In this document: positions 1 through 64,000 of the stretch, one piece after another
Position numbering within the stretch: position 1 is the first letter of the stretch
Layout: each line of letters begins with the position of its first letter
Assembly: GCA_963807625.1 (NCBI GenBank)
Contig: CAWECN010000020.1
Coordinates: 118,270-182,269, forward strand
From: an uncultured Gammaproteobacteria bacterium
GTDB taxonomy: Bacteria > Pseudomonadota > Gammaproteobacteria > SZUA-229
Length of the DNA: 64,000 bases
Direction of reading: 5' to 3'
Notes under the pieces: model-generated
The model's input: only the letters and a program-made list of their open reading frames with translations
What the model was told of the DNA's origin: nothing
Database searches by the model: none
Program-made: the position numbers and the translations under genes

Positions 1-54
1 AATGCTGAACGTGATGCTCTTCACAAGAACATCAGCACCCGCTTCAATGATTAA
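1..54 (+). CDS. 3' end of an upstream gene (C-terminal 17 codons ...NAERDALHKNISTRFND*), product unknown
   Basis: In-frame codons from position 1 to a TAA stop at 52-54; too short to identify. Confidence 0.25.
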   Translation, partial: NAERDALHKNISTRFND

Positions 55-537
55 TTGCACAACATTTTTATGAACGATCATAAGACGACAGACCCGATAT
101 ACGCTGGCTTATTCAGACGCCTGTTCGCAATTTTTTATGACGGATTTCTACTGATTGCGATCCTGTTTGTCGTTTCCGCCATAGCCACAACGCTGAACAG
201 TGGCAAGGCTGTGGAGCCGGGTGATGCCCTCTATCCTGTTCTTGTATTATTGATCTTTTTTCTGAGTTACCTGTATTTCTCCTGGTTCTGGATCAACGGC
301 GGCCAGTCATTAGGTATGAAGACATGGCGTATACAGTTAAAACGCAACGACCAGGGAAAGACTAACGATCTACCTATAGATCATAAGACAGCGGCTATAC
401 GTTTCTTTAGCGCTATCATTTCATGGGGATTTTTTGGACTGGGGTTTGTGTGGGCACTGTTCGACAAACAGCACCGTTGCTGGCATGATCTAAGCAGTAA
501 AACCGTGCTCATCGACCTGCGTTCCAGAAAAGATTAG
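55..537 (+). CDS. RDD-family integral membrane protein
   Basis: 160-aa ORF with two hydrophobic segments and an R..DD-like arrangement (FRRLFAIFYDGFLLIAILFVV; WHDLSSKTVLID) typical of the RDD family. Alternative start at Met-6 (MNDHK). Confidence 0.55.
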   Translation: MHNIFMNDHKTTDPIYAGLFRRLFAIFYDGFLLIAILFVVSAIATTLNSGKAVEPGDALYPVLVLLIFFLSYLYFSWFWINGGQSLGMKTWRIQLKRNDQGKTNDLPIDHKTAAIRFFSAIISWGFFGLGFVWALFDKQHRCWHDLSSKTVLIDLRSRKD

Positions 538-566
538 GCTGCCAGCCGGGGCGGCCTAACACCTGG

Positions 567-1658
567 TCAGTTGACCCGTCTCATAAAAAACAGGCTGACC
601 AGGACTACCAAAGTGAGTGGTATGGCAGCACTCAATATCGGTGCGATATTCAAGGCCAGGCCGAGATGATTGATCGAACGGTTGATCACGAAGTAGATGA
701 TTCCGATGAGCAAGGCCAGTATCAAGCGCTGTCCGACACCGCCACTTCTCGGTGTGGTAGAGAAAACGATAGGCATCGCGATCATTAGCATTGCCAGGCA
801 GGTCAAGGGCGTAAAAATCTTGATCCAGAACGCCAGCTTATATTCACTATCATCCAGTTTGTTCTCCTGTAGATACTCACTGTAAGTGAGCAACTCGGCG
901 GCCGACATGTCTTTCGACTCAAGCTCGAGCACGGTAAATAGTTCCAACAGGATAAGACGCTTCATCTTCAGCTGCTTTTCGAATGATGTGGTCACACCTT
1001 CCGTCGTTATATCAGATCGGCTTATTTTATTCAGGACCCATTCATCATTCAGATAATGCGCATGTTTAGCATGGATTATCGTCGTTAACTGATGATTATC
1101 ATCCAGCTCATAGAGACGTATATTCCTCAATTGATGATCGGGCAACATCTGCTTCACATTGACATAACGGTTACCATCACGCGCCCAGATATCATTGGTA
1201 CCACCAACGATCAGTTTTTTCTCCATCGCTTCTGCACGGTAAGCTTTTGCTGTCCTGGTAGCAGACGGCACCACATACTCTCCCAGAATCGCTACCAGGA
1301 TCGCTAACAACAGTCCGATCTGTAACACCGAACGTGTGACACGCATGGGGCTGATGCCGGAAGCACGCATCACGATGAGCTCTGAATTAGCGGCCATCGC
1401 ACCCAGTGACAATATTCCACCGAGTAACAATATCGATGGTGAGAGCTCATATAAACGTTGCGGCAGCCGCATCAATACGAAGATCCCCGCCTGCAGTGCA
1501 CCATAGTCACCCGTACCAACACTGTTTAACTGGGAGACAAAGTCGACAAAGGCAAAAATGGACAACATCACAAAACATGCCATCAAACAACCTACGCTCA
1601 CCGCACCGGCAATATAACGATCAAGTACCACCCTGCACTCCTTTATTCTTCTTTCCAA
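567..1658 (-). CDS. lptG: LPS export ABC transporter permease LptG (YjgP/YjgQ family)
   Basis: 363-aa multi-TM ORF with an N-terminal VLDRYI motif typical of LptF/LptG. It lies immediately downstream of lptF and divergent from pepA, as in E. coli. The annotated ATG overlaps the lptF stop by 38 bp; the real start may be the GTG at VVLDRYI. Confidence 0.8.
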   Translation of the reverse strand: MERRIKECRVVLDRYIAGAVSVGCLMACFVMLSIFAFVDFVSQLNSVGTGDYGALQAGIFVLMRLPQRLYELSPSILLLGGILSLGAMAANSELIVMRASGISPMRVTRSVLQIGLLLAILVAILGEYVVPSATRTAKAYRAEAMEKKLIVGGTNDIWARDGNRYVNVKQMLPDHQLRNIRLYELDDNHQLTTIIHAKHAHYLNDEWVLNKISRSDITTEGVTTSFEKQLKMKRLILLELFTVLELESKDMSAAELLTYSEYLQENKLDDSEYKLAFWIKIFTPLTCLAMLMIAMPIVFSTTPRSGGVGQRLILALLIGIIYFVINRSINHLGLALNIAPILSAAIPLTLVVLVSLFFMRRVN

Positions 1659-2721
1659 GACCGATCAGATAACCACTGCGCTTTAACAGGTAAGCGGTAA
1701 ATATGACTGCAATGAGATGAACCCACCAGGTACCAACCCACAACGGGACTTTCTGCTGAACGATCCAGGTCTTGCCTATGCCCAGGAAATTGGAATACAA
1801 GAGGTATAGGACCAGTGCCAGTGCCAGTTTCGAATAACGACCGCTGCGAGGGTCCGTTTGACTCAATGGTAATGCCATGAAGGCAACGATGACCGTAGCC
1901 AGTGGCAGAGCAATACGCCATTGCAGTTCAGCCTGATCCTTAGGCTGCGTTGAATGCCAAAGTTCAGTCATACTCCTGGATTTTTCAGAGACATGCGCCT
2001 GTACCTGCTTGTCTGCGATATGTACGCCATACTCCTTGTATTTGATGATCTTAAACACTGCCTCACCGGCATCACCTACATAGTGTGTGCCATCATTCAT
2101 CATCATATAGCGTCGGCCGTCTTCATTAAAATAACTTTTAGTGCTGGCGGCCAGGTCAACATGATTCCTGCTCTGATACTGCTGTTGAAAAAATACGCTA
2201 TCGATATCCTTACTGTCTTTATTCGACGACTCGAGAAACAGTACGCCACCTTTGCTTGCCCGGTTGAACTGCCCGATCATTAAGGTATCGACCTCGGCCT
2301 GGCTCTGGATCTCAGCAGCGATCTGCGCACGTTGCAGATTGATCATCGGCCTGGCAAATATCATCATCAGTAACAATATCACCGTGGTAGGGATCGCGAT
2401 CATCATCAGTGGCCGGTACCACTGAAGGGGACCGATGCCGGCAGACATCATGGCAGCCATCTCACTGTCTCGATATAAACGTCCGAACGCGATCAATATC
2501 CCCATCAACAGGCTGAGCGGCATCAGGACCACGGTGAACTCGAACATGCTGTTAATCAGGTATGCCAGCAAAGCGGTGAGCGGGATAAGGCCCTGCGACA
2601 CCCAGCTCAACAGATGGACCACTTCGGTACTGAGAACGATCACCAGCAAAATGAAAAGCACCGAAAGACAGGCTATCAGTAATTCTTTTGCGATGTATTT
2701 GTCTATTATGGACAGCTTCAT
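1621..2721 (-). CDS. lptF: LPS export ABC transporter permease LptF
   Basis: The ORF track extends to 2799, but the credible start is the ATG at 2721 (MKLSIIDKYIAKELL...), a typical LptF N-terminus. Multi-TM protein, divergent from pepA as in E. coli. Confidence 0.8.
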   Translation of the reverse strand: MKLSIIDKYIAKELLIACLSVLFILLVIVLSTEVVHLLSWVSQGLIPLTALLAYLINSMFEFTVVLMPLSLLMGILIAFGRLYRDSEMAAMMSAGIGPLQWYRPLMMIAIPTTVILLLMMIFARPMINLQRAQIAAEIQSQAEVDTLMIGQFNRASKGGVLFLESSNKDSKDIDSVFFQQQYQSRNHVDLAASTKSYFNEDGRRYMMMNDGTHYVGDAGEAVFKIIKYKEYGVHIADKQVQAHVSEKSRSMTELWHSTQPKDQAELQWRIALPLATVIVAFMALPLSQTDPRSGRYSKLALALVLYLLYSNFLGIGKTWIVQQKVPLWVGTWWVHLIAVIFTAYLLKRSGYLIGLGKKNKGVQGGT

Positions 2722-2934
2722 ATGTATATAGCAATCAGCTTCATTTAATTTAACCCTGCAATAACAGAAGTTTAACCTGAAAACTTCTACAAACGGCAAT
2801 TATTGGCGTGATAACCTGAATAAGGCTCAAAAAACGAAGAAACCGACTACCCTCGGTTCCCTAAATTGAATACAATCTCCACTGGCAATTTTATCCTGTA
2901 AGCAAGCAAAAATATATCGATCAGCGGAGCACTC

Positions 2935-4434
2935 ATGGAATACACAGTAAAAAGCGGCAACCCCGAAAAACAAAGAATCGGATGTGTTGTGATACCGGTT
3001 TTTGCATCTAGAAAACTATCGTCATCCGCAAAGATCATCGATAAGGCAAGTAACGGCTATATCTCTAACCTCGTTCGACGTGGCGAAATCGAAGGCGATC
3101 TGGGCAACACCCTGCTGCTACATAATGTAGAGAACACTTTATGCGATCGTGTTCTTCTGGTTGGCTGTGGCAAAGAAAAGGACATCGACGTCAGGACCTT
3201 CTACAAGATTAACTGCAACATGGTCAAGAGGTTAGAGTCCAGCGGTGCCACAGAAATAGCCTCCTACCTCACCGAGATAACGGTTAAACGTAAAGACATC
3301 AGCTGGAAGATCCATCACTCGATCGAAGCCATCGACGATTGCCTCTACAAGTTCAACCAGCTCAAATCCAAAAAGGAAGAAGCCCGGCGTCCGTTGAGAA
3401 AATTCATATTCAGTGTCAACGGTCGCGGCCAGCTGATGCTGGGGGAACAGGCTGCGCGCCAGGGTATGGCTGTTTCTGCCGGTATCCACCTCGCCAAAGA
3501 CCTGGGCAATCTACCGGGCAATATATGCACACCAGACTACCTGGCAAAGCAGGCGATCAAACTGGCCACCCAGCATAAAAAATTAAAAACTTCTGTGCTG
3601 GAAGAGAGTGATATGGAGAAACTGGGAATGGGCTCCCTGTTGTCTGTCTCTAAAGGCAGCCGTGAACCTGCTAAATTGATCACCATGGAATACATGGCCG
3701 GTAACAAAAAACAGGCGCCGATTATCTTTGTCGGCAAAGGCGTGACCTTCGATTCAGGCGGTATCAGCTTGAAACCGGGTGCTGCCATGGATGAGATGAA
3801 ATATGATATGTGCGGTGCCGCCAGTGTCATAGGCGTGATCAGCGCCTGTGCAGATCTGCAGCTACCGATGAATATCGTCGGCATCATCCCCGCAGTGGAG
3901 AACATGCCTGACGGCATCGCCAGCCGCCCCGGCGATGTTGTCACCAGCATGTCAGGCCAGACCATCGAAATATTAAACACCGATGCCGAAGGCCGCCTGA
4001 TACTTTGCGACGCCCTGACGTATGCAGAAAAATATGATCCCGACGTGGTCATCGATATCGCTACCCTGACCGGCGCCTGTATCGTCGCCCTGGGTGCACA
4101 CCCCGCTGGATTGCTCAGTAACCACAACCCGCTGGCGAACGATCTGTTGTCTGCCGGCCAGACCAGCGGCGACCGTTGCTGGCAGCTGCCATTGTGGGAC
4201 GACTACCAGGAACAGTTAAAGAGTAACTTTGCAGACATGGCGAACATCGGCGGCAAAGGTGCTGGCACGATTACCGCCGCCTGCTTCCTCTCCCGTTTCA
4301 CCAAGAAATATCACTGGGCACACCTCGACATTGCCGGCGTCGCCTGGAAGAGCGGCGAAAACAAGGGAGCCACAGGTCGGCCGGTAGGACTACTCGCACA
4401 GTACGTGCTCGACCGCTGTGTCGATTGTGAATAA
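2935..4434 (+). CDS. pepA: leucyl aminopeptidase PepA (M17 family)
   Basis: 499 aa, collinear and highly similar to E. coli PepA, including the NTDAEGRL active-site signature. Confidence 0.95.
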   Translation: MEYTVKSGNPEKQRIGCVVIPVFASRKLSSSAKIIDKASNGYISNLVRRGEIEGDLGNTLLLHNVENTLCDRVLLVGCGKEKDIDVRTFYKINCNMVKRLESSGATEIASYLTEITVKRKDISWKIHHSIEAIDDCLYKFNQLKSKKEEARRPLRKFIFSVNGRGQLMLGEQAARQGMAVSAGIHLAKDLGNLPGNICTPDYLAKQAIKLATQHKKLKTSVLEESDMEKLGMGSLLSVSKGSREPAKLITMEYMAGNKKQAPIIFVGKGVTFDSGGISLKPGAAMDEMKYDMCGAASVIGVISACADLQLPMNIVGIIPAVENMPDGIASRPGDVVTSMSGQTIEILNTDAEGRLILCDALTYAEKYDPDVVIDIATLTGACIVALGAHPAGLLSNHNPLANDLLSAGQTSGDRCWQLPLWDDYQEQLKSNFADMANIGGKGAGTITAACFLSRFTKKYHWAHLDIAGVAWKSGENKGATGRPVGLLAQYVLDRCVDCE

Positions 4435-4445
4435 ATACAGCCAAC

Positions 4446-5018
4446 ATGCCTGATTACGACCCAAAGAGCATACCTATCCTCGATGACATCATCGAGGATG
4501 ATATCGCCGACGATGATAAAGCCGCATCAGAACTGACAGGCACTGACTTTACCGACATAGATAATCAGGATGGTGATGAAACAGCTATCAACAACCTGGA
4601 TCTGTTCACCAGTGATGATATAGATGTCGAAGACGAAACCATGGAACCGGCGCTCGGTACCATCGATCGATTTATCGATTCAGCAGGCGATGATCCAACA
4701 GCGATCGAAACGGATACTATAGAATCAGCCCTGATCGATTACCACATAGATCAGGATGAGCTGGACATCAACGTTCAGCACGACACACAAATGCTCGACG
4801 ATATCCCTGACTCTGATGAAACCTTCGATGACATAACTATCGAAGATACCGCCAGTGACCCGGTCCAGCCAACTACACTCAACTCGATCGTCGATGATGT
4901 CGTAAAACAGCTTATACCTGATCTGGAACAGCAGTTACGCTACCTGGTACGACAGGCGCTGGAAGAAAAGTTACCAGAAGAAATAGTCAAACAGCTCTCT
5001 GCCGAGGATAACGACTGA
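4446..5018 (+). CDS. hypothetical, extremely acidic (D/E-rich), low-complexity protein
   Basis: 190-aa ORF in which a large share of residues are D or E, with only a C-terminal amphipathic stretch (LRYLVRQALEEKLPEEIVKQL). It starts 12 bp after the pepA stop with a weak RBS. It occupies the position where holC sits in E. coli and Pseudomonas. Confidence 0.45.
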   Translation: MPDYDPKSIPILDDIIEDDIADDDKAASELTGTDFTDIDNQDGDETAINNLDLFTSDDIDVEDETMEPALGTIDRFIDSAGDDPTAIETDTIESALIDYHIDQDELDINVQHDTQMLDDIPDSDETFDDITIEDTASDPVQPTTLNSIVDDVVKQLIPDLEQQLRYLVRQALEEKLPEEIVKQLSAEDND

Positions 5019-5150
5019 TCACATGTGACCGGTTTAAGATACCTGCTCCCCCCTGTTCTACTCAGTTCAATAAAACAACGCTCAGATACAGCAAGCCGCA
5101 GCGGCATGTTGTATAATTCTGCGCTTTGAATCAGCGCAACTGAGTCCATA

Positions 5151-8009
5151 ATGGAAAAAACCTATAACCCGCAAGCCATCGAAAGCAAATGGTACGAAAC
5201 CTGGGAAAGCAGCGGTTATTTTAATGCCAACCAGAGCTGCGAAGGTGCGAGCAAGACGGCAGAGTGCAATAACTACTGCATCATGATACCGCCGCCGAAT
5301 GTCACCGGCCGGTTACACATGGGACATGCCTTCCAGGACACCATCATGGACGCCATGATCCGTTATCACCGTATGAAGGGTGACAACACTTTATGGCAGG
5401 TTGGAACCGACCATGCAGGCATCGCTACGCAGATGGTGGTCGAACGTCTGATCAATGCCGAAGGCAAGACCCGTCATGATTACGGGCGAGAGAAGTTCAT
5501 CGAGAAGATCTGGGAATGGAAAGAACACTCCGGTAACACCATTACCAATCAGTTGCGCCGTATGGGCGCATCACTCGACTGGTCGCGTGAGCGTTTCACC
5601 ATGGACGAAGGTCTGTCGACGGCAGTAACCGAAGTTTTCGTACGCCTCTATGAAGAAGGGCTGATCTATCGCGGCAAACGCCTGGTCAACTGGGACCCAG
5701 CACTGCACACAGCGGTATCCGACCTGGAAGTGCTGTCGAAAGAAGAAAACGGGCACATGTGGCATATCCGCTACCCGCGCAGTAATGGTGCCGGCCATGT
5801 CGTGGTTGCTACCACCCGCCCGGAAACTCTGTTAGGTGACTTTGCTGTTGCGGTTAATCCCACTGATGAACGTTACTCATATCTACTTGGCGAGTTTCTT
5901 GAATTACCACTGACCGGCCGAAAGATTCCGGTATTGGCCGATGAACATGTCGATGCCGACTTTGGCACCGGCTGCGTAAAGATCACGCCGGCTCACGATT
6001 TCAACGACTACCAGGTCTGGTTGCGCCACAAGAACAAGACCGAAGTACGTGAGCTGCCTCACGGCGGCCTGATCAACATACTGACCAATGATGCAGCCAT
6101 CAGGGACAATGAAGATGATATACATAATATTATCCCGGAAGCGTATATCGGCCTGGACCGTTATGAAGCGCGCAAGCGGATTGTTGCCGACCTTGAAGCA
6201 GCCGGCCTGCTGGAAAAAGTGGACGACCACAAACTAATGGTGCCACGTGGTGACCGTTCTAATGCCGTCATCGAACCATTTTTGACCGACCAGTGGTACG
6301 TAAAAGTAGAACCGCTGGCAAAACCGGCGATCGAGGCGGTAGAGAACGGCCGTATCAAGTTCACCCCGGACAACTGGAAAAACACCTACTTCGAATGGAT
6401 GAATAATATCGAAGACTGGTGTATCTCACGCCAGATCTGGTGGGGACACCGTATACCTGCATGGTACGACGATGTCGGCAATGTCTATGTCGGTCATGAT
6501 ATCGATGAGGTCCGCAGCAAGAATAAATTACCGGACGACTTCCCGCTGACACAGGATGAAGACGTCCTGGATACCTGGTTCTCATCAGCGCTGTGGCCAT
6601 TCTCGACCCTGGGCTGGCCAGAGAAGACACCAGAGCTGGAAACTTACTACCCGACAAACGTACTGGTGACCGGTTTCGATATCATCTTCTTCTGGGTCGC
6701 ACGTATGATTATGATGGGGCTGAAGTTCATGGGCGATGTCCCCTTCCATGAAGTCTATGTACACGGCCTGGTACGTGATGCCGAAGGCCAGAAGATGTCG
6801 AAGTCTAAGGGCAACGTACTCGATCCGATGGACGTCATCGACGGCATCGACCTCGAATCGCTGGTAGAAAAACGTACTACCGCAGTGATGCAGACACACC
6901 AGGTAGAACGTATCGAGAAGCTAACGCGTAAAAACTTTCCTGATGGTATTCCCGCATTCGGCACCGACGCGATGCGCTTCACCTTCGCTGCCCTGGCGAC
7001 GACCGGACGCGACGTGGTGTTTTCACCATCACGTATCGAAGGCTACCGCAATTACTGCAACAAGATATGGAACGCCACACGTTATGTGTTGATGCAGGCA
7101 GAAGACAAAGACTGCGGTCTGCTCGATGATGGTTCAGATAAACCGGATGTCGTGCTGTCACTGGCCGACCGCTGGATAATCTCACGTTTACAACGTGTCG
7201 AAGCCCGTGTCGAAAAGCACAGCGACAATTCCCGCCTCGACCTGATCGCACATGACCTGTATGCCTTCGTCTGGGAGGATTACTGTGACTGGTATCTCGA
7301 ACTGTCGAAACCGGTTCTGTTTAATGATGAGACACCGGAGAATGAACAACGCGGTACACGCCGCACGCTGGTTCGCGTACTGGAAACACTGCTGCGCTTG
7401 AATCATCCTATCATCCCGTTTATCACCGAAGAGTGCTGGCAGAATGTTGCGCCACTCGCTGGCATACATGGCGACAGTATCATGCTGCAACCCTACCCCG
7501 AATCTGACGATAGCAAGATCGATGATAAAGCTGAAGAAGACCTGGAATGGGTGAAGACCTTTGTCAGTGGCGTACGCCGTATACGCTCCGAGATGGATAT
7601 CCCTCCGGGCAAACCATTATCGCTACTGCTGCAGAATGCGACCGACCACGATAAGCAGCTTTATCAGGACAACCAGGTCTTCATCGAAACCCTGGCAAAG
7701 ATAGAAAGCAGTGTATGGCTGACCGAAAAAGACGATGCGCCGGAATCGGCAACCGCCTTGGTTGGCGAGATGAAGATCCTGATCCCGCTTGCCGGACTTA
7801 TCGATAAAGACGCCGAGCTTGTGCGACTGGCGAAAGAGATCAGCAAGATACAGGCGAACGTCGATAAGACGACAGCCAAACTGGTGAACAAAAACTTTGT
7901 CAACAAAGCCCCGGCCACCGTCGTCGAAAAAGAAAGAGAACGGCTGGCTGAGATGAGCAGATCGATCGAGCAGCTTAAGGAACAGGCAGAGAAAATCAGC
8001 GCTCTCTGA
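5151..8009 (+). CDS. valS: valyl-tRNA synthetase
   Basis: 952 aa with class I aaRS HIGH ([14 protein letters not shown]) and KMSKS motifs and a C-terminal coiled coil. pepA-valS synteny is conserved. Confidence 0.97.
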
Positions 8010-8049
8010 TATTTCGATTTCCAGAGAAGAAAGCTTAAAAGCGATTCAT

Positions 8050-8146
8050 CGCAGAGGCACAGAGAACGCAGAGTTATATTTTATTAGCGTGCCTACGGCA
8101 TATTAACAAAAAATACATTTTCCTCTGCGTTCTCTGTGCCTCTGCG
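8050..8146. repeat. Long hairpin element: 24-bp perfect inverted repeat with a 49-nt loop, followed by a T-rich tract. REP-like; probable valS terminator.
   Basis: Left arm CGCAGAGGCACAGAGAACGCAGAG (8050-8073) is the exact reverse complement of the right arm (8123-8146). A T-rich run follows. A related element lies at 17925-18017. Confidence 0.7.
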
Positions 8147-8306
8147 GTTAAATCTTTTTGTTTTTTGTTCTTTGTTTTTCGTTCGACTTAACAGCCATTA
8201 TCAAGCAGCCAGACATATGAATACCTGGTCCTAAAATCCAGACTCTTGCAAAGTATCGGTTTAACAGGGTATCCTCATGTGAACCGTAACTATTAATATA
8301 AAAACC

Positions 8307-8858
8307 ATGGCAACTCCTGAAAAAACTGAACAGATCCTGCAAACACATGCCAGTCTCATACTGGCGGTAGTGCAGACGATCCAGAACCCGGATCTCAAAC
8401 CGCATTTAGATCTGGTACTGCAGCAATCTGCACAGAACGGCTGGCAGGACCTGGTCAACGCTATCAACAAGATCGTCGCCGGAAGCCGGGAGCAGTCACT
8501 GGTCAATGGCCTCGATGAAGAAGATGCCATCATCGTCGACAGCATACTTCTTGGCCTGCAGGACCCTTCGACGCTGCCATCTTCAGAGCAGACGGGCGAT
8601 GCAACCAAAGCCGCACCGATGATAGCCCGACTGATCAATGAAGCACGTCGCGGTGACCATAACGCGCTTTCCATGTTAGGCACCATGGCTGAACAGATGT
8701 CCAGAGCTGGTGGTGACATGGCCAGCCTCAGCGCTGTGATCAAAGACATGATCGACGGCGAACGCAGTATCGACAAACTATGCACACGCATGGGCGCGCA
8801 GGGTGAGTCACTGATAACACAGATCGTGGGCGAGCTGGGCAAACTCGATACACATTAG
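8307..8858 (+). CDS. hypothetical protein (no recognisable family)
   Basis: 183-aa ORF with an RBS-like GGA upstream and coding-like composition. It is the first gene of an apparent four-gene operon. Confidence 0.45.
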   Translation: MATPEKTEQILQTHASLILAVVQTIQNPDLKPHLDLVLQQSAQNGWQDLVNAINKIVAGSREQSLVNGLDEEDAIIVDSILLGLQDPSTLPSSEQTGDATKAAPMIARLINEARRGDHNALSMLGTMAEQMSRAGGDMASLSAVIKDMIDGERSIDKLCTRMGAQGESLITQIVGELGKLDTH

Positions 8859-8872
8859 ACCTGTATCGTCAT

Positions 8873-9430
8873 ATGATCCCTTCACAGCAACTCGTTATCC
8901 AGCAGACAGAAAACTGGATCGAAGAAGTTGTCATCGGCTTGAACCTGTGCCCTTTTGCTTCCTCAGTGTTCGAAGCAAAGCGTATCGCTTACCAGGTCAT
9001 TACAGGCAGTGATACGGCCTTACATCTTCAGCAGCTTGCCGACAGCTTTACCGAGCTCGATAATATAAAGACCACTGAAACCAGCCTGCTGATCTTTCCA
9101 GAGTCATACAGGGATTTTGATGAGTACCTGGATTTCCTGGAGATCAGTAACCAGTTACTGGAAGAGCTGAACTATGCTGGCACATACCAGTTAGCCAGTT
9201 TTCACCCCGACTACCTTTTCGAAGGCAGCACTGAAGATGATGCCAGCAACTTCAGTAACCGTTCACCCTACCCCATGCTACACCTGCTGAGAGAGAGCAG
9301 CATTCAAAGAGCTGTCAGCAGTTATGAAGATATTGAGCAGGTACCTGAGAATAATATAAAAAAACTGCGCGAGATCGGTTATGAAGAAATGCAACAGATC
9401 ATGAACCGTATCCTGAAGGTGCAGCCATGA
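8873..9430 (+). CDS. DUF1415-like conserved protein
   Basis: 185 aa with the N-terminal NLCPFA motif I associate with the DUF1415 family. Tightly spaced after the previous ORF. Confidence 0.5.
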   Translation: MIPSQQLVIQQTENWIEEVVIGLNLCPFASSVFEAKRIAYQVITGSDTALHLQQLADSFTELDNIKTTETSLLIFPESYRDFDEYLDFLEISNQLLEELNYAGTYQLASFHPDYLFEGSTEDDASNFSNRSPYPMLHLLRESSIQRAVSSYEDIEQVPENNIKKLREIGYEEMQQIMNRILKVQP

Positions 9431-9783
9431 ACACACTGACGATCATCGCGATAAGCATCGTCATCTTCCTGCAGGCCAGCTTCATGGTACTTGAGATGTT
9501 CTTATGGAACACCGCTGCCGGGCGAAAAATATTTGGCCTGTCGAAAGACTTCGCAGAACAGTCAGCCACGCTTGCTGCAAACCAGGGCTTGTATAACGGT
9601 TTCCTGGCAGCCGGTCTGTTATGGGGTCTGGTCAGTACCGGTGGCTTTGATGCGCTGATTTTTTTCCTTAGCTGTATTATCATTGCAGGCCTTTACGGGG
9701 CAATAACCGCCAGCACCATGATCCTGTTTGTACAGGCATTACCTGCAGCTGTCGCAATGATACTGCTAATACTGAATAACTAG
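9427..9783 (+). CDS. DUF1304-like small membrane protein
   Basis: 118 aa with 3-4 predicted TM helices. Its ATGA start overlaps the upstream stop, indicating translational coupling. Confidence 0.5.
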   Translation: MNTLTIIAISIVIFLQASFMVLEMFLWNTAAGRKIFGLSKDFAEQSATLAANQGLYNGFLAAGLLWGLVSTGGFDALIFFLSCIIIAGLYGAITASTMILFVQALPAAVAMILLILNN

Positions 9784-9803
9784 AAAAGCTATAGGCAAAA
9801 ACT

Positions 9804-10826
9804 ATGAACCACTACGCTAAAAACACTTTAAGACTTATTTCTTCGCTCTGCCTATTTTCAGCGCTGATCGCCTGCTCCCCTGCCGGCGATAACGATCCTG
9901 AAAAAACGACATCACAGAGCAGTCCTGCGACTGAAGAAGCCGTTACCAATGAATTCCCATATGCGTTCGAGAAGGTAACAGACAACACCTGGGTGATGCA
10001 TGGTCCGCGCGAACTGCCGAACCCGCAGAACAAGGGCTTCATGAATAACCCGGGTATCGTTAAAACATCGGCCGGCCTGGTCATGATAGACCCCGGCTCT
10101 ACCGTACAGGTCGGTGAGAACGTTCTGGCCGAAGTTAAAAAGGTAAGCGACCTGCCTATCGTCGCGGTTTTCAATACGCATATTCACGGTGATCACTGGC
10201 TGGCAAACCAGGCGGTTAAAACTGCCTATCCTGACGTTAAGATCTACGGGCATAGCGAGATGCTGGTGGAGATCGAAAATGGAGAAGGTGAAAACTGGGT
10301 CAACCTTATGGATAGCATGACCGAAGGCGCCAGCAAGGGCACCATCGTGGTCGCGCCCGACAACGCCGTCGACAATACCAATATCATCAAAGTCGGTGAT
10401 ACACAGTTCAAGATACACCATTACGGTATAGCCCATACTAAAACGGACATCATGATCGAAGTCATCGAGAATTCTGTGATCTTCCTCGGTGATAATGTTC
10501 TGTCATTGCGCATCCCGAGAACGTCCGATGGCACCTTCCAGGGAAACATCTCTACCATCGAGACCATGCTCCAGAGCGAAGCGAAAACCTATGTGCCCGG
10601 ACATGGACCGACCGGCGACAGGGCCATGGTCGAAACATACCTGGGTTACCTGACACGGATCTATGAAGCCGCTCAAAAAGCTTTCGAGGAAGATCTGGAC
10701 AGCAGTGATGTGATTGGCATCACACAGGAGACGACCGCAGCCTATAAAGACTGGCATGGTTATGATGATCTGCTTGGGCCACAGGGTGCGCAGGCGTATA
10801 GTGAAGTTGAAGCGGCTGAGTTTTAG
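9804..10826 (+). CDS. MBL-fold metallo-hydrolase, secreted/lipoprotein
   Basis: 340 aa with a signal peptide and lipobox-like LIACS, and the metallo-beta-lactamase motif HIHGDHW (HxHxDH). Confidence 0.75.
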   Translation: MNHYAKNTLRLISSLCLFSALIACSPAGDNDPEKTTSQSSPATEEAVTNEFPYAFEKVTDNTWVMHGPRELPNPQNKGFMNNPGIVKTSAGLVMIDPGSTVQVGENVLAEVKKVSDLPIVAVFNTHIHGDHWLANQAVKTAYPDVKIYGHSEMLVEIENGEGENWVNLMDSMTEGASKGTIVVAPDNAVDNTNIIKVGDTQFKIHHYGIAHTKTDIMIEVIENSVIFLGDNVLSLRIPRTSDGTFQGNISTIETMLQSEAKTYVPGHGPTGDRAMVETYLGYLTRIYEAAQKAFEEDLDSSDVIGITQETTAAYKDWHGYDDLLGPQGAQAYSEVEAAEF

Positions 10827-11108
10827 TATTTAGTTATCCTCTCGAATCTGTTGACCTGTCATCTCGAATGAAGGGATTCCTACATGGAGGTAGGTTATTA
10901 GAGCAATGCAGGAGCAATTGCCGAGAGATCTTGAGTTGGCAACGATGTTATTTAATTCTGATACGGCTTTTAATCAGGCATTGCGGGTCTCGCCCCGCAA
11001 TCTCTAATCTAAGGGACAGATCTATTTTAAAATTCTAAAAAAGATCTGTCTGTTGGTCGAGATGATAGTAGTGATTTATGGATGACAAAGAAATTTATAG
11101 ATTACAGA

Positions 11109-12698
11109 TCAATTATAAATCCCATGCTCACGCGTAGAAAGGAAATTGATCTCCGGCCACTTCTCAATAGTCATATCAAGATTAACGCGCGTCGGTGCGA
11201 TATAGGCAAGGTCACCGGCGTGATCGAGGGCCAGGTTGGTCGTCTGGCGTGCCTTGAACTTGGCCAGCTCTTTATCATCATCGCATTCCACCCAGCGTGC
11301 AGTGGTGACATTAACCGCTTCAAAATTGCAGTCGACACTGTACTCATCCATCAGTCGATGTTTGACTACTTCAAACTGCAGCACACCGACGGCTCCAAGA
11401 ATCAGGTCATTATTATGCAGGGGGCGGTATAGCTGAGTCGCACCCTCTTCACATAACTGCATCAATCCTTTCTGCAGCGCTTTCATTTTCAACGGGTCTT
11501 TCAACTGCGCACGCCTGAACAGTTCAGGTGCAAAGTTAGGGATGCCGGTAAATGCCAGGTCTTCTCCCATGGTGAAGGTATCGCCGATACGCATGGTTCC
11601 ATGGTTATGCAAACCGATGATATCACCGGAAAAAGCCTCTTCGACATGTTCACGATCCGATGCCATAAAGGTCACGGCATCAGCGAGTTTGATATCTTTG
11701 CCCAGGCGCACATGTTTAACCTTCATGCCCTTCTTATAGGTACCGGAGCAGATGCGAACAAAAGCGATGCGGTCACGATGCCCCGGGTCCATGTTCGCCT
11801 GGATCTTGAACACAAAGCCGGTGAACTTATCCTCTTCGGGTTCTACGATACGGCTCTGGGTCTCGCGGGCCCTGGGTGACGGTGCGAAGTCATTCAATGC
11901 ATCGAGCAGTTCACCGACACCGAAATTATTAATACCTGAACCGAAGAATACCGGGGTCAGTTCGCCTTTTTGATAAGCCGCCAGGTCAAATTCGTGACTG
12001 GCACCTTTCACCAGTTCGATCTCTTCGCGAAGTTCTTCCGCCAGATGCCCGAGGATCTTATCGAGTTGTGGATTATCCAGCCCTTCGACGACATCACCGG
12101 CCTGTATCTTTCCGCCGTGCGTCGCGCTGAAGAAATGCACGGTATCGGTGGCAAGATTGAATACACCCTTGAAGTTTTTACCCATGCCGATGGGCCAGGT
12201 GATCGGTGCACATTGAATATTCAGGATGTCCTCGATCTCATCGAGGATATCGATGGGCTCACGTGCTTCCCGGTCCATCTTGTTGACGAAGGTAATAATC
12301 GGCGTGGTGCGCAGGCGACAGACCTCCATCAATTTGATGGTCCTGTCCTCGACACCTTTCGCCGCATCGATCACCATCAATGCCGAGTCGACGGCCGTCA
12401 ATGTACGGTAAGTATCCTCGGAGAAATCGGCATGGCCCGGTGTATCCAGCAGGTTGATGATGCAATCTTTGTGTGGAAACTGCATGACAGAAGAAGTCAC
12501 CGAGATACCACGCTGCTTCTCCAGTTCCATCCAGTCGGATGTGGCATGACGTGCTGCTTTTCGACCTTTTACCGTACCCGCCATCTGGATCGCACCGCTG
12601 AACAGCAGCAGCTTCTCTGTCAGCGTGGTCTTACCGGCATCGGGGTGAGAGATAATGGCGAAGGTTCGCCGACGTTTTACTTCATCTAAATAAGCCAT
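11109..12698 (-). CDS. prfC: peptide chain release factor 3
   Basis: 529 aa with an N-terminal GTPase domain ([18 protein letters not shown]). Collinear with E. coli RF3. Confidence 0.95.
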
Positions 12699-12817
12699 AG
12701 CGGCGCAATTATACAGGCTTAACAGAATAACGAAACAGCTCTGATCGAAACTGCTCCTGACGATGACGTCATAGCCGAAATTTTACAAAACTCACTGTGC
12801 ACACAGTGTCTCCGACC

Positions 12818-13945
12818 TCACCAGCGCCTGTTATAGTCGATACTTACCGCGCCCGACATCATGTCCGGATTACTGCCGACCGCGCATCGTTCAGCATCCA
12901 GATTGTCATACCAGTCGCGGTAGTTCAACATCACTGTCGGTGACATGATGCAATGTTTCTGGCCGAACGGGTGCCCGAGATGCAACAGCAGGTGTCCGAT
13001 CTCGTGGGTCAATAACGCGGCAGAGTAATTCACTATCTGCTCATCTGAATACGTCTCATCCTGTCGCAGCGTGGTCAACAGCTCTGAATCATTCAGCATC
13101 GGATAGACCATGATGTAGACATAACTGGAGAATGCCGTATTTTTATTGTACGTGGTCGTACCAGCTGTAACTCCACCCCGGATCGAAGAATGTACATCCA
13201 TCGCATATTTTTCCGCACTAGCGACAAGCTGATTGGTGATGACGATATCGTATGGAAGTTCGCCGTACCCCAGGCTGTCCCACCACACCCATTCATGATA
13301 AGCATTGTTCTCTAGTACCGGCTTACCATCCTCTGCTAGCTGAGCCTGCCAGAACTCAAGCCTTGAGATCAGGGTATCGACCAGCGCGTAAGAGAGCTCG
13401 ATAAAGTCTCTTGGTTTGACCTCTGGATGCAACAGGTAAGGCTGTGCAAAATCGATGACGTTATTTTTGTTACCCGCATAATTCTCTAACGTTTTGAACA
13501 CGGACTGCTGCATTGCTTCACGCACCTGCTCATCGATGTGATCGATATCGACAATCTCATCCCGTCGTGCGCTTAGTACCACACCACTCAACTGCTTAAA
13601 TATATCTTTAATGGGGATCGTGTCTACATCCGAAAAAATAATATCGATAGCAAAATGCTGCTTCACCATCTGCTGGCTGCGCGACAATATCCTGGTTGCC
13701 TGGTCTTCTGTAAGCTGCTTGAATCGAGGGTTAACCACACTGGCAACACGCAGCTTAACTGGCTGTACAGAAAGTTCAGGCAGAGGAACCGTAGCCCAGT
13801 CATCTGACTGTGATTTATTTTCTGCGTCGTCAGTATTACAAGCGGTAATAGAGCACAACAGAAAAGACAGCACGAATATACGGCAGGATGCCCTGTACGA
13901 AACTTTGAATATTTTATAGCTCATCACATACAGCTCCCTGCACAT
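12818..13945 (-). CDS. putative zinc metallopeptidase lipoprotein (HExxH)
   Basis: 375 aa with a signal peptide and lipobox (LLCSITAC) and an HEIGHLLLHLGH zinc-binding signature. Alternative start at 13924 (MSYKIF). Confidence 0.55.
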   Translation of the reverse strand: MCRELYVMSYKIFKVSYRASCRIFVLSFLLCSITACNTDDAENKSQSDDWATVPLPELSVQPVKLRVASVVNPRFKQLTEDQATRILSRSQQMVKQHFAIDIIFSDVDTIPIKDIFKQLSGVVLSARRDEIVDIDHIDEQVREAMQQSVFKTLENYAGNKNNVIDFAQPYLLHPEVKPRDFIELSYALVDTLISRLEFWQAQLAEDGKPVLENNAYHEWVWWDSLGYGELPYDIVITNQLVASAEKYAMDVHSSIRGGVTAGTTTYNKNTAFSSYVYIMVYPMLNDSELLTTLRQDETYSDEQIVNYSAALLTHEIGHLLLHLGHPFGQKHCIMSPTVMLNYRDWYDNLDAERCAVGSNPDMMSGAVSIDYNRRW

Positions 13946-13996
13946 TAATGTAATTCACATCGTTTGACCGCAAACCCTGATTGATGCTGCAGCGGG

Positions 13997-14491
13997 CTAA
14001 CTACTATTGGAAAGATACTTGGCCAGTATGATCGCATCTTCGCGGCCGTTTTCAGCTGGATAATATGCCTTACGCACCCCCAGTTCGTGAAAACCTTCAG
14101 ACTGGTACAGCAGCTGTGCGTTTGTATTGGAGCGCCTAACTTCGAGCAATACCATGTCAATATCAGTCTGGTTTGACTTTTTGACGAGGTGGCGCAGCAG
14201 GTAACGACCAAGTCCCTTCCCCTGGTACTCCGGGTCGATACAGACATTCAGTATATGTGCTTCACCCGGCGACAGCATCACGATGCCATAACCGATGACC
14301 ACATAGTCCAGCGTCATAACCCAGGCATTATGGCCGACACGCAAACAGTCTCGAAAAATACCCAATGTCCAGGGGTGCGGGTAAGCCCTTTGCTCGACCG
14401 CGACGACCTGTTTCAGGTCGGTATAATTCATGGTTCGCACTTCGACCAGCGCACTCATCTCATCAGGCATGTTTTCGATATTTACTGCCAT
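13997..14491 (-). CDS. rimI: ribosomal-protein-alanine N-acetyltransferase (GNAT)
   Basis: GNAT fold with acetyl-CoA motif (QGKGLGRYLL) resembling E. coli RimI. The ORF track extends to 14557, but the likely start is an internal Met near 14491 or 14470. Confidence 0.75.
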   Translation of the reverse strand: MAVNIENMPDEMSALVEVRTMNYTDLKQVVAVEQRAYPHPWTLGIFRDCLRVGHNAWVMTLDYVVIGYGIVMLSPGEAHILNVCIDPEYQGKGLGRYLLRHLVKKSNQTDIDMVLLEVRRSNTNAQLLYQSEGFHELGVRKAYYPAENGREDAIILAKYLSNSS

Positions 14492-14514
14492 AACATGTTT
14501 TATATTTAAAAGCC

Positions 14515-15246
14515 CTACCTTGCCATCATCGCCTGTAACTGCTGCAGATCCGCCCACGCCTTTCGCTTATTTTCCGCTTGCTGTATAAGTTCCTGAGGTG
14601 AATAAGTGACAAACAGGGGGATCGATTCAAACTGGTATGGCTGTCCCGTATTGCCCGTACCCGGATTCATGGCACGGTAATCATCGATAGCCAGATCTTT
14701 CTGTAGCAGACAACGCACAGCTGTTTCACCCAGGACAACGATAAGCTCTGGCCTGATTAACCGGACCTGTTGTTTCAGGTATTCATTACAGGAGCGGATC
14801 TCTTTCGGTGAAATCGTATGGCTGGCAGGTACTGCACATTTCAATAACGAAGAGATATAGACATCGTCGATATCGATATCGATAGCAGCCAGCATCCTGG
14901 CAAATAGATCACCGGCCGCATCACTGCATATCAGGCCATTATTATCATCGCTGACATCAGGCGCCAATAACACGAACATCAGATCTGCTGCCTGGTTGCC
15001 ACGTCCCGTCAGTGCCTGTTTTCGTGTTTCATGCAGAACACATTGCTCACATGTCTCAATATTTTGCTCCAGTTGTGACCAGCCTGTGTCAGTAACATCC
15101 CTGTCACTCTCCACATTCTGTTCGACATCGTGATCATCGTTTTGCTGTAGCGCTGGTTCGAGCGACTGCCAGCATTGCACCCCCATCACATCCAGATAAT
15201 ATCGGCGTGTATTTTCATCTAAAGGGGGTGCGATGTCTTTCGTCAT
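14515..15246 (-). CDS. UDG family-4-like / DNA pol III psi-like protein with degenerate catalytic motifs
   Basis: 243 aa immediately upstream of rimI, which is the holD position in E. coli (holD-rimI-yjjG-prfC). The C-terminal part has a family-4 UDG-like fold, but the GE[AG]PG and HPS motifs are replaced (LLAPDV; YSPQE). Confidence 0.55.
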   Translation of the reverse strand: MTKDIAPPLDENTRRYYLDVMGVQCWQSLEPALQQNDDHDVEQNVESDRDVTDTGWSQLEQNIETCEQCVLHETRKQALTGRGNQAADLMFVLLAPDVSDDNNGLICSDAAGDLFARMLAAIDIDIDDVYISSLLKCAVPASHTISPKEIRSCNEYLKQQVRLIRPELIVVLGETAVRCLLQKDLAIDDYRAMNPGTGNTGQPYQFESIPLFVTYSPQELIQQAENKRKAWADLQQLQAMMAR

Positions 15247-15259
15247 ATACCAGGACCCA

Positions 15260-16837
15260 TCAAACGTCTCCGAGTTGAGGGTGTTCTCTATCGTCAGTTT
15301 TTTCCAGCTTGTTTAGCGCGTTGATATAAGCATTAGCAGATGCGATCACGATGTCCGTGTCTGCGCCTTGGCCACTGACGATACGGCCGGCTTTCTCCAG
15401 CCTTACTGTCACTTCGCCCTGTGCATCGGTACCGCTGGTTATATTATTAACCGAATACAGCTGCAGCTGGGTACCGCTGTTCACCACGCTTTCGATAGCC
15501 CTGAACGAGGCATCCACCGGGCCGCCACCGCTGGCACTGGCAGATACTTCTTCACCACCGATCTCAAGCACGATAGAAGCATTTGGCGTTTCACCGGTCT
15601 CAGAACAGACACGAAGACTGACCAGCTTGTAATGCTCGTTCTCGATCGCCCAGTTGGTATCGGCAACCAGTGCATGCAGATCTTCATCAAAGATCTCATG
15701 TTTCTTGTCTGCCAGGTCTTTGAAACGTGAAAAAGCTTCGTTCAGCTCCTGCTCGGTACTGAACTCGATATTCAATTCGTGCAGTCGGCTCTTGAACGCA
15801 TTTCGACCTGAGTGTTTACCTAATACCATGCGGTTATCCGACCAGCCGACATCCTGGGCACGCATGATTTCGTAAGTCTCACGGCTCTTCAAGATACCGT
15901 CCTGATGGATACCGGATTCATGCGCAAATGCGTTGGCACCAACGATGGCCTTATTCGGCTGTACCGGAAAACCGGTAATCCCGGAAACCAGCTTCGAACA
16001 TGGCACGATCTGCGTGGCATCAAGATTGGTGTCGCAGGCAAAGACATCCTGACGAGTACGCACTGCCATTACGATCTCTTCCAGTGAGGCATTACCTGCA
16101 CGCTCACCCAGGCCATTGATGGTACATTCGACCTGGCGTGCGCCATTCAGTACGGCAGACAGTGAGTTACCAACAGCCAGCCCCAGGTCGTTATGGCAGT
16201 GTACCGAGAAGATCGCTTTATCCGAATTAGGAACGCGCTCTAACAGGGTGTGGATCAAGCCGCCAAACTGATGCGGGATGTTATAACCCACGGTATCAGG
16301 AATATTGATCGTGGTCGCACCGGCGTCGATTACAGCCTCGATGACACGACACAGGAAATCGGTTTCAGAACGACCGGCATCTTCCGGTGAAAACTCCACA
16401 TCATCGGTAAACTTTCTCGCCATTTTTACAGCTTCAACAGCCTGCGCAAGCACATCGTCCGGCTGCATACGCAGCTTCATCTTCATGTGGATAGGCGAGG
16501 TTGCGATAAACGTGTGGATACGCGAAGACTCTGCGGGCTTTAATGCTTCACCTGCACGGTTTATATCCTTTTCCAGCGCTCGCGCAAGACCGCATACGGT
16601 ACTCTCTTTTATCACAGATGCGACGGCTTTCACCGACTCAAAATCACCTGGACTGGCGATGGGAAAACCTGCTTCGATAACGTCAACACGCATCTTTTGC
16701 AGCGCTTTTGCAATACGTACCTTTTCGTCTTTGGTCATGGAAGCACCTGGACTTTGCTCACCATCACGCAAGGTTGTATCAAATATTATTAACCTATCCT
16801 GTTTGCTTTTTTTTCTTTCTGTAGATTCATTACTCAT
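15260..16837 (-). CDS. leuA: 2-isopropylmalate synthase
   Basis: 525 aa with an N-terminal [12 protein letters not shown] motif and a C-terminal LeuA dimerisation/regulatory domain. Confidence 0.95.
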
Positions 16838-17099
16838 GACTTGACCTTCAAATCAATAAATTTCCGGGTATAAATATGTTGAGCGCGTATTCTCCTCGCC
16901 AGGAATCATTAGCTGCCCTAAGGCAGGAGGAGAAACAGAGAGCCAAGTAGTGCCGAAAATGACAGGAAAGCCACAGCCGATGCTGACGCAATAGAAGTGC
17001 GCGTTACAGCGAGGTCAAGTTGTGACGTAAAATTATACATAGGTGATTCAACTATAGCGATATGTCAAAAATTTTACAAGCTGAAATTTAGAATTAAGG

Positions 17100-17867
17100 C
17101 TATTCTTTCATGCCGCGTTTTTTAAATCGGCGCAGCACGCTGATTACTGGCCCGGATAACGCGTAAGCCATAAAACAGCCGAACAGTGAGATCGGCGGAT
17201 CGATCGCAGAAAATACGAAGATCATCACCACCACCAGCATCGCTACAAAGGGTACTTTATTATGAAAATCGATATCTTTGAAACTGTAGTAAGAAACGTT
17301 GCTCACCATCATCAGACCGGCAAACACGATGATGGGTAAAGCGATCATCGCCACCGCCTCGCCTTCGATACCATTATCAAAGCAGGCCCAGACGAAACCG
17401 ACTACGACCCCGGCAGCAGCTGGACTTGGCAGCCCCTGAAAATAACGTTTATCGGTATTGCTCGCTTTGGTATTAAACCGCGCGAGCCGTAACGCAGCTG
17501 AAGCCACAAAAAGGAATGCCGCCAGCCAGCCAAGTTTTCCCATCGGGTAGCTGACATTGATCAGCGATGACAGAGACCATTCATACATCACCAGCGCGGG
17601 CGCCAGTCCAAATGATCCCATATCGGCCAGGCTATCATATTCAGCACCAAACTCGGACTGTGTATTTGTCATACGGGCGACGCGGCCGTCGAGCGCATCA
17701 AGGATCATGGCGATAAAGATAGCCACCGATGCCTGCTCAAACTTGCCCTGTGTCGCTGCCACGATGCCATAAAAACCGGCAAATAATGCAGCCGTGGTAA
17801 TCAGATTAGGCAGTAGATATATACCGCGACGACGTTTTTTATCGGGTAGTTCTTGTCTTGGTTCCAT
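17100..17867 (-). CDS. pssA: CDP-diacylglycerol--serine O-phosphatidyltransferase (CDP-alcohol phosphatidyltransferase family)
   Basis: 255-aa multi-TM protein with the signature DG..AR........G...D...D (DALDGRVARMTNTQSEFGAEYDSLAD). The ilvIH-ilvC-pssA order matches Pseudomonas. Confidence 0.8.
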   Translation of the reverse strand: MEPRQELPDKKRRRGIYLLPNLITTAALFAGFYGIVAATQGKFEQASVAIFIAMILDALDGRVARMTNTQSEFGAEYDSLADMGSFGLAPALVMYEWSLSSLINVSYPMGKLGWLAAFLFVASAALRLARFNTKASNTDKRYFQGLPSPAAAGVVVGFVWACFDNGIEGEAVAMIALPIIVFAGLMMVSNVSYYSFKDIDFHNKVPFVAMLVVVMIFVFSAIDPPISLFGCFMAYALSGPVISVLRRFKKRGMKE

Positions 17868-17924
17868 AAGCTTAAGGATAGCCTAGTCTTGCTGTATCGT
17901 CTAACTATAAAAAGACATATTTAA

Positions 17925-18017
17925 CCGCAGAGGCGCGGAGATGCAAAGTTTTTTATTGTTAATTGCGCCCGCGGCGCAACTAACAATAATAATATATTTT
18001 TCTCTGCGTCTCTGCGG
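17925..18017. repeat. Long hairpin repeat of the same family as 8050-8146 (CCGCAGAG...CTCTGCGG arms) with a nested inner palindrome
   Basis: Arms are CCGCAGAGGCGCGGAG (17925-17940) and CTCTGCGTCTCTGCGG (18002-18017). The loop holds an inner IR, TTGTTAATTGCGCC/GGCGCAACTAACAA. Terminal motifs are shared with the post-valS element. Confidence 0.6.
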
Positions 18018-18040
18018 TAAACCAGGCTTTTCAGTGGTAC

Positions 18041-18068
18041 AAAAAAAGGGCCCGACGGCCCTTTTTTA
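18041..18068. terminator. bidirectional rho-independent terminator (downstream of ilvC)
   Basis: AAAAAAA-GGGCC-CGAC-GGCCC-TTTTTT: a GC stem flanked by an A-run and a T-run. Confidence 0.7.
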
Positions 18069-18088
18069 TCTAACAAACAAAACCGGGA

Positions 18089-19111
<1,023 letters not shown>

Positions 19112-19197
19112 TTAGTCCGTAAACGTTTTTAATTTAAAAATCTGTAATTATTGTGCTCTAGAGAACAACCCATAACCCACCTGGTCCAAGCAGGCCG

Positions 19198-19686
19198 TTA
19201 TACCATTCCCTTATCGCCGCGACCCATGCCCAACTGCCCTGAACGGACGACTTCTAGCATGGTGATATTTTCCAGTGCTTTCAGCACTGCATCAATTTTT
19301 TCACTGTCACCGGTGACTTCCAGCGTATAAGTGGTATCGGTCATGTCGATCACATGGCCATTGAATATGTCGACGATACGCTTTACTTCATCGCGCTGTT
19401 CGCTCTCTGCCTTCACCTTGATCAGGATCAGTTCACGCTCTACGTGTGCGTCTTTCGTCAGATTCACCAGCTTCACCACATCGATCAGCTTGTTCAGCTG
19501 CTTACATACCTGTTCGACGATATCGTCTGTACCCGTGGTCACCAGTGTCATCCTTGATAAGGATGGATCATCGGTCGGCGCCACAGTGAGCGATTCGATA
19601 TTGTACGCTCGTGCAGAAAACAGTCCGGCTACACGCGACAGGGCACCCGATTCATTCTCTAATAAGATAGATATAATATGTTTCAT
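19198..19686 (-). CDS. ilvH: acetolactate synthase small (regulatory) subunit
   Basis: N-terminal ACT domain (MKHIISILLENESGALSRVAGLFSARAYNIESL). The ORF track extends to 19722; the likely start is MKHII at 19686. Confidence 0.9.
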   Translation of the reverse strand: MKHIISILLENESGALSRVAGLFSARAYNIESLTVAPTDDPSLSRMTLVTTGTDDIVEQVCKQLNKLIDVVKLVNLTKDAHVERELILIKVKAESEQRDEVKRIVDIFNGHVIDMTDTTYTLEVTGDSEKIDAVLKALENITMLEVVRSGQLGMGRGDKGMV

Positions 19687-19727
19687 TTCTACTGCTTCAG
19701 AATTGTCTGTTTCGTATACCACGACTG

Positions 19728-21422
19728 CTACACCAAAATCATTTCGTTCAAACCGGCACCGGCCGGAATCATCGGATAAACGTTCTCTTCTTTATCAGTG
19801 ATGAAATCAAGAAATACCAGGCGGTCTTTTTGCTTGAATGCTTCATCCAGTGCGGGACGAACATCTGCCGGTTTCTCGACCTTGATTCCTATGTGACCAT
19901 ATGCTTCTGCGATTGCAACAAAATCTGGTAGCGAATCAAAATATGACATGGCGTAGCGCTTCTCATAGAAGAACTCCTGCCACTGCCTAACCATTCCCAT
20001 GTAGCCATTGTTCAGGTTGATGATCTTTACCGGTAATGAATACTGAAGACAGGTTGATAATTCCTGGATACACATCTGAATACTGGATTCACCGGTGATG
20101 CAGGCAACCACCTCACCCGGATGTGCCAGTTGCACCCCCATCGCCGCAGGCAAGCCGAAACCCATGGTGCCGAGACCGCCGGAATTGATCCATTGTCTTG
20201 GCCTGTCAAAACCATAGTACTGTGCCGCAAACATCTGGTGCTGCCCCACATCTGAAGTAATAAATGCTTCACCGTTGGTCGCGTTATAGAGTTCCTCAAC
20301 AACAAATTGCGGCTTTATGATGTCACTGTCGCGATCATATTTAAGGCAGTCTTGCGAACGCCATTCGTTTATCTGCACCCACCATTTTTCGATCGCACCT
20401 TTATTTGTCAACTCGGCGGATGCTGCCAGCTCCCTGTTGAGTGAATCAAGGATAGGGACAACTTCACCAACTATCGGTATATCAACTTTTACGTTCTTTG
20501 AAATTGAGGCCGGATCAACGTCGATATGTATGATTTTTGCATCCGGGCAGAATTTTTCCAGGTTACCTGTCACACGGTCATCAAAACGCGCACCGATTGC
20601 GATCAGGACATCACAGTGATGCATGCCCATATTGGCTTCATAAGTACCATGCATACCTAACATGCCGAGCGACAGCGGGTCACTGGCGGGAAATGCGCCC
20701 AACCCCATCAGGGTCTGTGTGATCGGGTAGCCAAGTGACCGGGTAAAAGTACGTAACTGCTCAGAACCGTTACCCAGGATCACACCACCACCGGTATAGA
20801 TCATGGGGCGTTCTGCAGATTTGATCATTTCTACGGCACGCTTTATCTGTCCGTTATGACCTTTCACAGTAGGATTATAAGAACGCATCTCAATTTCAGA
20901 AGGATATTCAAAGGCCACTTTTTCAGCCGTTATATCTTTCGGAATATCGATAACAACAGGACCAGGTCGGCCAGTGGTTGCGACATAAAAAGCTTTTTTA
21001 AATGTATCTGCGATATCATTTACATCATTAATCAGGAAATTATGTTTGACGATCGGACGCGTGATGCCGACAGAATCGACTTCCTGAAAAGCATCGTTAC
21101 CAATCAGATGCTTAGGCACCTGACCAGTGATAACGATCATTGGAATAGAGTCCATAAAAGCAGTCGCAATACCGGTAACGGCATTTGTCGCACCCGGACC
21201 AGAAGTCACTAGTACCACACCAGGTTTACCGGTTGATCTTGCATAACCATCAGCAGCATGCGTCGCACCCTGCTCATGGCGAACCAGTATATGCTGCACA
21301 TCATCCTGATTATAAAAAGCATCATATATATGTAGCACGGCACCACCAGGGTAGCCAAATACGTAGTCAACACCCTCAGCTTTCAGGCATTCGATAATAA
21401 TTTCTGCGCCGGTCAATTCCAC
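19728..21422 (-). CDS. ilvI: acetolactate synthase large subunit (TPP enzyme)
   Basis: 564-aa thiamine-pyrophosphate enzyme with the GDG...N TPP-binding region. Immediately upstream of ilvH. Confidence 0.95.
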   Translation of the reverse strand: MELTGAEIIIECLKAEGVDYVFGYPGGAVLHIYDAFYNQDDVQHILVRHEQGATHAADGYARSTGKPGVVLVTSGPGATNAVTGIATAFMDSIPMIVITGQVPKHLIGNDAFQEVDSVGITRPIVKHNFLINDVNDIADTFKKAFYVATTGRPGPVVIDIPKDITAEKVAFEYPSEIEMRSYNPTVKGHNGQIKRAVEMIKSAERPMIYTGGGVILGNGSEQLRTFTRSLGYPITQTLMGLGAFPASDPLSLGMLGMHGTYEANMGMHHCDVLIAIGARFDDRVTGNLEKFCPDAKIIHIDVDPASISKNVKVDIPIVGEVVPILDSLNRELAASAELTNKGAIEKWWVQINEWRSQDCLKYDRDSDIIKPQFVVEELYNATNGEAFITSDVGQHQMFAAQYYGFDRPRQWINSGGLGTMGFGLPAAMGVQLAHPGEVVACITGESSIQMCIQELSTCLQYSLPVKIINLNNGYMGMVRQWQEFFYEKRYAMSYFDSLPDFVAIAEAYGHIGIKVEKPADVRPALDEAFKQKDRLVFLDFITDKEENVYPMIPAGAGLNEMILV

Positions 21423-21546
21423 TGTACTATCTATCTCGCTGTATTTAATTAGTTATATATTTAAAAAAGCCATATAAATCATCAACTTTTAACAAGCCGA
21501 CACAACTCTGCCCGAATGGCGGAACCGTGCATTCTAAACGCTTATC

Positions 21547-21560
21547 CGTGAAATTTCACG
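21547..21560. promoter_or_regulatory. perfect 14-bp palindrome CGTGAAATTTCACG in the ilvI upstream region (candidate operator)
   Basis: Perfect dyad symmetry about 125 bp upstream of the ilvI start codon, in an AT-rich promoter region. Confidence 0.3.
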
Positions 21561-21640
21561 TACAATTTATGGATATTCTGCGCAAATAGCCACAATCGAT
21601 GATTTAGACTCAATTTACATATATTCAGGCCAAAAAAAAA

Positions 21641-21665
21641 CCCCGGAAGTCCCGGGGCTTTTTCG
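21641..21665. terminator. bidirectional rho-independent terminator
   Basis: AAAAAAAAA-CCCCGG-AAGTC-CCGGGG-CTTTTT. Lies downstream of the minus-strand gene ending at 21686 and upstream of the ilv promoter. Confidence 0.7.
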
Positions 21666-21685
21666 AAGAAATTTAAAGTGAAGAT

Positions 21686-22615
21686 TTAGAAGTCTTCTTC
21701 TATTGTACCACCAGCTGTTTGTGTCAATGATTCTTTGATTGCATCAGGTGACGGCATGATATTCATAAAGCTGTTAGAGCCCATCATACTTAAGTCAGGG
21801 AAGTTAATAGCGATACGGAATCGAGCATGCAATGCTTCAGCGGTATCGCCTGTTACCAGGATATCGTATGGCAGATGTGCGGTTGAACGTATATCTTTGA
21901 AATCGATCTCAGACATGATGAAAGTATCATCCATGTATTTATTACCCGTTGATTCAGATGACAGAGCGACCCCGAAAAGTGTCTGTTTCTTACCTGGTAT
22001 ATCGATGCGATAAACTTTAGTAGCACCACCCGCGTTTGCCGCCAGGCCTTTTTCCACAGCAGCCACTGCTTCCTCATAACTTCCATATGAAGCAAGATCG
22101 TATGGCTCATCAAAATATTCCATACCAAATGTATAGTGGTAACCTGCAATATCTTCTGCAGACAGACCTTCTGCCGGACCATATTCCTGCATCGAACCTA
22201 AAGCAGTCTTTAATGAGTTAGCGACTGAAGAGAGATCACCTTTAACGTGATAAGCCGCAGCCATGTATACCGGGTTGGTGTAAGTGATCTGAAGCTGGTC
22301 ACCAACTTTTGTAATCGCGACTCGTTGACCTGCAGCGTAACCACCACGCTCATGAGAACCCGCTGCTTTTTTCAGGGTACCATTAGTAACAACAATAATG
22401 TGGGCACTTTCATAGGGTGAGTATTCACCAACCACTTCAAAACCATTATCAGTCAAAGATTTTTTAACATCAGCCACTTTATCAGCAACAGCACCAGTGC
22501 CTGTCGAACCTAAAATAAAAGGCTTCATCTCGCTAGCAGCATTTGCCACCATCGACGCCATACTCAGTACAGCTGCTGCTGCAATCGACAGCATTTTCGT
22601 ATTTACTTTAATCAT
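21686..22615 (-). CDS. hypothetical secreted protein
   Basis: 309 aa with a clear Sec signal peptide (AAAAVLSMASMVANA). Two-domain appearance; no family recognised. Confidence 0.5.
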   Translation of the reverse strand: MIKVNTKMLSIAAAAVLSMASMVANAASEMKPFILGSTGTGAVADKVADVKKSLTDNGFEVVGEYSPYESAHIIVVTNGTLKKAAGSHERGGYAAGQRVAITKVGDQLQITYTNPVYMAAAYHVKGDLSSVANSLKTALGSMQEYGPAEGLSAEDIAGYHYTFGMEYFDEPYDLASYGSYEEAVAAVEKGLAANAGGATKVYRIDIPGKKQTLFGVALSSESTGNKYMDDTFIMSEIDFKDIRSTAHLPYDILVTGDTAEALHARFRIAINFPDLSMMGSNSFMNIMPSPDAIKESLTQTAGGTIEEDF

Positions 22616-22907
22616 GCTTTATCACTCCAAAATTTTCCAAAAATTATATTTATTAGTCTCACGCATCCCCCAATCGATTGATTCAAAAGTAGAATTAATC
22701 TATCCATTTGCGAGGTACAAGGCCCGACAATGTAAATAAAAGCAGCAGGTTATGCAAGCTTTTTCGACGATAAAATCAACATAATCAATACTTTATTATA
22801 TTCTTATTTAGATTGATTCAAGCTAGAGCTAGCCATATAAGAACCAATTCCAGCTATTTTTTAAGGATATTTGACACTAAGCACAAATAGCTGATTATTC
22901 ACTGACC

Positions 22908-22940
22908 AAAAAAAAGACCCCATCCAGGGGCCTTTTTTAT
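22908..22940. terminator. weak putative bidirectional terminator downstream of the FadL-like gene
   Basis: A-run, CCCC-ATCCA-GGGG, T-run. Only a 4-bp GC stem. Confidence 0.35.
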
Positions 22941-22959
22941 CATGCTAGTAAATCATGCC

Positions 22960-24363
22960 TTAGAATTTCCAAGCCCATCCTGCTTGTATATCAATCTGAG
23001 ACATTTCAATTTTAATTGTTTGGCCTGGGTCAAATGCATTTGGACCCTCAACAGAATTATTCACAGCATAACCTGCTGCAAAGTTGAATTCCTGATTGGT
23101 GCCAACTTCTTTAGTCAATCCAAAAGTCACGTGATCCTGAATAACAGCAGGTGCCAGTATATTGAATAAAACCTCTGAATCAGGAATCGGTTGATCAGAA
23201 TGGCTATAACCAACACGCCATGACATATTGGCCGCATCCCACTGATAGCCTAATTTTATTATTCCAATATCTTCCCATCCAAAACCAGCGCCGTCAGCAC
23301 CACCTAAACAGCCAGCGCCAGAGGCAGGTGAGGTGGTTGGGTTACAATTCATGATATTCGAAAAAGGGTTTGATACTGCAGCAACGTCTGAATACATAAT
23401 GCGCTGATAGTCAGCAACGATAACGCCTGCATTACCAATTTTATAGGAAACACCTAATGTATAAGTAGAAGGTATGTCAAAATCACCGCCTTCTGCAAAC
23501 AAGCCCTTGTACTCATCGAATTCACTCATGCTGATTTTTGACTGATAACTAACACCAACCCGTAATCCGTCTGCCACCTCGCCCTGATAACCAAATTTCA
23601 GGCCAGCACCATATGAGTACGAATTAGTATTACCAGAAATATTTGACGGATCCGAAGAGAAGCCTCCGAAAAACTCAAGACCTTTTGCTCTGAACCGCTG
23701 CCCAGCAACTATCACACTACCGCCTACTGAATGTTTAGGATTAAGTTTTTTCGCAAAGCTAATGTTAAAAAACAACTGCTCTAGATTAATTCCGGCGGTA
23801 CCTGCTCCATAAGTTCCCGGTAACTGCGCAGCAGCTGTACCCGGAGGTGTTGTCCCAGTAGGATCCACAAGAGCTGCATCGACTGAAGCGAATCCACCCT
23901 CATATTCAGAATTCATACCACCATTACCATAGATAGAGATACCTACGGCACTATCACTAGTCAACATCTTGTTATAAGCAAAGTGTGGAATCAAAAAGAA
24001 ATCATTCTCACTTTCAATACTTTGACCACCATCACCAATACCAAAAGTAAACTGCCCTGTACCAGGATCTAAAAAGTTAGACGCAGGGCCTGTAGATGTG
24101 TACTTACGTGGTGAAGGACTAAATAACCATAAACCAATATCCATGCGGTCACCGACAAAGGCCATACCTGCCGGGTTAGTCGCTGAAGCCATCGCGTCCT
24201 GAGAGTAAGCTGTACCGGCACCAGCGAGACCTTTTTCTTTTGTGCTGTAACCGTGACCGAAATAACCGTTAGTCGCGTTAACGGCAGGCGATGCTAAGAT
24301 GCCTGAAACTGCAATTGCCAGTAGTGATTTATTCACAACTTTTATCATTATTACTACCTCCAA
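22960..24363 (-). CDS. FadL/OmpP1/TodX-family outer-membrane hydrophobic-compound transporter
   Basis: 467 aa with a signal peptide, an NPAG hatch motif near the N-terminus and a Gly/aromatic-rich beta-barrel. Terminal residue is F (..GWAWKF). Alternative start at MIKVVNK (24348). Confidence 0.75.
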   Translation of the reverse strand: MEVVIMIKVVNKSLLAIAVSGILASPAVNATNGYFGHGYSTKEKGLAGAGTAYSQDAMASATNPAGMAFVGDRMDIGLWLFSPSPRKYTSTGPASNFLDPGTGQFTFGIGDGGQSIESENDFFLIPHFAYNKMLTSDSAVGISIYGNGGMNSEYEGGFASVDAALVDPTGTTPPGTAAAQLPGTYGAGTAGINLEQLFFNISFAKKLNPKHSVGGSVIVAGQRFRAKGLEFFGGFSSDPSNISGNTNSYSYGAGLKFGYQGEVADGLRVGVSYQSKISMSEFDEYKGLFAEGGDFDIPSTYTLGVSYKIGNAGVIVADYQRIMYSDVAAVSNPFSNIMNCNPTTSPASGAGCLGGADGAGFGWEDIGIIKLGYQWDAANMSWRVGYSHSDQPIPDSEVLFNILAPAVIQDHVTFGLTKEVGTNQEFNFAAGYAVNNSVEGPNAFDPGQTIKIEMSQIDIQAGWAWKF

Positions 24364-24791
24364 CGGTAGGTGTATATCGCCCTAAAAGGCTTTAATTATT
24401 ATAGGAGCAAGTATTTTATTCAGTTAGTTACATTAAATAGGGTAGAAAATATTCAATGTCAATGAGATGAAACATAACTGCTTAAATTTTTATTATCTAA
24501 TTTGCGTTGTTTTCTTTCAAAAAGCGGTGCCAAGTATATAAATAAAACACATGAAGTAAAAGGTTATTTTATGTGTATAACGAAAATAGATAATGAATAT
24601 GGCAACTTTTTGCAAATATCACCATCAAAAATTTTACTAGGGATACCCTTGCAGAGAAATACAACAGTTAGTTAGATTTGCCTGGTATTTAAATTTGCTA
24701 AACTACCTACATTAGTTACTAATTACGAAATCGCTTTTTTATACTCATCCAATATATCTGGAATTACCACACCTGTTAATACACAACCAAT

Positions 24792-26222
24792 ATGTTTAAC
24801 CGATTGAATAAAACGACATTTTCAATACGATCATGCTTTCGAGCAGCATTATCTATCGTAATGGCAATCTCGGTTATAACAGCGGCCCATGCTAACCTGC
24901 CAACCCTGGGTGACCCTACACTGGATAGCTTCAGTAGCCAGGAAGAACAACAGCTGGGCCTGGCTTTTTACCGCTCATTACGCGCCAATTTAACCTTCAT
25001 CGAAGACCTGCAGATAAATTATTACCTCACCAGTATCGGTAAACGGCTCGCATCTCATTCTGATGCAGCCGGTGATGAGTTCCATTTTTTCATCATCAAA
25101 GCACCTACCATCAACGCGTTTGCTGGTCCTGCTGCCTACATCGGCATCCATACGCAGTTGATACTGGAAGCGGAAAATGAGAGCCAGCTAGCCAGCGTAC
25201 TCGCCCATGAGATTGCCCACGTGTCTCAACGCCACCTTGCTCGAGCCTTCGATAACTCGGGGCAGTCGACAGCATTGACCATCGCCACACTGCTTGCCGC
25301 GATCCTGGTCGGCACACAGGATAGCCAGGCTGGTCAGGCCGTATTGATGTCAGGTATCGCCAGTAGCCAGCAGTCCTCTATCAATTTCACTCGTAGTAAT
25401 GAGTATGAAGCAGACCGTGTGGGTATAGGCATCCTGACGGATACAGGCATCAACCCCGAAGGCATGGTTGAATTTTTTGAGATTCTTCTCGATAAGAGCC
25501 CAGAAGGAGGGATTGAGTACCTGCGCACCCACCCATTGAGTAGTAATCGTGTTTCTGAGGCAAAAAACCGTGTAGAGAAAAAATCAGAAGACCTGCCGAA
25601 AGACAACCTGGACTTTCAATTTACCAAGGCAAGGCTAGTTGTACTACTGAGCCAGCAGCCAGAATATTATATTGATGACGAAGTCGTCGGTGACGGAATC
25701 ATCGGGCAATACCAGAAAGCTCTGGCAGCTATACGTATTCAGGAGCCCGATATCGCGATAAAGATTCTACAGAAGCTGTCAAAACAACATCAGCACCCCT
25801 GGATACCGCTGGCGCTAGCTGAAGCCTATACTGTGAAAAATGATGACAAAGCCGCGTTAAACATCCTGAACGAGCTGGCTAAACTCTATCCTGGGTATTT
25901 GCCGGTCACTATGGCACAGGTCAACTCTCTAAATAATAATGGCATGCCCGATAAAAGCATCGCGATACTAAAAAACCAGTTACAGATAAATGATTACGCC
26001 ATCATCCATGAAGCCTTAGCAAAGTCTTATTATGCTAACGGGCAGATAAGTGCTGCCCTGGAATCAACCGGTAACCAGTACGCACGACAAGGTTATATAG
26101 AACTCGCGATACAGCAGTATGATAATGCACTCAATCAGGCGAATATCAGCCCATCGACCAGGCAGAGACTGGAAGCTGCCAAAGATGAGCTAAAAAAAAT
26201 AATAAAAAAATATAAAGACTAG
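24792..26222 (+). CDS. bepA: M48-family periplasmic metalloprotease with TPR domain (BepA/YfgC-like)
   Basis: 476 aa with a signal peptide, an HEIAHVSQRH (HExxH) motif and C-terminal TPR-like repeats. Confidence 0.85.
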   Translation: MFNRLNKTTFSIRSCFRAALSIVMAISVITAAHANLPTLGDPTLDSFSSQEEQQLGLAFYRSLRANLTFIEDLQINYYLTSIGKRLASHSDAAGDEFHFFIIKAPTINAFAGPAAYIGIHTQLILEAENESQLASVLAHEIAHVSQRHLARAFDNSGQSTALTIATLLAAILVGTQDSQAGQAVLMSGIASSQQSSINFTRSNEYEADRVGIGILTDTGINPEGMVEFFEILLDKSPEGGIEYLRTHPLSSNRVSEAKNRVEKKSEDLPKDNLDFQFTKARLVVLLSQQPEYYIDDEVVGDGIIGQYQKALAAIRIQEPDIAIKILQKLSKQHQHPWIPLALAEAYTVKNDDKAALNILNELAKLYPGYLPVTMAQVNSLNNNGMPDKSIAILKNQLQINDYAIIHEALAKSYYANGQISAALESTGNQYARQGYIELAIQQYDNALNQANISPSTRQRLEAAKDELKKIIKKYKD

Positions 26223-26337
26223 TTTTTTGAGCGGATTTTACGGAAAAAGCAACTGACATTCTGACGTATACAAGCTACTGTTTTTTTTCAACAAACCCCT
26301 TGCCTTATCTCTTTTTGGGAGTATGCTATATACCCCT

Positions 26338-26418
26338 ATTCATTTATGAATATATTCCTGCAATCACTAAAGTTATTACGTAGCCGAGCCTGCAAAAACT
26401 ATAAAATTTTATGAATAA
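26338..26418. promoter_or_regulatory. sox promoter region containing the ATTCATTTATGAAT palindrome and a second TTTATGAATA copy
   Basis: Perfect palindrome at 26338-26351. The TTTATGAATA motif recurs at 26409-26418, about 60-140 bp upstream of soxX. Confidence 0.35.
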
Positions 26419-26476
26419 TTTTGCTATTACGGCGTCTAGTAACTATTAAATACACATTAAATAGGAGGAAACAAGA

Positions 26477-26848
26477 ATGCGGCTAACCGCACATATACTA
26501 ACCACTACAGCGTCTATCGCTACACTAGTTGGCTGCCTTGGATTAGCACCTAGCATCGCTAATGCTGACGAAGCAGCTAATCTTGCCAAAGGCAAGGAAT
26601 TAGCGTTCGACAGAAAAAAGGGCAATTGTCTGGCTTGTCACCAAATCGAAGGTGGCACATTAGCGGGCAATATTGGTCCACCACTAATCGCGATGAAAGC
26701 TCGTTTCCCTGATTACGATAAACTTCGTGCTCAGATATACGATGCAACCGAAAACAACCCGAATACCATAATGATTCCGTTTGGCCCTCACGCAGTGATG
26801 TCCGACAGCGAGATCGACCTGGTAACTAAATTTATTTACACATTATAA
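26477..26848 (+). CDS. soxX: SoxX, monoheme cytochrome c subunit of SoxAX
   Basis: 123 aa with a signal peptide and a single CLACH heme-binding motif. First gene of the soxXYZA cluster. Confidence 0.85.
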   Translation: MRLTAHILTTTASIATLVGCLGLAPSIANADEAANLAKGKELAFDRKKGNCLACHQIEGGTLAGNIGPPLIAMKARFPDYDKLRAQIYDATENNPNTIMIPFGPHAVMSDSEIDLVTKFIYTL

Positions 26849-26868
26849 AAGTCAGAAGGTAAGACTAG

Positions 26869-27339
26869 ATGAATCATAAACGAAGAGTATTACTCAAGGG
26901 CACTTTTGCCGCAGGCGCTACAGGTATTGCTATTAGTGCTGGCCTATTAACGCCAAAAGCAGTTTTAGCTGCATGGCCGAAAGCTGCGTTCGAAGCTAAA
27001 GACAGCAAAGCTGCTCTTGAAGCGTCACTGGGCAGTTCAAGTACAACAGAAAGTGGTGATATCAAGCTAAAAGCACCAGATATCGCTGAAAACGGAGCTG
27101 TTGTTCCAATTACTATCACCAGCGAAATTGCAAATACTGAAGCAATCAGCGTTATTGTTGCTGAAAATGGTACGCCTTTAGCCGCTACATTTAACCTTGG
27201 TGCAACCACAAGTGGTTTTGTTTCTACCCGTATCAAAATGGGTAAAACATCCGATGTTACCGCTGTTGTCAAAGCCGGTGGTAAATTGTATAGCACTTCC
27301 AAAAACGTCAAAGTCACCATCGGTGGTTGCGGCGGTTAA
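26869..27339 (+). CDS. soxY: SoxY, sulfur carrier protein
   Basis: 156 aa with a Tat signal (KRRVLLKGTFAAGATG) and the C-terminal GGCGG motif that carries the substrate-binding cysteine. Confidence 0.9.
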   Translation: MNHKRRVLLKGTFAAGATGIAISAGLLTPKAVLAAWPKAAFEAKDSKAALEASLGSSSTTESGDIKLKAPDIAENGAVVPITITSEIANTEAISVIVAENGTPLAATFNLGATTSGFVSTRIKMGKTSDVTAVVKAGGKLYSTSKNVKVTIGGCGG

Positions 27340-27364
27340 GCATAATTTAAGAGGTTAAAAAAAG

Positions 27365-27682
27365 ATGGCTAAATCATCAATAAAAGTACGCGCTAAGGTA
27401 AAAAAAGGCGAAGCAAAAGTAAAATGCTTAATCAGCCACCCAATGGAAACGGGCCTTCGCAAAGATAAAAAAACTGGTAAGTTCATTCCTGCTCATTTCA
27501 TTCAGGAAGTCGTTTGTGAACACGGCGGCAAAACTGTAATGAACGCTCAATGGGGCGGCACTATCTCCAAGAACCCCTTCCTGTCTTTCGCATTCTCTGA
27601 CGCAAAAGCGGGAGATATGGTCAAGGTAAGCTGGGTAGATAATACTGGCAAGAGTGACTCAACCGAAGCCAAGATGAAATAA
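27365..27682 (+). CDS. soxZ: SoxZ
   Basis: 105 aa, the usual SoxZ size, directly downstream of soxY. Confidence 0.85.
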   Translation: MAKSSIKVRAKVKKGEAKVKCLISHPMETGLRKDKKTGKFIPAHFIQEVVCEHGGKTVMNAQWGGTISKNPFLSFAFSDAKAGDMVKVSWVDNTGKSDSTEAKMK

Positions 27683-27732
27683 TCGAGATATTTTCTCATT
27701 ACTGATTCTGGTATAACAATAAAAGGTGAACC

Positions 27733-28566
27733 ATGAAAAAAATTGCTACTGCATTATCTGTCATGCTGATTGCTGCAACACCGTTTGCAGCACAGGCTAC
27801 GCCGGATGATGACCTAAAAGCATTCCGCTCGTACTTCACGAAGAAATTTCCTGATGTACAGATGAATGACTTTGTTAATGGCGTCTACTCGATAGATGCT
27901 GCTTCACGTGAACAATGGGAAGCATTTGAAGAATTTCCTTCATATGAGATTTCTATTGATAACGGCGAAGAGAAGTTCAACAAAAAATTTGCTAACGGTA
28001 AGGGCTATGCAGACTGCTTCCCTAACTACAAAAAAGGTATAAAACAAAACTATCCTTACTTTGACACCGATAGCGGTAAAGTTGTAACAATGGAAGGCGC
28101 GATCAACAAGTGTCGTACAGATAACGGTGAAAAAGCGCTGAAATGGAAGAAAGGCGCGATCACTGAAATCGGTGCATACCTGGCATCACTGTCTCGCGGT
28201 CAAACGATCAACGTAAAAGTACCTAACGATGCAAAAGCCATGGCTGCTTACAATCGTGGTAAGAAACACTTTTACGCGAAACGTGGCCAGTTAAATATGT
28301 CCTGTGCTGATTGCCATTACTACTATTCTGGCAGCAAGATCCGTGCTGACATCCTGAGCCCTGCTTTAGGTCACCCATCAGGCTTCCCTGTTTATCGTAA
28401 TAAATGGGCAGGCATGGGTACATTACATCGTCGTTATGGCGGTTGTAACAAGCAGGTACGTGCAAAACCATTTAAAGCTCAGAGCGATGAATACAAAGCT
28501 CTTGAGTACTTCCACACCTACATGAGTAACGGTCTGGAAGTGAATGGCCCTAGCCAGAGAAAATAG
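27733..28566 (+). CDS. soxA: SoxA, cytochrome c subunit of SoxAX (monoheme type)
   Basis: 277 aa with a signal peptide, one CADCH heme motif and a conserved distal Cys (GGCNKQ) that provides the cysteine heme ligand. Confidence 0.85.
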   Translation: MKKIATALSVMLIAATPFAAQATPDDDLKAFRSYFTKKFPDVQMNDFVNGVYSIDAASREQWEAFEEFPSYEISIDNGEEKFNKKFANGKGYADCFPNYKKGIKQNYPYFDTDSGKVVTMEGAINKCRTDNGEKALKWKKGAITEIGAYLASLSRGQTINVKVPNDAKAMAAYNRGKKHFYAKRGQLNMSCADCHYYYSGSKIRADILSPALGHPSGFPVYRNKWAGMGTLHRRYGGCNKQVRAKPFKAQSDEYKALEYFHTYMSNGLEVNGPSQRK

Positions 28567-28597
28567 ACCCCAGGTCTAATTCTTTAGCAACAAAAAA

Positions 28598-28627
28598 GCC
28601 CCGAACAATGTTCGGGGCTTTTTTTTG
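28598..28627 (+). terminator. rho-independent terminator of the sox operon
   Basis: GCCCCGAAC-AAT-GTTCGGGGC followed by TTTTTTTTT. Confidence 0.85.
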
Positions 28628-28664
28628 CTGTTTATAATTTCTGCCAATAAAACAGCGATTTATA

Positions 28665-28740
28665 TGGTGGGCCGTGAGCGACTTGAACGCTCGACCATCG
28701 GATTAAAAGTCCGGTGCTCTACCAACTGAGCTAACGGCCC
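28665..28740 (-). tRNA. tRNA-Lys (anticodon UUU)
   Basis: The reverse complement reads GGGCCGTTAGCTCAGTTGGTAGAGCACCGGACTTTTAATCCGATGGTCGAGCGTTCAAGTCGCTCACGGCCCACCA. It folds as a cloverleaf with a 7-bp acceptor stem, a CTTTTAA anticodon loop and an encoded CCA. Very close to E. coli tRNA-Lys. Confidence 0.9.
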
Positions 28741-28843
28741 AAATTCTTTACCGCGTATTAAATCGCAAAATTCAATTTAATACGAAGGCGCGAATAATAC
28801 ATGGAGTTGAACTGAAAAACAATATTATCCGACAAGAAAGCAG

Positions 28844-29533
28844 TTAAAAATAACGGGTCGGATCAGAAATACCTACTTCTTCAAACCCCTTCTGCCGTAA
28901 CTGGCAGGAATCACATTTCCCACAGGCCTCACCCTGTGCATTTGCCTGGTAACAGGATACCGTTAATGCGTAATCCACGCCCAGTTGATTACCTATTCGG
29001 ATGATCTCCGCTTTACTTTTATCGATTAATGGCGTATGTATTGTCAACCGATGCCCCTCGACCCCGGCTTTAGTCGCCAGGTTGGCCATGTTTTCGTATG
29101 CACGTATGAATTCTGGACGGCAATCCGGGTAGCCTGAGTAGTCGACCGCATTAACACCGATAAATATATCCTGTGACGACATGACTTCCGCGACTGCCAA
29201 TGCATGCGACAGAAACAGTGTGTTTCTCGCCGGCACGTAAGTAACCGGTATTTCCTGTGTCGGAGTCCCCGGTACCGGCTCTGGAACAGCAATTGACTCA
29301 TCAGTTAAGGCAGAACCGGCCATCACGCCTGCATCGATATGGATAACCTGGTGGCTTGCTGAATAGCTCTCAGATAACTGTTTTGCTGCATTGAGCTCTG
29401 ACAGACTGCGCTGCGCATAGTCAAAACTTAGCGTGTGGCAGTCAAACTCCTGGCTGGCGATGGCCAGCACGGTCGCTGAATCAAGCCCGCCGGATAGCAG
29501 CACGATGGCTCTAGGCCTGTTGTCACTGCTCAT
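28844..29533 (-). CDS. queC: 7-cyano-7-deazaguanine synthase
   Basis: 229 aa with PP-loop SGGLDS and a C-terminal Cys cluster (CGKCDSC). Confidence 0.95.
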
Positions 29534-29550
29534 GAGAAACCTCGCAACAT

Positions 29551-30228
29551 TCAGACACCCGGCCGATCACCCCAGAGATATTTGTGTAACTGCATCTGAA
29601 ACCTGACCTTTAACTGATCTCGAAGGATCCAGTCTGCGAGCACCGTGCCATCCAGCTGGCCATGGCTCGGCGAAAACAGGATCTCACACCGCTCATCGAG
29701 CTGATACTGCTCTAAGATCTGCCGGCTCCAGAGGTAATCATTCTCATCACATATAACGAATTTGACCTGGTCATCACTCTGTAAAAACACAAAATTATCA
29801 AACTTGTTTTTAGCATCCTCAGTCGAAGCAGGTGTTTTAACATCTAGGATTTTAACGACGCGTTTATCAACTTTATCGACCAGAATCGCACCACTGGTTT
29901 CTAGAGAGACATCGTATCCTGCATCGCATAGTTGCCTGAGAAGGTCGATACAGCTTTTCTGCGCTAACGGTTCGCCACCGGTAACGGTAACAAAAGACGT
30001 GTTGTATCGACCGACTTCAGCCATGATGGAATCAATATCCATCCATTCGCCGCCTGTGAATGCGTATGACGTATCGCAATAGGCGCAGCGTAAAGGGCAG
30101 CCGGTGAGACGTATAAATACCGTAGGCCATCCTACATTTCTCGCCTCACCCTGTAGCGAATAAAAAATCTCGGTAATCTTCAGACGAGTTTGGGTCTCAG
30201 AATCAGACTGTTCAGGCTGTTTTGGCAT
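29551..30228 (-). CDS. queE: 7-carboxy-7-deazaguanine synthase (radical SAM)
   Basis: 225 aa with the [10 protein letters not shown] radical-SAM cysteine motif. Adjacent to queC. Confidence 0.9.
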
Positions 30229-30248
30229 TACAATTTTAAGGAGTGTTT

Positions 30249-31025
30249 CTAATGCCCTTCGCGCTTCATGCGCTGTAAACGCTCGTTCGCCTTCTTTGCT
30301 ACCGTTGTATCAGGATATAAAGTGATGACCTGCTGCAGTGCTTCACGTGCTGCTGACCAGTTTTTTAACTCGAAGTAGACATAACCTATCTTTAGACGTG
30401 CGCCAGAATTTTTAGAGCTGTCTGGATACTGAGCGATCAATTGCTGAAACTCGGTCAGCGCTCTCTTATAATCACGTGAAACATAATTTGCTTCACCAAG
30501 CCAGTACTGCGCATTATCAGCATATTTGCTGTTTGGATAACTGGCCTTAAATGCTTCAAATGCTTTGATCGATTGCTCGTATTGCCCTTCTTTCAGCAGT
30601 GAAAAAGCTTTAGAGTAAGCTTGCTGTCCATCATTATCGCCCGCTACAACCGGGATTGCTGATTTTGATGTCGATGTATTTGGCGGTGGTACAGGCGCCG
30701 CAGCTCTACCGCTATTGCGTCCACCCGCTTCTACATTATTTATCCGTCGATCCATATCGAGATACAGGTTGCGCTGCCTCTGCTTCATGCTCTCCAGTTC
30801 ATAATCCTGCTGCTCGATCTGTTCGCGAAGTGCAGAGATCTCCTCACGCAATGTCTGCATGGTCTGCGTCTGCTCGCGCAACACATCTGAGCTCATCATA
30901 CGTTCCAGACGCTGGATACGCTGTTTGTCACTTAGGTTGGCAAGACTGGCATCTTCAGCAAGAGCATTACCCGCAAAGAGTAAACCGCAAACAATAAAGC
31001 TATATCCTAATATCTCGTTTTTCAT
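30249..31025 (-). CDS. cpoB: Tol-Pal system protein CpoB/YbgF (TPR)
   Basis: 258 aa with a signal peptide, coiled coil and C-terminal TPR repeats. Last gene of the tol-pal cluster. Confidence 0.85.
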   Translation of the reverse strand: MKNEILGYSFIVCGLLFAGNALAEDASLANLSDKQRIQRLERMMSSDVLREQTQTMQTLREEISALREQIEQQDYELESMKQRQRNLYLDMDRRINNVEAGGRNSGRAAAPVPPPNTSTSKSAIPVVAGDNDGQQAYSKAFSLLKEGQYEQSIKAFEAFKASYPNSKYADNAQYWLGEANYVSRDYKRALTEFQQLIAQYPDSSKNSGARLKIGYVYFELKNWSAAREALQQVITLYPDTTVAKKANERLQRMKREGH

Positions 31026-31094
31026 ACTAATAAAAACCCGTTATCACGATTATGTAATAAAGTTGAAGCGCAATATTGTATCTCAATATGAATC

Positions 31095-31649
31095 TTATTG
31101 ATAAACAATCTCAACACGGCGGTTCAGGCTCATAGACTCATCGTCATGGCCAAAAGCAATCGGTTTTTCCTCACCATAGCTGATGATGGTAATCTGATCA
31201 TTGCCCGCCCCCTCATATAACATCAGCTGTTTGACAGCCTGTGCACGTTTTTCTGCCAATGCCACGTTATATTCGCGGGTACCACGTTCATCAGCATGTC
31301 CTTCCAGCCGAACACTGGCAGCAGTATTAAATGAAAGGTATTTACCATGGTGCTTGACCAGCTCAACGTAGTCATCAGACACTGTGTTGCTGTCAAATTC
31401 AAAATACACTATCTTTTCGTGTAACACGTTATTGGGGTCATCTATCGCATTTTTCTCGTACGAAACCAGTTTACCGCCTTCCAGAGCAGTACCGCCGATA
31501 CCACTTCCTGCATTTATACCGCCAGCTGTCGCCCCGCTGTCAGCACCTGCATTATTAGCATCACTGGCCGACTCATCATCGGGCTTTATTCTCTCACCAC
31601 AGGCTGCAACAGATAATGCCAGCACTGATATTAAAAGTATTTTTTTCAT
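31095..31649 (-). CDS. pal: peptidoglycan-associated lipoprotein
   Basis: 184 aa with lipobox LSVAAC and a C-terminal OmpA-like domain (NxxLSxxRAxAV). Confidence 0.9.
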   Translation of the reverse strand: MKKILLISVLALSVAACGERIKPDDESASDANNAGADSGATAGGINAGSGIGGTALEGGKLVSYEKNAIDDPNNVLHEKIVYFEFDSNTVSDDYVELVKHHGKYLSFNTAASVRLEGHADERGTREYNVALAEKRAQAVKQLMLYEGAGNDQITIISYGEEKPIAFGHDDESMSLNRRVEIVYQ

Positions 31650-31711
31650 CGAAATAAACCTCGTTGTAATTTTATTCAGTTATATTTTTTCTCATTTATT
31701 ACGCAACAACA

Positions 31712-33007
31712 TCAATGACGAACCGAAGACCATGACGGCTCCCTGACTTCACCATCAGTAAACGCCAGGCGCTGCTTCTGACGACCATCGACAGATACCG
31801 CAGCTAACACTGCCTGGTTCTTTTCCTGTGATGCAAACAGGATCATGCTGTTATTGGGTGCAAACACAGGTGACTCATCTAGCGGTCCATCGGTCAAAGT
31901 TCGGGAAGATTTTGTCGCCAGTTCTAACACGGCGATTCGGTAGACATTACCTTCTCCATGTACGAAAGCTACTGATTTACCATCAGCGGAAACACTGGCA
32001 CTGGCATTGTATGCGCCTTCATAAGTTAACCGTTCCGGTTTAGATTTGCTCGTGATCGACTGTTTATACAGCTGTGGTTTACCACTGCGGCTGGATGTGT
32101 AGATGATCGATTTACCATCTGGCATCCATACCGCTTCGGTGTCGATCGACCAGTGATTAGTGATCCGCTTCAGCTTATTGTCCGATAGATTCAAGACATA
32201 TATATCCGGGTTGCCATCCTTCGACAGTGTCATGACCAGTTTTTTACCGTCGGGAGACCATGCTGGCGAACCATTTAACCCGTTAAATTTAGAGCGGCTT
32301 TTCCTCACCCCGGTAAGAATATTGTGCGTAAATATTTCAGCCTGCCCACTCTCAAAAGAAACATAGGCCAGCTCAGAACCATCTGGCGACCAGGATGGCG
32401 ACATGATCGGCTGGTCAGACGTTAACAGTGTCTGTGGATTATAGCCATCAGTATCAGACACCTGCAGACGCGCATTATATGACGTTTTATCACGCTTCAG
32501 GGTCACATAGGCGATACGGGTACTGAAGGCCCCGGGTAGCCCTGTTATATGAGTAAAGATATAATCACTGATCTGATGAGCAACTCCACGCAGGGTCTTG
32601 TCTGTCGCAGAAAAACTATAACCCAGAACCTGCTTGGCCTTTAAAATATCGATCAGTCGAAACTCTACCTGGTAACTAGCATCGGCCTGTTTGGTGACGC
32701 TGCCGATGACGATATGGTCCATGCCGGCAATACGCCAGGTTTTATAATGGACATCAGCCAGTTTCTGTGGACGTGCGATCAGGTCTTTTTCAGCGACCGG
32801 TGAGAATTTACCACTGCGTGCCAGGTCAGACATCACGATAGCTGAGATATCAGCATTTGCCACCTTTGCTGTACCGTTCCATTGAAATGGGATTACCGCG
32901 ATTGGTAATGCACCTTCAAATCCTTCGGTGATGTCGATTTTTAAAACCGCCTGGGCAACCGAGGTAAAACTCAGGCAGAACAATCCAATTATTATTTTTT
33001 TAATCAT
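31712..33007 (-). CDS. tolB: Tol-Pal system beta-propeller protein TolB
   Basis: 431 aa with a signal peptide and repeated WSPDG beta-propeller blades. Confidence 0.95.
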   Translation of the reverse strand: MIKKIIIGLFCLSFTSVAQAVLKIDITEGFEGALPIAVIPFQWNGTAKVANADISAIVMSDLARSGKFSPVAEKDLIARPQKLADVHYKTWRIAGMDHIVIGSVTKQADASYQVEFRLIDILKAKQVLGYSFSATDKTLRGVAHQISDYIFTHITGLPGAFSTRIAYVTLKRDKTSYNARLQVSDTDGYNPQTLLTSDQPIMSPSWSPDGSELAYVSFESGQAEIFTHNILTGVRKSRSKFNGLNGSPAWSPDGKKLVMTLSKDGNPDIYVLNLSDNKLKRITNHWSIDTEAVWMPDGKSIIYTSSRSGKPQLYKQSITSKSKPERLTYEGAYNASASVSADGKSVAFVHGEGNVYRIAVLELATKSSRTLTDGPLDESPVFAPNNSMILFASQEKNQAVLAAVSVDGRQKQRLAFTDGEVREPSWSSVRH

Positions 33008-33028
33008 ATTTTTTTAGATGGCAACTTA

Positions 33029-33922
33029 TTAATGTTTAAATGTAAATTGTATCTTTCTGTCAAAAAGCTCAGGATCGGGCGGCAGCGGTAGTGGTGATGC
33101 TTTACGGACCGCTCGTTCCACCGAACGCTGAAAAGCCTTATCGCTGCTACATGACTGTAACTGAACATCGATCACATCGCCCGACATGGTCTGTGTCACG
33201 ATCACCTCGCAGCTCTGCTCCTCGCTGGTAGTAGCCGGGCGTAACCAGTTGTTTTCAACTGCCCGATCTATCTGCATGATATATTGCTGAAGCTGGGTCT
33301 GCAATCTGGCAGCACGTGCAGCCTGTACCCGTGCATCCTCCTCACGCCTCTGTTCTTCCAGCATTTCGCGTTCCATCTCAGCTTTTTCCTCAGCCCTGCG
33401 CTGTCTCTCTTCCTCTTCTTTTTGTTTTTTCTCTGCTTCCAGCCGCTGCTTTTCTTTCAACTCACTTTCCTTCTTCTCTTTAGCTGCCTTCTCTTTCGCC
33501 CGTCGATCTTTTTCTTTCTTCTCGGCTTCTTTCTTTTTAGCTAATGCCAATGCCTTCTGCTTCTCAGCAATTTTTTTCTTCTCTGCCGCCAGTTTCTGTT
33601 CCTGTTTTTTCTTTTCAGCCAGGCGCTGCTTTTCTAATTTTTTCTTGTTCTCGATTTCCTGTTTTCGTTTTTTCTCTGCAGCTTTCTTATCCTCTATCTT
33701 TTTCTGAGCGGCCAGTTTCTTCTGCTTCTCCCGCTCATCATATTTCGCTGCATCGACCACCACTGCGTCGATAATCTTATGTTTCTGCGCCGCAGGCATC
33801 GGCGGCTTTTCATCACTGGCCAGGTTGATACTCAACAGCACTATCAGAACAATGTGCACCGCGATGACAAACGCCAACGCCCAGGGGTTGTTCTTTATTT
33901 CACTTAGTAATCCGGAACTCAT
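33029..33922 (-). CDS. tolA: TolA
   Basis: 297 aa with an N-terminal TM anchor, a long K/E/A-rich helical domain and a C-terminal TolA domain. Confidence 0.85.
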   Translation of the reverse strand: MSSGLLSEIKNNPWALAFVIAVHIVLIVLLSINLASDEKPPMPAAQKHKIIDAVVVDAAKYDEREKQKKLAAQKKIEDKKAAEKKRKQEIENKKKLEKQRLAEKKKQEQKLAAEKKKIAEKQKALALAKKKEAEKKEKDRRAKEKAAKEKKESELKEKQRLEAEKKQKEEEERQRRAEEKAEMEREMLEEQRREEDARVQAARAARLQTQLQQYIMQIDRAVENNWLRPATTSEEQSCEVIVTQTMSGDVIDVQLQSCSSDKAFQRSVERAVRKASPLPLPPDPELFDRKIQFTFKH

Positions 33923-33948
33923 TGTTATTTCTACTATTTCAACCCGGC

Positions 33949-34359
33949 TTATGGCTGCTCAGTCATCAGCCCTACTTTTTCAACACCGGCAGACTGCAAC
34001 AGCACCATCGCTGTAGTCACTGATCCATAATCCGCATCTTTATCACCCCGTACCAGTACGGGTGTCTGTGGTTTCTGTTTCAATACCAGGGCAATCCGTT
34101 GCATAACAACATCATCACTCACCGGCTTTTTCAGCTCATCACCAATGTTTAAATAATAATCGCCGGTCTCGCTTACCGTCAGTATCACCGGCTCCTGTTG
34201 TTCGGGCGGCAGTGAATTAGCGGATAATTTTGGCAGCTCTACCTCTACACCCTGTTGTACGATAGGCGCGGTAATCATGAAGATGATCAGCAGTACCAGC
34301 ATCACATCGATGTAAGGCACCACGTTTATCTCGGAAACTGCCCGGCGCTTTTTACTCAT
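33949..34359 (-). CDS. tolR: TolR (ExbD family)
   Basis: 136 aa with a single TM segment; ExbD/TolR family. Confidence 0.9.
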   Translation of the reverse strand: MSKKRRAVSEINVVPYIDVMLVLLIIFMITAPIVQQGVEVELPKLSANSLPPEQQEPVILTVSETGDYYLNIGDELKKPVSDDVVMQRIALVLKQKPQTPVLVRGDKDADYGSVTTAMVLLQSAGVEKVGLMTEQP

Positions 34360-34384
34360 GACACCGCTCCATTAAACTTTTGCA

Positions 34385-35071
34385 TCAAGACTGCTCATCT
34401 GTAGCATTACTCTGACGCTGCAGGATTGTCGCAAACTCTTCGGCAAAGTTCTCATAAGTACTCGATAGACGATCGACACTCTCTGCATATCGGTTGTACG
34501 CTATAACAGCTGGAATAGCTGCAAACAGACCCATCGCGGTGGCAATCAAGGCCTCTGCGATACCAGGCGCGACCATTGCCAGGCTGGCATGCTCGACAGC
34601 TCCCAACGCGATAAATGAACGCATGATACCCCATACCGTACCAAACAGGCCGATATAAGGACTGATCGAGCCGATCGTCGCCAGTAGTGCCAGGTGTGAA
34701 TTCAGGTGGTCTTCTTCACGTGCAACAGCCACTTTCATACTACGCTGAACACCTGCCAGCATCATCTCAGGGTTGGTCTTATTTTTATGGGTGCGAACAA
34801 ATTCAGAAAAACCGGCTTCAAATATTTTTGCTATGCCGCGGCGTTCTGTGTTTTTACGTTTCACCTGCTGATAAAGGTCAGACAGGTTTATACCTGACCA
34901 GAACTGGTCCTCAAACCGGATAGCCTCTGCCCTCGCCAGCTTTAATACCTTGTATTTGAGCACGATGACGATCCATGACAGCACCGACGCACTCAGCAGT
35001 ATCAACATCACTACCTGCACTAAAATACTGGCACGTGTTACCAGTGAAAACAGGGACATATCAGCTTCCAC
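34385..35071 (-). CDS. tolQ: TolQ (MotA/ExbB family)
   Basis: 228 aa, collinear with E. coli TolQ. Likely start at MSLFSLV (35059). Confidence 0.9.
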   Translation of the reverse strand: MEADMSLFSLVTRASILVQVVMLILLSASVLSWIVIVLKYKVLKLARAEAIRFEDQFWSGINLSDLYQQVKRKNTERRGIAKIFEAGFSEFVRTHKNKTNPEMMLAGVQRSMKVAVAREEDHLNSHLALLATIGSISPYIGLFGTVWGIMRSFIALGAVEHASLAMVAPGIAEALIATAMGLFAAIPAVIAYNRYAESVDRLSSTYENFAEEFATILQRQSNATDEQS

Positions 35072-35525
35072 AATGAATCTCCTTTCTTATCTTCTCTATT
35101 ATTGGTGACGGTATACCCTGCGGAGTGAATTTCTTCGCATTCAGACAGGCGATCTTGATCTCTGCATCAGACAACAAGCCTGCCGTTGAGTCTGCAAGGT
35201 GCGATGATTCGAGAATAACAGATTGTTTAAAATGGATACTGGCTCTTCCCAGCGAAGTAATCGAAGTGACCACGTTTAACTCGTCATTAAATCTGGCAGG
35301 TTTTTTATATTGAATGTTGGCGCTACGCACCGCAAATATAATTCCCAGCTCTTGTTGTAATTGATCCTGCTCGTAACCGATACTGCGTAAAAACTCTGTA
35401 CGCGCCCGCTCCATGAACTTCAGATAGTTGGCGTAATAAACCACACCACCCAAGTCTGTATCCTCATAGTAGACACGGACTGGCCAGGAAAATTCCCGTA
35501 CCGCTACATTTTTATTCGAGCTCAT
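35061..35525 (-). CDS. ybgC: tol-pal associated acyl-CoA thioesterase (hotdog fold)
   Basis: 154 aa 4HBT-type thioesterase (YYANYLKFMERARTEFLR), immediately upstream of tolQ. Confidence 0.8.
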   Translation of the reverse strand: MSSNKNVAVREFSWPVRVYYEDTDLGGVVYYANYLKFMERARTEFLRSIGYEQDQLQQELGIIFAVRSANIQYKKPARFNDELNVVTSITSLGRASIHFKQSVILESSHLADSTAGLLSDAEIKIACLNAKKFTPQGIPSPIIEKIRKEIHCGS

Positions 35526-35590
35526 TGCTTAGTTTTATTATTATTGTTTTATAGCGTGGGTATCGAAAGTCGTTATCTCTTTAACATCTC

Positions 35591-36646
35591 TTATTCGAAC
35601 AGGTCCTGTTCTCGGGCAGCTTCTTTGCCCGATTCCTTTTTCATCCCACCTGGCGCATGCAGACCGAAATGCTTATAAACATTTGCCGTCGCGATCCGCC
35701 CTCTCGGGGTACGCATCAAATATCCCTGCTGTATCAGATACGGTTCGATCACATCTTCTATGGTATCGCGTTCTTCACCGATTGCCGCGGCCAGGTTCTC
35801 TACACCTACCGGTCCACCGTTAAATTTTTCTATTATGGCCAGCAACAATCGCCGGTCCATTATATCAAAACCCAGCGGGTCAACCTTCAATAATTCCAGT
35901 GCTCTTGCCGCGATATCTTCATTGACCTTACCATCAGCCTTAACCTCCGCATAATCACGAACCCGTCGTAACAAGCGGTTAACGATCCTCGGTGTACCAC
36001 GGGCACGGCGCGCAATTTCAGCGGCGCCTTGATCATCGATCTCTACATTTAAGATATCGGATGAACGTTTCACGATATGGCATAAGTCATTCAAACCGTA
36101 GAAATCCAGCCGTAGCACGATACCGAATCGGTCACGCAACGGTGATGTTAGTGAACCTGCACGGGTCGTCGCACCGACCAGGGTAAAAGGAGGCAGATCC
36201 AGTTTGATGGAGCGTGCCGCCGGGCCTTCACCGATCATGATATCCAGCTGGTGATCTTCCATCGCCGGATACAACACCTCTTCGACCACCGGGCTGAGGC
36301 GATGGATCTCATCGATAAACAAAACATCGTGAGGCTCCAGGTTTGTCAGCAACGCAGCCAGATCACCCTGCTTCTCTAGCACGGGACCTGAGGTCGAATG
36401 CAGAGCAGCGCCCATCTCGTTGGCAACAATATGAGCCAACGTGGTTTTACCCAGGCCAGGCGGACCAAAAAACAGGATATGATCTAGTGCTTCATTACGC
36501 GCTTTTGCGGCCGGGATAAAGATATCCAGTTGTTCGGTAACCTCCGGCTGGCCACGATAGTCTTTTAGATACTGCGGACGGATCGCCCTGTCGATCGCTA
36601 CTTCACCATCCACGCTCTCCGCTGATAACACGGGGTTTTCGCTCAT
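35591..36646 (-). CDS. ruvB: Holliday junction branch migration ATPase RuvB
   Basis: 351 aa with Walker A ([11 protein letters not shown]) and an AAA+ fold. Confidence 0.97.
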
Positions 36647-37248
36647 GTGACACCTCCCTGCAATGCGGCACGGATTATCTCTTCGGTCGACTTATCTTCA
36701 ACGTCGACATCCCGGATCATCTGGCTCGCCTGCTGCGCTTTATAACCCAGAGAGATCAGTGCGCTGACGGCATCATTAACAGGACTGGACTGTCTTTCTA
36801 TCTTTGCGGTGGAACCGGCAGCACCTGTAAGCTTGATCGAATCATCTTTTTCCAGACGGTCCTTAAGCTCGATGACCAAGCGTTCTGCGGTCTTTTTGCC
36901 GACACCCGGTAACCGTGTCAGTGATTTACTGTCGCCATCCATGATACATCGAGAAAAGTCCTCTGCGCTCATCCCAGACAAAATTGTCAGCGCCAGTTTA
37001 GGGCCAACACCGCTTATCTTTATCAGGTTGCGAAACATCTGGCGTTCGCTAAGTGAATGAAAACCATATAATAGCTGAGCATCTTCACGCACTACCAGGT
37101 GGGTATGTAAGGTGATGTTTTCACCGCAATCCGGCAGCTGATAGAACGTCGACATGGAAGCTTCCAGCTCATAGCCAACGCCCTGCACATCGATCAAAAT
37201 AGATGGTGGTTGCTTTTCGAGAATAGTGCCCTGCAGTCGTCCGATCAT
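36643..37248 (-). CDS. ruvA: Holliday junction DNA helicase subunit RuvA
   Basis: 201 aa with typical RuvA domains; overlaps the ruvB start. Confidence 0.95.
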
Positions 37249-37254
37249 GACATG

Positions 37255-37779
37255 TTATCTCCAACGGCCACCGCGGACTTTTGTCGCGATACCCAGTGTT
37301 TTTATGTGCATATGATTTGCGTGACACAACGCTATCGCCAGGCCATCAGCCTCATCACTTTGCGGCACAAAATCAAGTTTCAGTAATAGTTTCATCATCT
37401 GCTGTATCTGCTCTTTATCGGCCGAGCCATTTCCGACTACCGCTTTTTTTATCGCTCGCGGCGTATACTCACCGACATCCAGCTGAGCATTGATTCCCGC
37501 ACAGATCGCCGCGCCTCTGGCCTGTCCGAGCTTCAGTGCCGAATCCACATTCTTGTTAACAAACACCTGCTCTACACCCATGGTATTTGGCTGCCACTCA
37601 GCAATGATTCTGCCCACCTCTTTGAATATAAAACCCAGACGCTCGGGTAACTCATCACCCTTGATATTGATATAACCGCTAGTGACATAATTATGCCGCA
37701 AGCCATCACTATCAATAACACCAAAACCGGTGCATCGGGAACCCGGATCGATACCGATTATGCGTGTTTTATCTGTCAC
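37255..37779 (-). CDS. ruvC: Holliday junction resolvase RuvC
   Basis: 174 aa beginning IIGIDPGSRCTGFGV. Confidence 0.95.
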   Translation of the reverse strand: MTDKTRIIGIDPGSRCTGFGVIDSDGLRHNYVTSGYINIKGDELPERLGFIFKEVGRIIAEWQPNTMGVEQVFVNKNVDSALKLGQARGAAICAGINAQLDVGEYTPRAIKKAVVGNGSADKEQIQQMMKLLLKLDFVPQSDEADGLAIALCHANHMHIKTLGIATKVRGGRWR

Positions 37780-37802
37780 GTTGATCTGTCATAATTTTAT
37801 GG

Positions 37803-38555
37803 TTATAAGGACAACTGTGCCATCACTTCATCAGAAAAGTCCGCATTGGTGTGCACGTCCTGCACATCATCCAGATCTTCCAGTGTATCGATCAGACGCA
37901 TTATCTTTTCCGCATCATCCAGTGTAACTTCGATCAGGTTCGCTGCTTTCTCTGTCACCTCGGCCTGTTCTGGTTCAAATCCCGACTCCGTCATGGCATC
38001 TTTTACCGAGCTAAAATCTTCATACGGTGTCACTACCTCGATAGCGCCTTCGTCGTCTGTCACCACATCCTCCGCACCTGCCTCCAGTGCAGCATCCATA
38101 ATGGCATCTTCATCACTGTCAGCCGGATAGATCAGCATACCGATACGGGAGAACATGTATGCGACGGAGCCATCGGTGCCGAGGTTTCCGCCCGCCTTGG
38201 TGAAGGCGTGACGCACTTCGGATACAGTGCGGTTACGATTATCTGTCAGGCAATCGACCATGATAGCCGTCCCAGCCGGGCCGTAACCTTCGTAGCGGAT
38301 CTCTTCATAATTAGTGTCATCACCTTCTCCAGTACCACGTTTTATAGCTCGTTCGATGGTGTCGCGGGTCATGTTAGCGCCCAGCGCTTTATCCACTGCC
38401 AGCCGCAGGCGTGGATTGGACGCCACATCTCCGCCACCGCCACCACGGGCCGCAACAGTGATCTCCCGTATCAGCTTGGTAAAGATTTTTCCGCGTTTTT
38501 TATCCTGGGCAGCCTTGCGATGTTTGATGTTCGCAAATTTACTGTGGCCAGCCAT
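37803..38555 (-). CDS. yebC: YebC/PmpR-family transcriptional regulator
   Basis: 250 aa, [28 protein letters not shown]...; conserved family upstream of ruvC. Confidence 0.95.
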
Positions 38556-38686
38556 GAATTGCTCTCCGAATTATTCTAATTATTAGAGTTTCAATATAGA
38601 GCGCAGTCTAACACTGCGGTGGAGGTTCGGCTAAAGATTTAGGGGGATTTTCGATTTTTTCGGGGCTGGTGCCTGGTATTTACTTG

Positions 38687-39344
38687 ATACTTTTGGTTTG
38701 GCCTTGCGGTTCTCGCACCGCGGGCGAGGTACTCTTTTGCAATAGCCCAAAAGAGTGCCCAGAAAAGGCCACCACGTCAGCTGCGCCCCTGTAGAAAGCA
38801 CAGGGGTTCCCATTGAGGCATTACTGTTATCATGCTGTGCCAGAACTCGCGGAAGACGCTCAGACAGCTGGCGCAGAAAGCCCATGATAACAGTAATGCC
38901 TCAATGGCTAGCTAAGGTGGGTTGAAGGTCAAAGTCAAAAGCAAAAACTGGTATTGCTGAAGATTCACTAATCCTTTCGTAAGCGTTGGTTTTTGTTTTC
39001 GTTTTTTTCTCCCTTTTTGTTTGCTGAATTCATCACTGTTGGTAGAGCAAATTCGCCATGGACGGCGAATTTAGTCCTGTGCGCCCGGATGGCGCATCAG
39101 GACGGGCTCGTTGGCAACAGTGATGAATTCAGGCACCCCGAGTGCTTTTCTCGGGGCAAACGAAGTGGGATGGCATTCTTTTGGTTACTTTTCTTCTGCT
39201 ACTGAAAGAAAAGTAACTCGCCGTAAAAGGCGAAACTCACGGTAACAATCCACGTACCTAAGTAGCGTTAATAAAAGAGAAATAATGAAATCAGAAAAGA
39301 GTACCTCGCCCGCGGTGCGAGAACCGCAAGGCCAAACCAAAAGT
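38687..39344. repeat. ~0.66-kb non-coding nested-palindrome element bounded by 51-bp perfect inverted repeats (MITE/PATE/REP-cluster-like, or a large structured RNA)
   Basis: The outer IR is 38687-38737 against 39294-39344, matching 51/51. Internal perfect IRs are 25 bp (38809-38833/38882-38906), 18 bp (39023-39040/39114-39131) and 12 bp (39183-39194/39205-39216), plus several 5-9-bp hairpins. There is no credible ORF; it sits in an 820-bp intergenic gap. Confidence 0.7.
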
Positions 39345-39375
39345 ACCAGGTTAATACCAAAAAAATGGAGCCATA

Positions 39376-40038
39376 TCAAGCCGGCTCAGCATCAAGCAAC
39401 GGCGTGGTCGTCTCCCGGTCAAACATCCCGGTCTGCAGGAATATAATCACCTGCTTCGCCACCTTACCTGACATCAATATACTCAAATGGCTCTCACGTA
39501 CTACGATGGAATCAGTCGCGCCCTTAAGCATGGTCTCTTCGACCGAAACCGTACCATCATGCGGCAACTTCGGCCCACCCGCGACCAGCCCCATTCCAAT
39601 CGGGATATTACCTGCGATCACACCCACATCCTGCCAGCCTTTCCATTTCGGCACATCGCCCGACAAACCATTGACATGGCTCTGCCCCAGCATCCAGCGT
39701 GTCATCGGACTGGCATTGATACGTTTACCTACCGCACTGCCATTCACTGGCGATGCCAGCAATACGACACGACCTCTTTTGTTAAAGGGAAACTGATCGA
39801 ACAGATGTAAGGTCACGATGCCGCCAAAACTGTGTGCGACGATATGCACTACGGGAGCTTCGATTTTATTGATGAACTCGTTGAGTTTGACGGCGATCTC
39901 AGCCGGTGGTTTGCCCCATACGTGATAATTAAACATATGGCACTCATAACCGGCTTCAGACAAGCGATTACGTAGTCGCAGCAGGTCGACGCCCGCTACG
40001 CTCCATAGACCATGCACTAAAACAACTGCTTCACGCAT
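39376..40038 (-). CDS. alpha/beta-hydrolase-fold esterase/lipase
   Basis: 220 aa with the serine-hydrolase nucleophile elbow (VAHSFGG) and an N-terminal VLVHGLW oxyanion region. Confidence 0.7.
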   Translation of the reverse strand: MREAVVLVHGLWSVAGVDLLRLRNRLSEAGYECHMFNYHVWGKPPAEIAVKLNEFINKIEAPVVHIVAHSFGGIVTLHLFDQFPFNKRGRVVLLASPVNGSAVGKRINASPMTRWMLGQSHVNGLSGDVPKWKGWQDVGVIAGNIPIGMGLVAGGPKLPHDGTVSVEETMLKGATDSIVVRESHLSILMSGKVAKQVIIFLQTGMFDRETTTPLLDAEPA

Positions 40039-40055
40039 AGCTGAAGGTCAAGGTG

Positions 40056-41147
40056 TTAGGGTGAAACTTCCAGCATACGTTGAAGCGCCAGTTTTGCCTG
40101 CGCGGCCACATCTTCCGGAACACTGACCTGGTTGACCACATGACCTTCGACCAGGTTTTCCAGCACCCATGCCAGGTGCTGTGGATCGATGCGAAACATG
40201 GTGGAACACATGCACACATTAGGTGACATGAAATGCACATTTTTTCCTTCATGTTTAAACTGCTCATGCAATCGGTTGACCAGGTTTAATTCGGTAGCCA
40301 CCAGCCATCGTGTGCCGGGCTCAGCTTCAGCGATGGTATTGATTATATATTCTGTGGAGCCAATATAATCAGATTTCTGGCAGACTTCAAATGGACTTTC
40401 CGGGTGAGAGATAATCTTCGTCTCAGGATATTTCTGTTTGAAATTATCGATCTGCTCCGGTTGGAACATCTGATGCACCGAGCAGAAACCTTTCCATAAA
40501 ATGATTTTTGCCTGCTGGATCTGCTCAACCGTGAGACCGCCCATCGCTTTATCAAAATCCCACACCACCATTTTATCTAGAGGAATACCCATGGTGTAGC
40601 CAGTGTTTCGACCCAGGTGCTGGTCAGGGAAAAACAGCACTTTTTCACGCTGCTTGAAACTCCACTCCAGTACGTGTTTTGCATTTGTCGAAGTACAGAC
40701 GATACCACCATGCTCACCGCAGAAACCTTTCAGGTCAGCGGCTGAGTTGATATACGTGACCGGGGTAATATTTTCATCAGGATCCAGCACTTCAGACAGT
40801 TCCTGCCAGGCGCGTTCGACGTTTTGCAGGTTTGCCATATCGGCCATCGCACAACCGGCAGACAGATCAGGCAGGATCGAGATCTGCTCGGGGCGCGACA
40901 GTATGTCGGCCACTTCTGCCATGAAATGCACACCACAAAAAACGATATAGTCAGCTTTTGATGCGGCTGCCTGCCGTGATAGCTTTAAGGAATCACCGGT
41001 AAAATTTGCGTGTCTGAAAACTTCATTACGCTGATAGTGGTGCCCCAGTATGACCAGGCGCTCCCCTAAAGCTTCTCGTGCAGCCAGAATGCGAGATTCG
41101 CAATCTTCGTCATCGAGTAAAGTGTAGGGTTGTATCGCTGCGCTCAT
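40056..41147 (-). CDS. nadA: quinolinate synthase A
   Basis: 363 aa, collinear with E. coli NadA. Confidence 0.95.
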   Translation of the reverse strand: MSAAIQPYTLLDDEDCESRILAAREALGERLVILGHHYQRNEVFRHANFTGDSLKLSRQAAASKADYIVFCGVHFMAEVADILSRPEQISILPDLSAGCAMADMANLQNVERAWQELSEVLDPDENITPVTYINSAADLKGFCGEHGGIVCTSTNAKHVLEWSFKQREKVLFFPDQHLGRNTGYTMGIPLDKMVVWDFDKAMGGLTVEQIQQAKIILWKGFCSVHQMFQPEQIDNFKQKYPETKIISHPESPFEVCQKSDYIGSTEYIINTIAEAEPGTRWLVATELNLVNRLHEQFKHEGKNVHFMSPNVCMCSTMFRIDPQHLAWVLENLVEGHVVNQVSVPEDVAAQAKLALQRMLEVSP

Positions 41148-41151
41148 GGTA

Positions 41152-42939
41152 TTAGTTTACAGCCTCAGTCTCAGACTCTACCTTACGTAATTTAAGGTTT
41201 AGCTCACGAAGCTGTTTCGTCGTAACCTGCGCTGGTGCCGAGGTTAACGGACACGCGGCCGTCTGTGTTTTAGGGAAAGCCATCACATCTCGGATACTGT
41301 TCGCACCTGCCATCAGCATTACCAAGCGATCCAGGCCAAAGGCGATGCCAGCGTGTGGCGGACAGCCGTATTTCATCGCGGTCAGCAAAAAGCCGAATTT
41401 CTCTTCCGCTTCTTCCTGTGATATACCAAGGACTTCAAACACTGCGTTCTGAAGATCCATCTTATAGATACGCTCAGAACCGCCACCGAGCTCGGTACCA
41501 TTGAGCACCATATCATAAGCCCGTGACAGCGCCGCACCAGGATCCGCCTTAAGCGCCTCAACAGAACTCACTGATGGTGAGGTAAACGGATGATGCAGCG
41601 AAGTCCAGTCGCCCTGGCTGTTCTTTTCGAACATCGGGAAGTTAACCACCCATAGTGGGCGCCAGCCCTCTTCTACCAGCCCATTATCCATACCCAGTTT
41701 GACACGCAAAGCACCGATAGATTCATTGACGGTATTAGCATCACCCGCACCGAAGAACAGGATATCCCCTGACTGGGTACCGGTTTTTTCGATGATAGCA
41801 GTAAGCACATCATCCGGTAAGAACTTAACGATCGGCGACTGCAGACCTTCACGTCCAGCATCAACATCGTTCACCTTGATCCAGGCAAGACCTTTAGCGC
41901 CATAACGGCCGACATAATCAGTGTAATTATCAATTTCTTTACGTGACAGTTTCGCGCCACCTGGTAAACGCAGTACCACGATACGGCCTTCAGGGTCATT
42001 TGCCGGGCCAGAGAAAACTTTAAATTCAACCTCTTTCATGACCTCCGCCAGGTCTACCAGTTCCAGCGGGATACGCAGATCCGGCTTGTCTGAACCATAA
42101 CGCAACATTGCTTCCTTGTGGATCATGCGCGGGAATGGGTTTGGCAACTCTACATCTAAGGTTGCTTTAAACAGGCCGCGAATCATCTCTTCAGTAACAT
42201 TCATTACCGCTTCTTCGTCCATGAACGTGGTTTCGATATCTACCTGGGTAAATTCCGGCTGACGGTCTGCACGCAGATCTTCGTCGCGAAAACAGCGTAC
42301 GATCTGGTAATAACGGTCCATGCCGGACATCATCAGCATCTGTTTAAACAACTGCGGTGATTGCGGTAGCGCAAAAAATTTACCTGGATGGGTGCGTGAC
42401 GGCACCAGGTAATCACGTGCACCTTCCGGCGTTTCTTTGGTCAGCATCGGGGTCTCGATGTCCCAGAAATCATTATTATCCAGGTAATCACGTATATAAC
42501 GTGTCACCTGGTTGCGCAGGCGTATCCGCTGCTGCATCTCGTCACGGCGCAGGTCGACATAACGATATTGCAGACGTAGATCGTCGTTAACACCGGTATC
42601 ATCTAACTGAAACGGTGGGGTTTCTGAAGCATTCAAAACTTCCAGATCCAGGCCAAGAATTTCGATCTTGCCTGAGGTAAGTTCTGGATTTACAGTACCT
42701 TCCGGGCGCAAACGCACTCGACCGGTCATACGTAAGACATACTCATTTCGGACCTGCTCGGCAATCTCGAATATTTCTGCACGATCAGGATCAAACACCA
42801 CCTGCACCAGACCTTCACGGTCACGTAAATCGATAAAAATCACACCGCCATGATCACGACGGCGATTAACCCAGCCACACAGCGTGACTTCCTGATCAAT
42901 GAGTTCTTCAGTTACTTTTCCGCAATAATGACTGCGCAT
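41152..42939 (-). CDS. aspS: aspartyl-tRNA synthetase
   Basis: 595 aa class II aaRS with an N-terminal OB anticodon-binding domain and GAD insertion. Confidence 0.97.
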
Positions 42940-43088
42940 GTGTTAATCCAGTATTTGTATGAAAAAGCCTGAGCAGATCGCACTGGGCAGGTGGCATCAG
43001 CTTCTTCAGCAGGTTAGTTAAACGGTTGATTTTATCGTATTTAGCGCCGGACTGGCGCCTATTTTTTTATATTGCGACCAACAAGTTG

Positions 43089-43391
43089 CTAACTTTTGGC
43101 TTTTTTGCTGTTAGTCGAGTTCCCAGTGGCTTTTTTAGTCGTCGATGACTCGCTCTTAGCCTTCGCGTCGGCAGCTGATTTACTGCCCTCTGCAACATTC
43201 TTCTTATTGCCAGACTTGAAGTCTGTTTCATACCAGCCACCGCCTTTCAGACGGAACGCTGCCGCGGATAATTTTTTCTGCATCGTCGATTTACCACAGA
43301 CAGGACATTTTTTTAGCGGTTTATCGCTGACCTTTTGCAGTACTTCTTCTTCGTGCCCACATTGTGTACATTGATATTCGTAGAATGGCAT
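43089..43391 (-). CDS. FmdB-family zinc-ribbon putative regulatory protein
   Basis: 100 aa with an N-terminal CxxC...CxxC zinc ribbon (YEYQCTQCGHEEEVLQKVSDKPLKKCPVCG) and a low-complexity K/S tail. Confidence 0.7.
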   Translation of the reverse strand: MPFYEYQCTQCGHEEEVLQKVSDKPLKKCPVCGKSTMQKKLSAAAFRLKGGGWYETDFKSGNKKNVAEGSKSAADAKAKSESSTTKKATGNSTNSKKAKS

Positions 43392-43487
43392 AGTTAACCC
43401 GGATCAAAATATTAGCGTGTAATTATATATGCCGATGCATGAGCACATCAATACCCCGCCAGCATGCACATACGTTAAGCTTGCATC

Positions 43488-44351
43488 ATGAATAATACAT
43501 CTTACAAACAGCAAGAATCTGTTCTTATCACCGGCTGCTCCAGTGGTATCGGACACTGCGTTGCCGCAGGTTTAAGACAACGGGGTTATCGCGTATTTGC
43601 CACCGCCAGACGGTTAGAAAGTGTCGAGAAGCTCATAGATGAGGGTTTTGAGAGCCTGCAACTTGATCTTGCGGACAGCCAATCTGTACAGCAGGCATTC
43701 AAGCAGGTAATGCAGCAAACCGATGGCCAGCTGTATGCACTATTTAATAATGGCGCATTCGGTCTGCCCGGTGCTGTTGAAGACCTTAGCCGGGAGAATC
43801 TGAAATACCAGTTTGAGACCAATGTCTTCGGCTGGTTAGAGCTCACCAACCTGGTGATCCCGGTAATGCGTAAACAGGGTTACGGTCGCATCATCCAGAA
43901 CAGCTCTATACTCGGCTTCGTCGCCATGCCTTTTCGTGGTGCCTATAACGCCAGCAAGTATGCCATCGAAGGTCTAAGCGATACTTTACGCCTGGAACTG
44001 AAAGGTACCGGTATTTATGTCAGCCTGATCGAACCGGGACCGATCACCAGTAAATTTCGTGCCAACGCTGTTAAAGCTCTAGAGCAAAACATCGATATCG
44101 AGAATAGCATTCACCGGGAAAAATATATCGGCGTTCTCGAACGGTTAAACAAGCAGGGTCCGGCAGCGCCTTTTACGCTGCCGCCTGAAGCTGTCCTGAA
44201 ACGCGTACTACACGCACTAGATTCCAGGCGACCCAAACCACGTTACTACGTCACATTCCCGACTTATCTATTCGGTTATCTCAAGCGTTTACTCAGTTTC
44301 CGACAGATGGACTTTTTGCTGGCACGAGCGGGTAGCGATGGTAAACGCTGA
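43488..44351 (+). CDS. short-chain dehydrogenase/reductase (SDR)
   Basis: 287 aa with the TGCSSGIGH cofactor motif and catalytic YNASK. Confidence 0.85.
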   Translation: MNNTSYKQQESVLITGCSSGIGHCVAAGLRQRGYRVFATARRLESVEKLIDEGFESLQLDLADSQSVQQAFKQVMQQTDGQLYALFNNGAFGLPGAVEDLSRENLKYQFETNVFGWLELTNLVIPVMRKQGYGRIIQNSSILGFVAMPFRGAYNASKYAIEGLSDTLRLELKGTGIYVSLIEPGPITSKFRANAVKALEQNIDIENSIHREKYIGVLERLNKQGPAAPFTLPPEAVLKRVLHALDSRRPKPRYYVTFPTYLFGYLKRLLSFRQMDFLLARAGSDGKR

Positions 44352-44504
44352 CCTATTATAATTTCCTCATTAGTAATTATTTACTACCAGGCAGAAATCA
44401 TGGCCTGACTATATAAATAATATTATTTTTATACTGTATTCATTCTAATTAGTTGTATAAAAATAATACTAATAAATAAAACCACAGGGAAGGATCATCA
44501 GGAC

Positions 44505-45021
44505 ATGAGCAATGACCCCATCAAACTTACCGTCGGCTTAGGATTTGCTGGCGTACTCACCCTAATGGGTTTGATCAGTTTCATATCGTTATCTCAAATG
44601 AACAAGATTACCGAGCAGATGAGTTTTCTGCTCAAAGAATATAAACCAGACTGCTGACGTGATAACTGCTCTGCGAAAATACAACATCAGGTTTGCACTC
44701 GATGATTTTGGTATCGGTATATCTTCTTTCTCTTACCTGAAAAACCTGCCCGTCGATTACCTGAAAATAGACGGCAACATCATCAAAAATATCTCACAGA
44801 ATACAGCCGATAAGGCCATGGTCGCTGCTATCAACCAGATTGGCAAGGTGATGAATATAGAAATAATTGCCAAGCACGTTGAAAACGCATTCACCTTAAA
44901 CCAGTTAAAGGAAATTGGCATCGATTACGCGCAGGGTTTTTATATTGATGAACCTAAACTCATCAACGAACGTATCGATGAGATAAAAAAATCACCCCTG
45001 CGCTACTCTGCATACAGTTAA
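44505..45021 (+). pseudogene. degraded membrane sensor / c-di-GMP phosphodiesterase gene (N-terminal TM stub fused out of frame to a C-terminal EAL-domain fragment)
   Basis: 44505-44657 has a good RBS and encodes 50 aa: a TM helix followed by SLSQMNKITEQM, a sensor/MCP-like N-terminus, then a stop. The -1 frame continues at 44659 as a 120-aa EAL C-terminal fragment (DDFGIGISS, KIDGNII, YAQGFYIDEP). The EAL N-terminal half and the sensor body are missing. Confidence 0.6.
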
Positions 45022-45146
45022 TCCACAGTGATTACGGATGGCTGCTTACAATGACATATCGGCATGCCATAACAGTAAAGGGGCAGTCTTTTATGCCAGG
45101 CATTAAGACCGCCCCTTTGTCATTACGATGATTGATAAAGTTTCTA

Positions 45147-47753
45147 TCAGCCTGCCTGCTGAATCCTCTCAACTGGCACAAAGACCAGGTCAGAACCACT
45201 AGCATTAATGTTGATAACATCACCAGGCATATATTCACCTTTCAATATCATCTGTGCTAATGGATTCTCCAGGTACTGCTGTATCGCGCGCTTCAATGGA
45301 CGTGCTCCATACACAGGATCGAATCCAGCTTCGCCGAGCACATCGATTGCCTCATCAGAAATCTGCATATCGAAATCCTGATCATGCAGACGTGCACCCA
45401 GTTGTTGTAACTGGATTTTAGCGATCTCCCTGATCTGCTCTTTCGCCAGAGGATGGAACACGACAGTCTCATCTACCCGGTTAATAAACTCAGGCCTGAA
45501 GTGTTGAGACACGATCTCCATCACTACCCGCTTCATACCATCATAGTCATTACTGGATGACATCTCCTGGATCTGTTGTGACCCAAGGTTAGAGGTCATG
45601 ATAATAACGGTGTTTCTAAAGTCGACGGTACGTCCCTGGCTATCAGTCAGACGACCATCATCCAGCACCTGCAATAAAATATTGAATACATCGGGATGCG
45701 CTTTCTCGATTTCATCCAGCAGGATGACCGAGTAAGGCTTACGCCTCACAGCTTCAGTCAGGTGCCCCCCCTCTTCATAACCGACATAACCTGGAGGCGC
45801 ACCTACCAGCCTGGAAACAGAATGTTTTTCCATGTACTCAGACATATCCAGGCGAACCATGGCATCATCACTGTCGAACATAAAGTTCGCCAGCGCTTTC
45901 GATAATTCGGTCTTACCCACACCGGTTGGACCAAAAAACATGAAGGAGCCATTGGGCTTACTCGGGTCAGATAAACCTGCACGTGAACGGCGGATAGCGT
46001 TGGCCACAGCTTCGACCGCTTCCCGCTGGCCTACTACCTGTTTGCCGATCTCATCTTCCATTCGCAACAGTTTTTCCTGCTCACCTTCGAGCATCTTAGT
46101 TACCGGGATACCCGTCCACCTGGCAACAATCTCGGCAACTTCGTCACTGCCGACCTTGTTACGTAACAATTGTGATTTATCATCACGAGCCAGTTCCGCT
46201 TCTGCTACCTGAGAGATCTGAGATTCAAGCTCAGGGATCAATCCATACTGCAGCTCAGACATGCGTGCCAGGTCACCAGCACGGTGTGCTGACTCAAGCT
46301 CAAGCTTGGCAGCTTCCAGCTCTTCTTTTAAATTTGATGACCCTTGAACGACCAGTTTTTCTGCGGTCCACTGCTCTTCGTAATCGCTGTATTCTTTTTC
46401 CAGGCTCTCCAGTTCCTGCTCAAGGTTTTCAAGGCGCTTTAAGGTCGCTTTATCGGTATCTTTTTTCAGTGCTTCACGTTCGATCTTTAATTGCACGATT
46501 CGCCTGTCGAGCCGATCCATCACTTCAGGTTTGGAATCGATTTCCATACGGATACGGCTGGCCGCTTCATCGATCAGATCGATGGCTTTATCCGGCAACT
46601 GACGGTCACTGATATATCGGTGTGACAAGGTAGCCGCTGCAACGATCGCAGGGTCAGTGATCTCTACTTTATGGTGTATCTCATAACGCTCTTTTAAACC
46701 GCGAAGTATCGCGACGGTGTCTTCGACACTTGGCTCATCGACCTGTACTTTCTGAAAACGCCGCTCGAGTGCCGCATCTTTTTCGATGTACTGTCGGTAT
46801 TCATCTAGAGTCGTTGCGCCGACACAGTGCAACTCACCACGTGCCAGTGCGGGCTTTAACATATTACCAGCATCCATCGCACCTTCGGCTTTACCAGCTC
46901 CTACCATGGTATGCAACTCATCGATAAACAGGATGACCTGACCTTCCTGGTGGGACAGATCTTTCAATACTGCTTTCAGACGTTCTTCGAACTCTCCGCG
47001 GAATTTTGCGCCGGCGATCAACGTGCCCATATCCAGCGAAAGGATGCGCTTGCTCTTAAGGCCTTCAGGTACTTCGCCATTTAAGATACGTTGCGCCAGA
47101 CCCTCGATGATGGCCGTTTTACCAACACCTGGCTCACCGATCAATACAGGGTTGTTTTTTGTACGGCGCTGTAATACCTGAATAGTACGGCGTATCTCTT
47201 CATCTCGACCGATCACAGGATCGAGTTTGCCCTGTGCGGCACGCTCGCTTAAATCGATGGTGTATTTTTCCAGTGCCTGGCGATTCTCTTCTGCATTTGC
47301 ATCATCAACAGTTTCACCACCACGCACATTTTCGATCGCCTGTTCGATGTATTTTTTATCTGCACCGGCCGCTTTTAATATCTCACTGGCTGATGTTTTT
47401 GCATCGACCAGTGCGAGCAGGAACAGCTCACTTGAAATGTACTGATCATTACGCTCCTGCGCCAGTTTATCTGTCTGGTTTAATAAACGGATAAGCTCGT
47501 TAGATAACTGTACATCACCCTGGTGACCCTGCACCTGCGGCAATCGTTCGATCGCATCCTGCATCTTTACTTTGACATCCGCGATATTTACACCACTGTT
47601 AGATAATATCTGACTTACGGTGCTGGCATCCTGTTCCAGCAGTGCCATCAATACATGCTGCGCTTCTATAAACTGGTTATCACGCCCGATGGCTATGGAC
47701 TGTGCATCGGATAACGCAGATTGAAACCGTGTAGTTAATTTGTCTGTTCTCAT
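45147..47753 (-). CDS. clpB: ATP-dependent chaperone/disaggregase ClpB
   Basis: Two AAA+ modules ([10 protein letters not shown]; [10 protein letters not shown]) with a long middle coiled coil. Start taken at [11 protein letters not shown] (47753); the ORF track extends to 47783. Confidence 0.95.
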
Positions 47754-47812
47754 AATATTTGCTCTTTGATGCTCAGCCTTCAACAGACTGAATATATATT
47801 TAATTAACAGGT

Positions 47813-47840
47813 ATATGAGGCCATAAACAGGTCTTTCAAG
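47813..47840 (-). promoter_or_regulatory. sigma-32 (heat-shock) promoter of clpB
   Basis: On the minus strand: CTTGAAA-N13-CCTCATAT, matching the sigma-32 consensus CTTGAAA-N13-15-CCCCATnT. It lies about 60 bp upstream of the clpB start. Confidence 0.6.
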
Positions 47841-47889
47841 CTTTTATAAGGCCATCTAAAAGAAGAATGATGAATAATTGATATCCATC

Positions 47890-47917
47890 AAAAAAGCCGC
47901 TAATAAGCGGCTTTTTC
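47890..47917. terminator. bidirectional rho-independent terminator downstream of pgeF
   Basis: AAAAA-AGCCGC-TAATAA-GCGGCT-TTTTT. Confidence 0.75.
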
Positions 47918-48005
47918 TAATCATTTACATACAGTATAGCGAAGCGGTACTTGCGCGCGATACTGGTATCTCCATACTTTATATTTGCAGGCCAAATCCT
48001 GCTGA

Positions 48006-48779
48006 TCATTTAAACCAGATCAGGCTCGCCATTCGACCGGTATTGTTATGCCGACGATAGGAATAAAAACGATCAGAGTCATTAAAAGTACAATTCTCCC
48101 CGCCACAGATACCGATCACGCCAATGGCCGATAGCTCGATGCGAGCCAGCTGGTAGATATCACATAAATAATGATCTTTATCCGTAGCGATAAAGGCCAC
48201 GCTATTCTTTTGATTTTTACTCACGAAAGCGTCATATACCTCTTTACCAACTTCAAATGCCTGTGGCCCTATCGCTGGACCGAGACTTACCACAACATCT
48301 GTAGCAGCTGTTTGCATAGCAGCAAGCGTATTACTGAGAATGCCACCATGTAATCCACGCCAGCCCGCATGAGCAACGGCGACTTCTGTGCCTTCTCGAT
48401 TACTGAAGAACACCGGTAGACAGTCAGCCGTTAACACTGCGCAGACCGCACCGCCTGCCCTGGTAACACTGGCATCAGCCTGTACCGGGTGCATTTCTGC
48501 CGTGGCAGTTGCGTTATATTGTTCCGCTACAAAGACCTTATTACTGTGCACCTGATCTAACCAGACGGGCTCAGAGGGCAGCGCTAAATCCTCAACCAGT
48601 TTCGCTCTATTAGCGCTGACAGCAACAGGATCATCGCCAACATGTGTTGCAAGGTTATATTGCTGATAATCCCCTTTGCTGACGCCACCGTAGATCAGGG
48701 TAGTGATTGCGAACACATTATCCAGTTTGCCAGAGCACTGGTCTGGCCAGTTAACCGGCAGATAAGATGACTCATGCAT
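48006..48779 (-). CDS. pgeF: purine nucleoside phosphorylase / peptidoglycan editing factor (YfiH/PgeF, laccase-domain)
   Basis: 257 aa, DUF152/YfiH family. The rluD-pgeF-clpB synteny matches E. coli. Confidence 0.85.
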   Translation of the reverse strand: MHESSYLPVNWPDQCSGKLDNVFAITTLIYGGVSKGDYQQYNLATHVGDDPVAVSANRAKLVEDLALPSEPVWLDQVHSNKVFVAEQYNATATAEMHPVQADASVTRAGGAVCAVLTADCLPVFFSNREGTEVAVAHAGWRGLHGGILSNTLAAMQTAATDVVVSLGPAIGPQAFEVGKEVYDAFVSKNQKNSVAFIATDKDHYLCDIYQLARIELSAIGVIGICGGENCTFNDSDRFYSYRRHNNTGRMASLIWFK

Positions 48780-48784
48780 TGAAT

Positions 48785-49747
48785 TTACGCTTCATGCAGT
48801 TGCAGATCGGTCTGCAACAGAGTGATAAGTTGCTGCATATCATCTGGCAGCGGTGCCTCAAATGTTACATCTTCACCACTTTCAGGGTGAACAAAGCTCA
48901 GACGCCAGGCATGTAATGCCTGTCGCTTGAACGCCTGCAGATAGCCCAGTAGCTCTTGCTGAGCACCGGCTGGTACCCGGTGACGGCCAGCATATACCGA
49001 GTCACCGACGATGGGGTGATGCAAGTAACTCATATGCACCCTGATCTGATGGGTGCGCCCGGTCTCCAGTTGCACCTTGATATGACTGTGCTCACGAAAT
49101 CGCTTGAGCAGGCGATAATGCGTTACCGCCTCACGTCCATTTTCCCTGACCGCCATCTTTATGCGATCGCGCGGATGACGACCGATGGGCTGATCGACCA
49201 CGCCGCCACCAGTCATCACTCCATATACAACGGCCTGATACTCTCGGGTGACCTCATGTTTCTGGATCTGATCGACCAGGTATTTATGTGAGCTGAGATT
49301 ACGCGCTACCACCATCAGTCCAGTGGTGTCTTTATCCAGCCGATGTACGATGCCGGCTCTCGGTATCTCTGCAAGCGACGCATCGTGATGTAACAGCGCA
49401 TTCTGCACTGTGCCGGAATAATGCCCGGCGGCCGGGTGTACAACAAAGTCCGCTGCCTTGTTTATGACGATGATCGACTCATCCTGATAGACAATATTTA
49501 ACGGTATATCTTCCGCCACGCAGCTTTCTTCTGATTCGATGCTCTGCACTGATAGCTGCAGCTCCTCATCTCCAGACATTTTGAGTTTTGGTTTTGCCGC
49601 TTCGCCATTGACCAGCACCTGTCCCTGTTCGATCCAGATCTTCAGGCGGCTGCGTGAATATTCAGGAAATATCTCGGCAAGAACTACATCCAGGCGTTTA
49701 CCGGCATATTCTTCGGTCAGATTTTTAATTATTGGTGATTCAGACAT
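48785..49747 (-). CDS. rluD: 23S rRNA pseudouridine synthase RluD
   Basis: 320 aa with an S4 domain and the RluA-family catalytic motif (HRLDKDTTGLMVVAR). Confidence 0.95.
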   Translation of the reverse strand: MSESPIIKNLTEEYAGKRLDVVLAEIFPEYSRSRLKIWIEQGQVLVNGEAAKPKLKMSGDEELQLSVQSIESEESCVAEDIPLNIVYQDESIIVINKAADFVVHPAAGHYSGTVQNALLHHDASLAEIPRAGIVHRLDKDTTGLMVVARNLSSHKYLVDQIQKHEVTREYQAVVYGVMTGGGVVDQPIGRHPRDRIKMAVRENGREAVTHYRLLKRFREHSHIKVQLETGRTHQIRVHMSYLHHPIVGDSVYAGRHRVPAGAQQELLGYLQAFKRQALHAWRLSFVHPESGEDVTFEAPLPDDMQQLITLLQTDLQLHEA

Positions 49748-49845
49748 ATTTTCTCTAGATACACTTCCAGGTAAACATACCCGGCGAACTTAGTTATAAT
49801 AAGACATTCTAAACGAAGTCCCGGCAACTACCTGTAAAATCTTCA

Positions 49846-50625
49846 ATGCGACATCTTTTCCTTATATTTCTTTCGGCCATTCTATTCGCCTGCGCAGGCT
49901 CTGACAAAGATGAAACGGCTGGATACTCTGCCAAAGAACTCTATGAAGAAGCACAGGCAAACATCGACTCAGCCGAATTTCAGAGCGCCGTTAAAAACCT
50001 TGAGTCACTGGAAGCGCGCTACCCATTCGACCCGTACGCGAAGCAGGCCCAACTTGAGATAGCGTATGCCTACTACAAGTTTGAGGAACTCGACCAGGCG
50101 ACCAGCGCCGTTGACCGGTTCGCCCGCCTGCATCCACGTGACCCGCACATGGATTATGTTTACTACCTGAAAGGCCTGATAAACTTCAACCGTGGCCAGG
50201 GCCTGCTTGACTCATGGTTCCCACGCGAGCCTTCAAGGCATGATCCTGCAGTACTGGAACAGGCATTCAATAATTTTTCAACACTGGTGAGCCGTTATCC
50301 AGATAGCATCTATGCAGGTGATGCATACCAGCGCATGGTATACCTGCGCAACCAGATGGCAGAAAAAGAAATTCAGATCGCCGAGTTTTATATCGAACGT
50401 AAATCCTGGCTTTCTTCCGCCAAGCGCGCCAAAGCTGTCATCACGAAATACCCTAATACGATATGGACAAAACGCGCCCTGGATATAATGCTGCTGTCAT
50501 ATCAGAAACTCGAATTGACTGATCTTGCTGCCGACACGCAAAAGATCATTGATTACAATGACTTTTCCGATATATCAACGACGATCGACCCGGATAAATA
50601 CGGCAAGGCACCGCCTTCTATCTAG
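49846..50625 (+). CDS. bamD: outer-membrane protein assembly factor BamD (YfiO)
   Basis: 259 aa with lipobox (ILFACAG) and TPR-like repeats. Divergent from rluD as in E. coli. Confidence 0.9.
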   Translation: MRHLFLIFLSAILFACAGSDKDETAGYSAKELYEEAQANIDSAEFQSAVKNLESLEARYPFDPYAKQAQLEIAYAYYKFEELDQATSAVDRFARLHPRDPHMDYVYYLKGLINFNRGQGLLDSWFPREPSRHDPAVLEQAFNNFSTLVSRYPDSIYAGDAYQRMVYLRNQMAEKEIQIAEFYIERKSWLSSAKRAKAVITKYPNTIWTKRALDIMLLSYQKLELTDLAADTQKIIDYNDFSDISTTIDPDKYGKAPPSI

Positions 50626-50638
50626 GCAGAAAACACAT

Positions 50639-52321
50639 CTATACCTCTGAATAGTACTTTCTACGATAACCCGAAGTAATCGGATAACGCCGGTCACGGC
50701 CAAAGGCGCGACGTGTAACTCGTATACCGGGGGCAGACTGACGACGCTTGTGCTCATTTCGCTGGACCAGTGTGATCACGTGCAAAACATCTTCGCGGCT
50801 TATACCCTGGGCAACTATTTCATCGATCGGTTTATCCTGCTCGACTGACAGCTCAAGGATTCGGTCTAATACATCGTAATCCGGCAGCGAATCCTGGTCA
50901 CATTGATCTTCTCTTAGCTCAGCTGATGGTGGGCGGCTTAATACGCGTTCAGGTATGACTGGCGACACCGTATTACGATAGCGGCATAACTTATAGACCA
51001 GTGTCTTGCATACATCCTTTATCGGTGCAAAGCCGCCGCACATATCACCATACAGAGTAGCATAACCGACTGCCATCTCGCTCTTGTTGCCAGTGGTTAG
51101 CACCATGCGGCCTTTTTTGTTCGATATAGCCATGAGCAGTACGCCACGGCATCGTGCCTGAATGTTTTCTTCGGTGGTGTCAGCTGCTGCACCTTCAAAT
51201 ACTGGCGCCAGCGTGGTCAGAAAACTACTGAAGACGCCCTCGATTTCGACCACATCGTATTTAACTCCAAGTAATGCAGCTTCAGCCTCAGCGTCCTGCA
51301 AGCTCATATCTGCGGTATACCGTGAAGGCATCATTACCGCTTCAACATTATCAGCCCCCAGTGCATCGACCGCAATCGCCAGCGTCAGCGCCGAATCCAC
51401 GCCACCCGACAAACCGATAACAACACCCGTAAAACCATTTTGTTGCACGAAATCACGCACCCCTGTCACCAGGGCTTTATAGGTTACTGCATCACTGCTC
51501 TCGTCAGGTGCAACCGGATGCTGCGATGATATATCACTGCCGTCAAAAACGACTTCGATCACTTCTGATTCAAACAACCTGGCACGAGCGACCACGTTCG
51601 CCTGGCGGTCCACGGCTAACGAATCGCCATCAAACACCAGCTCATCCTGGCCACCGACCATATTGAGATACATGATAGGCACATCAAACTGGCTGGCATG
51701 ACTCTTCAATACCTCCATACGTTCAGCATGCTTATTGATATGAAATGGTGATGCATTTATCGCGATGATTGCCTGCGCACCATTTTCTTTAGAGTGCTCG
51801 ACGATTTCCGCTTGCCAGACATCTTCACAGATCATCAATCCTATGGTATGCCCTTTCACCATGAAAACAGCACTCTCATGCCCGGGCGAGAAATAACGGA
51901 CCTCATCGAACACAGAGTAATTCGGCAGAGACTGCTTGAAACAGAACTGTTTAATCACGCCATCATTTAAGTAAAGGGCTGCGTTATATAGCTTACCGGC
52001 ATGCTCATAAGGCAAGCCAAAGACGACACCGCCATCTCCGATAGCATCTTTCAACCTGTGCTGAATACGCAAACATTCATGTTTCACCTGATCCAGGAAA
52101 CCCCGACGAAAAAGCAGGTCTTCTGGCGGATATCCAACGAGTGCAAGCTCAGGAAATACGATCAGATCAGCACCTTTTTTAGCGGCAAGGATAGAAGCAT
52201 CGATAATCTTGTCTGCGTTGTTTTTTATATCACCCACCTGGAAAACTTCCTGTACCATTACGATATGTATCGGCGCAGAAGGTTTTACTCTGGAGGTCCT
52301 GTCAGTATTAGGCTGATTCAT
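50639..52321 (-). CDS. nadE: glutamine-dependent NAD+ synthetase
   Basis: 560 aa with an N-terminal nitrilase/CN-hydrolase domain and a C-terminal NAD synthetase domain carrying the SGGVDSAL PP-loop. Confidence 0.9.
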   Translation of the reverse strand: MNQPNTDRTSRVKPSAPIHIVMVQEVFQVGDIKNNADKIIDASILAAKKGADLIVFPELALVGYPPEDLLFRRGFLDQVKHECLRIQHRLKDAIGDGGVVFGLPYEHAGKLYNAALYLNDGVIKQFCFKQSLPNYSVFDEVRYFSPGHESAVFMVKGHTIGLMICEDVWQAEIVEHSKENGAQAIIAINASPFHINKHAERMEVLKSHASQFDVPIMYLNMVGGQDELVFDGDSLAVDRQANVVARARLFESEVIEVVFDGSDISSQHPVAPDESSDAVTYKALVTGVRDFVQQNGFTGVVIGLSGGVDSALTLAIAVDALGADNVEAVMMPSRYTADMSLQDAEAEAALLGVKYDVVEIEGVFSSFLTTLAPVFEGAAADTTEENIQARCRGVLLMAISNKKGRMVLTTGNKSEMAVGYATLYGDMCGGFAPIKDVCKTLVYKLCRYRNTVSPVIPERVLSRPPSAELREDQCDQDSLPDYDVLDRILELSVEQDKPIDEIVAQGISREDVLHVITLVQRNEHKRRQSAPGIRVTRRAFGRDRRYPITSGYRRKYYSEV

Positions 52322-52371
52322 GATAACAAGGGCTTACGAAAAATGGATTTATACAAAAGAGAGATTTTAAC

Positions 52372-52458
52372 ATGCTACGACTACTAGTAATCATTATCGC
52401 TGTAACCCTGATTATTGCCGGCCTGGCATTTATCATAAAAAGAAAAAGGCGAAAATAA
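52372..52458 (+). CDS. possible 28-aa single-TM small membrane peptide
   Basis: MLRLLVIIIAVTLIIAGLAFIIKRKRRK: a hydrophobic helix with a basic tail, sitting between nadE and pilS. Speculative. Confidence 0.2.
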   Translation: MLRLLVIIIAVTLIIAGLAFIIKRKRRK

Positions 52459-52555
52459 TACCTGGGAATAGAACGTCTTATCCTGCACTGCAGACCGATC
52501 ATAAGCAGCTATACTCAAACACAGACTATTTATCCTAAGAAAATAACCAATAAAA

Positions 52556-54190
52556 GTGTCACACCAGCCACCCGATAATTTTACTACCACCCACCATCAG
52601 GGTGGACCAGACGCCTGGTACCGACTACGCCTTTTCAATTATTTCCGCGGCACACTCGCACTATTTTTCATCACGATATACTTCAACGGATGGTTGTTAC
52701 AACTTATCCCTCGTAGTTTTTCACATATTGAACTATTCATAACCACGTCGCTAATATATCTGGCGGCCTGCTTTCTTTTCATGGCCGGAATTATTCGCCG
52801 CAAGCCCGGGATCGATATCCATGTCATCGTTCACACATTGGTTGACATCTCATGCATCATTCTTCTGATGCATGCCACGGGCGGTATTCGAACAGGTCTG
52901 GGCATGTTACTGATCATCAGTATTTCGATGACCAGTTTATTTCTACATCAGCGACTCACCATCCTGTTCGCTGCTATTTCGGCGCTTGCAGTTATTGCAG
53001 AACAGATTTACTCACTGTTTTTCTATACGAATTACACACCCGCGTTTACCCAGGCCGGCTTGCTTGGCATACTGATATTCATCACTGCTGCAATATCAAC
53101 CTTCACTGCAAAGAGACTCAAAGAATCAGTGAAGATTGCAGAAGATGCCAGCCAGGAGCTGGAAACTATCGTTCAGATGAACGAACACATCATCCGCAGC
53201 ATGCGTACAGGGATCATCGTCATAAAAAATGATGGACAGGTCTTAATGACAAATAATGCAGCGCTGGAGTTACTCGGTCAGACTTCGATCAAGCCACTGT
53301 CGAAATTAAAAGATATCTCCACTGATTTGTATAACCGGTTTGTCGACTGGAACAATAATACAATTCAAAATCACCAACCGATACACCAGGCACAGGGATT
53401 ACCGGATATACAACCCGGGTTTAGTCATATCGATCAGCATATAAAAGCCAGTAACAGAAACCAGGGGCGCACTCTAATATTCCTTGAAGACGCCACACAG
53501 TTAACACAGCGTTTCCAGCAGGTAAAACTGGCATCACTTGGCCGTCTGACTGCAAGCATCGCCCATGAGATACGCAACCCACTGGCAGCCATAAATCATG
53601 CAGGGCAATTATTAGGAGAGACAGCAGAAGATGTTGCAGAGAAAAAGCTTACCGGCATTATCAACACCCAGGTAAAACGCCTTAACGGTATCGTTGAGAA
53701 TGTCCTACAGTTATCAAGGCAACAACGTGGCACACCTGAACTCATTAACATCTACCAGTGGTTAATACAGTTCAGAGAAGAATTTGTCGCCACATACAAA
53801 CTACAGGCATACCAGATACAGGTCAGGATCATTCCTGACAGTATCAATATACTTTTTGACTCGACCCAGTTACACCAGGTCGTCTGGAACTTGTGTTCTA
53901 ACGCAATCAATCATTCGCATCTGGACATATCTAATATCATGATCAACATTCAGGGAGGAATCGATACTGAAACCAGTCAGCCCTATATAGAAATCATTGA
54001 CAATGGCCAGGGCATAGACAAAGAAACCCAGACACATATCTTTGATCCTTTCTTTACTACAAGTGCAGAAGGGACAGGACTTGGCCTATATATCACCAAG
54101 GAAGTAATAGAAAGTAACCGTGCTAAGATACGTTATATTTCGCCACAAACTGGCGGCACCTGTTTTAGAATATACTTCCAACAAGCATAA
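52556..54190 (+). CDS. pilS: PilS-like sensor histidine kinase
   Basis: 544 aa with six N-terminal TM helices, H-box (SIAHEIRNPLAAI) and an HATPase_c domain. Immediately upstream of pilR. Confidence 0.85.
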   Translation: MSHQPPDNFTTTHHQGGPDAWYRLRLFNYFRGTLALFFITIYFNGWLLQLIPRSFSHIELFITTSLIYLAACFLFMAGIIRRKPGIDIHVIVHTLVDISCIILLMHATGGIRTGLGMLLIISISMTSLFLHQRLTILFAAISALAVIAEQIYSLFFYTNYTPAFTQAGLLGILIFITAAISTFTAKRLKESVKIAEDASQELETIVQMNEHIIRSMRTGIIVIKNDGQVLMTNNAALELLGQTSIKPLSKLKDISTDLYNRFVDWNNNTIQNHQPIHQAQGLPDIQPGFSHIDQHIKASNRNQGRTLIFLEDATQLTQRFQQVKLASLGRLTASIAHEIRNPLAAINHAGQLLGETAEDVAEKKLTGIINTQVKRLNGIVENVLQLSRQQRGTPELINIYQWLIQFREEFVATYKLQAYQIQVRIIPDSINILFDSTQLHQVVWNLCSNAINHSHLDISNIMINIQGGIDTETSQPYIEIIDNGQGIDKETQTHIFDPFFTTSAEGTGLGLYITKEVIESNRAKIRYISPQTGGTCFRIYFQQA

Positions 54191-54233
54191 CAATTTATTT
54201 TGACTATTAAATAAACCGGACTACGACCTGTCT

Positions 54234-55568
54234 ATGAGTGCAAAAAAGGTTCTCATCGTTGATGATGAAGTAGATATTTGCGAATTGATCGAGATCACTC
54301 TGATGCGCATGGATATTGCATCACAATCAGCACACAATATCACTGATGCAAAGTTATTACTTGAAACCGAACATTTTGATCTATGCCTGACTGACATGCG
54401 CATGCCAGATGGTAATGGCATCGATCTAGTTAGCCATGTTCAACAAAACCATAGCGAATTACCTATCGCTGTCATTACCGCACACGGTAATATGGAATCA
54501 GCAGTAAAGGCCCTTAAAGCCGGTGCCTTCGACTTTGTTTCCAAACCTGTTGATATCCAGATACTACGCAACCTGGTTTCTGCTGCCACCACCCTGCCAG
54601 AAAAAACCGAAAACAAAAAAACAGGAAAAGATCAGATTACCATTACTGGTGAATCAGACGTTGTTAAGACACTGTTGAATAACATCGCCAAGCTGGCAAG
54701 AAACCAGGCACCTGTCTTTATACATGGCGAATCCGGCTCAGGCAAAGAACGCGTCGCCAAGATGATACACCAGCAAGGCTCACGCAGCGAAGGCCCTTTT
54801 GTTCCCGTGAACTGCGGCGCGATTCCTGCCGAACTGATGGAGAGTGAGTTTTTTGGCCACCTCAAAGGCAGCTTTACTGGTGCGCACTCAGATAAAGAAG
54901 GTCTGTTCCAGGCTGCGAACGGCGGCACCCTGTTTCTGGATGAAATTGCCGAACTGCCTCTTAACATGCAAGTAAAGCTTTTACGCGTCATCCAGGAAAA
55001 AGCTGTTCGCGCTGTCGGTGCATCACAGGAGAATCCGGTTGATGTAAGAATTCTCAGTGCAAGCCATAAAAACCTTGTCAAACTGGTGGCCGATGGTGCT
55101 TTTCGAGAAGATCTGTATTACCGGATAAATGTGATCGAGCTGACCATTCCCAGCCTACGAGAAAGACAACAGGATATCCCGATATTCGTCGAGCAACTGC
55201 TCGTCAGTCTCGCGCAGAAGATGGGAGTAGAAGTTCCTGCCATAGAGATAGAGGCCATTAAAGCGCTGCAAAATTACCATTTTCCAGGCAATGTCAGAGA
55301 ATTAGAGAATATCCTTGAGCGAGCTATCGCACTGTCTGATGATGATACCATCTCACTGCAGGATTTAAATCTCAAAATAATAACTGAAAACGAGGCATCC
55401 GAACCTACCACTCCATATGTTGACCCCATGGACCTTGCCGGCCAGGAACGCCATAGCATCATACAGGCCCTGGAAAAAACCCGCTGGAACAAAACTGCCG
55501 CTGCTAAGAAACTGGGCTTAAGCCTGCGACAACTTCGTTACCGATTACAAAAGTTAGATATAGAGTAA
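54234..55568 (+). CDS. pilR: sigma-54-dependent response regulator PilR (NtrC family)
   Basis: 444 aa with a receiver domain, an AAA+ sigma-54 activation domain (GESGSGKE, GAFREDLYYRINV) and a C-terminal HTH. Confidence 0.9.
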   Translation: MSAKKVLIVDDEVDICELIEITLMRMDIASQSAHNITDAKLLLETEHFDLCLTDMRMPDGNGIDLVSHVQQNHSELPIAVITAHGNMESAVKALKAGAFDFVSKPVDIQILRNLVSAATTLPEKTENKKTGKDQITITGESDVVKTLLNNIAKLARNQAPVFIHGESGSGKERVAKMIHQQGSRSEGPFVPVNCGAIPAELMESEFFGHLKGSFTGAHSDKEGLFQAANGGTLFLDEIAELPLNMQVKLLRVIQEKAVRAVGASQENPVDVRILSASHKNLVKLVADGAFREDLYYRINVIELTIPSLRERQQDIPIFVEQLLVSLAQKMGVEVPAIEIEAIKALQNYHFPGNVRELENILERAIALSDDDTISLQDLNLKIITENEASEPTTPYVDPMDLAGQERHSIIQALEKTRWNKTAAAKKLGLSLRQLRYRLQKLDIE

Positions 55569-55849
55569 ATACAAATTCCATCGAACACACTCTAATCACA
55601 GGCTACTTAATGTCACCAACAGTTGAAAAAGCATAAAGCGAATAGCAAGTCCCGGTTGAAACTGATGCTTTTACCTATTGCAGCCTCTCTCGTAACTGTC
55701 ATTAAAGAGTCTATTTCACTCACCATATCGCTCATGTCTTACAAATTTGTCACTATCTGACAGTATTTGTCTACTCACAACACCATGAAACATGATAACC
55801 GCAACGTTAAGTTATTGATTTTAAACATTTCTTAAATACTTATAACAAT

Positions 55850-55865
55850 TGGCACAGTATCTGCT
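55850..55865 (+). promoter_or_regulatory. sigma-54 promoter (-24/-12) of pilA1
   Basis: TGGCACagtatCTGCT: a GG-N10-GC arrangement matching TGGCAC-N5-TTGCW. It lies about 95 bp upstream of pilA1, downstream of pilSR. Confidence 0.7.
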
Positions 55866-55960
55866 ATACCAATAACAGTCTTAAACACAAAAGACCCAAA
55901 TACAAAAAAATAAAACTTATTTTTAATCAACAAACTTAATTTACATCACTGGAGATTCAC

Positions 55961-56368
55961 ATGAAAAAAGTACAACAAGGTTTTACCCTTATCGAATTAA
56001 TGATCGTAGTTGCGATTATCGGTATTCTGGCATCTGTCGCACTGCCTGCTTACCAGGATTACACAAGATCTGCTCGTGCTTCTGGCATGACTTCAGCAGC
56101 TGGCGCATTTGCTTCAGCAGCTCGTATTGCTGTAGAAGCTGATGGTGTAGCAGTCGGTGCTATCGCTTTGGGTTCTAACGGTGTTCCAACAGCTGCACAG
56201 CTGCAGCTTGATGCTTCCGTTGCTACTGCCGCGTGGGCCACACCTGTACTAACAATTACCGGCAACAACGTCGGTACTAGTAACACGCTTACTGTAACAA
56301 TTGCAGCAGATGGTACTGCAACATATGCTGGTAACTGTATAACAGACGGTATTTGTAAAGGCCTGTAA
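55961..56368 (+). CDS. pilA: type IVa major pilin
   Basis: 135 aa with the class III prepilin leader [24 protein letters not shown] (cleavage G|F, E+5) and a C-terminal disulfide loop CITDGIC. Confidence 0.9.
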
Positions 56369-56405
56369 TATTGTAAACCCTCTCTCATAGAGGTTTATAA
56401 AAGAA

Positions 56406-56433
56406 CCCCCACTCTAACGTGGGGGTTTTTTTT
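56406..56433 (+). terminator. rho-independent terminator after pilA1
   Basis: CCCCCAC-TCTAAC-GTGGGGG followed by TTTTTTTT. A second upstream hairpin is AAACCCTCT...AGAGGTTT. Confidence 0.85.
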
Positions 56434-56724
56434 GCATAATCGCTTCGCCTGGCAAGAGACAGGAGAGACAATACCCAAATATAATTCTTTCGATAACTAC
56501 CACAGGGTCGATTGGGGCGTTACTTTTTATCCGTGCGAACGGACACACAACCCTCATAACCTCAGAGATATGTTCTAAACCTACCCTTCAGCTGTCAAAT
56601 CACCATGTAAACCCTGGTCATGTTTTACAAAGAATGTCACATATTGACAGAAAATCTGTCAATAAATACGGTTTATAACACGTTAACTCACTTAAGTTTC
56701 TGTTTTTTATGTTTATATTATTAT

Positions 56725-56740
56725 TGGCATATTATATGCA
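56725..56740 (+). promoter_or_regulatory. sigma-54 promoter (-24/-12) of the second pilin gene
   Basis: TGGCATattatATGCA: GG-N10-GC spacing, about 80 bp upstream of the second pilA start. Confidence 0.65.
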
Positions 56741-56818
56741 GAATAAACTTATAAATATAAAACAAGCCTAAGTAATATAAAAAACTTTTACTAAATCTAA
56801 TACGGTCATAAGAAAGTC

Positions 56819-57226
56819 ATGAAAAAACAACAAACGGGTTTCACCCTTATCGAGTTAATGATTGTTGTAGCAATCATTGGTATCTTGGCCTCCGTCGCCC
56901 TGCCAGCCTATCAGGACTATACGAGATCGGCCCGTGCAGCAGGTATCGTCACTGCTGGTGGCACCTTCGCATCCGCAGCAAGAATAACAGTAGAAGCAGA
57001 TGGTGTGGCAAACACAGCACTGGTATTGGGTTCCAGTGGATTACCGACGGCCGCACAACTCATACTGGACTCAAACGTCGCTTCAGCTTCACTTGCGTCT
57101 AATGTACTAACGTTGACCGGTGCCAATATTGGCACCAACAATACCCTTACGGTAACCATCGATGCAGCTGGCTTACCAACATATGGCGGCAGTTGCGTTA
57201 CTGGTGGCATCTGTAAAGGACTATAA
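56819..57226 (+). CDS. pilA: second type IVa pilin paralog
   Basis: 135 aa. The N-terminal 40 residues are nearly identical to pilA1; the central and C-terminal regions have diverged (C-terminal loop CVTGGIC). Confidence 0.9.
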
Positions 57227-57549
57227 AATAGTTCACAAGCAGTATTGTATATCTCATAGCGTACGCTGCTGCTCTAAACAGAGCGCTACTCACCAGAGTA
57301 GTCTACACTCCACGTCATTTTTATATCGGCCAGATCCTCGCGCAGGAACCTGGCCGATTAACCTATGAACCACCATATTCAAGCGGCTATCCCATCGAAA
57401 GAAGCTCACGCGCAACTTGTTTCCATTCGACTGCGGGTTCTACATAATAAAACTACAGAGATAAGCTATATTTTCAAGAATTTATCGAAATATCAGCTAT
57501 GCTAATGCAATAATAATAAAAAATTTATTTCGCTAGTTATAAAAATAAT

Positions 57550-59277
57550 TTGGGATTTTTCATGGCTGCAGAACTCAGACTAAACGGGCTATCTCGTAAG
57601 CTTGTCCTCGATGGACTGCTTGATGAAGAGCGTGCAATTGACGCTTTAAAAGGGGCAATAAAAGAAAAAGTCTCCTTCACTCGATACCTTGTTGAAAACA
57701 AGATCCTTAGCGCTAAAAAGATAGCGATGGAAGCCTCCAAGGAATTTGGCTTACCAGTCTTCGATCTCGATGCGATCGACCCTGAATCAATACCCCGAGA
57801 TGTGGTCGACGACAAACTCATCCAGAAACACCACGCACTGCCTTTGTATAAAAGAGGTAAGCACTTATATATAGGCATATCAGACCCAACCAATCTTGCC
57901 GCCATCGATGACATCAAGTTTCAGACAGGCGTCAATACTGAAGCCGTCCTCGTAGAAGAAGACAAATTAACCACCATGGTAGAAAAACTGCTGGAAGAGC
58001 AGGAAGCCGCCATGGATGACATGATGGGTGATGATCTCGAAGACCTGGACGATCTTGATTTTGCCGACCCTGATGCAGATAAGGTAGCTGATGACGCTGG
58101 TTCTGACGTCGATGACACACCCGTGGTACGTTTCATCAACAAGATTCTGCTGGATGCTATCAAGAAAGGAGCCTCGGATATTCACTTCGAGCCATATGAG
58201 AAAAGCTATCGTGTACGGTTACGTATTGATGGCGTATTACGCGAGGTCGCAAAACCACCGATACAGATGAGCCCTAAGTTGTCTGCTCGTGTCAAAGTGA
58301 TGTCGCGCATGGATACCGCTGAGAAAAGGGTACCGCAAGACGGCAGGATAAAATTAAAGATTTCCAAAACCAAAGCCATCGATTTTCGTGTTAATACCTG
58401 CCCCACGCTCTTTGGCGAGAAGATCGTGCTACGTATCCTTGACCCTTCCAGCGCAACTCTTGGTATCGATGCTTTAGGTTACGAGCCCGATCAAAAAGAA
58501 CTTTATCTAAATGCCCTGGCCAACCCTTACGGTATGATCCTTGTTACCGGCCCAACAGGTAGCGGTAAAACCGTATCCCTGTATACCGGTTTAAACATCT
58601 TGAACACCGTAGACACGAATATTTCAACCGCAGAAGACCCTGCCGAGATCAACCTGGAGGGCATTAACCAGGTAAACGTAAATGACAAGGTCGGCTTAAC
58701 ATTTGAAGCAGCATTACGTGCTTTCCTGCGCCAGGATCCAGACATCATCATGGTAGGTGAGATCCGTGACCTGCAAACTGCTGAAATCGCGATCAAGGCA
58801 GCTCAGACAGGCCACATGGTTATGTCTACCCTGCATACAAACGATGCCCCGCAAACACTGGCTCGCCTGGTAAATATGGGCGTACCACCTTTTAATATCG
58901 CCTCTGCAGTTAACCTGATCATCGCGCAGCGTCTGGCTCGACGTCTGTGCAACAACTGTAAAGAGAAAGTAGATATACCGCGTACGGCACTCGAAGAGGA
59001 AGGTTTCACCGCAGAGCAGATCGACGCAAAACCTGAACTCTTTAAAGCCAAGGGATGCGACCAGTGCAGTGAAGGCTACAAAGGCCGAGTTGGTATTTAC
59101 CAGGTATTACCTATTTCTGAGGCAACCGGCCGTATTATTATGGAAAATGGTACAGCCATCGATATTGCTGATCAGGCAGAGAAAGAAGGTATTGACGACT
59201 TAAGAAAGTCGGCTATTAAAAAAGTTATCGCGGGTTTGACCAGCCTCGAAGAAATTAATCGCGTAACCAAAGATTAA
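57550..59277 (+). CDS. pilB: type IV pilus assembly ATPase PilB
   Basis: 575 aa GspE-family ATPase with Walker A (GPTGSGKT) and a tetracysteine motif. Likely start at MAAELRL (57562). Confidence 0.95.
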   Translation: MGFFMAAELRLNGLSRKLVLDGLLDEERAIDALKGAIKEKVSFTRYLVENKILSAKKIAMEASKEFGLPVFDLDAIDPESIPRDVVDDKLIQKHHALPLYKRGKHLYIGISDPTNLAAIDDIKFQTGVNTEAVLVEEDKLTTMVEKLLEEQEAAMDDMMGDDLEDLDDLDFADPDADKVADDAGSDVDDTPVVRFINKILLDAIKKGASDIHFEPYEKSYRVRLRIDGVLREVAKPPIQMSPKLSARVKVMSRMDTAEKRVPQDGRIKLKISKTKAIDFRVNTCPTLFGEKIVLRILDPSSATLGIDALGYEPDQKELYLNALANPYGMILVTGPTGSGKTVSLYTGLNILNTVDTNISTAEDPAEINLEGINQVNVNDKVGLTFEAALRAFLRQDPDIIMVGEIRDLQTAEIAIKAAQTGHMVMSTLHTNDAPQTLARLVNMGVPPFNIASAVNLIIAQRLARRLCNNCKEKVDIPRTALEEEGFTAEQIDAKPELFKAKGCDQCSEGYKGRVGIYQVLPISEATGRIIMENGTAIDIADQAEKEGIDDLRKSAIKKVIAGLTSLEEINRVTKD

Positions 59278-59317
59278 CCCGGCTAAAGATTGAAGTAATA
59301 ATCTACAGGACACAGAG

Positions 59318-60553
59318 ATGGCAAAGGCAAAAGAAAAAATAAAAAACGCAACCTTCAGTTATGAGTGCACCAATAACAAGGGCCAGCCGATCAAGGGTGA
59401 GATGATAGCTGCCAGTGCTGATGTTGTAAAAGCAGAATTACGCAAACAGGGGTTAACCCCTAAAAAAGGCAAGATCAAGAAAAAAGGCGGCAGCTTATTT
59501 GCCGCCAAACAAAAACCGATCACCACCAAAGACATCGCTGTTTTCAGCCGTCAGCTTGCCACCATGATGAAAGCAGGCGTTCCCATGGTACAGTCTTTTG
59601 ATATCGTTGGTCAGGGGCACTCGAACCCAAGCATGACAAAACTTATCATGCAGATCAAAGCCGATGTCGAGGCTGGTGGCACCCTGGCAAGTGCTCTAGC
59701 AGAACACCCGGTGTATTTTGACGAGTTATTTGTCAGCCTGGTTGATGCCGGCGAACAATCCGGCGCCTTAGAGACCCTACTAGAAAAAGTAGCGACATAT
59801 AAAGAAAAATCTGAAGCATTAAAAACCAAGATCAAAAAGGCGATGACATACCCTATTTCGGTACTCGTCGTGGCTGTTGTTGTGTCTGCCATTCTGCTGA
59901 TTTTTGTAGTCCCGACCTTCGCCGAGATGTTTGAAGGATTCGGTGCTGAACTGCCGGCCTTTACATTATTCGTAGTCGCCTTATCAGACACACTCGTCGA
60001 GAACGTGTGGCTTTTTATCGGTGCCATCGTAGCCTTTATATATGTTTTTAAACAAGCAAAGCTTCGATCAAAAGCTTTTAGAGATTCCTTAGACCAACTA
60101 ACACTCAAATTACCTACCGTTGGAGCATTAGCTACAAATGCTGCTATCGCACGTTTTGCAAGGACTCTTGCCACCATGTTTGCCGCCGGTGTGCCGCTGG
60201 TTGAGGCCATGGTCTCGGTTGCCGGTGCTGCGGGTAACAGCGTATACAAAGAAGCGATCCTCAAAGTAAGGGATGACATCGCTTCAGGTACAACCCTGCA
60301 GGTAAGCCTCTCTTCGAAAAAAGAGCTGTTCCCCAACATGCTGATCCAGATGGTCGGTATCGGCGAAGAATCCGGCGCCCTTGATGAGATGCTGGACAAA
60401 GTTGCCGAGTATTATGAAGAGGCGGTCGATGATGCGGTCGATAATTTAACTGCCATGATGGAACCGATGATCATGTCATTCCTCGCTGTCGTCATCGGCG
60501 GCCTGGTTATCGCCATGTATCTGCCTATCTTCAAGATGGGTGAAGTGGTTTAA
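59318..60553 (+). CDS. pilC: type IV pilus platform protein PilC (GspF family)
   Basis: 411 aa with two GspF repeats and three TM segments. Confidence 0.95.
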   Translation: MAKAKEKIKNATFSYECTNNKGQPIKGEMIAASADVVKAELRKQGLTPKKGKIKKKGGSLFAAKQKPITTKDIAVFSRQLATMMKAGVPMVQSFDIVGQGHSNPSMTKLIMQIKADVEAGGTLASALAEHPVYFDELFVSLVDAGEQSGALETLLEKVATYKEKSEALKTKIKKAMTYPISVLVVAVVVSAILLIFVVPTFAEMFEGFGAELPAFTLFVVALSDTLVENVWLFIGAIVAFIYVFKQAKLRSKAFRDSLDQLTLKLPTVGALATNAAIARFARTLATMFAAGVPLVEAMVSVAGAAGNSVYKEAILKVRDDIASGTTLQVSLSSKKELFPNMLIQMVGIGEESGALDEMLDKVAEYYEEAVDDAVDNLTAMMEPMIMSFLAVVIGGLVIAMYLPIFKMGEVV

Positions 60554-60584
60554 ACGCCATACAACAATATAAAGAATATCATTC

Positions 60585-61463
60585 ATGTTAGAAGATATCG
60601 TAATTACTCTTCAGTCATCACCGTGGCTGTTCTATTCTTCCGTAATTTTTATTGGGTTAAGTGTAGGCAGCTTCTTGAACGTAGTCGCATATCGTCTACC
60701 TAAGATGATGGAGCGAGACTGGAAACGTGAATGTCACGAATTTCTTGAACTTGAACCACCGCAGACAGAAGAAGATCTTAAAAAGTTTAACCTGGCGACA
60801 CCTGCGTCAGCGTGTCCACATTGCGGACATAAACTGCGCGCATGGGAAAACATCCCGGTTATCAGCTATTTATTTTTAAAGGCCAAATGTTCCTCCTGTG
60901 GCTCGAAGATATCTATGCAATACCCGGCTGTTGAGCTGATCACTGCTATAGCTTCGCTTCTTGCAGCATACACCTTCGGTGTAACCATACAGACGGTTGC
61001 CGCTTTATTCTTAACCTGGGTTTTGATCACACTTACTCTGATCGACCTGAAAACACAGCTATTACCAGACAGTATTACTCTACCGCTACTATGGCTGGGA
61101 ATACTTTTAAGCTTCTTCGATGTATTCACTGATCTAACGTCCAGTGTCGTCGGAGCCATGGCGGGTTACCTCATCCTCTGGTCGGTCTACCAGTTATTCA
61201 AACTGCTGACAGGAAAAGAAGGTATGGGCTTTGGTGACTTCAAGCTATTAGCAGCGCTTGGTGCCTGGATAGGTTATAGCTACCTGCCACAGATCATCCT
61301 GGTATCATCTGTTGTCGGTTCAGTCTTTGGTATCAGTATGCTGATCATCGGCAAAACCAAACAGCAGCAACCAATACCTTTTGGTCCCTATCTTGCTGTT
61401 GCAGGATGGATCGCCCTGTTATGGGGAGAGGCAATCAACACTACCTACCTGTCATTCTTATAA
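60585..61463 (+). CDS. pilD: prepilin peptidase / N-methyltransferase PilD
   Basis: 292 aa with an N-terminal Cys-box (CPHCGHKL...CSSCG) and a multi-TM aspartic protease core. Confidence 0.95.
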   Translation: MLEDIVITLQSSPWLFYSSVIFIGLSVGSFLNVVAYRLPKMMERDWKRECHEFLELEPPQTEEDLKKFNLATPASACPHCGHKLRAWENIPVISYLFLKAKCSSCGSKISMQYPAVELITAIASLLAAYTFGVTIQTVAALFLTWVLITLTLIDLKTQLLPDSITLPLLWLGILLSFFDVFTDLTSSVVGAMAGYLILWSVYQLFKLLTGKEGMGFGDFKLLAALGAWIGYSYLPQIILVSSVVGSVFGISMLIIGKTKQQQPIPFGPYLAVAGWIALLWGEAINTTYLSFL

Positions 61464-61464
61464 C

Positions 61465-62082
61465 ATGTTAAAGGTTGGGCTAACCGGTGGTATCGGAAGC
61501 GGCAAAACCTCTGTCTCGAACCTGTTTGAAAAACTGGGTACTCCCGTAATCGACACGGATGTTATTGCACATGATCTCGTCAATAACAATGAGAATGTCC
61601 TGCAGCAGATAACGGATACATTTGGCGCTGACGTACTGAAGCTCAACGGCGAACTCAACAGGAAGAAGCTGGCTCAACTGGTTTTTAACAATAAAGAAAA
61701 CAAACAGTCATTAGAAAAGATATTACATCCGAAGATCGAAAGTGAAGTTCTTCATCAGATAAAGAACTTAAGCTCCAACCATAACCCGCCTGCTTACGTA
61801 ATTATCGTAGTACCCCTGCTGATCGAGGCAAACTACCGCGACCTTATCGACCGAATACTTACCGTGATTGCAGATGAAGAGATCCGGGTCAGACGTGTCC
61901 AGCAGCGTGACAACCGAAGCCTGAGTGAAATTCGAGCAATAATTAGCAACCAGGTCGATGATAGTACGAGACTCAACGAAGCTGATGATATCATCGAAAA
62001 TAACAGCGATATCAATATGATAGAAAAGCAGGTCGAAAATCTACATGAAAAGTATCTGCATTTATCCAGGGCGATTACATAA
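61465..62082 (+). CDS. coaE: dephospho-CoA kinase
   Basis: The real start is the ATG at 61465 (MLKVGLTGGIGSGKTSV, a P-loop), 1 nt after the pilD stop. The ORF track's 61381 start overlaps pilD. Confidence 0.9.
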   Translation: MLKVGLTGGIGSGKTSVSNLFEKLGTPVIDTDVIAHDLVNNNENVLQQITDTFGADVLKLNGELNRKKLAQLVFNNKENKQSLEKILHPKIESEVLHQIKNLSSNHNPPAYVIIVVPLLIEANYRDLIDRILTVIADEEIRVRRVQQRDNRSLSEIRAIISNQVDDSTRLNEADDIIENNSDINMIEKQVENLHEKYLHLSRAIT

Positions 62083-62180
62083 AAATACTATCATCCAGTG
62101 TAGAAAAAAAGTGTAAAATTTGCTGAAATATTAGCCAGACCTTATTTAACACCTCTTAATCAATAGCAAGAAGCTACACT

Positions 62181-62951
62181 GTGACCGAAACCCACGTTTA
62201 CGAACAACCGTTGAATGAAAAAGTACGCGCTTTCCTGCGCCTGGAAAAGCTGTTCCAGCAATATGCCTTTCATCTGCAACACGGTTCAGACTGGAACAAT
62301 CGCGTGGCGATCGATTCGATACTAGAGATCCTGGCATACACCACTCGCAGCGACATCAAACTGGAAGTTCTAAAAGAGCTCGAGCGACAGCATACCCGCC
62401 TTGAACGTCTATCCAAACGCCCGCAGATCGATCAGTCACAACTTGCTTCTGTATTAAAAAATATACAGAAACGGATGGGTGAACTACAGGCTATTAGTGG
62501 GCAGGTCGGACAAGATACTAAAAATGTCGAATTACTCACCGCCATCGCGCAGAAGAGTTCGGTTCCAGGCAGCATCTGTGACTTTGACCTGCCCGCACTC
62601 AAGCACTGGCTGACACTACCCAAAGAACAGCGGCAGAAACACATCGAGAAATGGTTTCAGCCTTTTGCTCACCTCGATCGCGCAGTGCATTTGATATTAG
62701 ACGTATTAAGACATAGCGCCGAAGACACCGAGGAAGTTGCAGATAACGGTTTTTTTCAAAAGTCACTCGACACAAACCAGGCTATCCAGCTACTTCGTAT
62801 ATCCGTACCTGACAATGTTTTATGTTACCCAGAGATAAGCGCCGGAAAACATCGTTTCTCGGTTCGTTTCATGAAAAATGAAGACCCTGCTATGCGACCT
62901 GAACAGTGTCAGGATGATGTCAGTTTCAAATTAAAGATGTGCGCGATTTAA
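62181..62951 (+). CDS. zapD: cell division protein ZapD (YacF)
   Basis: 256 aa. The coaE-zapD-mutT neighbourhood matches E. coli. Confidence 0.85.
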   Translation: MTETHVYEQPLNEKVRAFLRLEKLFQQYAFHLQHGSDWNNRVAIDSILEILAYTTRSDIKLEVLKELERQHTRLERLSKRPQIDQSQLASVLKNIQKRMGELQAISGQVGQDTKNVELLTAIAQKSSVPGSICDFDLPALKHWLTLPKEQRQKHIEKWFQPFAHLDRAVHLILDVLRHSAEDTEEVADNGFFQKSLDTNQAIQLLRISVPDNVLCYPEISAGKHRFSVRFMKNEDPAMRPEQCQDDVSFKLKMCAI

Positions 62952-62960
62952 GCAATATAA

Positions 62961-63917
62961 TCATTTGTGCCATAATGCACTGATAGCTGCTATTCCCTGG
63001 GCGCCATGCGCCCATGCGCTTTCCATGTCGGCAACAGATACACCACCCAAAGCATACACTGGCATAGTGCATCCACCTGTTAAATCTGAAAATTGTTGCC
63101 ATCCCAGTGGCTCCATCTCCGGATGACTCGCTGTTTTCTGAACTGGAGACAGCACTACAAAATCAGCGTTTAACTGTTTCGCTTTCTGTAGTTCGTCCTG
63201 GTTGTGACAGGATGCAGAAAACAACTTTCCATCAGGTCTTCGTGATAACTTATTCAGCATTCGACTGTCAGCGTGATAACCATCAAATTCGATTTTCGAT
63301 ATATCGATAGATCGCAGATGATTTTGGGGAATATTTAATAACAACTTAGCATTGGCCTGCGTGCATAGCGCTGATGATTTCTGTAGCAGTGAACTGATCT
63401 CATCTATACTAAGACTATCGTCCTTAAGACGAAACTGTATCAGTTTGACATCTTTATCGAGAGCATTTGTAAGCTTCATCAGGAAGTCATCCTGGTCATT
63501 GAATTTTCCAGTAATCAGATATCTGTCCGGTAATTGTACCGCTTTGATAATCGGATAGTTCGCTATCGGAAATTCATATGAAGACAGCTGGTCGACAGGT
63601 ATCCATTCAATCTTTTGACCTTCGACTCCTTTAGCCTGTCCGGTATAGCTGAGCACCCTGTGCACATGCAGACAGACTTTTCTATCATGATAGTCATGCA
63701 GAACCTTAATCAATGGACGTGATTCATTTATCTCAAGATCCAGCTCTTCTTTGATCTCGCGTATCAGCGCCAGCTCAGCTGTCTCATGCTGTTCGATTTT
63801 ACCGCCGGGAAACTCCCATAAACCGCCCTGGTGGGTACCCTCGTGGCGCAAACTGATACAGACATCACCCTCATCATTCACAATGACGGCAACTGCTACG
63901 TGAATAATATCCGGCAT
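62961..63917 (-). CDS. mutT: Nudix (MutT-like) hydrolase fused to a thiamine-phosphate-synthase/TenI-like domain
   Basis: 318 aa. N-terminal Nudix box GGKIEQHETAELALIREIKEELDL; C-terminal TMP-TENI-type TIM-barrel region (..YALGGVSVADME..). The same fusion architecture occurs in Pseudomonas MutT homologues. Confidence 0.8.
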   Translation of the reverse strand: MPDIIHVAVAVIVNDEGDVCISLRHEGTHQGGLWEFPGGKIEQHETAELALIREIKEELDLEINESRPLIKVLHDYHDRKVCLHVHRVLSYTGQAKGVEGQKIEWIPVDQLSSYEFPIANYPIIKAVQLPDRYLITGKFNDQDDFLMKLTNALDKDVKLIQFRLKDDSLSIDEISSLLQKSSALCTQANAKLLLNIPQNHLRSIDISKIEFDGYHADSRMLNKLSRRPDGKLFSASCHNQDELQKAKQLNADFVVLSPVQKTASHPEMEPLGWQQFSDLTGGCTMPVYALGGVSVADMESAWAHGAQGIAAISALWHK

Positions 63918-64000
63918 GAAAACCCCAGGTTTCGATTAAATGTTTTAAGAGCGGTACTCTGAGTTGATACGGACATATTCATGCGACAGGTCTGATGTCC

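Follow-up and report, generated by a model that had tools for sequence, protein, structure and literature searches.

A long hairpin downstream of valS is probably a copy of a small mobile palindromic element with tandem CGCAGAG arms

The long hairpin that directly follows valS in the window (the whole 64,000-nucleotide stretch analysed here) is probably a copy of a small, non-autonomous mobile palindromic element, ~120 bp long at this site and of a REP/MITE-like "foldback" type, which incidentally supplies the 3' hairpin of valS. A first-pass annotation had taken the hairpin for a member of a dispersed family and not a one-off terminator, a view borne out by the occurrence of the family in ~13 phyla and by insertion polymorphism among close relatives. 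Where transcripts end, how stable mRNAs are and how genomes rearrange are all influenced by small palindromic repeats, REPs and MITEs among them, and to our knowledge the described families of REP/MITE type are lineage-specific and each tied to a known type of transposase.

The element downstream of valS, here termed e1, comprises a perfect 24-bp stem with a 49-nt loop, placed 40 nt past the valS stop codon; these coordinates agree exactly with the first-pass annotation, as does the presence of a T-rich tract 3' of the hairpin (Table 1). By an arithmetic estimate, chance would produce ~5e-8 perfect inverted repeats of 24 bp spanning no more than 200 nt per 64 kb, and in dinucleotide shuffles the inner pair of 7+7-nt motifs alone is expected 0.01 times per window; e1 is also the longest extended inverted repeat of the window. 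Predicted RNA folds reach -60.7 kcal/mol (z = -10.2) on the plus strand, with outer pairs extending to 8154, and -65.0 kcal/mol on the minus strand, and as single-stranded DNA either strand folds at ~-36 kcal/mol. The sequence TCTTTTTGTTTTTTGTTCTTTG lies 3' of the right arm, at 8153-8174. On the other side, the left head GCTTAAAAGCGATTCAT is similar to the minus-strand head CTGAAAAGCCTGGTTTAC of a second copy, e2; this e2 head falls within the 121-nt insertion delimited by empty-site comparison. Identity of valS to the corresponding genes of relatives is 89-91% at the nucleotide level, and the products of those genes match tRNA-synt_1, Anticodon_1 and Val_tRNA-synt_C. The valS transcript would extend into e1. 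Further downstream, both hexamers of the promoter-like site, TTGCAA and TATCCT, fall in invariant columns of an alignment of 7 sequences.

Membership in the family was defined as TTYAM followed by at least two CGCAGAG(N) units, and termini were searched with nhmmer using a profile HMM built from 238 foreign termini. Exactly four termini were matched in the window, 8045-8073(+), 8152-8123(-), 17920-17947(+) and 18021-18001(-), at E=3.3e-6 to 6.1e-6, the next-best match having E=0.4. The last two (E=5.5e-6 and 6.1e-6) belong to e2, located between ilvC and pssA, and e1 and e2 are the only copies within the 64-kb window. The terminal motifs of e1 had previously been proposed to recur at this second locus: the second copy is real, but each of the quoted end motifs is found on one side only, the ends being TTCAT/CGCAGAG and CTCTGCG/GTTAAA in e1, and TTTAAC/CGCAGAG and CTCTGCG/GTAAAC in e2. 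The two copies can be aligned in both orientations. The arms of e2 hold 2/2 units with two G:T-type positions, compared with 3/3 perfectly paired units in e1, and the two wobble-compatible positions fall on the non-transcribed strand. In the direction of transcription, e2 sits immediately past the T-run of an independent, canonical ilvC terminator, whose hairpin also occurs without e2 in L263, a more distant relative, and was not called by the terminator scanner (18041-18067).

Table 1. Features of the two elements and their surroundings, in window coordinates.
Feature	Position	Strand	Description
valS, upstream gene	5151..8009	+	952-aa ORF, stop TGA 8007-8009
Lineage-specific intergenic segment containing e1	8006..8240	.	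Unrelated hairpin-bearing sequence in relatives instead
e1 left head GCTTAAAAGCGATTCAT	8033..8049	+	Approximate boundary; read from sequence
e1 left arm CGCAGAGGCACAGAGAACGCAGAG	8050-8073	+	Three tandem units CGCAGAG-G-CACAGAG-AA-CGCAGAG; profile match E=5.4e-6
e1 loop	8074-8122	+	49 nt, AT-rich; apical mini-hairpin GTGCC-TAC-GGCAT at 8089-8101 (predicted folds)
e1 right arm	8123-8146	+	Exact reverse complement of 8050-8073; profile match E=3.3e-6
e1 right tail GTTAAA	8147..8152	+	Common to minus-strand e2; equals the e2 insertion end according to the empty site
T-rich tract T5 G T6 G TT C TTT G T5	8155..8179	+	Directly 3' of extended stem; candidate U-tract for valS termination
Conserved promoter-like site TTGCAA-N18-TATCCT	8246..8275	+	Inferred to serve the downstream operon; homology with relatives restarts there
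Downstream gene	8307..8858	+	183-aa product, no Pfam family; DUF1415 gene next
e2, clean 121-nt insertion	17920..18040	-	Minus-strand reading: head GTACCACTGAAAAGCCTGGTTTAC + 91-nt core + tail GTTAAA
e2 palindromic core	17926..18016	.	Arms 17926-17941 / 18001-18016; apical hairpin TTGCGCC-CGC-GGCGCAA at 17963-17979
Canonical hairpin and T-run, A7 GGGCC CGAC GGCCC T6	18041..18067	-	Separate from e2, directly after ilvC

Besides the alignable pair e1 and e2, further copies occur in other genomes. An exact-pattern scan of species genomes identified >120 loci, compared with ~0.1 loci expected by chance, with ~13 phyla among the matches listed, including Acidobacteriota, Verrucomicrobiota, Planctomycetota, Proteobacteria, Bacteroidota, Chloroflexota and Cyanobacteria; the same scan of metagenomes also identified >120 loci. 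All but two of the genome matches listed were MAGs. Isolates carrying the family comprise Nostoc ATCC 43529, Chitinilyticum litopenaei DSM 21440, Sphingobium (with Sphingobium sp. TomTYG64 a cultured carrier), Sphingopyxis and Novosphingobium (with Novosphingobium capsulatum a cultured carrier). One MAG whose record describes a complete chromosome contains the family as well, and one and the same locus shows it in separate, independent assemblies. Copy density is roughly one per 60-120 kb, with two per 64 kb in the window and a second independent copy in 7 of 119 loci (each up to 8 kb). CGCAGAG-armed hairpins were absent from 5,426 E. coli genomes, and among 72,556 plasmids (PLSDB) they were confined to four sphingomonad megaplasmids, where they are unannotated. 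A phage origin was rejected, the pattern being present in merely 18 viral contigs.

Each arm in the family consists of 2-5 tandem CGCAGAG(N) units, mirrored across a variable loop. Among 134 elements, unit spacing was 8 nt in 359 cases, 9 in 103, 11 in 52 and 10 in 32, unit numbers per arm pair were mostly 3/3, 4/4 or 2/2, and the median loop length was 41 nt (range 7-377). The ends follow the consensus TTYAM...KTRAA, most commonly as TTCAC/GTGAA, and flank pairing ends at position 5, counted outwards from the outermost unit. Watson-Crick pairs of four types were observed at flank position -1 in 124 of 141 elements (53 in shuffles), and the spacer position was paired in 92 of 141 (45 G:C, 42 A:T and 5 T:A; 59 in shuffles). 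Mirrored arms, matched unit numbers and compensating variable positions were likewise found in e1 and e2. Hosts of widely differing phylum and G+C content have the same arm sequence, in contrast to the loops and outer flanks, which vary freely. The NNGCC-N3-GGCNN apex of the e1 loop is also present in e2, L060, L090, L160 and L167, with similar GCC-N3-GGC apices in L187 and L203.

Among relatives, the valS copy is present in L002, and absent from L266/L269, L261, L270/L272, L262, L263/L264 and L287-289; BLAST alignments to L261, L266, L267 and L287-289 (89-94% nucleotide identity) end at 8005 and restart at 8241-8245. Five unrelated hairpins, of -16.6 to -48 kcal/mol, were found directly past valS in five lineages, with the L262 hairpin possessing arms of (GTTGGCA)4 and TAACTGA-like units. 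As read from these alignments, the element entered the valS 3' intergenic region, or replaced its content, after the split from relatives of ~90-94% identity; since the relatives show a replaced segment (8006-8240) and not a clean empty site, insertion as such is something we infer. The close strain L002 tolerates the loss of 47 nt that include most of the left arm of e1; what remains folds at -27.7 kcal/mol. The element after the ilvC terminator is a second, older copy. A clean empty site for e2 was identified in L263, with the break at 17919/18041. L263 has lost no sequence there, the junction is ambiguous by 1 nt (A), and any duplication is of at most 1 nt. The palindromic core can also flip inside fixed flanks: the 91-nt core of e2 is inverted in L278, L279, L281, L282, L284 and L285, and in L278 it matches the plus strand at 83/91 positions compared with 68/91 for the minus strand, with flanks that match the minus strand. 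At the same site, one sister strain possesses CGCGAAT units. Movement among sites within the genus is evident from the L270/L271 lineage, in which a copy follows a Lactamase_B gene after which the window has none.

Searches for the machinery and for described relatives of the family were negative within their scope. In 116 elements, direct repeats of 2-9 nt that would represent target-site duplication were not in excess at any offset from 0 to 8. No linked transposase was detected by all-against-all ORF BLAST of the 8-kb flanks of 120 loci, where the recurrent neighbours were only ubiquitous ABC, SDR, response-regulator and histidine-kinase families, and no RAYT (Y1 transposase) was present among recurrent neighbours in ~870 kb of flanks. 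Neither 1.67 Mb of loci nor the 72,556 PLSDB plasmids yielded a parent IS bearing the family ends. Screening for unpaired arms 0.3-6 kb apart produced one convincing case, a 2.46-kb split copy on phage contig L253, whose three enclosed ORFs are ParB-like or of no known type and include no transposase. Literature searches with arm 12-15-mers, or with CGCAGAG/CTCTGCG and repeat terms, returned primers and AAV ITR papers only, and the REP, RAYT, HUH, hairpin-census, triplex-repeat and RepRanger papers retrieved by keyword did not contain the motif. The family matches no repeat or RNA family that we found described.

The earlier description of the hairpin as REP-like applies to its behaviour and not to its membership. 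Like REPs and REPINs, the family is short, multi-copy and intergenic, lies close to the 3' ends of genes and has convergent or co-directional neighbours but rarely divergent ones (by crude ORF calls, typically 5-60 nt past a stop codon, with 33 contexts convergent, 46 tandem and 8 divergent), varies in presence between related strains, and makes no target-site duplication; the whole unit also folds as a ~100-nt hairpin, as in REPINs. REPs are stem-loops of 8-9 bp or slightly more, with a 4-5-nt loop in CGTC families and an unpaired GTAG or CGTC tag (PMC3733652). The present family is not one of them, because its arms are direct octamer repeats and not such tagged stem-loops; these CRCAGAG arrays have no internal palindrome and are unable to fold alone, the TTYAM/KTRAA ends are without GTAG, and CGTC appears incidentally, when the spacer base is A. 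Furthermore, REP sequences are lineage-specific, whereas the arm motif here is common to ~13 phyla.

Resemblance to bacterial MITEs (Correia/NEMIS of Neisseria, ERIC/IRU, RUP, Nezha) lies in the non-coding sequence, the length of ~100 bp, the terminal inverted repeats and the insertion polymorphism. A further shared trait would be co-transcription with adjacent genes, a setting in which elements such as Correia and ERIC can form hairpins, be targeted by RNase III or terminate weakly. MITEs derived from DDE transposases carry target-site duplications, e.g. TA for Correia, in contrast to the present family, for which neither a duplication nor, in the loci and plasmids searched, a parent IS was found. 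We know of no MITE inverted repeats that are arrays of short tandem units, and retention of the same heptamer over ~13 phyla is not normal for MITEs or REPs. The closest architectural analogues, with no homology implied, are the eukaryotic Foldback (FB) and Galileo elements, whose inverted arms, made of short tandem sub-repeats in varying number, enclose a variable, sometimes cargo-bearing middle (compare the split copy of L253). FB elements, however, are eukaryotic and kilobases long, possess a P-element-like or FB transposase, and make duplications. The TAACTGA and STRR heptamer tandem repeats are found in Beggiatoaceae, Cyanobacteria and Bacteroidetes (PMC4679880). They share with this family a short intergenic tandem unit, a patchy distribution over distant phyla and a mechanism that is not known for either, but differ as direct arrays of another unit with a 7-nt period, mostly just upstream of start codons and without mirrored palindromes.

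For the mobile element that we favour, spread may proceed via a trans-acting enzyme that reads the tandem units or the single strand in its folded form. Because insertion makes no target-site duplication, a hairpin-dependent HUH/Y1-type route seems likelier than a classical DDE transposase. Arm symmetry could be kept by intrastrand template switching at quasi-palindromes, by selection for folding, or by both. At valS, e1 would act passively, the transcribed element folding into a hairpin of ~-60 kcal/mol that abuts a U-rich tract; given this arrangement, e1 would probably terminate the valS mRNA, protect it, or both, and shield from it the downstream operon, for which the conserved promoter-like site is a putative promoter. 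In every relative, unrelated hairpins appear to do the same job past valS. The message for the window is modest, namely that a mobile element supplies the valS 3' hairpin and that unrelated hairpins occupy this slot in sister lineages. Against this account stand the shared heptamer in ~13 phyla, which it does not explain, the negative outcome of the searches for a mobilising enzyme, the lack of T-run enrichment downstream of family members and the arm deletion tolerated in L002.

A broader possibility, which we consider tentative and somewhat doubtful, is that the elements form a distinct pan-bacterial foldback class, in which a conserved, unrecognised enzyme or host pathway would read the octamers or the folded strand, insert elements without duplication and flip the core, with arm constancy reflecting one recognition system and not horizontal spread by an ordinary IS. 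If upheld, a family with the same 7-nt unit over phyla, no duplication, no linked gene and in-place flipping would point to conserved recognition machinery as yet unassigned. On this view insertion would often fall directly behind gene ends or terminator T-runs; e2 and the L270 copy both lie 3' of a T-run.

A conserved host factor might instead bind the CGCAGAG units as duplex, cruciform or RNA, with elements kept as functional sites and mobility secondary. Supercoiling, nucleoid organisation or RNA processing are candidate roles, and binding of REP/BIME sequences by gyrase and IHF has been proposed to serve supercoiling or nucleoid organisation. We regard this as unlikely: the constant arms amid free loops and outer flanks, the absence of a linked transposase and the spacing of copies are all consistent with it, but no candidate protein was found, copies are gained and lost between relatives of 90-94% identity with other hairpins taking the same place, CGCGAAT units or an arm largely deleted are seen in individual strains, and E. 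coli lacks the family altogether in the genomes scanned.

Improbable, to a greater degree, is that e1 arose where it now stands as a dedicated intrinsic terminator of valS and came to resemble the ilvC-pssA element by convergence. A terminator role as such, also suggested in the first-pass annotation, is plausible for e1 from its sequence, since the U-rich tract abuts the extended stem: as in intrinsic terminators, a strong G+C-rich stem past the stop codon is directly followed by T5-G-T6, and some hairpin stands at this position in every relative. The usual intrinsic terminator, however, has a stem of 5-12 bp and a loop of 3-8 nt, far exceeded by the stem of at least 24 bp and the 49-nt loop of e1, which the consensus terminator scanner did not call because its loop limit is 3-8 nt. 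Also contrary to this explanation, the four termini of the window match a profile drawn from other phyla, the family is dispersed and mobile, and e2 follows a terminator of its own. A terminator role is not a family-wide property: T-runs are not enriched downstream (13/46, compared with 9/46 upstream), and no orientation bias relative to genes was observed (16:16). As a sole explanation, origin in place is contradicted.

Still less probable is a structured non-coding RNA on which selection acts as RNA, whether an sRNA or an element of the 3' UTR that regulates in cis. Very stable predicted folds, covarying arms and the location of copies in transcribed 3' regions would suit such an element. 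Against it, the transcribed strand has no advantage in folding energy (12:11 and 11:12 in the tally), orientation is balanced, the wobble-compatible positions of e2 lie on the strand that is not transcribed, and the core flips between strains. Furthermore, no Rfam 15 family matched the elements of the window or of six foreign loci at gathering thresholds, and a permissive Rfam scan of 7980-8320 returned only miRNA-precursor-like long-hairpin noise, far below threshold. An integron attC site (an imperfect palindrome of 60-140 bp) or an assembly artefact is hardly credible: one end per window copy fits the attC pattern (GTTAAAT as GTTRRRY, ATTTAAC as RYYYAAC), and most listed genome matches are MAGs, but the attC reading was rejected on the family end consensus TTCAC/GTGAA and on gene context, with tandem-repeat arms, no cassette arrays, no intI and the housekeeping neighbours valS, ilvC and pssA, and an artefact is contradicted by the isolates, the complete-chromosome MAG and the independent assemblies of the same locus.

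CGCAGAG-armed hairpins provide an easily searched marker for the exchange of hairpin "cassettes" at gene 3' ends. Short-read assemblies are likely to break or to lose sequence at these elements, as exemplified by the deletion in L002, and ORF calls that run into them acquire spurious N-terminal extensions, with ...AETQRSRR... in L026 as an example.

Comparison with relatives and with unrelated genomes identified the element downstream of valS (e1) as one copy of a dispersed, insertion-polymorphic, duplication-less palindrome with an invertible core. The first-pass annotation had described a 24-bp perfect stem with a 49-nt loop, 40 nt past valS and followed by a T-rich tract, and its coordinates were exact. 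By our own arithmetic a 24-bp perfect inverted repeat has ~5e-8 expected occurrences, while the inner motif pair of e1 is expected 0.01 times per window; e1 is also the longest extended inverted repeat within the 64-kb window. Folded as RNA it reaches -60.7 kcal/mol on the + strand and -65.0 kcal/mol on the - strand (z ~ -10), and as single-stranded DNA about -36 kcal/mol. A second locus between ilvC and pssA (e2, 17926-18016) aligns with e1 in both orientations, corroborating the kinship proposed earlier, and no additional copies were found in the 64-kb window. The arms of both are tandem-unit arrays rather than random G+C-rich stems (e1, CGCAGAG-G-CACAGAG-AA-CGCAGAG; e2, CGCAGAG-G-CGCGGAG-A...), and enclose an AT-rich loop with its own apical mini-hairpin (GTGCC-TAC-GGCAT and TTGCGCC-CGC-GGCGCAA, respectively). 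Read along transcription, e2 comprises a 24-nt head (GTACCACTGAAAAGCCTGGTTTAC), a 91-nt palindromic core and the tail GTTAAA; the head of e1 (GCTTAAAAGCGATTCAT) resembles that of e2, and its tail is identical. Both copies are oriented along local transcription (n=2 only), and e2 has two G:U-compatible positions on the non-transcribed strand.

Coordinates of the valS element and of annotated features in the window
Feature	Position	Strand	Remarks
valS	5151..8009	+	ORF, 952 aa, TGA stop; ValRS Pfam domains in close homologues from relatives
e1 left arm, CGCAGAGGCACAGAGAACGCAGAG	8050-8073		40 bases past valS TGA
e1 right arm	8123-8146		exact reverse complement of 8050-8073; 49 nt between arms; T-rich tract next
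tRNA	28668-28740	-	adjoins lower-G+C stretch (~22-28 kb)
TwoAYGGAY RNA (RF01731)	39009-39147	+	Rfam, 70 bits vs gathering score 43

Exact matching to CGCAGAGNCNCNGAG-N45-75-CTCNGNGNCTCTGCG (24 fixed bases) across GTDB species, each represented by a single genome (596 Gb in all), found at least 120 loci against ~0.1 calculated chance matches, and sequence likeness among the matches reaches well past the fixed bases. Hosts among the matches listed include Acidobacteriota, Verrucomicrobiota, Planctomycetota, Alpha-, Beta- and Gammaproteobacteria, Desulfobacterota, Myxococcota, Bacteroidota, Chloroflexota, Gemmatimonadota, Cyanobacteria, a Heliomicrobium, Desantisbacteria and FCPU426; of these hosts, Nostoc sp. 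ATCC 43529 and Chitinilyticum litopenaei DSM 21440 are isolates. With a second pattern, built around the GTTAAAT end of the window copies, at least 120 metagenome loci matched. Matching viral contigs numbered only 18 and matching plasmids four, all of them sphingomonad megaplasmids; among 5,426 E. coli genomes there was none. A profile HMM built from 238 foreign termini recovered exactly the four termini of the two window copies (E=3.3e-6 to 6.1e-6; next, E=0.4). The dispersed hairpin family first proposed from two loci is borne out. A second independent copy lies within 7 of 119 foreign loci of at most 8 kb, in line with the window's two per 64 kb, which suggests tens of copies per genome.

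Across 134 elements, units are spaced mainly by 8 nt (359 cases), followed by 9 (103), 11 (52) and 10 (32), arms mainly hold 3/3, 4/4 or 2/2 units, and the loop has a median of 41 nt (range 7-377). The palindrome reaches five bases past the outermost unit (TTYAM | arms | KTRAA), with pairing at background farther out. Arms and flanks show compensation at their variable sites: at flank position -1, 124 of 141 elements have a Watson-Crick pair, with four pair types (shuffles, 53), and the inter-unit spacer is paired in 92 of 141 (45 G:C, 42 A:T, 5 T:A; shuffles, 59). AT-rich inner arms with an apex of the form NNGCC-N3-GGCNN mark the subfamily of the window copies, which also occurs in L060, L090, L160 (three copies within 7.9 kb) and L167; two further carriers, L187 and L203, have similar GCC-N3-GGC apices.

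In Burkholderiales (L033:~3040-3230, L034 and L064, Polaromonas; L042, Rhizobacter), the elements have conserved non-palindromic outer flanks, GAAGTCATTCAC ... GTGAAGGCTGTT, and in Polaromonas the element sits within an extra inverted repeat, GTAACTACTNAG ... CTNAGTAGTTAC; every lineage would thus have its own head and tail around a universal core. If the commonest family ends, TTCAC ... GTGAA, met at the foot of an extruded cruciform, they would make TTCACGTGAA, the middle 10 bp of parS (tGTTNCACGTGAAACa), a site of wide conservation. Given that the window ends (TTCAT/GTTAA and TTAAC/GTAAA) do not fit parS, this likeness may be coincidence.

Relatives were gathered through the 183-aa protein encoded downstream of valS and through PssA. 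Among those compared, only the window and a close strain, L002, carry the element after valS. In L002 (~100-165, against window 8060-8122), 47 nt are deleted between the short direct repeats GGCAC and GGCAT with most of the left arm, leaving a ~10-bp hairpin (-27.7 kcal/mol); this is typical of palindrome slippage, or possibly an effect of short-read assembly. For L261, L266/L267 and L287-289 (89-94% nucleotide identity), alignment ends at 8005 and restarts at 8241-8245, and an unrelated hairpin, AAGTTGTATGTT...AACATACAACTT, fills the gap (L266:4024-4112). Others possess a different hairpin (L270/L272; L270:336-450), a plain G+C-rich hairpin (L263/L264; L263:9900-9940), or arms of (GTTGGCA)4 versus TGATAAC/TGCCAAC/TGATGAC/TGTCAAC (L262:5615-5740), TAACTGA-like heptamers that overlap the TAACTGA repeat of Beggiatoaceae (PMC4679880). 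Homology with relatives restarts at a conserved TTGCAA-N18-TATCCT (8246-8275) before the downstream gene. Five lineages have five unrelated hairpins directly after valS (relatives' folds, -16.6 to -48 kcal/mol), which argues that a hairpin is required at this position or that palindromic insertions are drawn to it, perhaps both.

At the e2 site, the L263 alignment breaks off at 17919 and picks up at 18041, no L263 sequence being lost; the 121 nt at 17920-18040 are therefore a clean insertion, duplicating one base at most. Read along transcription, the insertion comes directly behind the T-run of the canonical terminator of ilvC (18041-18067). This terminator is a textbook bidirectional hairpin, A7-GGGCC-CGAC-GGCCC-T6, on which the terminator scan made no call although its stated criteria apparently apply. 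In six independent sister-strain assemblies (L278, L279, L281, L282, L284, L285) the flanks are collinear with the window, and BLAST shows an extra opposite-orientation match at the core. The L278 core (4825-4915) matches window 17926-18016 at 83 of 91 positions on the opposite strand and 68 of 91 on the same strand; the whole 91-nt core thus flip-flops between strains while its flanks stay put. Other sister strains (L277, L280 at ~585-690, L283, L287 at ~9850-9960, L288-290), with PssA 98% identical, have a hairpin of CGCGAAT or CGCAAAT units with a similar head at the same spot, which is either an orthologue that diverged rapidly or a sister subfamily exchanged into the site. A third site was found in a relative at 92% protein identity, where a family member with CACAGAG/CGCAGAG arms and ends TTTAC...GTTCA immediately follows a Lactamase_B stop codon (L270:3048-3140, equal to L271). 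The equivalent window region, 10826-11109, is a 283-nt intergenic stretch without a copy, containing other small palindromes and unalignable to relatives.

By crude ORF calls, elements usually lie 5-60 nt past a stop codon, with 33 convergent, 46 co-directional and 8 divergent contexts in the genome set; the metagenome set gave 14, 45 and 11, respectively. This REP-like bias would arise if insertions are tolerated behind genes or, alternatively, if terminator-like structures are targeted. No RNA-level asymmetry was detected in folding energy (transcribed strand not better; our tally for tandem contexts, 12:11 and 11:12), in orientation of the GTTAAAT end with or against gene direction (16:16), or in T-runs (13 downstream vs 9 upstream, of 46). 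A solo arm at L026:7250-7285 opens a 648-aa ORF, 5375..7321 (-), and is translated as an N-terminal extension (...FTAETQRSRRNP...); elements can thus corrupt start-codon calls in G+C-rich genomes, and most "genic" context calls result from arms translated as ORF extensions.

Beside the elements, only ubiquitous gene families recur. The sole copy with distant arms, on the IMG/VR viral contig L253 (5743-5765 and 8228-8250), has perfectly complementary three-unit arms 2.46 kb apart (TCTCG|CGCAGAGACGCAGAGGCGCAGAG ... CTCTGCGCCTCTGCGTCTCTGCG|CGAGA). Between them lie three phage ORFs, ParB-like (one has a ParB_N domain) or unknown, and no transposase; the copy is flanked by terminase genes and adjoins the large terminase. 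It may be a split copy or one that carries cargo. In order of falling likelihood, three processes may be proposed. Elements may be mobilised in trans through a folded single strand, by an HUH/Y1-like or other hairpin-dependent route; IS200/IS605 and REPINs likewise lack target-site duplication (PMC6006769). Template switching, or recombination of one inverted arm with the other, could account for arm symmetry and core inversion; both the correction of quasi-palindromes and the inversion of hairpin loops are well established. Lastly, transcribed e1 would form a valS 3' hairpin and, together with the U-rich tract, would probably terminate transcription or block exonucleases, ahead of the predicted promoter of the downstream operon.

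We class the elements with small mobile palindromic repeats. The closest behavioural analogue is REP/REPIN, the closest architectural analogue the eukaryotic Foldback transposon; among short tandem units scattered patchily across phyla, the TAACTGA repeat (PMC4679880) is the closest precedent. No Rfam family was found for the elements, nor any description in Rfam 15, in string searches of 8 million papers or in the open-access REP/RAYT/HUH literature. That they deserve a separate class is a tentative reading, and that a conserved host factor recognises the units, the elements being kept as functional sites, is improbable; both stand mainly because one heptamer is kept in ~13 phyla. The earlier description as REP-like applies to behaviour and not to membership, as REPs sensu Di Nocera et al. 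carry a GTAG or CGTC tag on a stem-loop of 8-9 bp. A classical MITE made by a DDE transposase is unlikely, since target-site duplication went undetected in 116 elements, whatever the offset. An integron attC reading does not hold, given the family end consensus and gene context.

A second large perfect inverted repeat (38810-38834 / 38883-38907; 25 bp, 48-nt loop, CCATTGAGGCATTACTGTTATCATG) has e1-like geometry and unrelated sequence; the TwoAYGGAY RNA follows ~100 nt downstream.

Follow-up and report, generated by a model that had tools for sequence, protein, structure and literature searches.

A structured, MITE/BIME-like repeat family of uncultured Gammaproteobacteria that embeds the orphan RNA TwoAYGGAY

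Correia elements of Neisseria and the ERIC/IRU elements of enterobacteria are small, non-coding, multi-copy sequences that lie between genes, have terminal inverted repeats and form long hairpins. REP, BIME and REPIN sequences are built of units of 20-40 nt that have a conserved 5' tetranucleotide, are mobilised by RAYT, whose gene is itself flanked by such units, and are thought to act as single strands. At the ends of IS200/IS605 elements lie RNAs of 150-300 nt, namely the reRNA of TnpB and the omega RNA of IscB (HEARO), and many copies are gene-less; the TnpB reRNA reads outward, its 3' end meeting the flank. In PATEs, the subterminal hairpins of both ends lie on one strand, and terminal inverted repeats are not known from them. 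Integron attC sites carry the boxes RYYYAAC ... GTTRRRY, measure 57-141 bp and form arrays beside intI. HUH enzymes normally move elements that have no terminal inverted repeats and whose two ends use the same strand. TwoAYGGAY is rated a probable RNA by Rfam and by Weinberg et al. (2010; PMC2864571), whose original description gives it a very long P1 stem ("e.g. 24 base pairs") and two hairpins with YGGAY loops, and neither a mobile or repeat context nor a function. In the original alignment (PMC2864571), the members from Psychromonas ingrahamii are multi-copy. No genomic context or function for the motif was found in the literature covered, which leaves out a preprint discussing it (10.64898/2026.09.22.753630).

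The palindromic stretch described here lies in a 64-kb window, the whole stretch of DNA that was analysed, and is one copy of an abundant, non-coding and apparently mobile repeat of uncultured Gammaproteobacteria. Overall, it represents a new structured repeat family, similar to MITEs and BIMEs, in which the known orphan RNA TwoAYGGAY is embedded. The copy occupies the 821-bp spacer between yebC and a gene for a 220-aa alpha/beta hydrolase, which is the largest intergenic gap of the window (the runner-up measures 451 bp); the preliminary description of this DNA had reported it as the largest of a compact core region. The labels of the aspS-yebC-ruvCAB neighbourhood were also confirmed (yebC, ruvCAB, nadA and aspS), but the site had been called a yebC-nadA junction, and the gene directly to the right of the element is that of the hydrolase, not nadA. 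The palindromes listed at the outset all exist (the perfect ones of 25, 18 and 12 bp and the short hairpins CCCCTGT..ACAGGGG and CCCCGAG..CTCGGGG), although their true positions are shifted by +1. The terminal inverted repeats, first described as 51 bp long and perfect, are present and in fact extend over 65 nt at 95% complementarity; a 48-nt piece matches both arms exactly, with 0 such matches expected by chance (100 shuffles). The open reading frames of the spacer (41-84 aa) overlap the palindromes and, as had been stated, lack coding character; no element-encoded protein was found. One copy of the repeat is present within the window. The same structure was found in independent assemblies of related genomes (read through in L133-135, in part in L137/138), so that the assembly artefact considered earlier does not explain it.

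Table. Features of the element and its surroundings (positions are those of the 64-kb window)
Feature	Position	Strand	Basis or remark
Whole inserted non-coding element, outer limits	38647..39375		Flanks compared with those of L133, L137 and L016 and of the empty L021 site; on the yebC side, homology to relatives' flanks ends after GGCTAAAGATTTAGGGGG; on the right, it resumes at the hydrolase stop codon, 39376
Recognisable family consensus	about 38667-39366
Terminal inverted repeat	38674-38738 / 39295-39359
A arm, structured module of ~280 nt	38667..38947	-	Selected strand runs centre to terminus, towards yebC
A-arm terminus	38668..38705		Conserved GGTG..TATTTAC block, 7-nt variable stretch, then CTTTTGGTTTGGCCTT; TTAC ends at 38683
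Core 24-mer GCGGTTCTCGCACCGCGGGCGAGG, hairpin h1, of A arm	38706..38729
Hairpin h2, GGTACTCTTTTG / CAAAAGAGTGCC	38728..38759	-	Compensatory CG<->TA and GC<->TA changes
Junction helix P2, enclosing h3 and h4	38772..38920	-	38772-38783 with 38909-38920; pair types CG/TA, AT/GC
Hairpin h3, CCCCTGT..ACAGGGG	38786..38806	-	Seen in covariation analysis
Domain h4	38810..38907	-	25-bp outer stem (palindrome arms 38810-38834/38883-38907, 48-nt spacer); highly variable compensated middle; inner stem 38835-38843 / 38868-38876
Centre between arms	38948..39008		A+T-rich, poorly conserved; alignment of 11 full elements
B arm, structured module of ~350 nt	39009..39366	+	Selected strand again runs centre to terminus
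TwoAYGGAY RNA motif (Rfam RF01731)	39009..39147	+	18-bp palindrome 39024-39041 / 39115-39132; first loop 39058-39063
Enclosing helix, counterpart of P2	39016..39164	+	39016-39023 with 39157-39164; pair types TA/TG, CG/TA/TG, TA/AT/CG
Hairpin h3', CCCCGAG..CTCGGGG	39136-39156	+	Inside the enclosing helix with TwoAYGGAY
Hairpin h2'	39184-39217	+	Covariation; contains 12-bp palindrome 39184-39195/39206-39217
Hairpin h1', TCGCC gtaaaa GGCGA	39218-39233	+	Covariation
B insert, ~70-85 nt, between h1' and terminal core	39234..39303		Alignments; absent from A arms
Core 24-mer of B arm, inverted orientation	39304..39327
Terminator-like hairpin and T-run of hydrolase gene	39368..39387	-	Straddles the gene/element boundary

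Rather than forming one large palindrome, the element is made up of two homologous structured modules (arms) that stand back to back in inverted orientation. Each half folds far better than shuffled sequence (z = -7.8 for the A arm and -7.6 for the B arm). Besides its terminus, an arm contains a core hairpin of 24 nt that is invariant, the hairpins h2 and h3 and, around a long variable domain, a junction helix; when that domain is h4, it bears an optional apical hairpin of ~18 nt in some copies. In a profile of 119 ends, the distance from the end of the TTAC to the core was exactly 22 nt in 93, with T-rich sequence farther out. At both ends of the element, the core followed by TCTTTT looks like a weak terminator facing inward. 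The B arm contains TwoAYGGAY at the position that h4 has in the A arm. The match covers the full Rfam model (positions 1-168) and scores 70.0 bits against a gathering score of 43. The P1 closing stem of the motif is the perfect 18-bp palindrome plus an extension; the first loop reads AUGGAC and the second CCGGAU(G), which is YGGAY without the leading A. An Rfam search of the A arm, even at a permissive E-value, returned nothing credible.

Exact or near-exact copies of the core (22/24-mer) occur in 15 stretches from genomes and 110 from metagenomes, many of them at the end of a contig. The carriers include GC-rich Sulfurifustaceae and Muproteobacteria MAGs, and one MAG has the core on up to 6 contigs. 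About 50 inverted core pairs, 0.45-0.78 kb apart, share the layout of the window copy, and 110 full-length A arms were recovered by nhmmer, 91 of them distinct. The preliminary description had proposed a gene-free repeated DNA entity, a MITE- or REP-like composite of hairpins, and these copies across related MAGs and metagenomes, with contigs that break inside them, bear it out. The arms are arranged as A+B, A+A or in tandem, and many loci have tandem extra copies of terminus, core and insert at their B ends. Copies sit beside dozens of unrelated genes, mostly behind 3' ends: the B end adjoins a gene 3' end in 20 of 22 elements and the A end in 14 of 20. Three longer copies (L001, L127 and L086) carry cargo genes between the arms, in the A+T-rich centre, and this cargo comprises DUF4238, Abi_alpha, and a type II methyltransferase with a restriction enzyme. 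TwoAYGGAY forms the variable domain of one arm in about one quarter of copies, always ~150 nt from one core and always reading outward, whereas most arms of the family have an h4 domain there; among 20 related elements, 7 carry the motif in the same place and orientation. In Psychromonas ingrahamii, TwoAYGGAY is followed by the same two hairpins, h2' and h1', as in the window element.

By BLASTN, the element matched none of the plasmids, phages and E. coli genomes searched, and a 63-nt query of core plus h2 gave a single chance-level match against plasmids and phages. Scans of viral contigs found neither the core nor the local TwoAYGGAY variant; in that collection, phages thus do not carry the element. 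The core sequence is absent from the searchable literature and from the first 200 of the 438 supplementary files of Weinberg et al. (2010; PMC2864571). The only proteins that recur beside the copies are housekeeping orthologues.

The yebC site was observed to be filled, empty or inverted among relatives; presence/absence polymorphism there had been put forward for checking. The same site holds the element in relatives whose YebC is 91-96% identical. In L133-135 it stands in the opposite orientation and has different termini, so that an inversion in place is not demonstrated. A relative with 89% identical YebC has an empty 212-bp spacer (L021/22), and in L019/20 a MATCAP gene takes the place of the element. 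A second proposed check, for target-site duplications, found none: across 47 elements, duplications of 4-8 nt were not enriched over mismatched-pair controls. An origin from IS200/IS605 (as a PATE) or RAYT in particular had also been suggested, but no such gene was found in or beside any copy (~140 loci, 850 kb, the search covering the loci only), and terminal inverted repeats are present. A PATE was rejected further on the grounds that the ends here are inverted repeats and that opposite strands are selected at the two ends. With neither a target-site duplication nor a mobilising enzyme found, the apparent mobility of the element is based on its distribution and site polymorphism only.

Each arm is selected to fold as a single strand, from the centre outward and with its 3' end at the terminus. 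Covariation was drawn from 40-91 copies, depending on the analysis. On the strand read from centre to terminus, G.U exceeds A.C by 232:17, and this strand-specific excess is seen in both arms. For the same 40 copies of the A arm, RNAalifold gave -91.4 kcal on the outward strand vs -48.8 on the inward strand. The structure of this arm leaves 97.9% of cells paired and has double changes at 27 pairs, compared with 10.3 +/- 2.1 in shuffles (none of 500 reaching 27) and 7-11 in slid controls. In the h4 domain, double changes affect 13 of 24 pairs, and several positions have G.U more often than any other state; at one pair of h2, 32 of 91 copies have C.A on the + strand, equivalent to G.U on the - strand. 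The h2' hairpin of the B arm shows G.U only, and the TwoAYGGAY part has a G.U to A.C ratio of 67:9 on the Rfam strand (26 distinct copies); several pairs of this arm occur as 3-4 Watson-Crick types in the same 26 copies. Unpaired columns show no matching transition bias, and the G.U/A.C asymmetry is therefore attributed to selection, mutation bias being rejected. Two other pairings found no support. Pairing between the two termini of one element was rejected (ends of the same element agree at 27.3 of 45 positions, those of different elements at 24.9 of 45), and a helix suggested by single-sequence folding, which would join the terminus to the distant inner end of the arm, has invariant pairs and G.T on the wrong strand.

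This strong strand-specific covariation indicates that the arms work as single strands, most likely of RNA and possibly of DNA. It was argued earlier that the perfect arms pointed away from an old structured RNA; the same stems show many compensatory changes across copies, and perfect palindromes in a single copy are no argument against selection for a single-strand fold. Likewise, mobile repeat and compensated structured RNA had been set against each other as alternatives, and both hold here. That G.U predominates over every other state at several pairs is easier to reconcile with RNA than with DNA. However, G.T is also the best-tolerated mismatch in folded single-stranded DNA, and strand specificity alone is thus no proof of RNA.

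What distinguishes this family from the described systems? The element shares with Correia and ERIC/IRU elements its size class, non-coding character, intergenic position, inverted termini and hairpin folds. However, it is 4-6 times longer, conservation is poor at its outer ends, a target duplication was not found, and it is built of two multi-helix modules, each with strand-specific covariation. In common with REP, BIME and REPIN sequences, it is extragenic at gene 3' ends, is a mosaic of hairpin units in inverted pairs, and lacks target duplications, but its arms are 280-350 nt long with junctions, no RAYT/Y1-like ORF lies near any copy, and no Rfam or BLAST match to these sequences was obtained. 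The parallel with the end RNAs of TnpB and IscB lies in a structured sequence at the end of an element, in the outward reading (TnpB) and in the frequent lack of a gene. Unlike them, the present element has two inverted modules and terminal inverted repeats, no tnpB or iscB nearby, and no Rfam match to HEARO or IS605-orfB. To assign the arm RNAs a guide function by analogy with TnpB and IscB would be pure speculation. Folded single-strand sites, strand selectivity and small defence-gene cargo are also features of integron attC sites and cassettes, and a GTTRRRY-like box, GTTAGGC, lies beside the core in many copies. The attC reading was nevertheless rejected: the boxes are reversed (GTTAGGC...GCCTAAC, not RYYYAAC...GTTRRRY), the element is ~700 bp long, ~5 times the largest attC, and it occurs as scattered single copies, not arrays, with no integrase found at the loci. 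TwoAYGGAY as originally described and the motif found here agree in the full-model match, the long P1 and the two hairpins with YGGAY loops; here, however, the second loop is CCGGAY instead of AYGGAY, and the motif is only the apical domain of a ~350-nt module that forms one arm of an inverted two-arm repeat.

The best explanation of the whole, which we consider somewhat probable, is a mobile, non-autonomous two-arm repeat whose outward arms are most likely RNA and whose enzyme is supplied in trans. As one copy of a multi-copy, gene-free mosaic repeat of ~0.6-0.75 kb, the element would have inserted into the spacer that precedes yebC, just past the 3' end of the hydrolase gene. The folded species would most likely be two outward structured RNAs of ~280-350 nt, one of the A type and one of the TwoAYGGAY type, and these may act together with a factor whose gene lies elsewhere. 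The element revealed no sigma-70-like promoter and its centre no conserved one (alignment of 11 elements), so that the arm RNAs probably derive from transcripts crossing the element. Because the arms are inverted, transcription from either side would read the far arm in the sense that can fold; read-through on the - strand from aspS-nadA-hydrolase is thus expected to yield the A-arm RNA just upstream of yebC. The repeat may spread by means of an enzyme supplied in trans, at times with genes between its arms, as the defence genes in three copies suggest. Against the RNA model counts that the perfect stems of 18-25 bp, and the arms complementary over ~100 nt, would be substrates of RNase III.

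A possible though not likely alternative is that the arms act in cis as ends that fold when the DNA is single-stranded, on the strand whose 3' end lies at the terminus, and are recognised by a single-strand enzyme acting in trans, such as an HUH/Y1 enzyme (RAYT or an IS200/IS605/IS91-like transposase) or another single-strand recombinase. REP/REPIN elements and integron attC would serve as models, and TwoAYGGAY would then also be a DNA structure. Several features are in keeping with such ends: 1) strand-specific pairing with G.T tolerated, 2) insertion with no target-site duplication, 3) a conserved TTAC strictly spaced 22 nt outside the core, 4) tandem terminal units at B ends, as expected of failed termination, 5) an extragenic position at gene 3' ends with a BIME-like mosaic build, 6) unusually long perfect stems, and 7) the lack of a promoter. 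However, an HUH or RAYT gene lies in or beside none of the ~140 loci searched, G.U(T) is the majority state at several pairs, which is common in RNA and costly in DNA hairpins, and the two ends of the element use opposite strands. The rating of TwoAYGGAY as a probable RNA by Rfam and Weinberg et al. (2010; PMC2864571) also speaks for RNA.

An ordinary DDE-type MITE, in which the 65-nt inverted repeats would be transposase binding sites and the inner palindromes incidental or nested insertions, is a quite improbable explanation. The element does resemble one in being small (~0.7 kb), non-coding and multi-copy (dispersed over 125 stretches elsewhere) and in having terminal inverted repeats, and the cargo versions resemble composite units flanked by MITEs. 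On the other hand, the 47 elements compared show no target-site duplication of fixed length, nor any enrichment over controls, and a parent IS with the same ends was found in none of the 125 loci, nor in the wider set of ~140 loci (850 kb), the longer copies having defence genes and no transposase. Conservation is lowest in the outermost 40 nt of the element, the ends of one element are no more alike than those of different elements, and a site bound as double-stranded DNA would not require the strand-specific compensatory evolution seen inside the arms. A host regulatory device for yebC-ruvCAB (leader RNA, terminator/insulator or invertible switch) in place of a selfish repeat is scarcely credible, because, even though the A-arm sense strand points into yebC, both ends look like weak inward terminators and opposite orientations occur at one site (the window and L133-135), the element adjoins dozens of unrelated genes, mostly behind their 3' ends, relatives at 89-90% without it still keep the yebC-ruvCAB operon, and neither an internal promoter nor an adjacent recombinase gene was found, which also led to rejection of an invertible promoter switch.

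The mobile two-arm repeat with outward RNA arms thus remains our preferred reading. A further-reaching version of it, which is doubtful at present, is that the family forms a class of mobile element not described before, in which the active parts would be two outward structured RNAs, one of them TwoAYGGAY, and not a protein gene. These RNAs would recruit or guide an enzyme in trans for movement or retention, and the same chassis would shuttle small anti-phage genes (Abi, DUF4238, restriction-modification) from genome to genome.

In these sediment Gammaproteobacteria, such repeats cause metagenome assemblies to break. The family also provides handles: full-length boundaries, a strand to probe, a previously undescribed second arm with 27 covarying pairs, an invariant 24-nt core to which a protein probably binds, and a single locus that is available in filled, empty and inverted form. 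TwoAYGGAY, an orphan since 2010, is here an interchangeable domain of a larger conserved module, and is now linked to a widespread two-armed repeat that is apparently mobile and sometimes carries defence genes.

The spacer between yebC and the alpha/beta hydrolase gene (821 bp) is the widest gap among the ~60 genes of the window, as the preliminary description had stated, and is occupied by the element; the hydrolase gene is followed by nadA and aspS. Homology with the flanks of relatives ends after GGCTAAAGATTTAGGGGG (~38646) and restarts exactly at the hydrolase stop codon (39376), so the insertion spans at most 38647-39375. Only short ORFs overlap the palindromes, in agreement with the earlier view that nothing here is coding. 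The palindromes themselves exist, all one base further right than first listed, together with two CCCC..GGGG hairpins. The terminal inverted repeat, earlier described as perfect over 51 bp, is real but is longer and imperfect, and constitutes the common start of two arms (terminus, core and half of h2); a 48-nt piece of it matches exactly on both arms, where chance predicts none. The B end adjoins the hydrolase stop codon and the terminator-like hairpin of that gene, in which the last codons pair with element-side bases. No such hairpin was observed at the corresponding hydrolase/element boundary of L133, a relative's yebC site.

Features of the element, its family and the yebC site (unprefixed positions are those of the window; L-numbers denote genome or metagenome stretches with family copies or the homologous yebC site)
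Feature	Position	Strand	Details
tRNA gene	28668-28740	-	72 bits (Rfam)
yebC	37803-38555	-	
A arm	38667-38947		long domain is h4
Terminal inverted repeat	38674-38738 / 39295-39359		65 nt, 95% complementarity
Conserved terminal motif	38679-38683		
Perfect 25-bp palindrome	38810-38834 / 38883-38907		h4
B arm	39009-39366		extra 70-85 nt and second core-like hairpin h1' after core; long domain h4-like or TwoAYGGAY
TwoAYGGAY	39009-39147	+	full-length; 70 bits, gathering score 43
Helix enclosing TwoAYGGAY	39016-39023 / 39157-39164		
Perfect 18-bp palindrome	39024-39041 / 39115-39132		P1 stem of TwoAYGGAY
h2' and h1'	39172-39233		
Perfect 12-bp palindrome	39184-39195 / 39206-39217		
Terminator-like hairpin and T-run	39368-39387	-	behind hydrolase
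Alpha/beta hydrolase	39376-40038	-	220 aa
Terminus	each arm, outermost		GGTGTTTAGYATTTAC, 7 variable nt, then TTTTAGTTAGGCMTT
Core hairpin h1	next inward from terminus		invariant
Hairpin h2	inward of core		GGTACTCTTTTG / CAAAAGAGTACC
Junction helix P2	innermost		surrounds hairpin h3 (CCCC..GGGG) and long domain
Tandem B-end units, examples	L009:2976/3125, L035:436/592, L039:416/562, L066:505/661		
Copies in GC-rich MAGs	L005:6200-6450, L006:7480-7700, L007:2040-2150		single arm
Cargo, DUF4238	L001:1397-2260		no PADLOC match
Cargo, Abi_alpha	L127:850-1689		PADLOC PDC-S47
Cargo, type II cytosine methyltransferase and restriction enzyme	L086:1717-3985		
yebC site, 96% YebC identity	L137/138		element present, window orientation; contigs break within it
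yebC site, 95%	L016-18		element present; contigs stop ~80 nt into it
yebC site, 93%	L136		element present; contig stops within it
yebC site, 91%	L133-135 (copy at L133:1100-2000)		element present, fully assembled, opposite orientation (TwoAYGGAY arm beside yebC), termini different
yebC site, 90%	L019/20 (gene at L019:4502-5782)		426-aa MATCAP-domain (PF08014) gene in place of element
yebC site, 89%	L021/22		unrelated 212-bp spacer only

The element is a member of a multi-copy, gene-free, two-armed family of structured repeats. BLASTN, the route first proposed for counting copies, returned no match to the element in plasmids, phages or E. coli, whereas the 22/24-nt inverted-repeat core (GCGGTTCTCGCACCGCGGGCGAGG) was detected in 15 stretches of species-representative genomes and in 110 metagenome stretches; none was found in viral contigs. 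The 15 genome stretches all come from uncultured organisms: one Gammaproteobacteria MAG contributes six contigs, and Sulfurifustaceae, Muproteobacteria and others are also represented. Approximately 50 inverted core pairs lie 0.45-0.78 kb apart, arranged as in the window, and an nhmmer search started from the left half of the window copy retrieved 110 full-length copies. Many core matches are located <300 nt from a contig end, as expected of a repeat that breaks assemblies. In the GC-rich Sulfurifustaceae and Muproteobacteria MAGs, the core (24-34 nt) is identical to that of the window, and of h2 and the remainder only the structure is conserved, which points to sequence-specific recognition of the core. 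One such unit (L007) is flanked by the terminator of a gene on one side and by the start of a lipoprotein gene on the other.

Alignments of family copies, from which the anatomy of the arms was read, revealed two homologous modules back to back instead of the nested palindrome originally proposed. The majority of elements are polar (A+B) and some are A+A. The two ends of the same element are no closer to each other than ends of different elements (27.3 vs 24.9 identical positions of 45). Conservation at the termini is highest in the motif (R)YATTTAC, which stops exactly 22 nt short of the core in 93 of 119 ends, and the next 7 nt vary freely. It contains TTAC, the IS608 cleavage/target tetranucleotide, a resemblance that may be coincidental. 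At many B ends there are one or two additional tandem units of terminus, core and insert, at ~150-nt spacing. In L009, the sole tandem case read in detail, the outer unit ends in the loop region of h1', which suggests a possible strand-exchange or cleavage point there.

A full-length match to the Rfam RNA motif TwoAYGGAY (RF01731) was found within the B arm; the 18-bp palindrome corresponds to the P1 stem of the motif, and its two YGGAY-loop hairpins are the smaller hairpins that the palindrome encloses. The rest of the element has no Rfam match, even at E <= 5, and a tRNA gene is the sole other Rfam match in the window. Weinberg et al. (2010; PMC2864571) described TwoAYGGAY from human gut, Clostridia and gamma-proteobacteria, with a P1 that is often very long and no function assigned. 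Among 20 elements tested against Rfam, seven contain the motif, invariably placed ~150 nt from one core and directed toward that terminus, showing that TwoAYGGAY is an interchangeable domain of one arm. In the original alignment (PMC2864571), the multi-copy Psychromonas ingrahamii members (NC_008709 rows) continue with GGCAUUCUUUUGGUUACUUUUCUU...AAGAAAAGUAAC.CGCCGU..GGCG, which are again the h2' and h1' hairpins seen in the window; the Rfam family is thus only the apical tip of a larger conserved module, cultured gamma-proteobacteria included. The terminal core had no match in those PMC2864571 supplementary files that were searched. Independently, PMC3488235 names P. ingrahamii as one of the genomes with the most repeated intergenic 'mobile promoter' families.

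Stems without a mismatch in the window differ from copy to copy yet remain paired. In an unbiased MAFFT alignment of 40 A arms, 97.9% of cells were in standard pairs, and both-side changes occurred in 27 of 70 pairs, vs 10.3 +/- 2.1 in column shuffles (0/500 reaching the observed value) and 7-11 in a slid-partner control. On the outward strand (centre to terminus), the A arms have 232 G.U and 17 A.C cells, numbers that are reversed on the other strand, and the RNAalifold consensus energy of the same sequences is -91.4 kcal/mol outward vs -48.8 inward. The perfect arms had been taken to argue against an old structured ncRNA; these compensated and G.U-rich stems of other copies overturn that argument. 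The asymmetry is not circular, since the structure on which it was first noticed came from the opposite strand. A mutational artefact was rejected as its source because unpaired columns carry no matching transition bias. In 26 distinct copies of the TwoAYGGAY arm, the ratio of G.U to A.C on the Rfam strand is 67:9; the further helix enclosing TwoAYGGAY likewise covaries, and h2' shows G.U only. The folding z is ~-7.7 for both arms. Compensatory, strand-specific pairing in these alignments shows that selection acts on the fold of each arm, both being selected as single strands with the 3' end at the element terminus; for the A arm this is the - strand, directed into yebC, and for the B arm the + strand.

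The yebC site is filled, empty or inverted among relatives: the element is present at 91-96% YebC identity and missing at 90% and 89%, which bears out the anticipated presence/absence polymorphism, and the spacer upstream of yebC is an insertion hot spot. In L133, and likewise in L134 and L135, the B insert is missing and the arm that reads into yebC is the one with TwoAYGGAY. This opposite orientation could be due to an independent insertion, or to inversion or replacement via recombination between copies. The A-side flanks of two metagenome contigs, L053 and L099, are identical and their elements nearly so, yet the B-side flanks differ, that of L099 being the hydrolase 3' end as in the window; either the assembly is chimeric across the repeat or copies have recombined.

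Across the family, 20 of 22 polar elements have the B end against a gene's 3' end; for the A end the figure is 14 of 20. The 20 nt beyond the termini are T-rich. Target-site duplications, which the preliminary description had proposed to look for, showed no enrichment, nor is any protein found repeatedly beside copies, be it a transposase (including the IS200/IS605 tnpA or RAYT suggested as possible mobilisers) or another kind. Neither a sigma-70-like promoter in the window element nor a conserved promoter in the variable centre of the elements was found. In three longer copies, genes are located between the arms, and two of these cargoes, Abi_alpha and restriction-modification, belong to types of anti-phage defence.

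The folded species is somewhat more probably RNA than DNA, judging from several pairs in which G.U is the most frequent state, the variable helix lengths and optional apical hairpins, and the membership of one arm in a recognised RNA family. The main rival, in which the arms are folded single-stranded DNA ends for a trans-encoded single-strand enzyme, as in REPIN/RAYT elements, is possible though doubtful; in its favour, target duplication is lacking, TTAC keeps a strict spacing, terminal units occur in tandem, perfect stems are long and no promoter was found. A DDE-type MITE of the ordinary kind fits poorly and is improbable, and a dedicated yebC regulator or invertible switch, also a poor fit, is very improbable.

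Only the TwoAYGGAY part was already known: Rfam, three annotated sequence collections and the searchable literature yielded no match for the A arm, the core, the two-arm chassis, the mobility pattern or the defence cargo. A September 2026 preprint dealing at length with TwoAYGGAY, which its word counts suggest is about intergenic repeats and phage and not about transposition, may overlap with the present finding. The element resembles structured MITE/BIME-like repeats and the end-encoded RNAs of mobile elements. As no promoter is visible, the RNAs would probably arise from transcripts running across the element, and, with the arms inverted, transcription entering from either side would run through the far arm in the sense that folds. 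For the window copy, an A-arm RNA directly upstream of yebC would be the product of read-through from aspS-nadA-hydrolase, and the arm RNAs may act together with a factor encoded elsewhere.

Follow-up and report, generated by a model that had tools for sequence, protein, structure and literature searches.

Why should a type IV pilus locus that encodes a single set of assembly proteins carry two full-length pilin genes side by side, and how are the two copies expressed? The question is raised by a tandem pair of 135-residue prepilin genes in a 64-kb stretch of DNA from an uncultured marine gammaproteobacterium, referred to here as the window. The pair is flanked by pilSR on its 5' side and by pilBCD on its 3' side, in the following arrangement:

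52556 to 54190, + strand: pilS, sensor histidine kinase (PF25323 6TM_PilS at 1e-29, HisKA, HATPase_c)
54234 to 55568, + strand: pilR, sigma-54-dependent response regulator, an enhancer-binding protein (Response_reg, Sigma54_activat, AAA_lid_14, HTH_8)
55961 to 56368, + strand: pilA1, prepilin of 135 aa and probable major pilin (PF07963 match; GGAG at 55951-55954)
56819 to 57226, + strand: pilA2, prepilin of 135 aa, probably a lower-expressed, conserved paralogue (PF07963 match; weak AAGAAAG ribosome-binding site)
57562 to 61463, + strand: pilB, pilC and pilD, encoding the assembly ATPase (T2SSE and MshEN), the platform protein (T2SSF) and the prepilin peptidase (Peptidase_A24 and A24_N_bact)

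These profile matches bear out the co-directional order pilS-pilR-pilA-pilA'-pilBCD given in a preliminary description of this DNA, with all seven genes on the + strand. We consider it probable that the locus contains a tandem of type IVa pilin modules, each complete and transcribed separately from the other, in which pilA1 would provide an abundant major pilin and pilA2 a lower-level alternative or modulating subunit. The Sigma54_activat domain of PilR (PF00158) matches at 3e-68, and the protein has D54 within DMRMP as well as a GSFTGA loop at residue 212 that is one substitution off the canonical GAFTGA-type motif. The cognate prepilin peptidase and assembly machinery (PilB, PilC, PilD) are encoded directly 3' of the pilin pair, and no further prepilin genes beyond pilA1 and pilA2 were found within the 64-kb window. 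Small open reading frames in the 450-nt pilin-pilin spacer are all shorter than 50 aa, none of them supported. An Rfam scan of 55400-57700 (E up to 1) returned only sub-threshold matches, scoring 20-23 bits where the gathering scores are 42-80; every one was driven by the terminator hairpin described below, so that no known RNA element is indicated. We did not see rpoN in the examined part of the window, and its presence is therefore assumed.

The two pilins align without gaps and share 100 of 135 residues (74% identity). Their N-terminal 40 residues had been described as almost identical, and this holds: residues 8-40 are the same in both, the only N-terminal differences being V4Q and Q6T in the leader, with S41A the next. 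The leader and alpha1-N account for only two of the 35 substitutions; the other 33 fall in alpha1-C, the alpha-beta loop, the beta-sheet and the C-terminal region. Both proteins contain the prepilin N-methylation motif PF07963 (E 3e-10 and 4e-10) and also match TIGR02532. Their leaders, MKKVQQG in PilA1 and MKKQQTG in PilA2, the latter followed by FTLIELM..., are short and basic with a glycine end, and precede Phe+1, Glu+5 and a hydrophobic alpha1-N; among 60 homologues, G7 through P29 is invariant. The Pfam Pilin domain PF00114 went undetected in PilA1 and PilA2, yet it is present in relatives at 45-50% identity. An AF2 model of PilA1 (pLDDT 89.3), with a helix at residues 10-59 and strands at 87-93, 96-101, 109-114 and 120-123, predicts a pilin fold in which a long N-terminal helix packs on a four-stranded antiparallel beta-sheet. 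The top PDB matches of the model are all type IV pilins (9laa, Shewanella PilA; 8p3b, Neisseria PilE; 6gv9, EHEC PpdD), with weak Foldseek E-values (0.0025 or worse). The only two cysteines are C126 and C132; across the 60 homologues C132 never varies and C126 is kept in 90% or more. The translations confirm the loops CITDGIC in PilA1 and CVTGGIC in PilA2 that had been read earlier, and with five residues between the cysteines these are far shorter than the disulfide-bonded D-region of classical T4a pilins. Because the first 40 residues are almost identical, common processing, assembly and sensing are to be expected: both pilins would be cleaved and methylated by one PilD, assembled by one PilBC machine, and would feed back on PilS via the same membrane segment.

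Upstream of the two genes the following elements were located:

55732 to 55774, + strand: candidate PilR enhancer 1, with a TGTC half-site, TTACAAA, the dyad TGTCACTATCTGACA (55748-55762) and a further TGTC (dyad match; 95% conserved against L004)
55808 to 55820, + strand: IHF-like site TAAGTTATTGATT, between enhancer 1 and promoter 1 (matches the consensus YAANNNNTTGATW)
55850 to 55865, + strand: predicted sigma-54 promoter 1 (-24/-12), TGGCACagtatCTGCT (pattern match; identical in L003, L004 and L005)
56618 to 56662, + strand: candidate PilR enhancer 2, with TCATGTTTTACAAAG, the dyad TGTCACATATTGACA (56635-56649) and a further TGTC (dyad match; 88% conserved against L004, beside a spacer conserved at 64%)
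56725 to 56740, + strand: predicted sigma-54 promoter 2 (-24/-12), TGGCATattatATGCA (pattern match; 100% conserved in L003, L004 and L005)

The claim that an independent -24/-12 element precedes each pilin stands. A search of the two strands of the 64-kb window for TGGCAY-N6-TGCW gave just two matches. Chance predicts about 0.95 matches at any position in the window but only about 0.002 at the sites actually occupied, which are on the coding strand, 111 and 94 nt ahead of the pilin start codons. Against the canonically spaced TGGCAC-N5-TTGCW, promoter 1 fits 10 of the 11 specified positions and promoter 2 fits 9 of 11, straying further from consensus (TGGCAT, ATGCA). An element of this kind is found 85-135 nt before nearly every pilR-adjacent pilin in related genomes.

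Upstream of these promoters, the dyad TGTCA-N5-TGACA occurs twice in the 64-kb window against 0.04 expected, beginning 102 nt (copy 1) and 90 nt (copy 2) before the -24 element. It is present in 36 of 51 related pilin promoters, mostly 100-104 nt from -24, over a background of 0.012 per 170 nt; the 102 nt of enhancer 1 is the modal distance in this set. When the paralogues are aligned, the two enhancers fall opposite each other, and it is only in the enhancer block and in the -24/-12 element that the regions upstream of pilA1 and pilA2 resemble one another. The dyad is likely the PilR enhancer, an assignment made from position and co-occurrence and not from a match to a known site. An IHF-like site was identified at copy 1; since its consensus YAANNNNTTGATW is not enriched window-wide (4 found, 3.6 expected), this assignment draws only on position and on the recurrence of the motif at the equivalent position in three relatives (L013, L014, L016). 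The consensus has no match at copy 2, where the enhancer-promoter spacer is A/T-rich. With its poorer consensus, no IHF-like site and an enhancer 12 nt closer, promoter 2 could be weak or conditionally silent.

Hairpins were located downstream of each gene:

56399 to 56433, + strand: intrinsic terminator of pilA1, a 14-bp hairpin and T8 run (a smaller hairpin precedes it at 56373-56398)
57327 to 57356, + strand: conserved GC-rich hairpin after pilA2, without a U-tract (folding; two compensatory changes)

A strong terminator had been proposed after the first pilin. Folded in one piece with the hairpin before it, it has an energy of -29.1 kcal/mol (z = -5.8 relative to shuffled sequences), and its pairs have changed on both sides in relatives, from A-U to G-C and from C-G to A-U, so that the proposal now has compensatory changes behind it. 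A built-in scan had reported the hairpin at 56404-56427 as a terminator on the minus strand only, a call we rejected on finding that + strand folding gives the hairpin followed by a U8 tract. The pairing of the pilA2 hairpin is kept by its two compensatory changes within a surrounding spacer only 57-71% conserved; it may mark or stabilise the 3' end, or act as a weak terminator.

Taken together, these elements suggest how the locus may work. Each module would begin with a PilR enhancer and a sigma-54 -24/-12 promoter, followed by about 70-85 nt of 5' UTR, the prepilin gene itself and a hairpin on its 3' side. Some 100 nt ahead of each promoter, phosphorylated PilR would bind the dyad together with the TGTC half-sites that flank it, and would then activate sigma-54 RNA polymerase at both promoters. 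The pilA1 terminator would largely shield pilA2 from read-through, and some pilA2 mRNA may come from promoter 1 by terminator leakage. Comparative evidence, which includes a clade-wide dyad at enhancer distance, the full conservation of the -24/-12 elements in orthologous contigs and the sigma-54 interaction domain of PilR, supports control of both pilins by PilSR through sigma-54. In this respect the preliminary description, which had proposed two distinct major pilins, differentially expressed under PilSR/sigma-54 control, agrees with the independent promoters, the shared dyad and the Sigma54_activat domain; its picture of both as major pilins fits only in part, as the asymmetries between the copies point elsewhere.

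These asymmetries are of several kinds. The ribosome-binding site is GGAG for pilA1 and a weak purine-rich AAGAAAG for pilA2. Third-position GC (GC3) is 0.29 in pilA1, below all 41 reference ORFs, against 0.43 in pilA2 and a window ORF median of 0.51, bearing in mind that codon bias is an indirect proxy of expression and that the window has no ribosomal-protein genes with which to calibrate GC3. In relatives, single-copy and upstream pilins have a GC3 of 0.18-0.32, and downstream copies (L004, L010, L016, L023) one of 0.47-0.55. The better -24/-12 match, the IHF-like site, GGAG, the extreme codon bias and the faster evolution of the protein (see below) make pilA1 look like the abundant, fast-evolving major pilin, and pilA2 looks like the lower-expressed and more conserved one. 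Its product would serve as an alternative subunit or as a modulating one, comparable to what is seen in the pairs PilA2/PilA1 of Legionella, PilAI/PilAII of P. stutzeri and PilA1/PilA2 of Xylella. The IHF-like site, the ribosome-binding sites and GC3 thus point to a major and a lower-level pilin over two equal majors.

A different reading of the same features, in which the genes form a true alternative pair, each serving as major pilin under different conditions so that IHF, growth phase or other regulators would yield two kinds of pilus from one machine, survives best among the alternatives and is nonetheless rather unlikely. It can draw on the differing promoter architectures (an IHF-like site and 102 nt at copy 1; no such site, 90 nt and TGGCAT/ATGCA at copy 2), on the insulation of the two units by the terminator, on the concentration of substitutions outside the leader and alpha1-N, and on the conservation of both copies. 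However, the primary input appears common to both promoters, which carry the same activator dyad, so that a quantitative difference in expression is more likely than a switch of regulator; and the codon-bias asymmetry, seen across four lineages, indicates lower expression of the downstream copy over a long time, as opposed to an equal alternative.

It is improbable that the genes instead form a pilA1-pilA2 operon in which pilA2 RNA arises mainly by read-through of the terminator, the match at promoter 2 being a non-functional relic of duplication. Operonic pairs do exist in the clade, since in four short-gap loci (50-125 nt: L013, L016, L023, L063) the second pilin is without a -24/-12 element of its own, and promoter 2 is the one further off consensus. 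Against this, in the orthologous contigs promoter 2 is 100% and its 5' UTR 95% conserved, whereas the spacer between terminator and enhancer is 64% conserved; overall, promoter 2, enhancer and 5' UTR are 88-100% conserved between the window and L004, where synonymous sites of the pilin genes are 24-30% different. A relic would have decayed. The pilA1 terminator is strong and has been kept through compensatory changes, and a long gap is likewise combined with a second enhancer and promoter in L010, L014, L076 and L090. A terminator and a second enhancer and promoter, all of them conserved, favour separate transcription units.

Could pilA2 nevertheless be a redundant duplicate drifting to loss, with no function of its own? 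Many relatives manage on one pilin (L001, L006, L011, L015, L021), but the duplication is old, as synonymous sites are saturated between the copies: pS is 0.78-0.80 throughout, and reaches 0.80 over codons 1-42, which take in the stretch of identical protein. An orthologous pilin pair is present in L003, L004 and L005, and the pilA2 ORF is intact in four contigs. Compared with its L004 orthologue, pilA1 is 85% identical (dN 0.108, dN/dS 0.28) and pilA2 93% identical (dN 0.035, dN/dS 0.12), the lower ratio being that of pilA2; for reference, pilS is 97% identical to its L004 orthologue at the nucleotide level. Judged by these ratios, purifying selection has acted on both copies. Moreover, the exact PilA2 protein is on record from an independent sample (a 1.46-kb contig); an exact-sequence look-up of PilA1 found no record. 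Drift to loss is on this evidence very improbable. Because the copies are old and both kept as orthologues, a decaying duplicate and a silent recombination cassette are both essentially ruled out.

In Neisseria, pilS copies are without promoter and N-terminal coding region and have conserved nucleotide tracts in common with pilE. Here the likeness is that more than one pilin-coding sequence lies near the expression locus; unlike those copies, copy 2 of the window starts with an ATG and a full leader and is preceded by an enhancer and a -24/-12 element, and no tract longer than 11 nt is shared. The earlier suggestion that pilA2 is a stored donor for gene conversion into pilA1 is scarcely credible: despite the divergence hot spot that pilA1 forms relative to its flanks, and a boundary pattern in L014 (coding regions about 90% identical in nucleotides, upstream regions 45-65%) that suggests conversion between tandem copies there, pilA1 and pilA2 are nowhere identical over more than 11 nt, pS is saturated also across the stretch of identical protein, the two copies are joined by no common repeat family, no G-quadruplex motif is present (search of 55001-57700), and copy 2 is complete, promoted and under purifying selection. 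The repeat search of 55500-57600 also found no flanking direct repeats of a recent duplication.

A separate candidate, conversion of the L004 pilA1 from pilA2 over a stretch that the two share, was also rejected: the common residues use different codons throughout, and the single-copy pilin of L006 has the same residues. Over that stretch the comparison indicates that the window pilA1 is the derived sequence.

The arrangement itself is real, and it has known counterparts in Legionella, in Pseudomonas stutzeri and in Xylella. In Legionella pneumophila, pilA2-pilA1 are adjacent, same-strand, monocistronic genes of major-pilin type, 136 and 137 aa long and about 72% identical (Barajas, Mayoral and Cianciotto, mBio 2026; PMC13170364). 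Their differences are distributed over the length of the protein; only the upstream one acts as major pilin, biofilm is affected in opposite ways by the two, different species carry from 1 to 4 copies, and a PilS/PilR pair is present (PMC13170364). This is a near-exact analogue, tandem, co-directional, full-length and of like length to the window pair (135/135 aa, 74%). The Legionella pilin locus lies away from pilSR and pilBCD with a gap of 196 bp, whereas the window pair sits between pilR and pilB with a gap of 450, each pilin having a clear enhancer and -24/-12 element. Within the window pair there is evolutionary asymmetry (dN 0.108 against 0.035; GC3 0.29 against 0.43). The Legionella and window duplications are very probably independent. 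In Pseudomonas stutzeri, pilAII lies just downstream of pilAI and is weakly expressed. These two closely related pilA genes reportedly have opposite influences on natural transformation (Graupner and Wackernagel 2001, J Bacteriol 183:2359, cited in PMC6370729). In Xylella fastidiosa, the major-pilin paralogues PilA1, PilA2 and PilA3 use a single T4P machine, and a PilSR system is present as well (Merfa et al. 2023; PMC9956873); single knockouts have different, partly opposing phenotypes, and a pilA1 pilA2 double knockout abolishes twitching (PMC9956873). The lineage differs, and the Xylella work is functional whereas the window is known from sequence comparison alone. Because experiments in Legionella, P. 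stutzeri and Xylella have already established that an abundant major pilin can go with a modulating paralogue, the present pair would hardly surprise a specialist. Its value is rather as a clean, comparatively supported case of tandem major-pilin paralogues in which both copies keep a full PilR/sigma-54 module within the core pilSR-pilBCD locus.

Whole-module tandem duplications appear to recur in at least five related lineages (the window with L003-5, L010, L014, L076 and L090). Such repeated independent duplication, and the consistent way in which the downstream copy differs from the upstream one, suggest recurrent selection acting on two-pilin systems. It is tempting to go further, tentatively and with the balance against it, and to propose that the duplicating unit is the whole enhancer-promoter-pilin-terminator module, copied on separate occasions in no fewer than five lineages of a single uncultured marine gammaproteobacterial clade, and that one PilSR reads two differently built promoters, the PilA1:PilA2 ratio being set by the level of phosphorylated PilR or by growth state. 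If true, filaments could be mixed or switchable: the exposed subunit would evolve fast and the back-up subunit would stay conserved, which might serve, for instance, as insurance against pilus-specific phages.

In P. aeruginosa, pilA is described as having a sigma-54 -24/-12 promoter with PilR acting on upstream TGT...ACA or GTCT-type elements (Jin et al. 1994, cited in PMC6058289 and PMC8035640), with PilS sensing pilin via its membrane domain. The pilBCD-coaE-zapD neighbourhood is common to P. aeruginosa and the window, but the former has a single pilA divergent from pilB, and the latter two pilins co-directional with it. The PilR consensus quoted for P. aeruginosa, TGT-N11-ACA, also differs in spacing from the TGT-N9-ACA of the window (TGTCA-N5-TGACA). 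The dyad, at its fixed distance of about 100 nt, is a candidate PilR site for a large uncultured clade of marine and hydrothermal Gammaproteobacteria, and could be used to predict PilR regulons. In more distant relatives of the clade, CGTCA...TGACG is found in place of TGTCA...TGACA.

The tandem-pilin feature is, on sequence evidence, real and well supported. Domain matches agree with the co-directional order reported in a preliminary description: pilS (6TM_PilS, HisKA, HATPase_c), pilR (REC, Sigma54_activat, HTH_8), pilA1, pilA2, pilB, pilC and pilD, all on the forward strand, flanked more widely by bamD/yfiO and nadE at one end and by coaE, zapD and a NUDIX/ThiE fusion at the other. In the ORF list pilB begins at a TTG (57550); its orthologue in L004, a related metagenome contig, and the conserved N-terminus MAAELRLNGLSR favour the ATG at 57562 as its true start. 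No prepilin genes besides the two listed here were found in the 64-kb window.

Features of the tandem pilin region
55961-56368, forward strand: pilA1, 135 aa, leader MKKVQQG
56399-56433, forward strand: pilA1 terminator; folded together with the hairpin before it, -29.1 kcal/mol (z = -5.8)
56819-57226, forward strand: pilA2, 135 aa, leader MKKQQTG then FTLIELM...
57327-57356: GC-rich 30-nt hairpin after pilA2, CGGCCAG...CTGGCCG, without a U-tract

Both products begin with a typical class III signal peptide and match the prepilin N-methylation motif (PF07963, E about 4e-10; also TIGR02532). They align without gaps at 74% identity and do not differ over residues 8-40, so that the two 135-aa pilins described as near-identical over the N-terminal ~40 residues are indeed so, with most differences lying beyond. 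The 35 differences are spread over the leader (2), alpha1-C (7), alpha-beta loop (9), beta-sheet (14) and C-terminal region (3), the last including the loop CITDGIC vs CVTGGIC. An AlphaFold2 model of PilA1 made with 60 homologues (mean pLDDT 89.3) has a helix at 10-59 and four strands. Among solved structures, its closest neighbours in both sequence and fold are type IV pilins throughout (Shewanella oneidensis PilA, 9laa; Neisseria PilE; EHEC PpdD). The Foldseek E-values (0.0025 or worse) are weak, which is common for small, lollipop-shaped proteins. C126 and C132, the sole cysteines, are conserved across homologues and would delimit an unusually short D-region; Pfam PF00114 was not detected in the pilins.

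The proposal of an independent -24/-12 element before each pilin is borne out by a search of both strands of the window for TGGCAY-N6-TGCW, which has only two matches, at 55850 and 56725, on the coding strand and 111 and 94 nt before the respective ATGs; about one is expected anywhere in the window, and about 0.002 at those two positions. When the paralogous upstream regions are aligned, they are alike in two islands only, this element and a block TCATGTYTTACAAA..TGTCAC-N4-TGACAG. The dyad TGTCA-N5-TGACA likewise occurs twice in the window (55748 and 56635; shuffles expect 0.04 and never reach 2), 102 nt from the -24 element for pilA1 and 90 nt for pilA2, and a search for PilR-binding repeats upstream of both promoters yields a candidate at each. 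Known PilR sites are TGT...ACA or GTCT-type elements upstream of the sigma-54 promoter (PMC6058289); the P. aeruginosa consensus is quoted as TGT-N11-ACA (PMC8035640), of the same kind as, although not identical to, the TGT-N9-ACA seen here. PilR of the window has the phospho-acceptor D54 and the GSFTGA sigma-54-contact loop. Between enhancer 1 (the candidate PilR block at 55732-55774) and promoter 1, TAAGTTATTGATT at 55808 is a perfect IHF consensus that recurs there in several relatives; no match lies between enhancer 2 (56618-56662) and promoter 2.

These signals recur among relatives. Eighty genome loci were collected via PilR (uncultured Gammaproteobacteria and Thiotrichaceae MAGs, many of them sampled at hydrothermal or subseafloor sites; best PilR identity 86%), and several additional metagenome contigs via the pilins. 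The first pilin beside pilR is almost always preceded by TGGCAC-N5-CTGCW, 85-135 nt before its ATG, and 36 of 51 distinct pilin promoters carry the dyad with at most one mismatch (background 0.012 per 170 nt), mostly 100-104 nt upstream of the -24 element; a TTACAAA box and TGTC half-sites flanking the dyad are also conserved. More distant relatives (L053, L056, L057, L073, L075, L086; PilR about 57-59% identical) have CGTCA-N5-TGACG at the dyad position, as is expected if a site co-evolves with its binding protein, which suggests that PilR specificity and its dyad may have done so.

The pilS-pilR-pilA1-pilA2-pilB arrangement is also present in three metagenome contigs, L003, L004 and L005, in which genes flanking the pilins have about 95-97% nucleotide identity to the window. 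Compared with L004, orthology is copy-to-copy, with 85% amino acid identity and dN/dS 0.28 for pilA1, and 93% and 0.12 for pilA2. Non-coding conservation is patchy: both -24/-12 elements are 100% identical, the 5' UTR of pilA2 95%, the enhancer blocks 88-95% and the pilA1 terminator 93%, and the spacer from terminator to enhancer 2 is 64% identical. This is the pattern predicted by functional elements, with both genes and both control regions maintained. The strong terminator described after the first pilin keeps its pairing via two both-sided changes (four sequences). The hairpin downstream of pilA2 is also kept, in L004 and L005, with two compensatory changes in a spacer otherwise 57-71% identical; it may stabilise the 3' end, mark a processing site or act as an atypical terminator ahead of pilB. 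Both pilins (pilA1, dS 0.389, dN 0.108; pilA2, 0.285, 0.035) diverge from L004 faster than the flanking pilR (0.126, 0.006), pilS (0.120, 0.012) and pilB (N-terminal part; 0.229, 0.006), and are divergence hot spots; nucleotide identity in the C-terminal half of pilA1 falls to 72-76%. The raised synonymous divergence hints at older alleles imported by recombination, not at selection on protein alone. The anatomy of the locus, its conservation and these selection patterns can be taken as established at the level of sequence.

The event that gave two copies, a duplication or else an acquisition from a close relative, is old, since the proportion of synonymous differences between pilA1 and pilA2 is 0.78 (0.80 in codons 1-42, which encode near-identical protein), their longest stretch of identical nucleotides is 11 nt, and no repeat family is common to both. 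The same observations count against the alternative that the second pilin is held as a recombination donor; every testable defining feature contradicts a silent cassette, and we found no sign of gene conversion between the two copies in the window. In a neighbour-joining tree, pilA2 of the window and of L004 form with two further pilins (P0010, P0014) one 'copy 2' clade that sits inside this group's copy-1-type and single-copy pilins. For the family at large the cassette idea is not absurd, given L014: there the tandem pilins (7674-9261) share 96% of their amino acids and, over the coding region, about 90% of their nucleotides, with a sharp boundary to upstream sequences that are only 45-65% identical and include an enhancer and a promoter for each copy. 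This boundary suggests that, unlike in the window, gene conversion has acted between them.

Codon usage, GC3 in relatives, translation and promoter signals, rates and occurrence point to pilA1 as the probable major pilin and pilA2 as one probably made at a lower level. GC3 of pilA1 is 0.29 (T3 0.44), below all 41 long ORFs of the window (median 0.51), and that of pilA2 is 0.43; in relatives, upstream and single-copy pilins have 0.18-0.32, and the downstream copies of L004, L010, L016 and L023 have 0.47-0.55. In pilA1 a GGAG precedes the ATG by six nt, the -24/-12 element is the better of the two matches, and the IHF-like site is present; the only ribosome-binding signal of pilA2 is AAGAAAG. 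An exact-sequence look-up found the PilA2 protein on record in another sample and no exact PilA1 protein. L088, a contig of 1,458 nt obtained in a different sequencing run, is 100% identical to 56547-58004 and ends inside the pilA1-pilA2 spacer; this and the PilA2-only records fit strain-level variability centred on pilA1 that would break assemblies there. Codon bias being an indirect proxy for expression, the data suggest that pilA1 is an abundant, exposed, rapidly diversifying major pilin, and pilA2 appears to be a lower-level subunit of more constrained sequence.

The main interpretation of the preliminary description, separately promoted pilin paralogues, is largely right. We infer PilR binding, sigma-54 dependence, the expression ratio and co-assembly as follows. 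PilS would sense the pilin pool in the membrane, as has been described in P. aeruginosa (PMC6058289); once phosphorylated, PilR would occupy the dyads and switch on sigma-54 RNA polymerase at each promoter, and the terminator after pilA1 would keep the genes as separate units. Since the two pilins have the same alpha1-N, they would be processed by PilD, assembled by PilBC and sensed by PilS alike, and could co-polymerise; differences in their output would be quantitative, set by the quality and enhancer spacing of each promoter, the IHF-like site and translation signals.

Tandem major-pilin paralogues are already established as a kind. In Legionella pneumophila, pilA2 and pilA1 are adjacent monocistronic genes separated by 196 bp (136 and 137 aa, about 72% identity); only the upstream one shows major-pilin behaviour, their biofilm effects are opposite, and pilA copy number across Legionella species is 1-4 (PMC13170364). 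Xylella PilA1, PilA2 and PilA3 have functionally diverged (PMC9956873), and in P. stutzeri, according to a title cited in PMC6370729, pilAI and pilAII influence transformation in opposite directions. This locus adds that both copies lie within the pilSR-pilBCD core, and that activator site and promoter are both duplicated and both demonstrably conserved. The whole-module arrangement is present in four further lineages (L010, L014, L076, L090); short-gap pairs (L013, L016, L023, L063) have no second promoter. In L030, L032-L036, L038, L041 and L042, pilA is followed at 200-490 nt by a short pilin-like gene (129-136 aa) that is 29-38% identical to it and has no -24/-12 match; these genes form a tree clade of their own, and the class is a different accessory pilin, which the window lacks. 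Single pilin genes vary in position and orientation among close relatives (L001, L006/L007, L091/L092): in L001 the gene diverges from pilB and converges on pilR, in L006 it converges on pilR with no pilB nearby, and in L091 it sits between the NUDIX/ThiE gene and zapD. Pilin gene, enhancer and promoter thus appear to travel together as one module.
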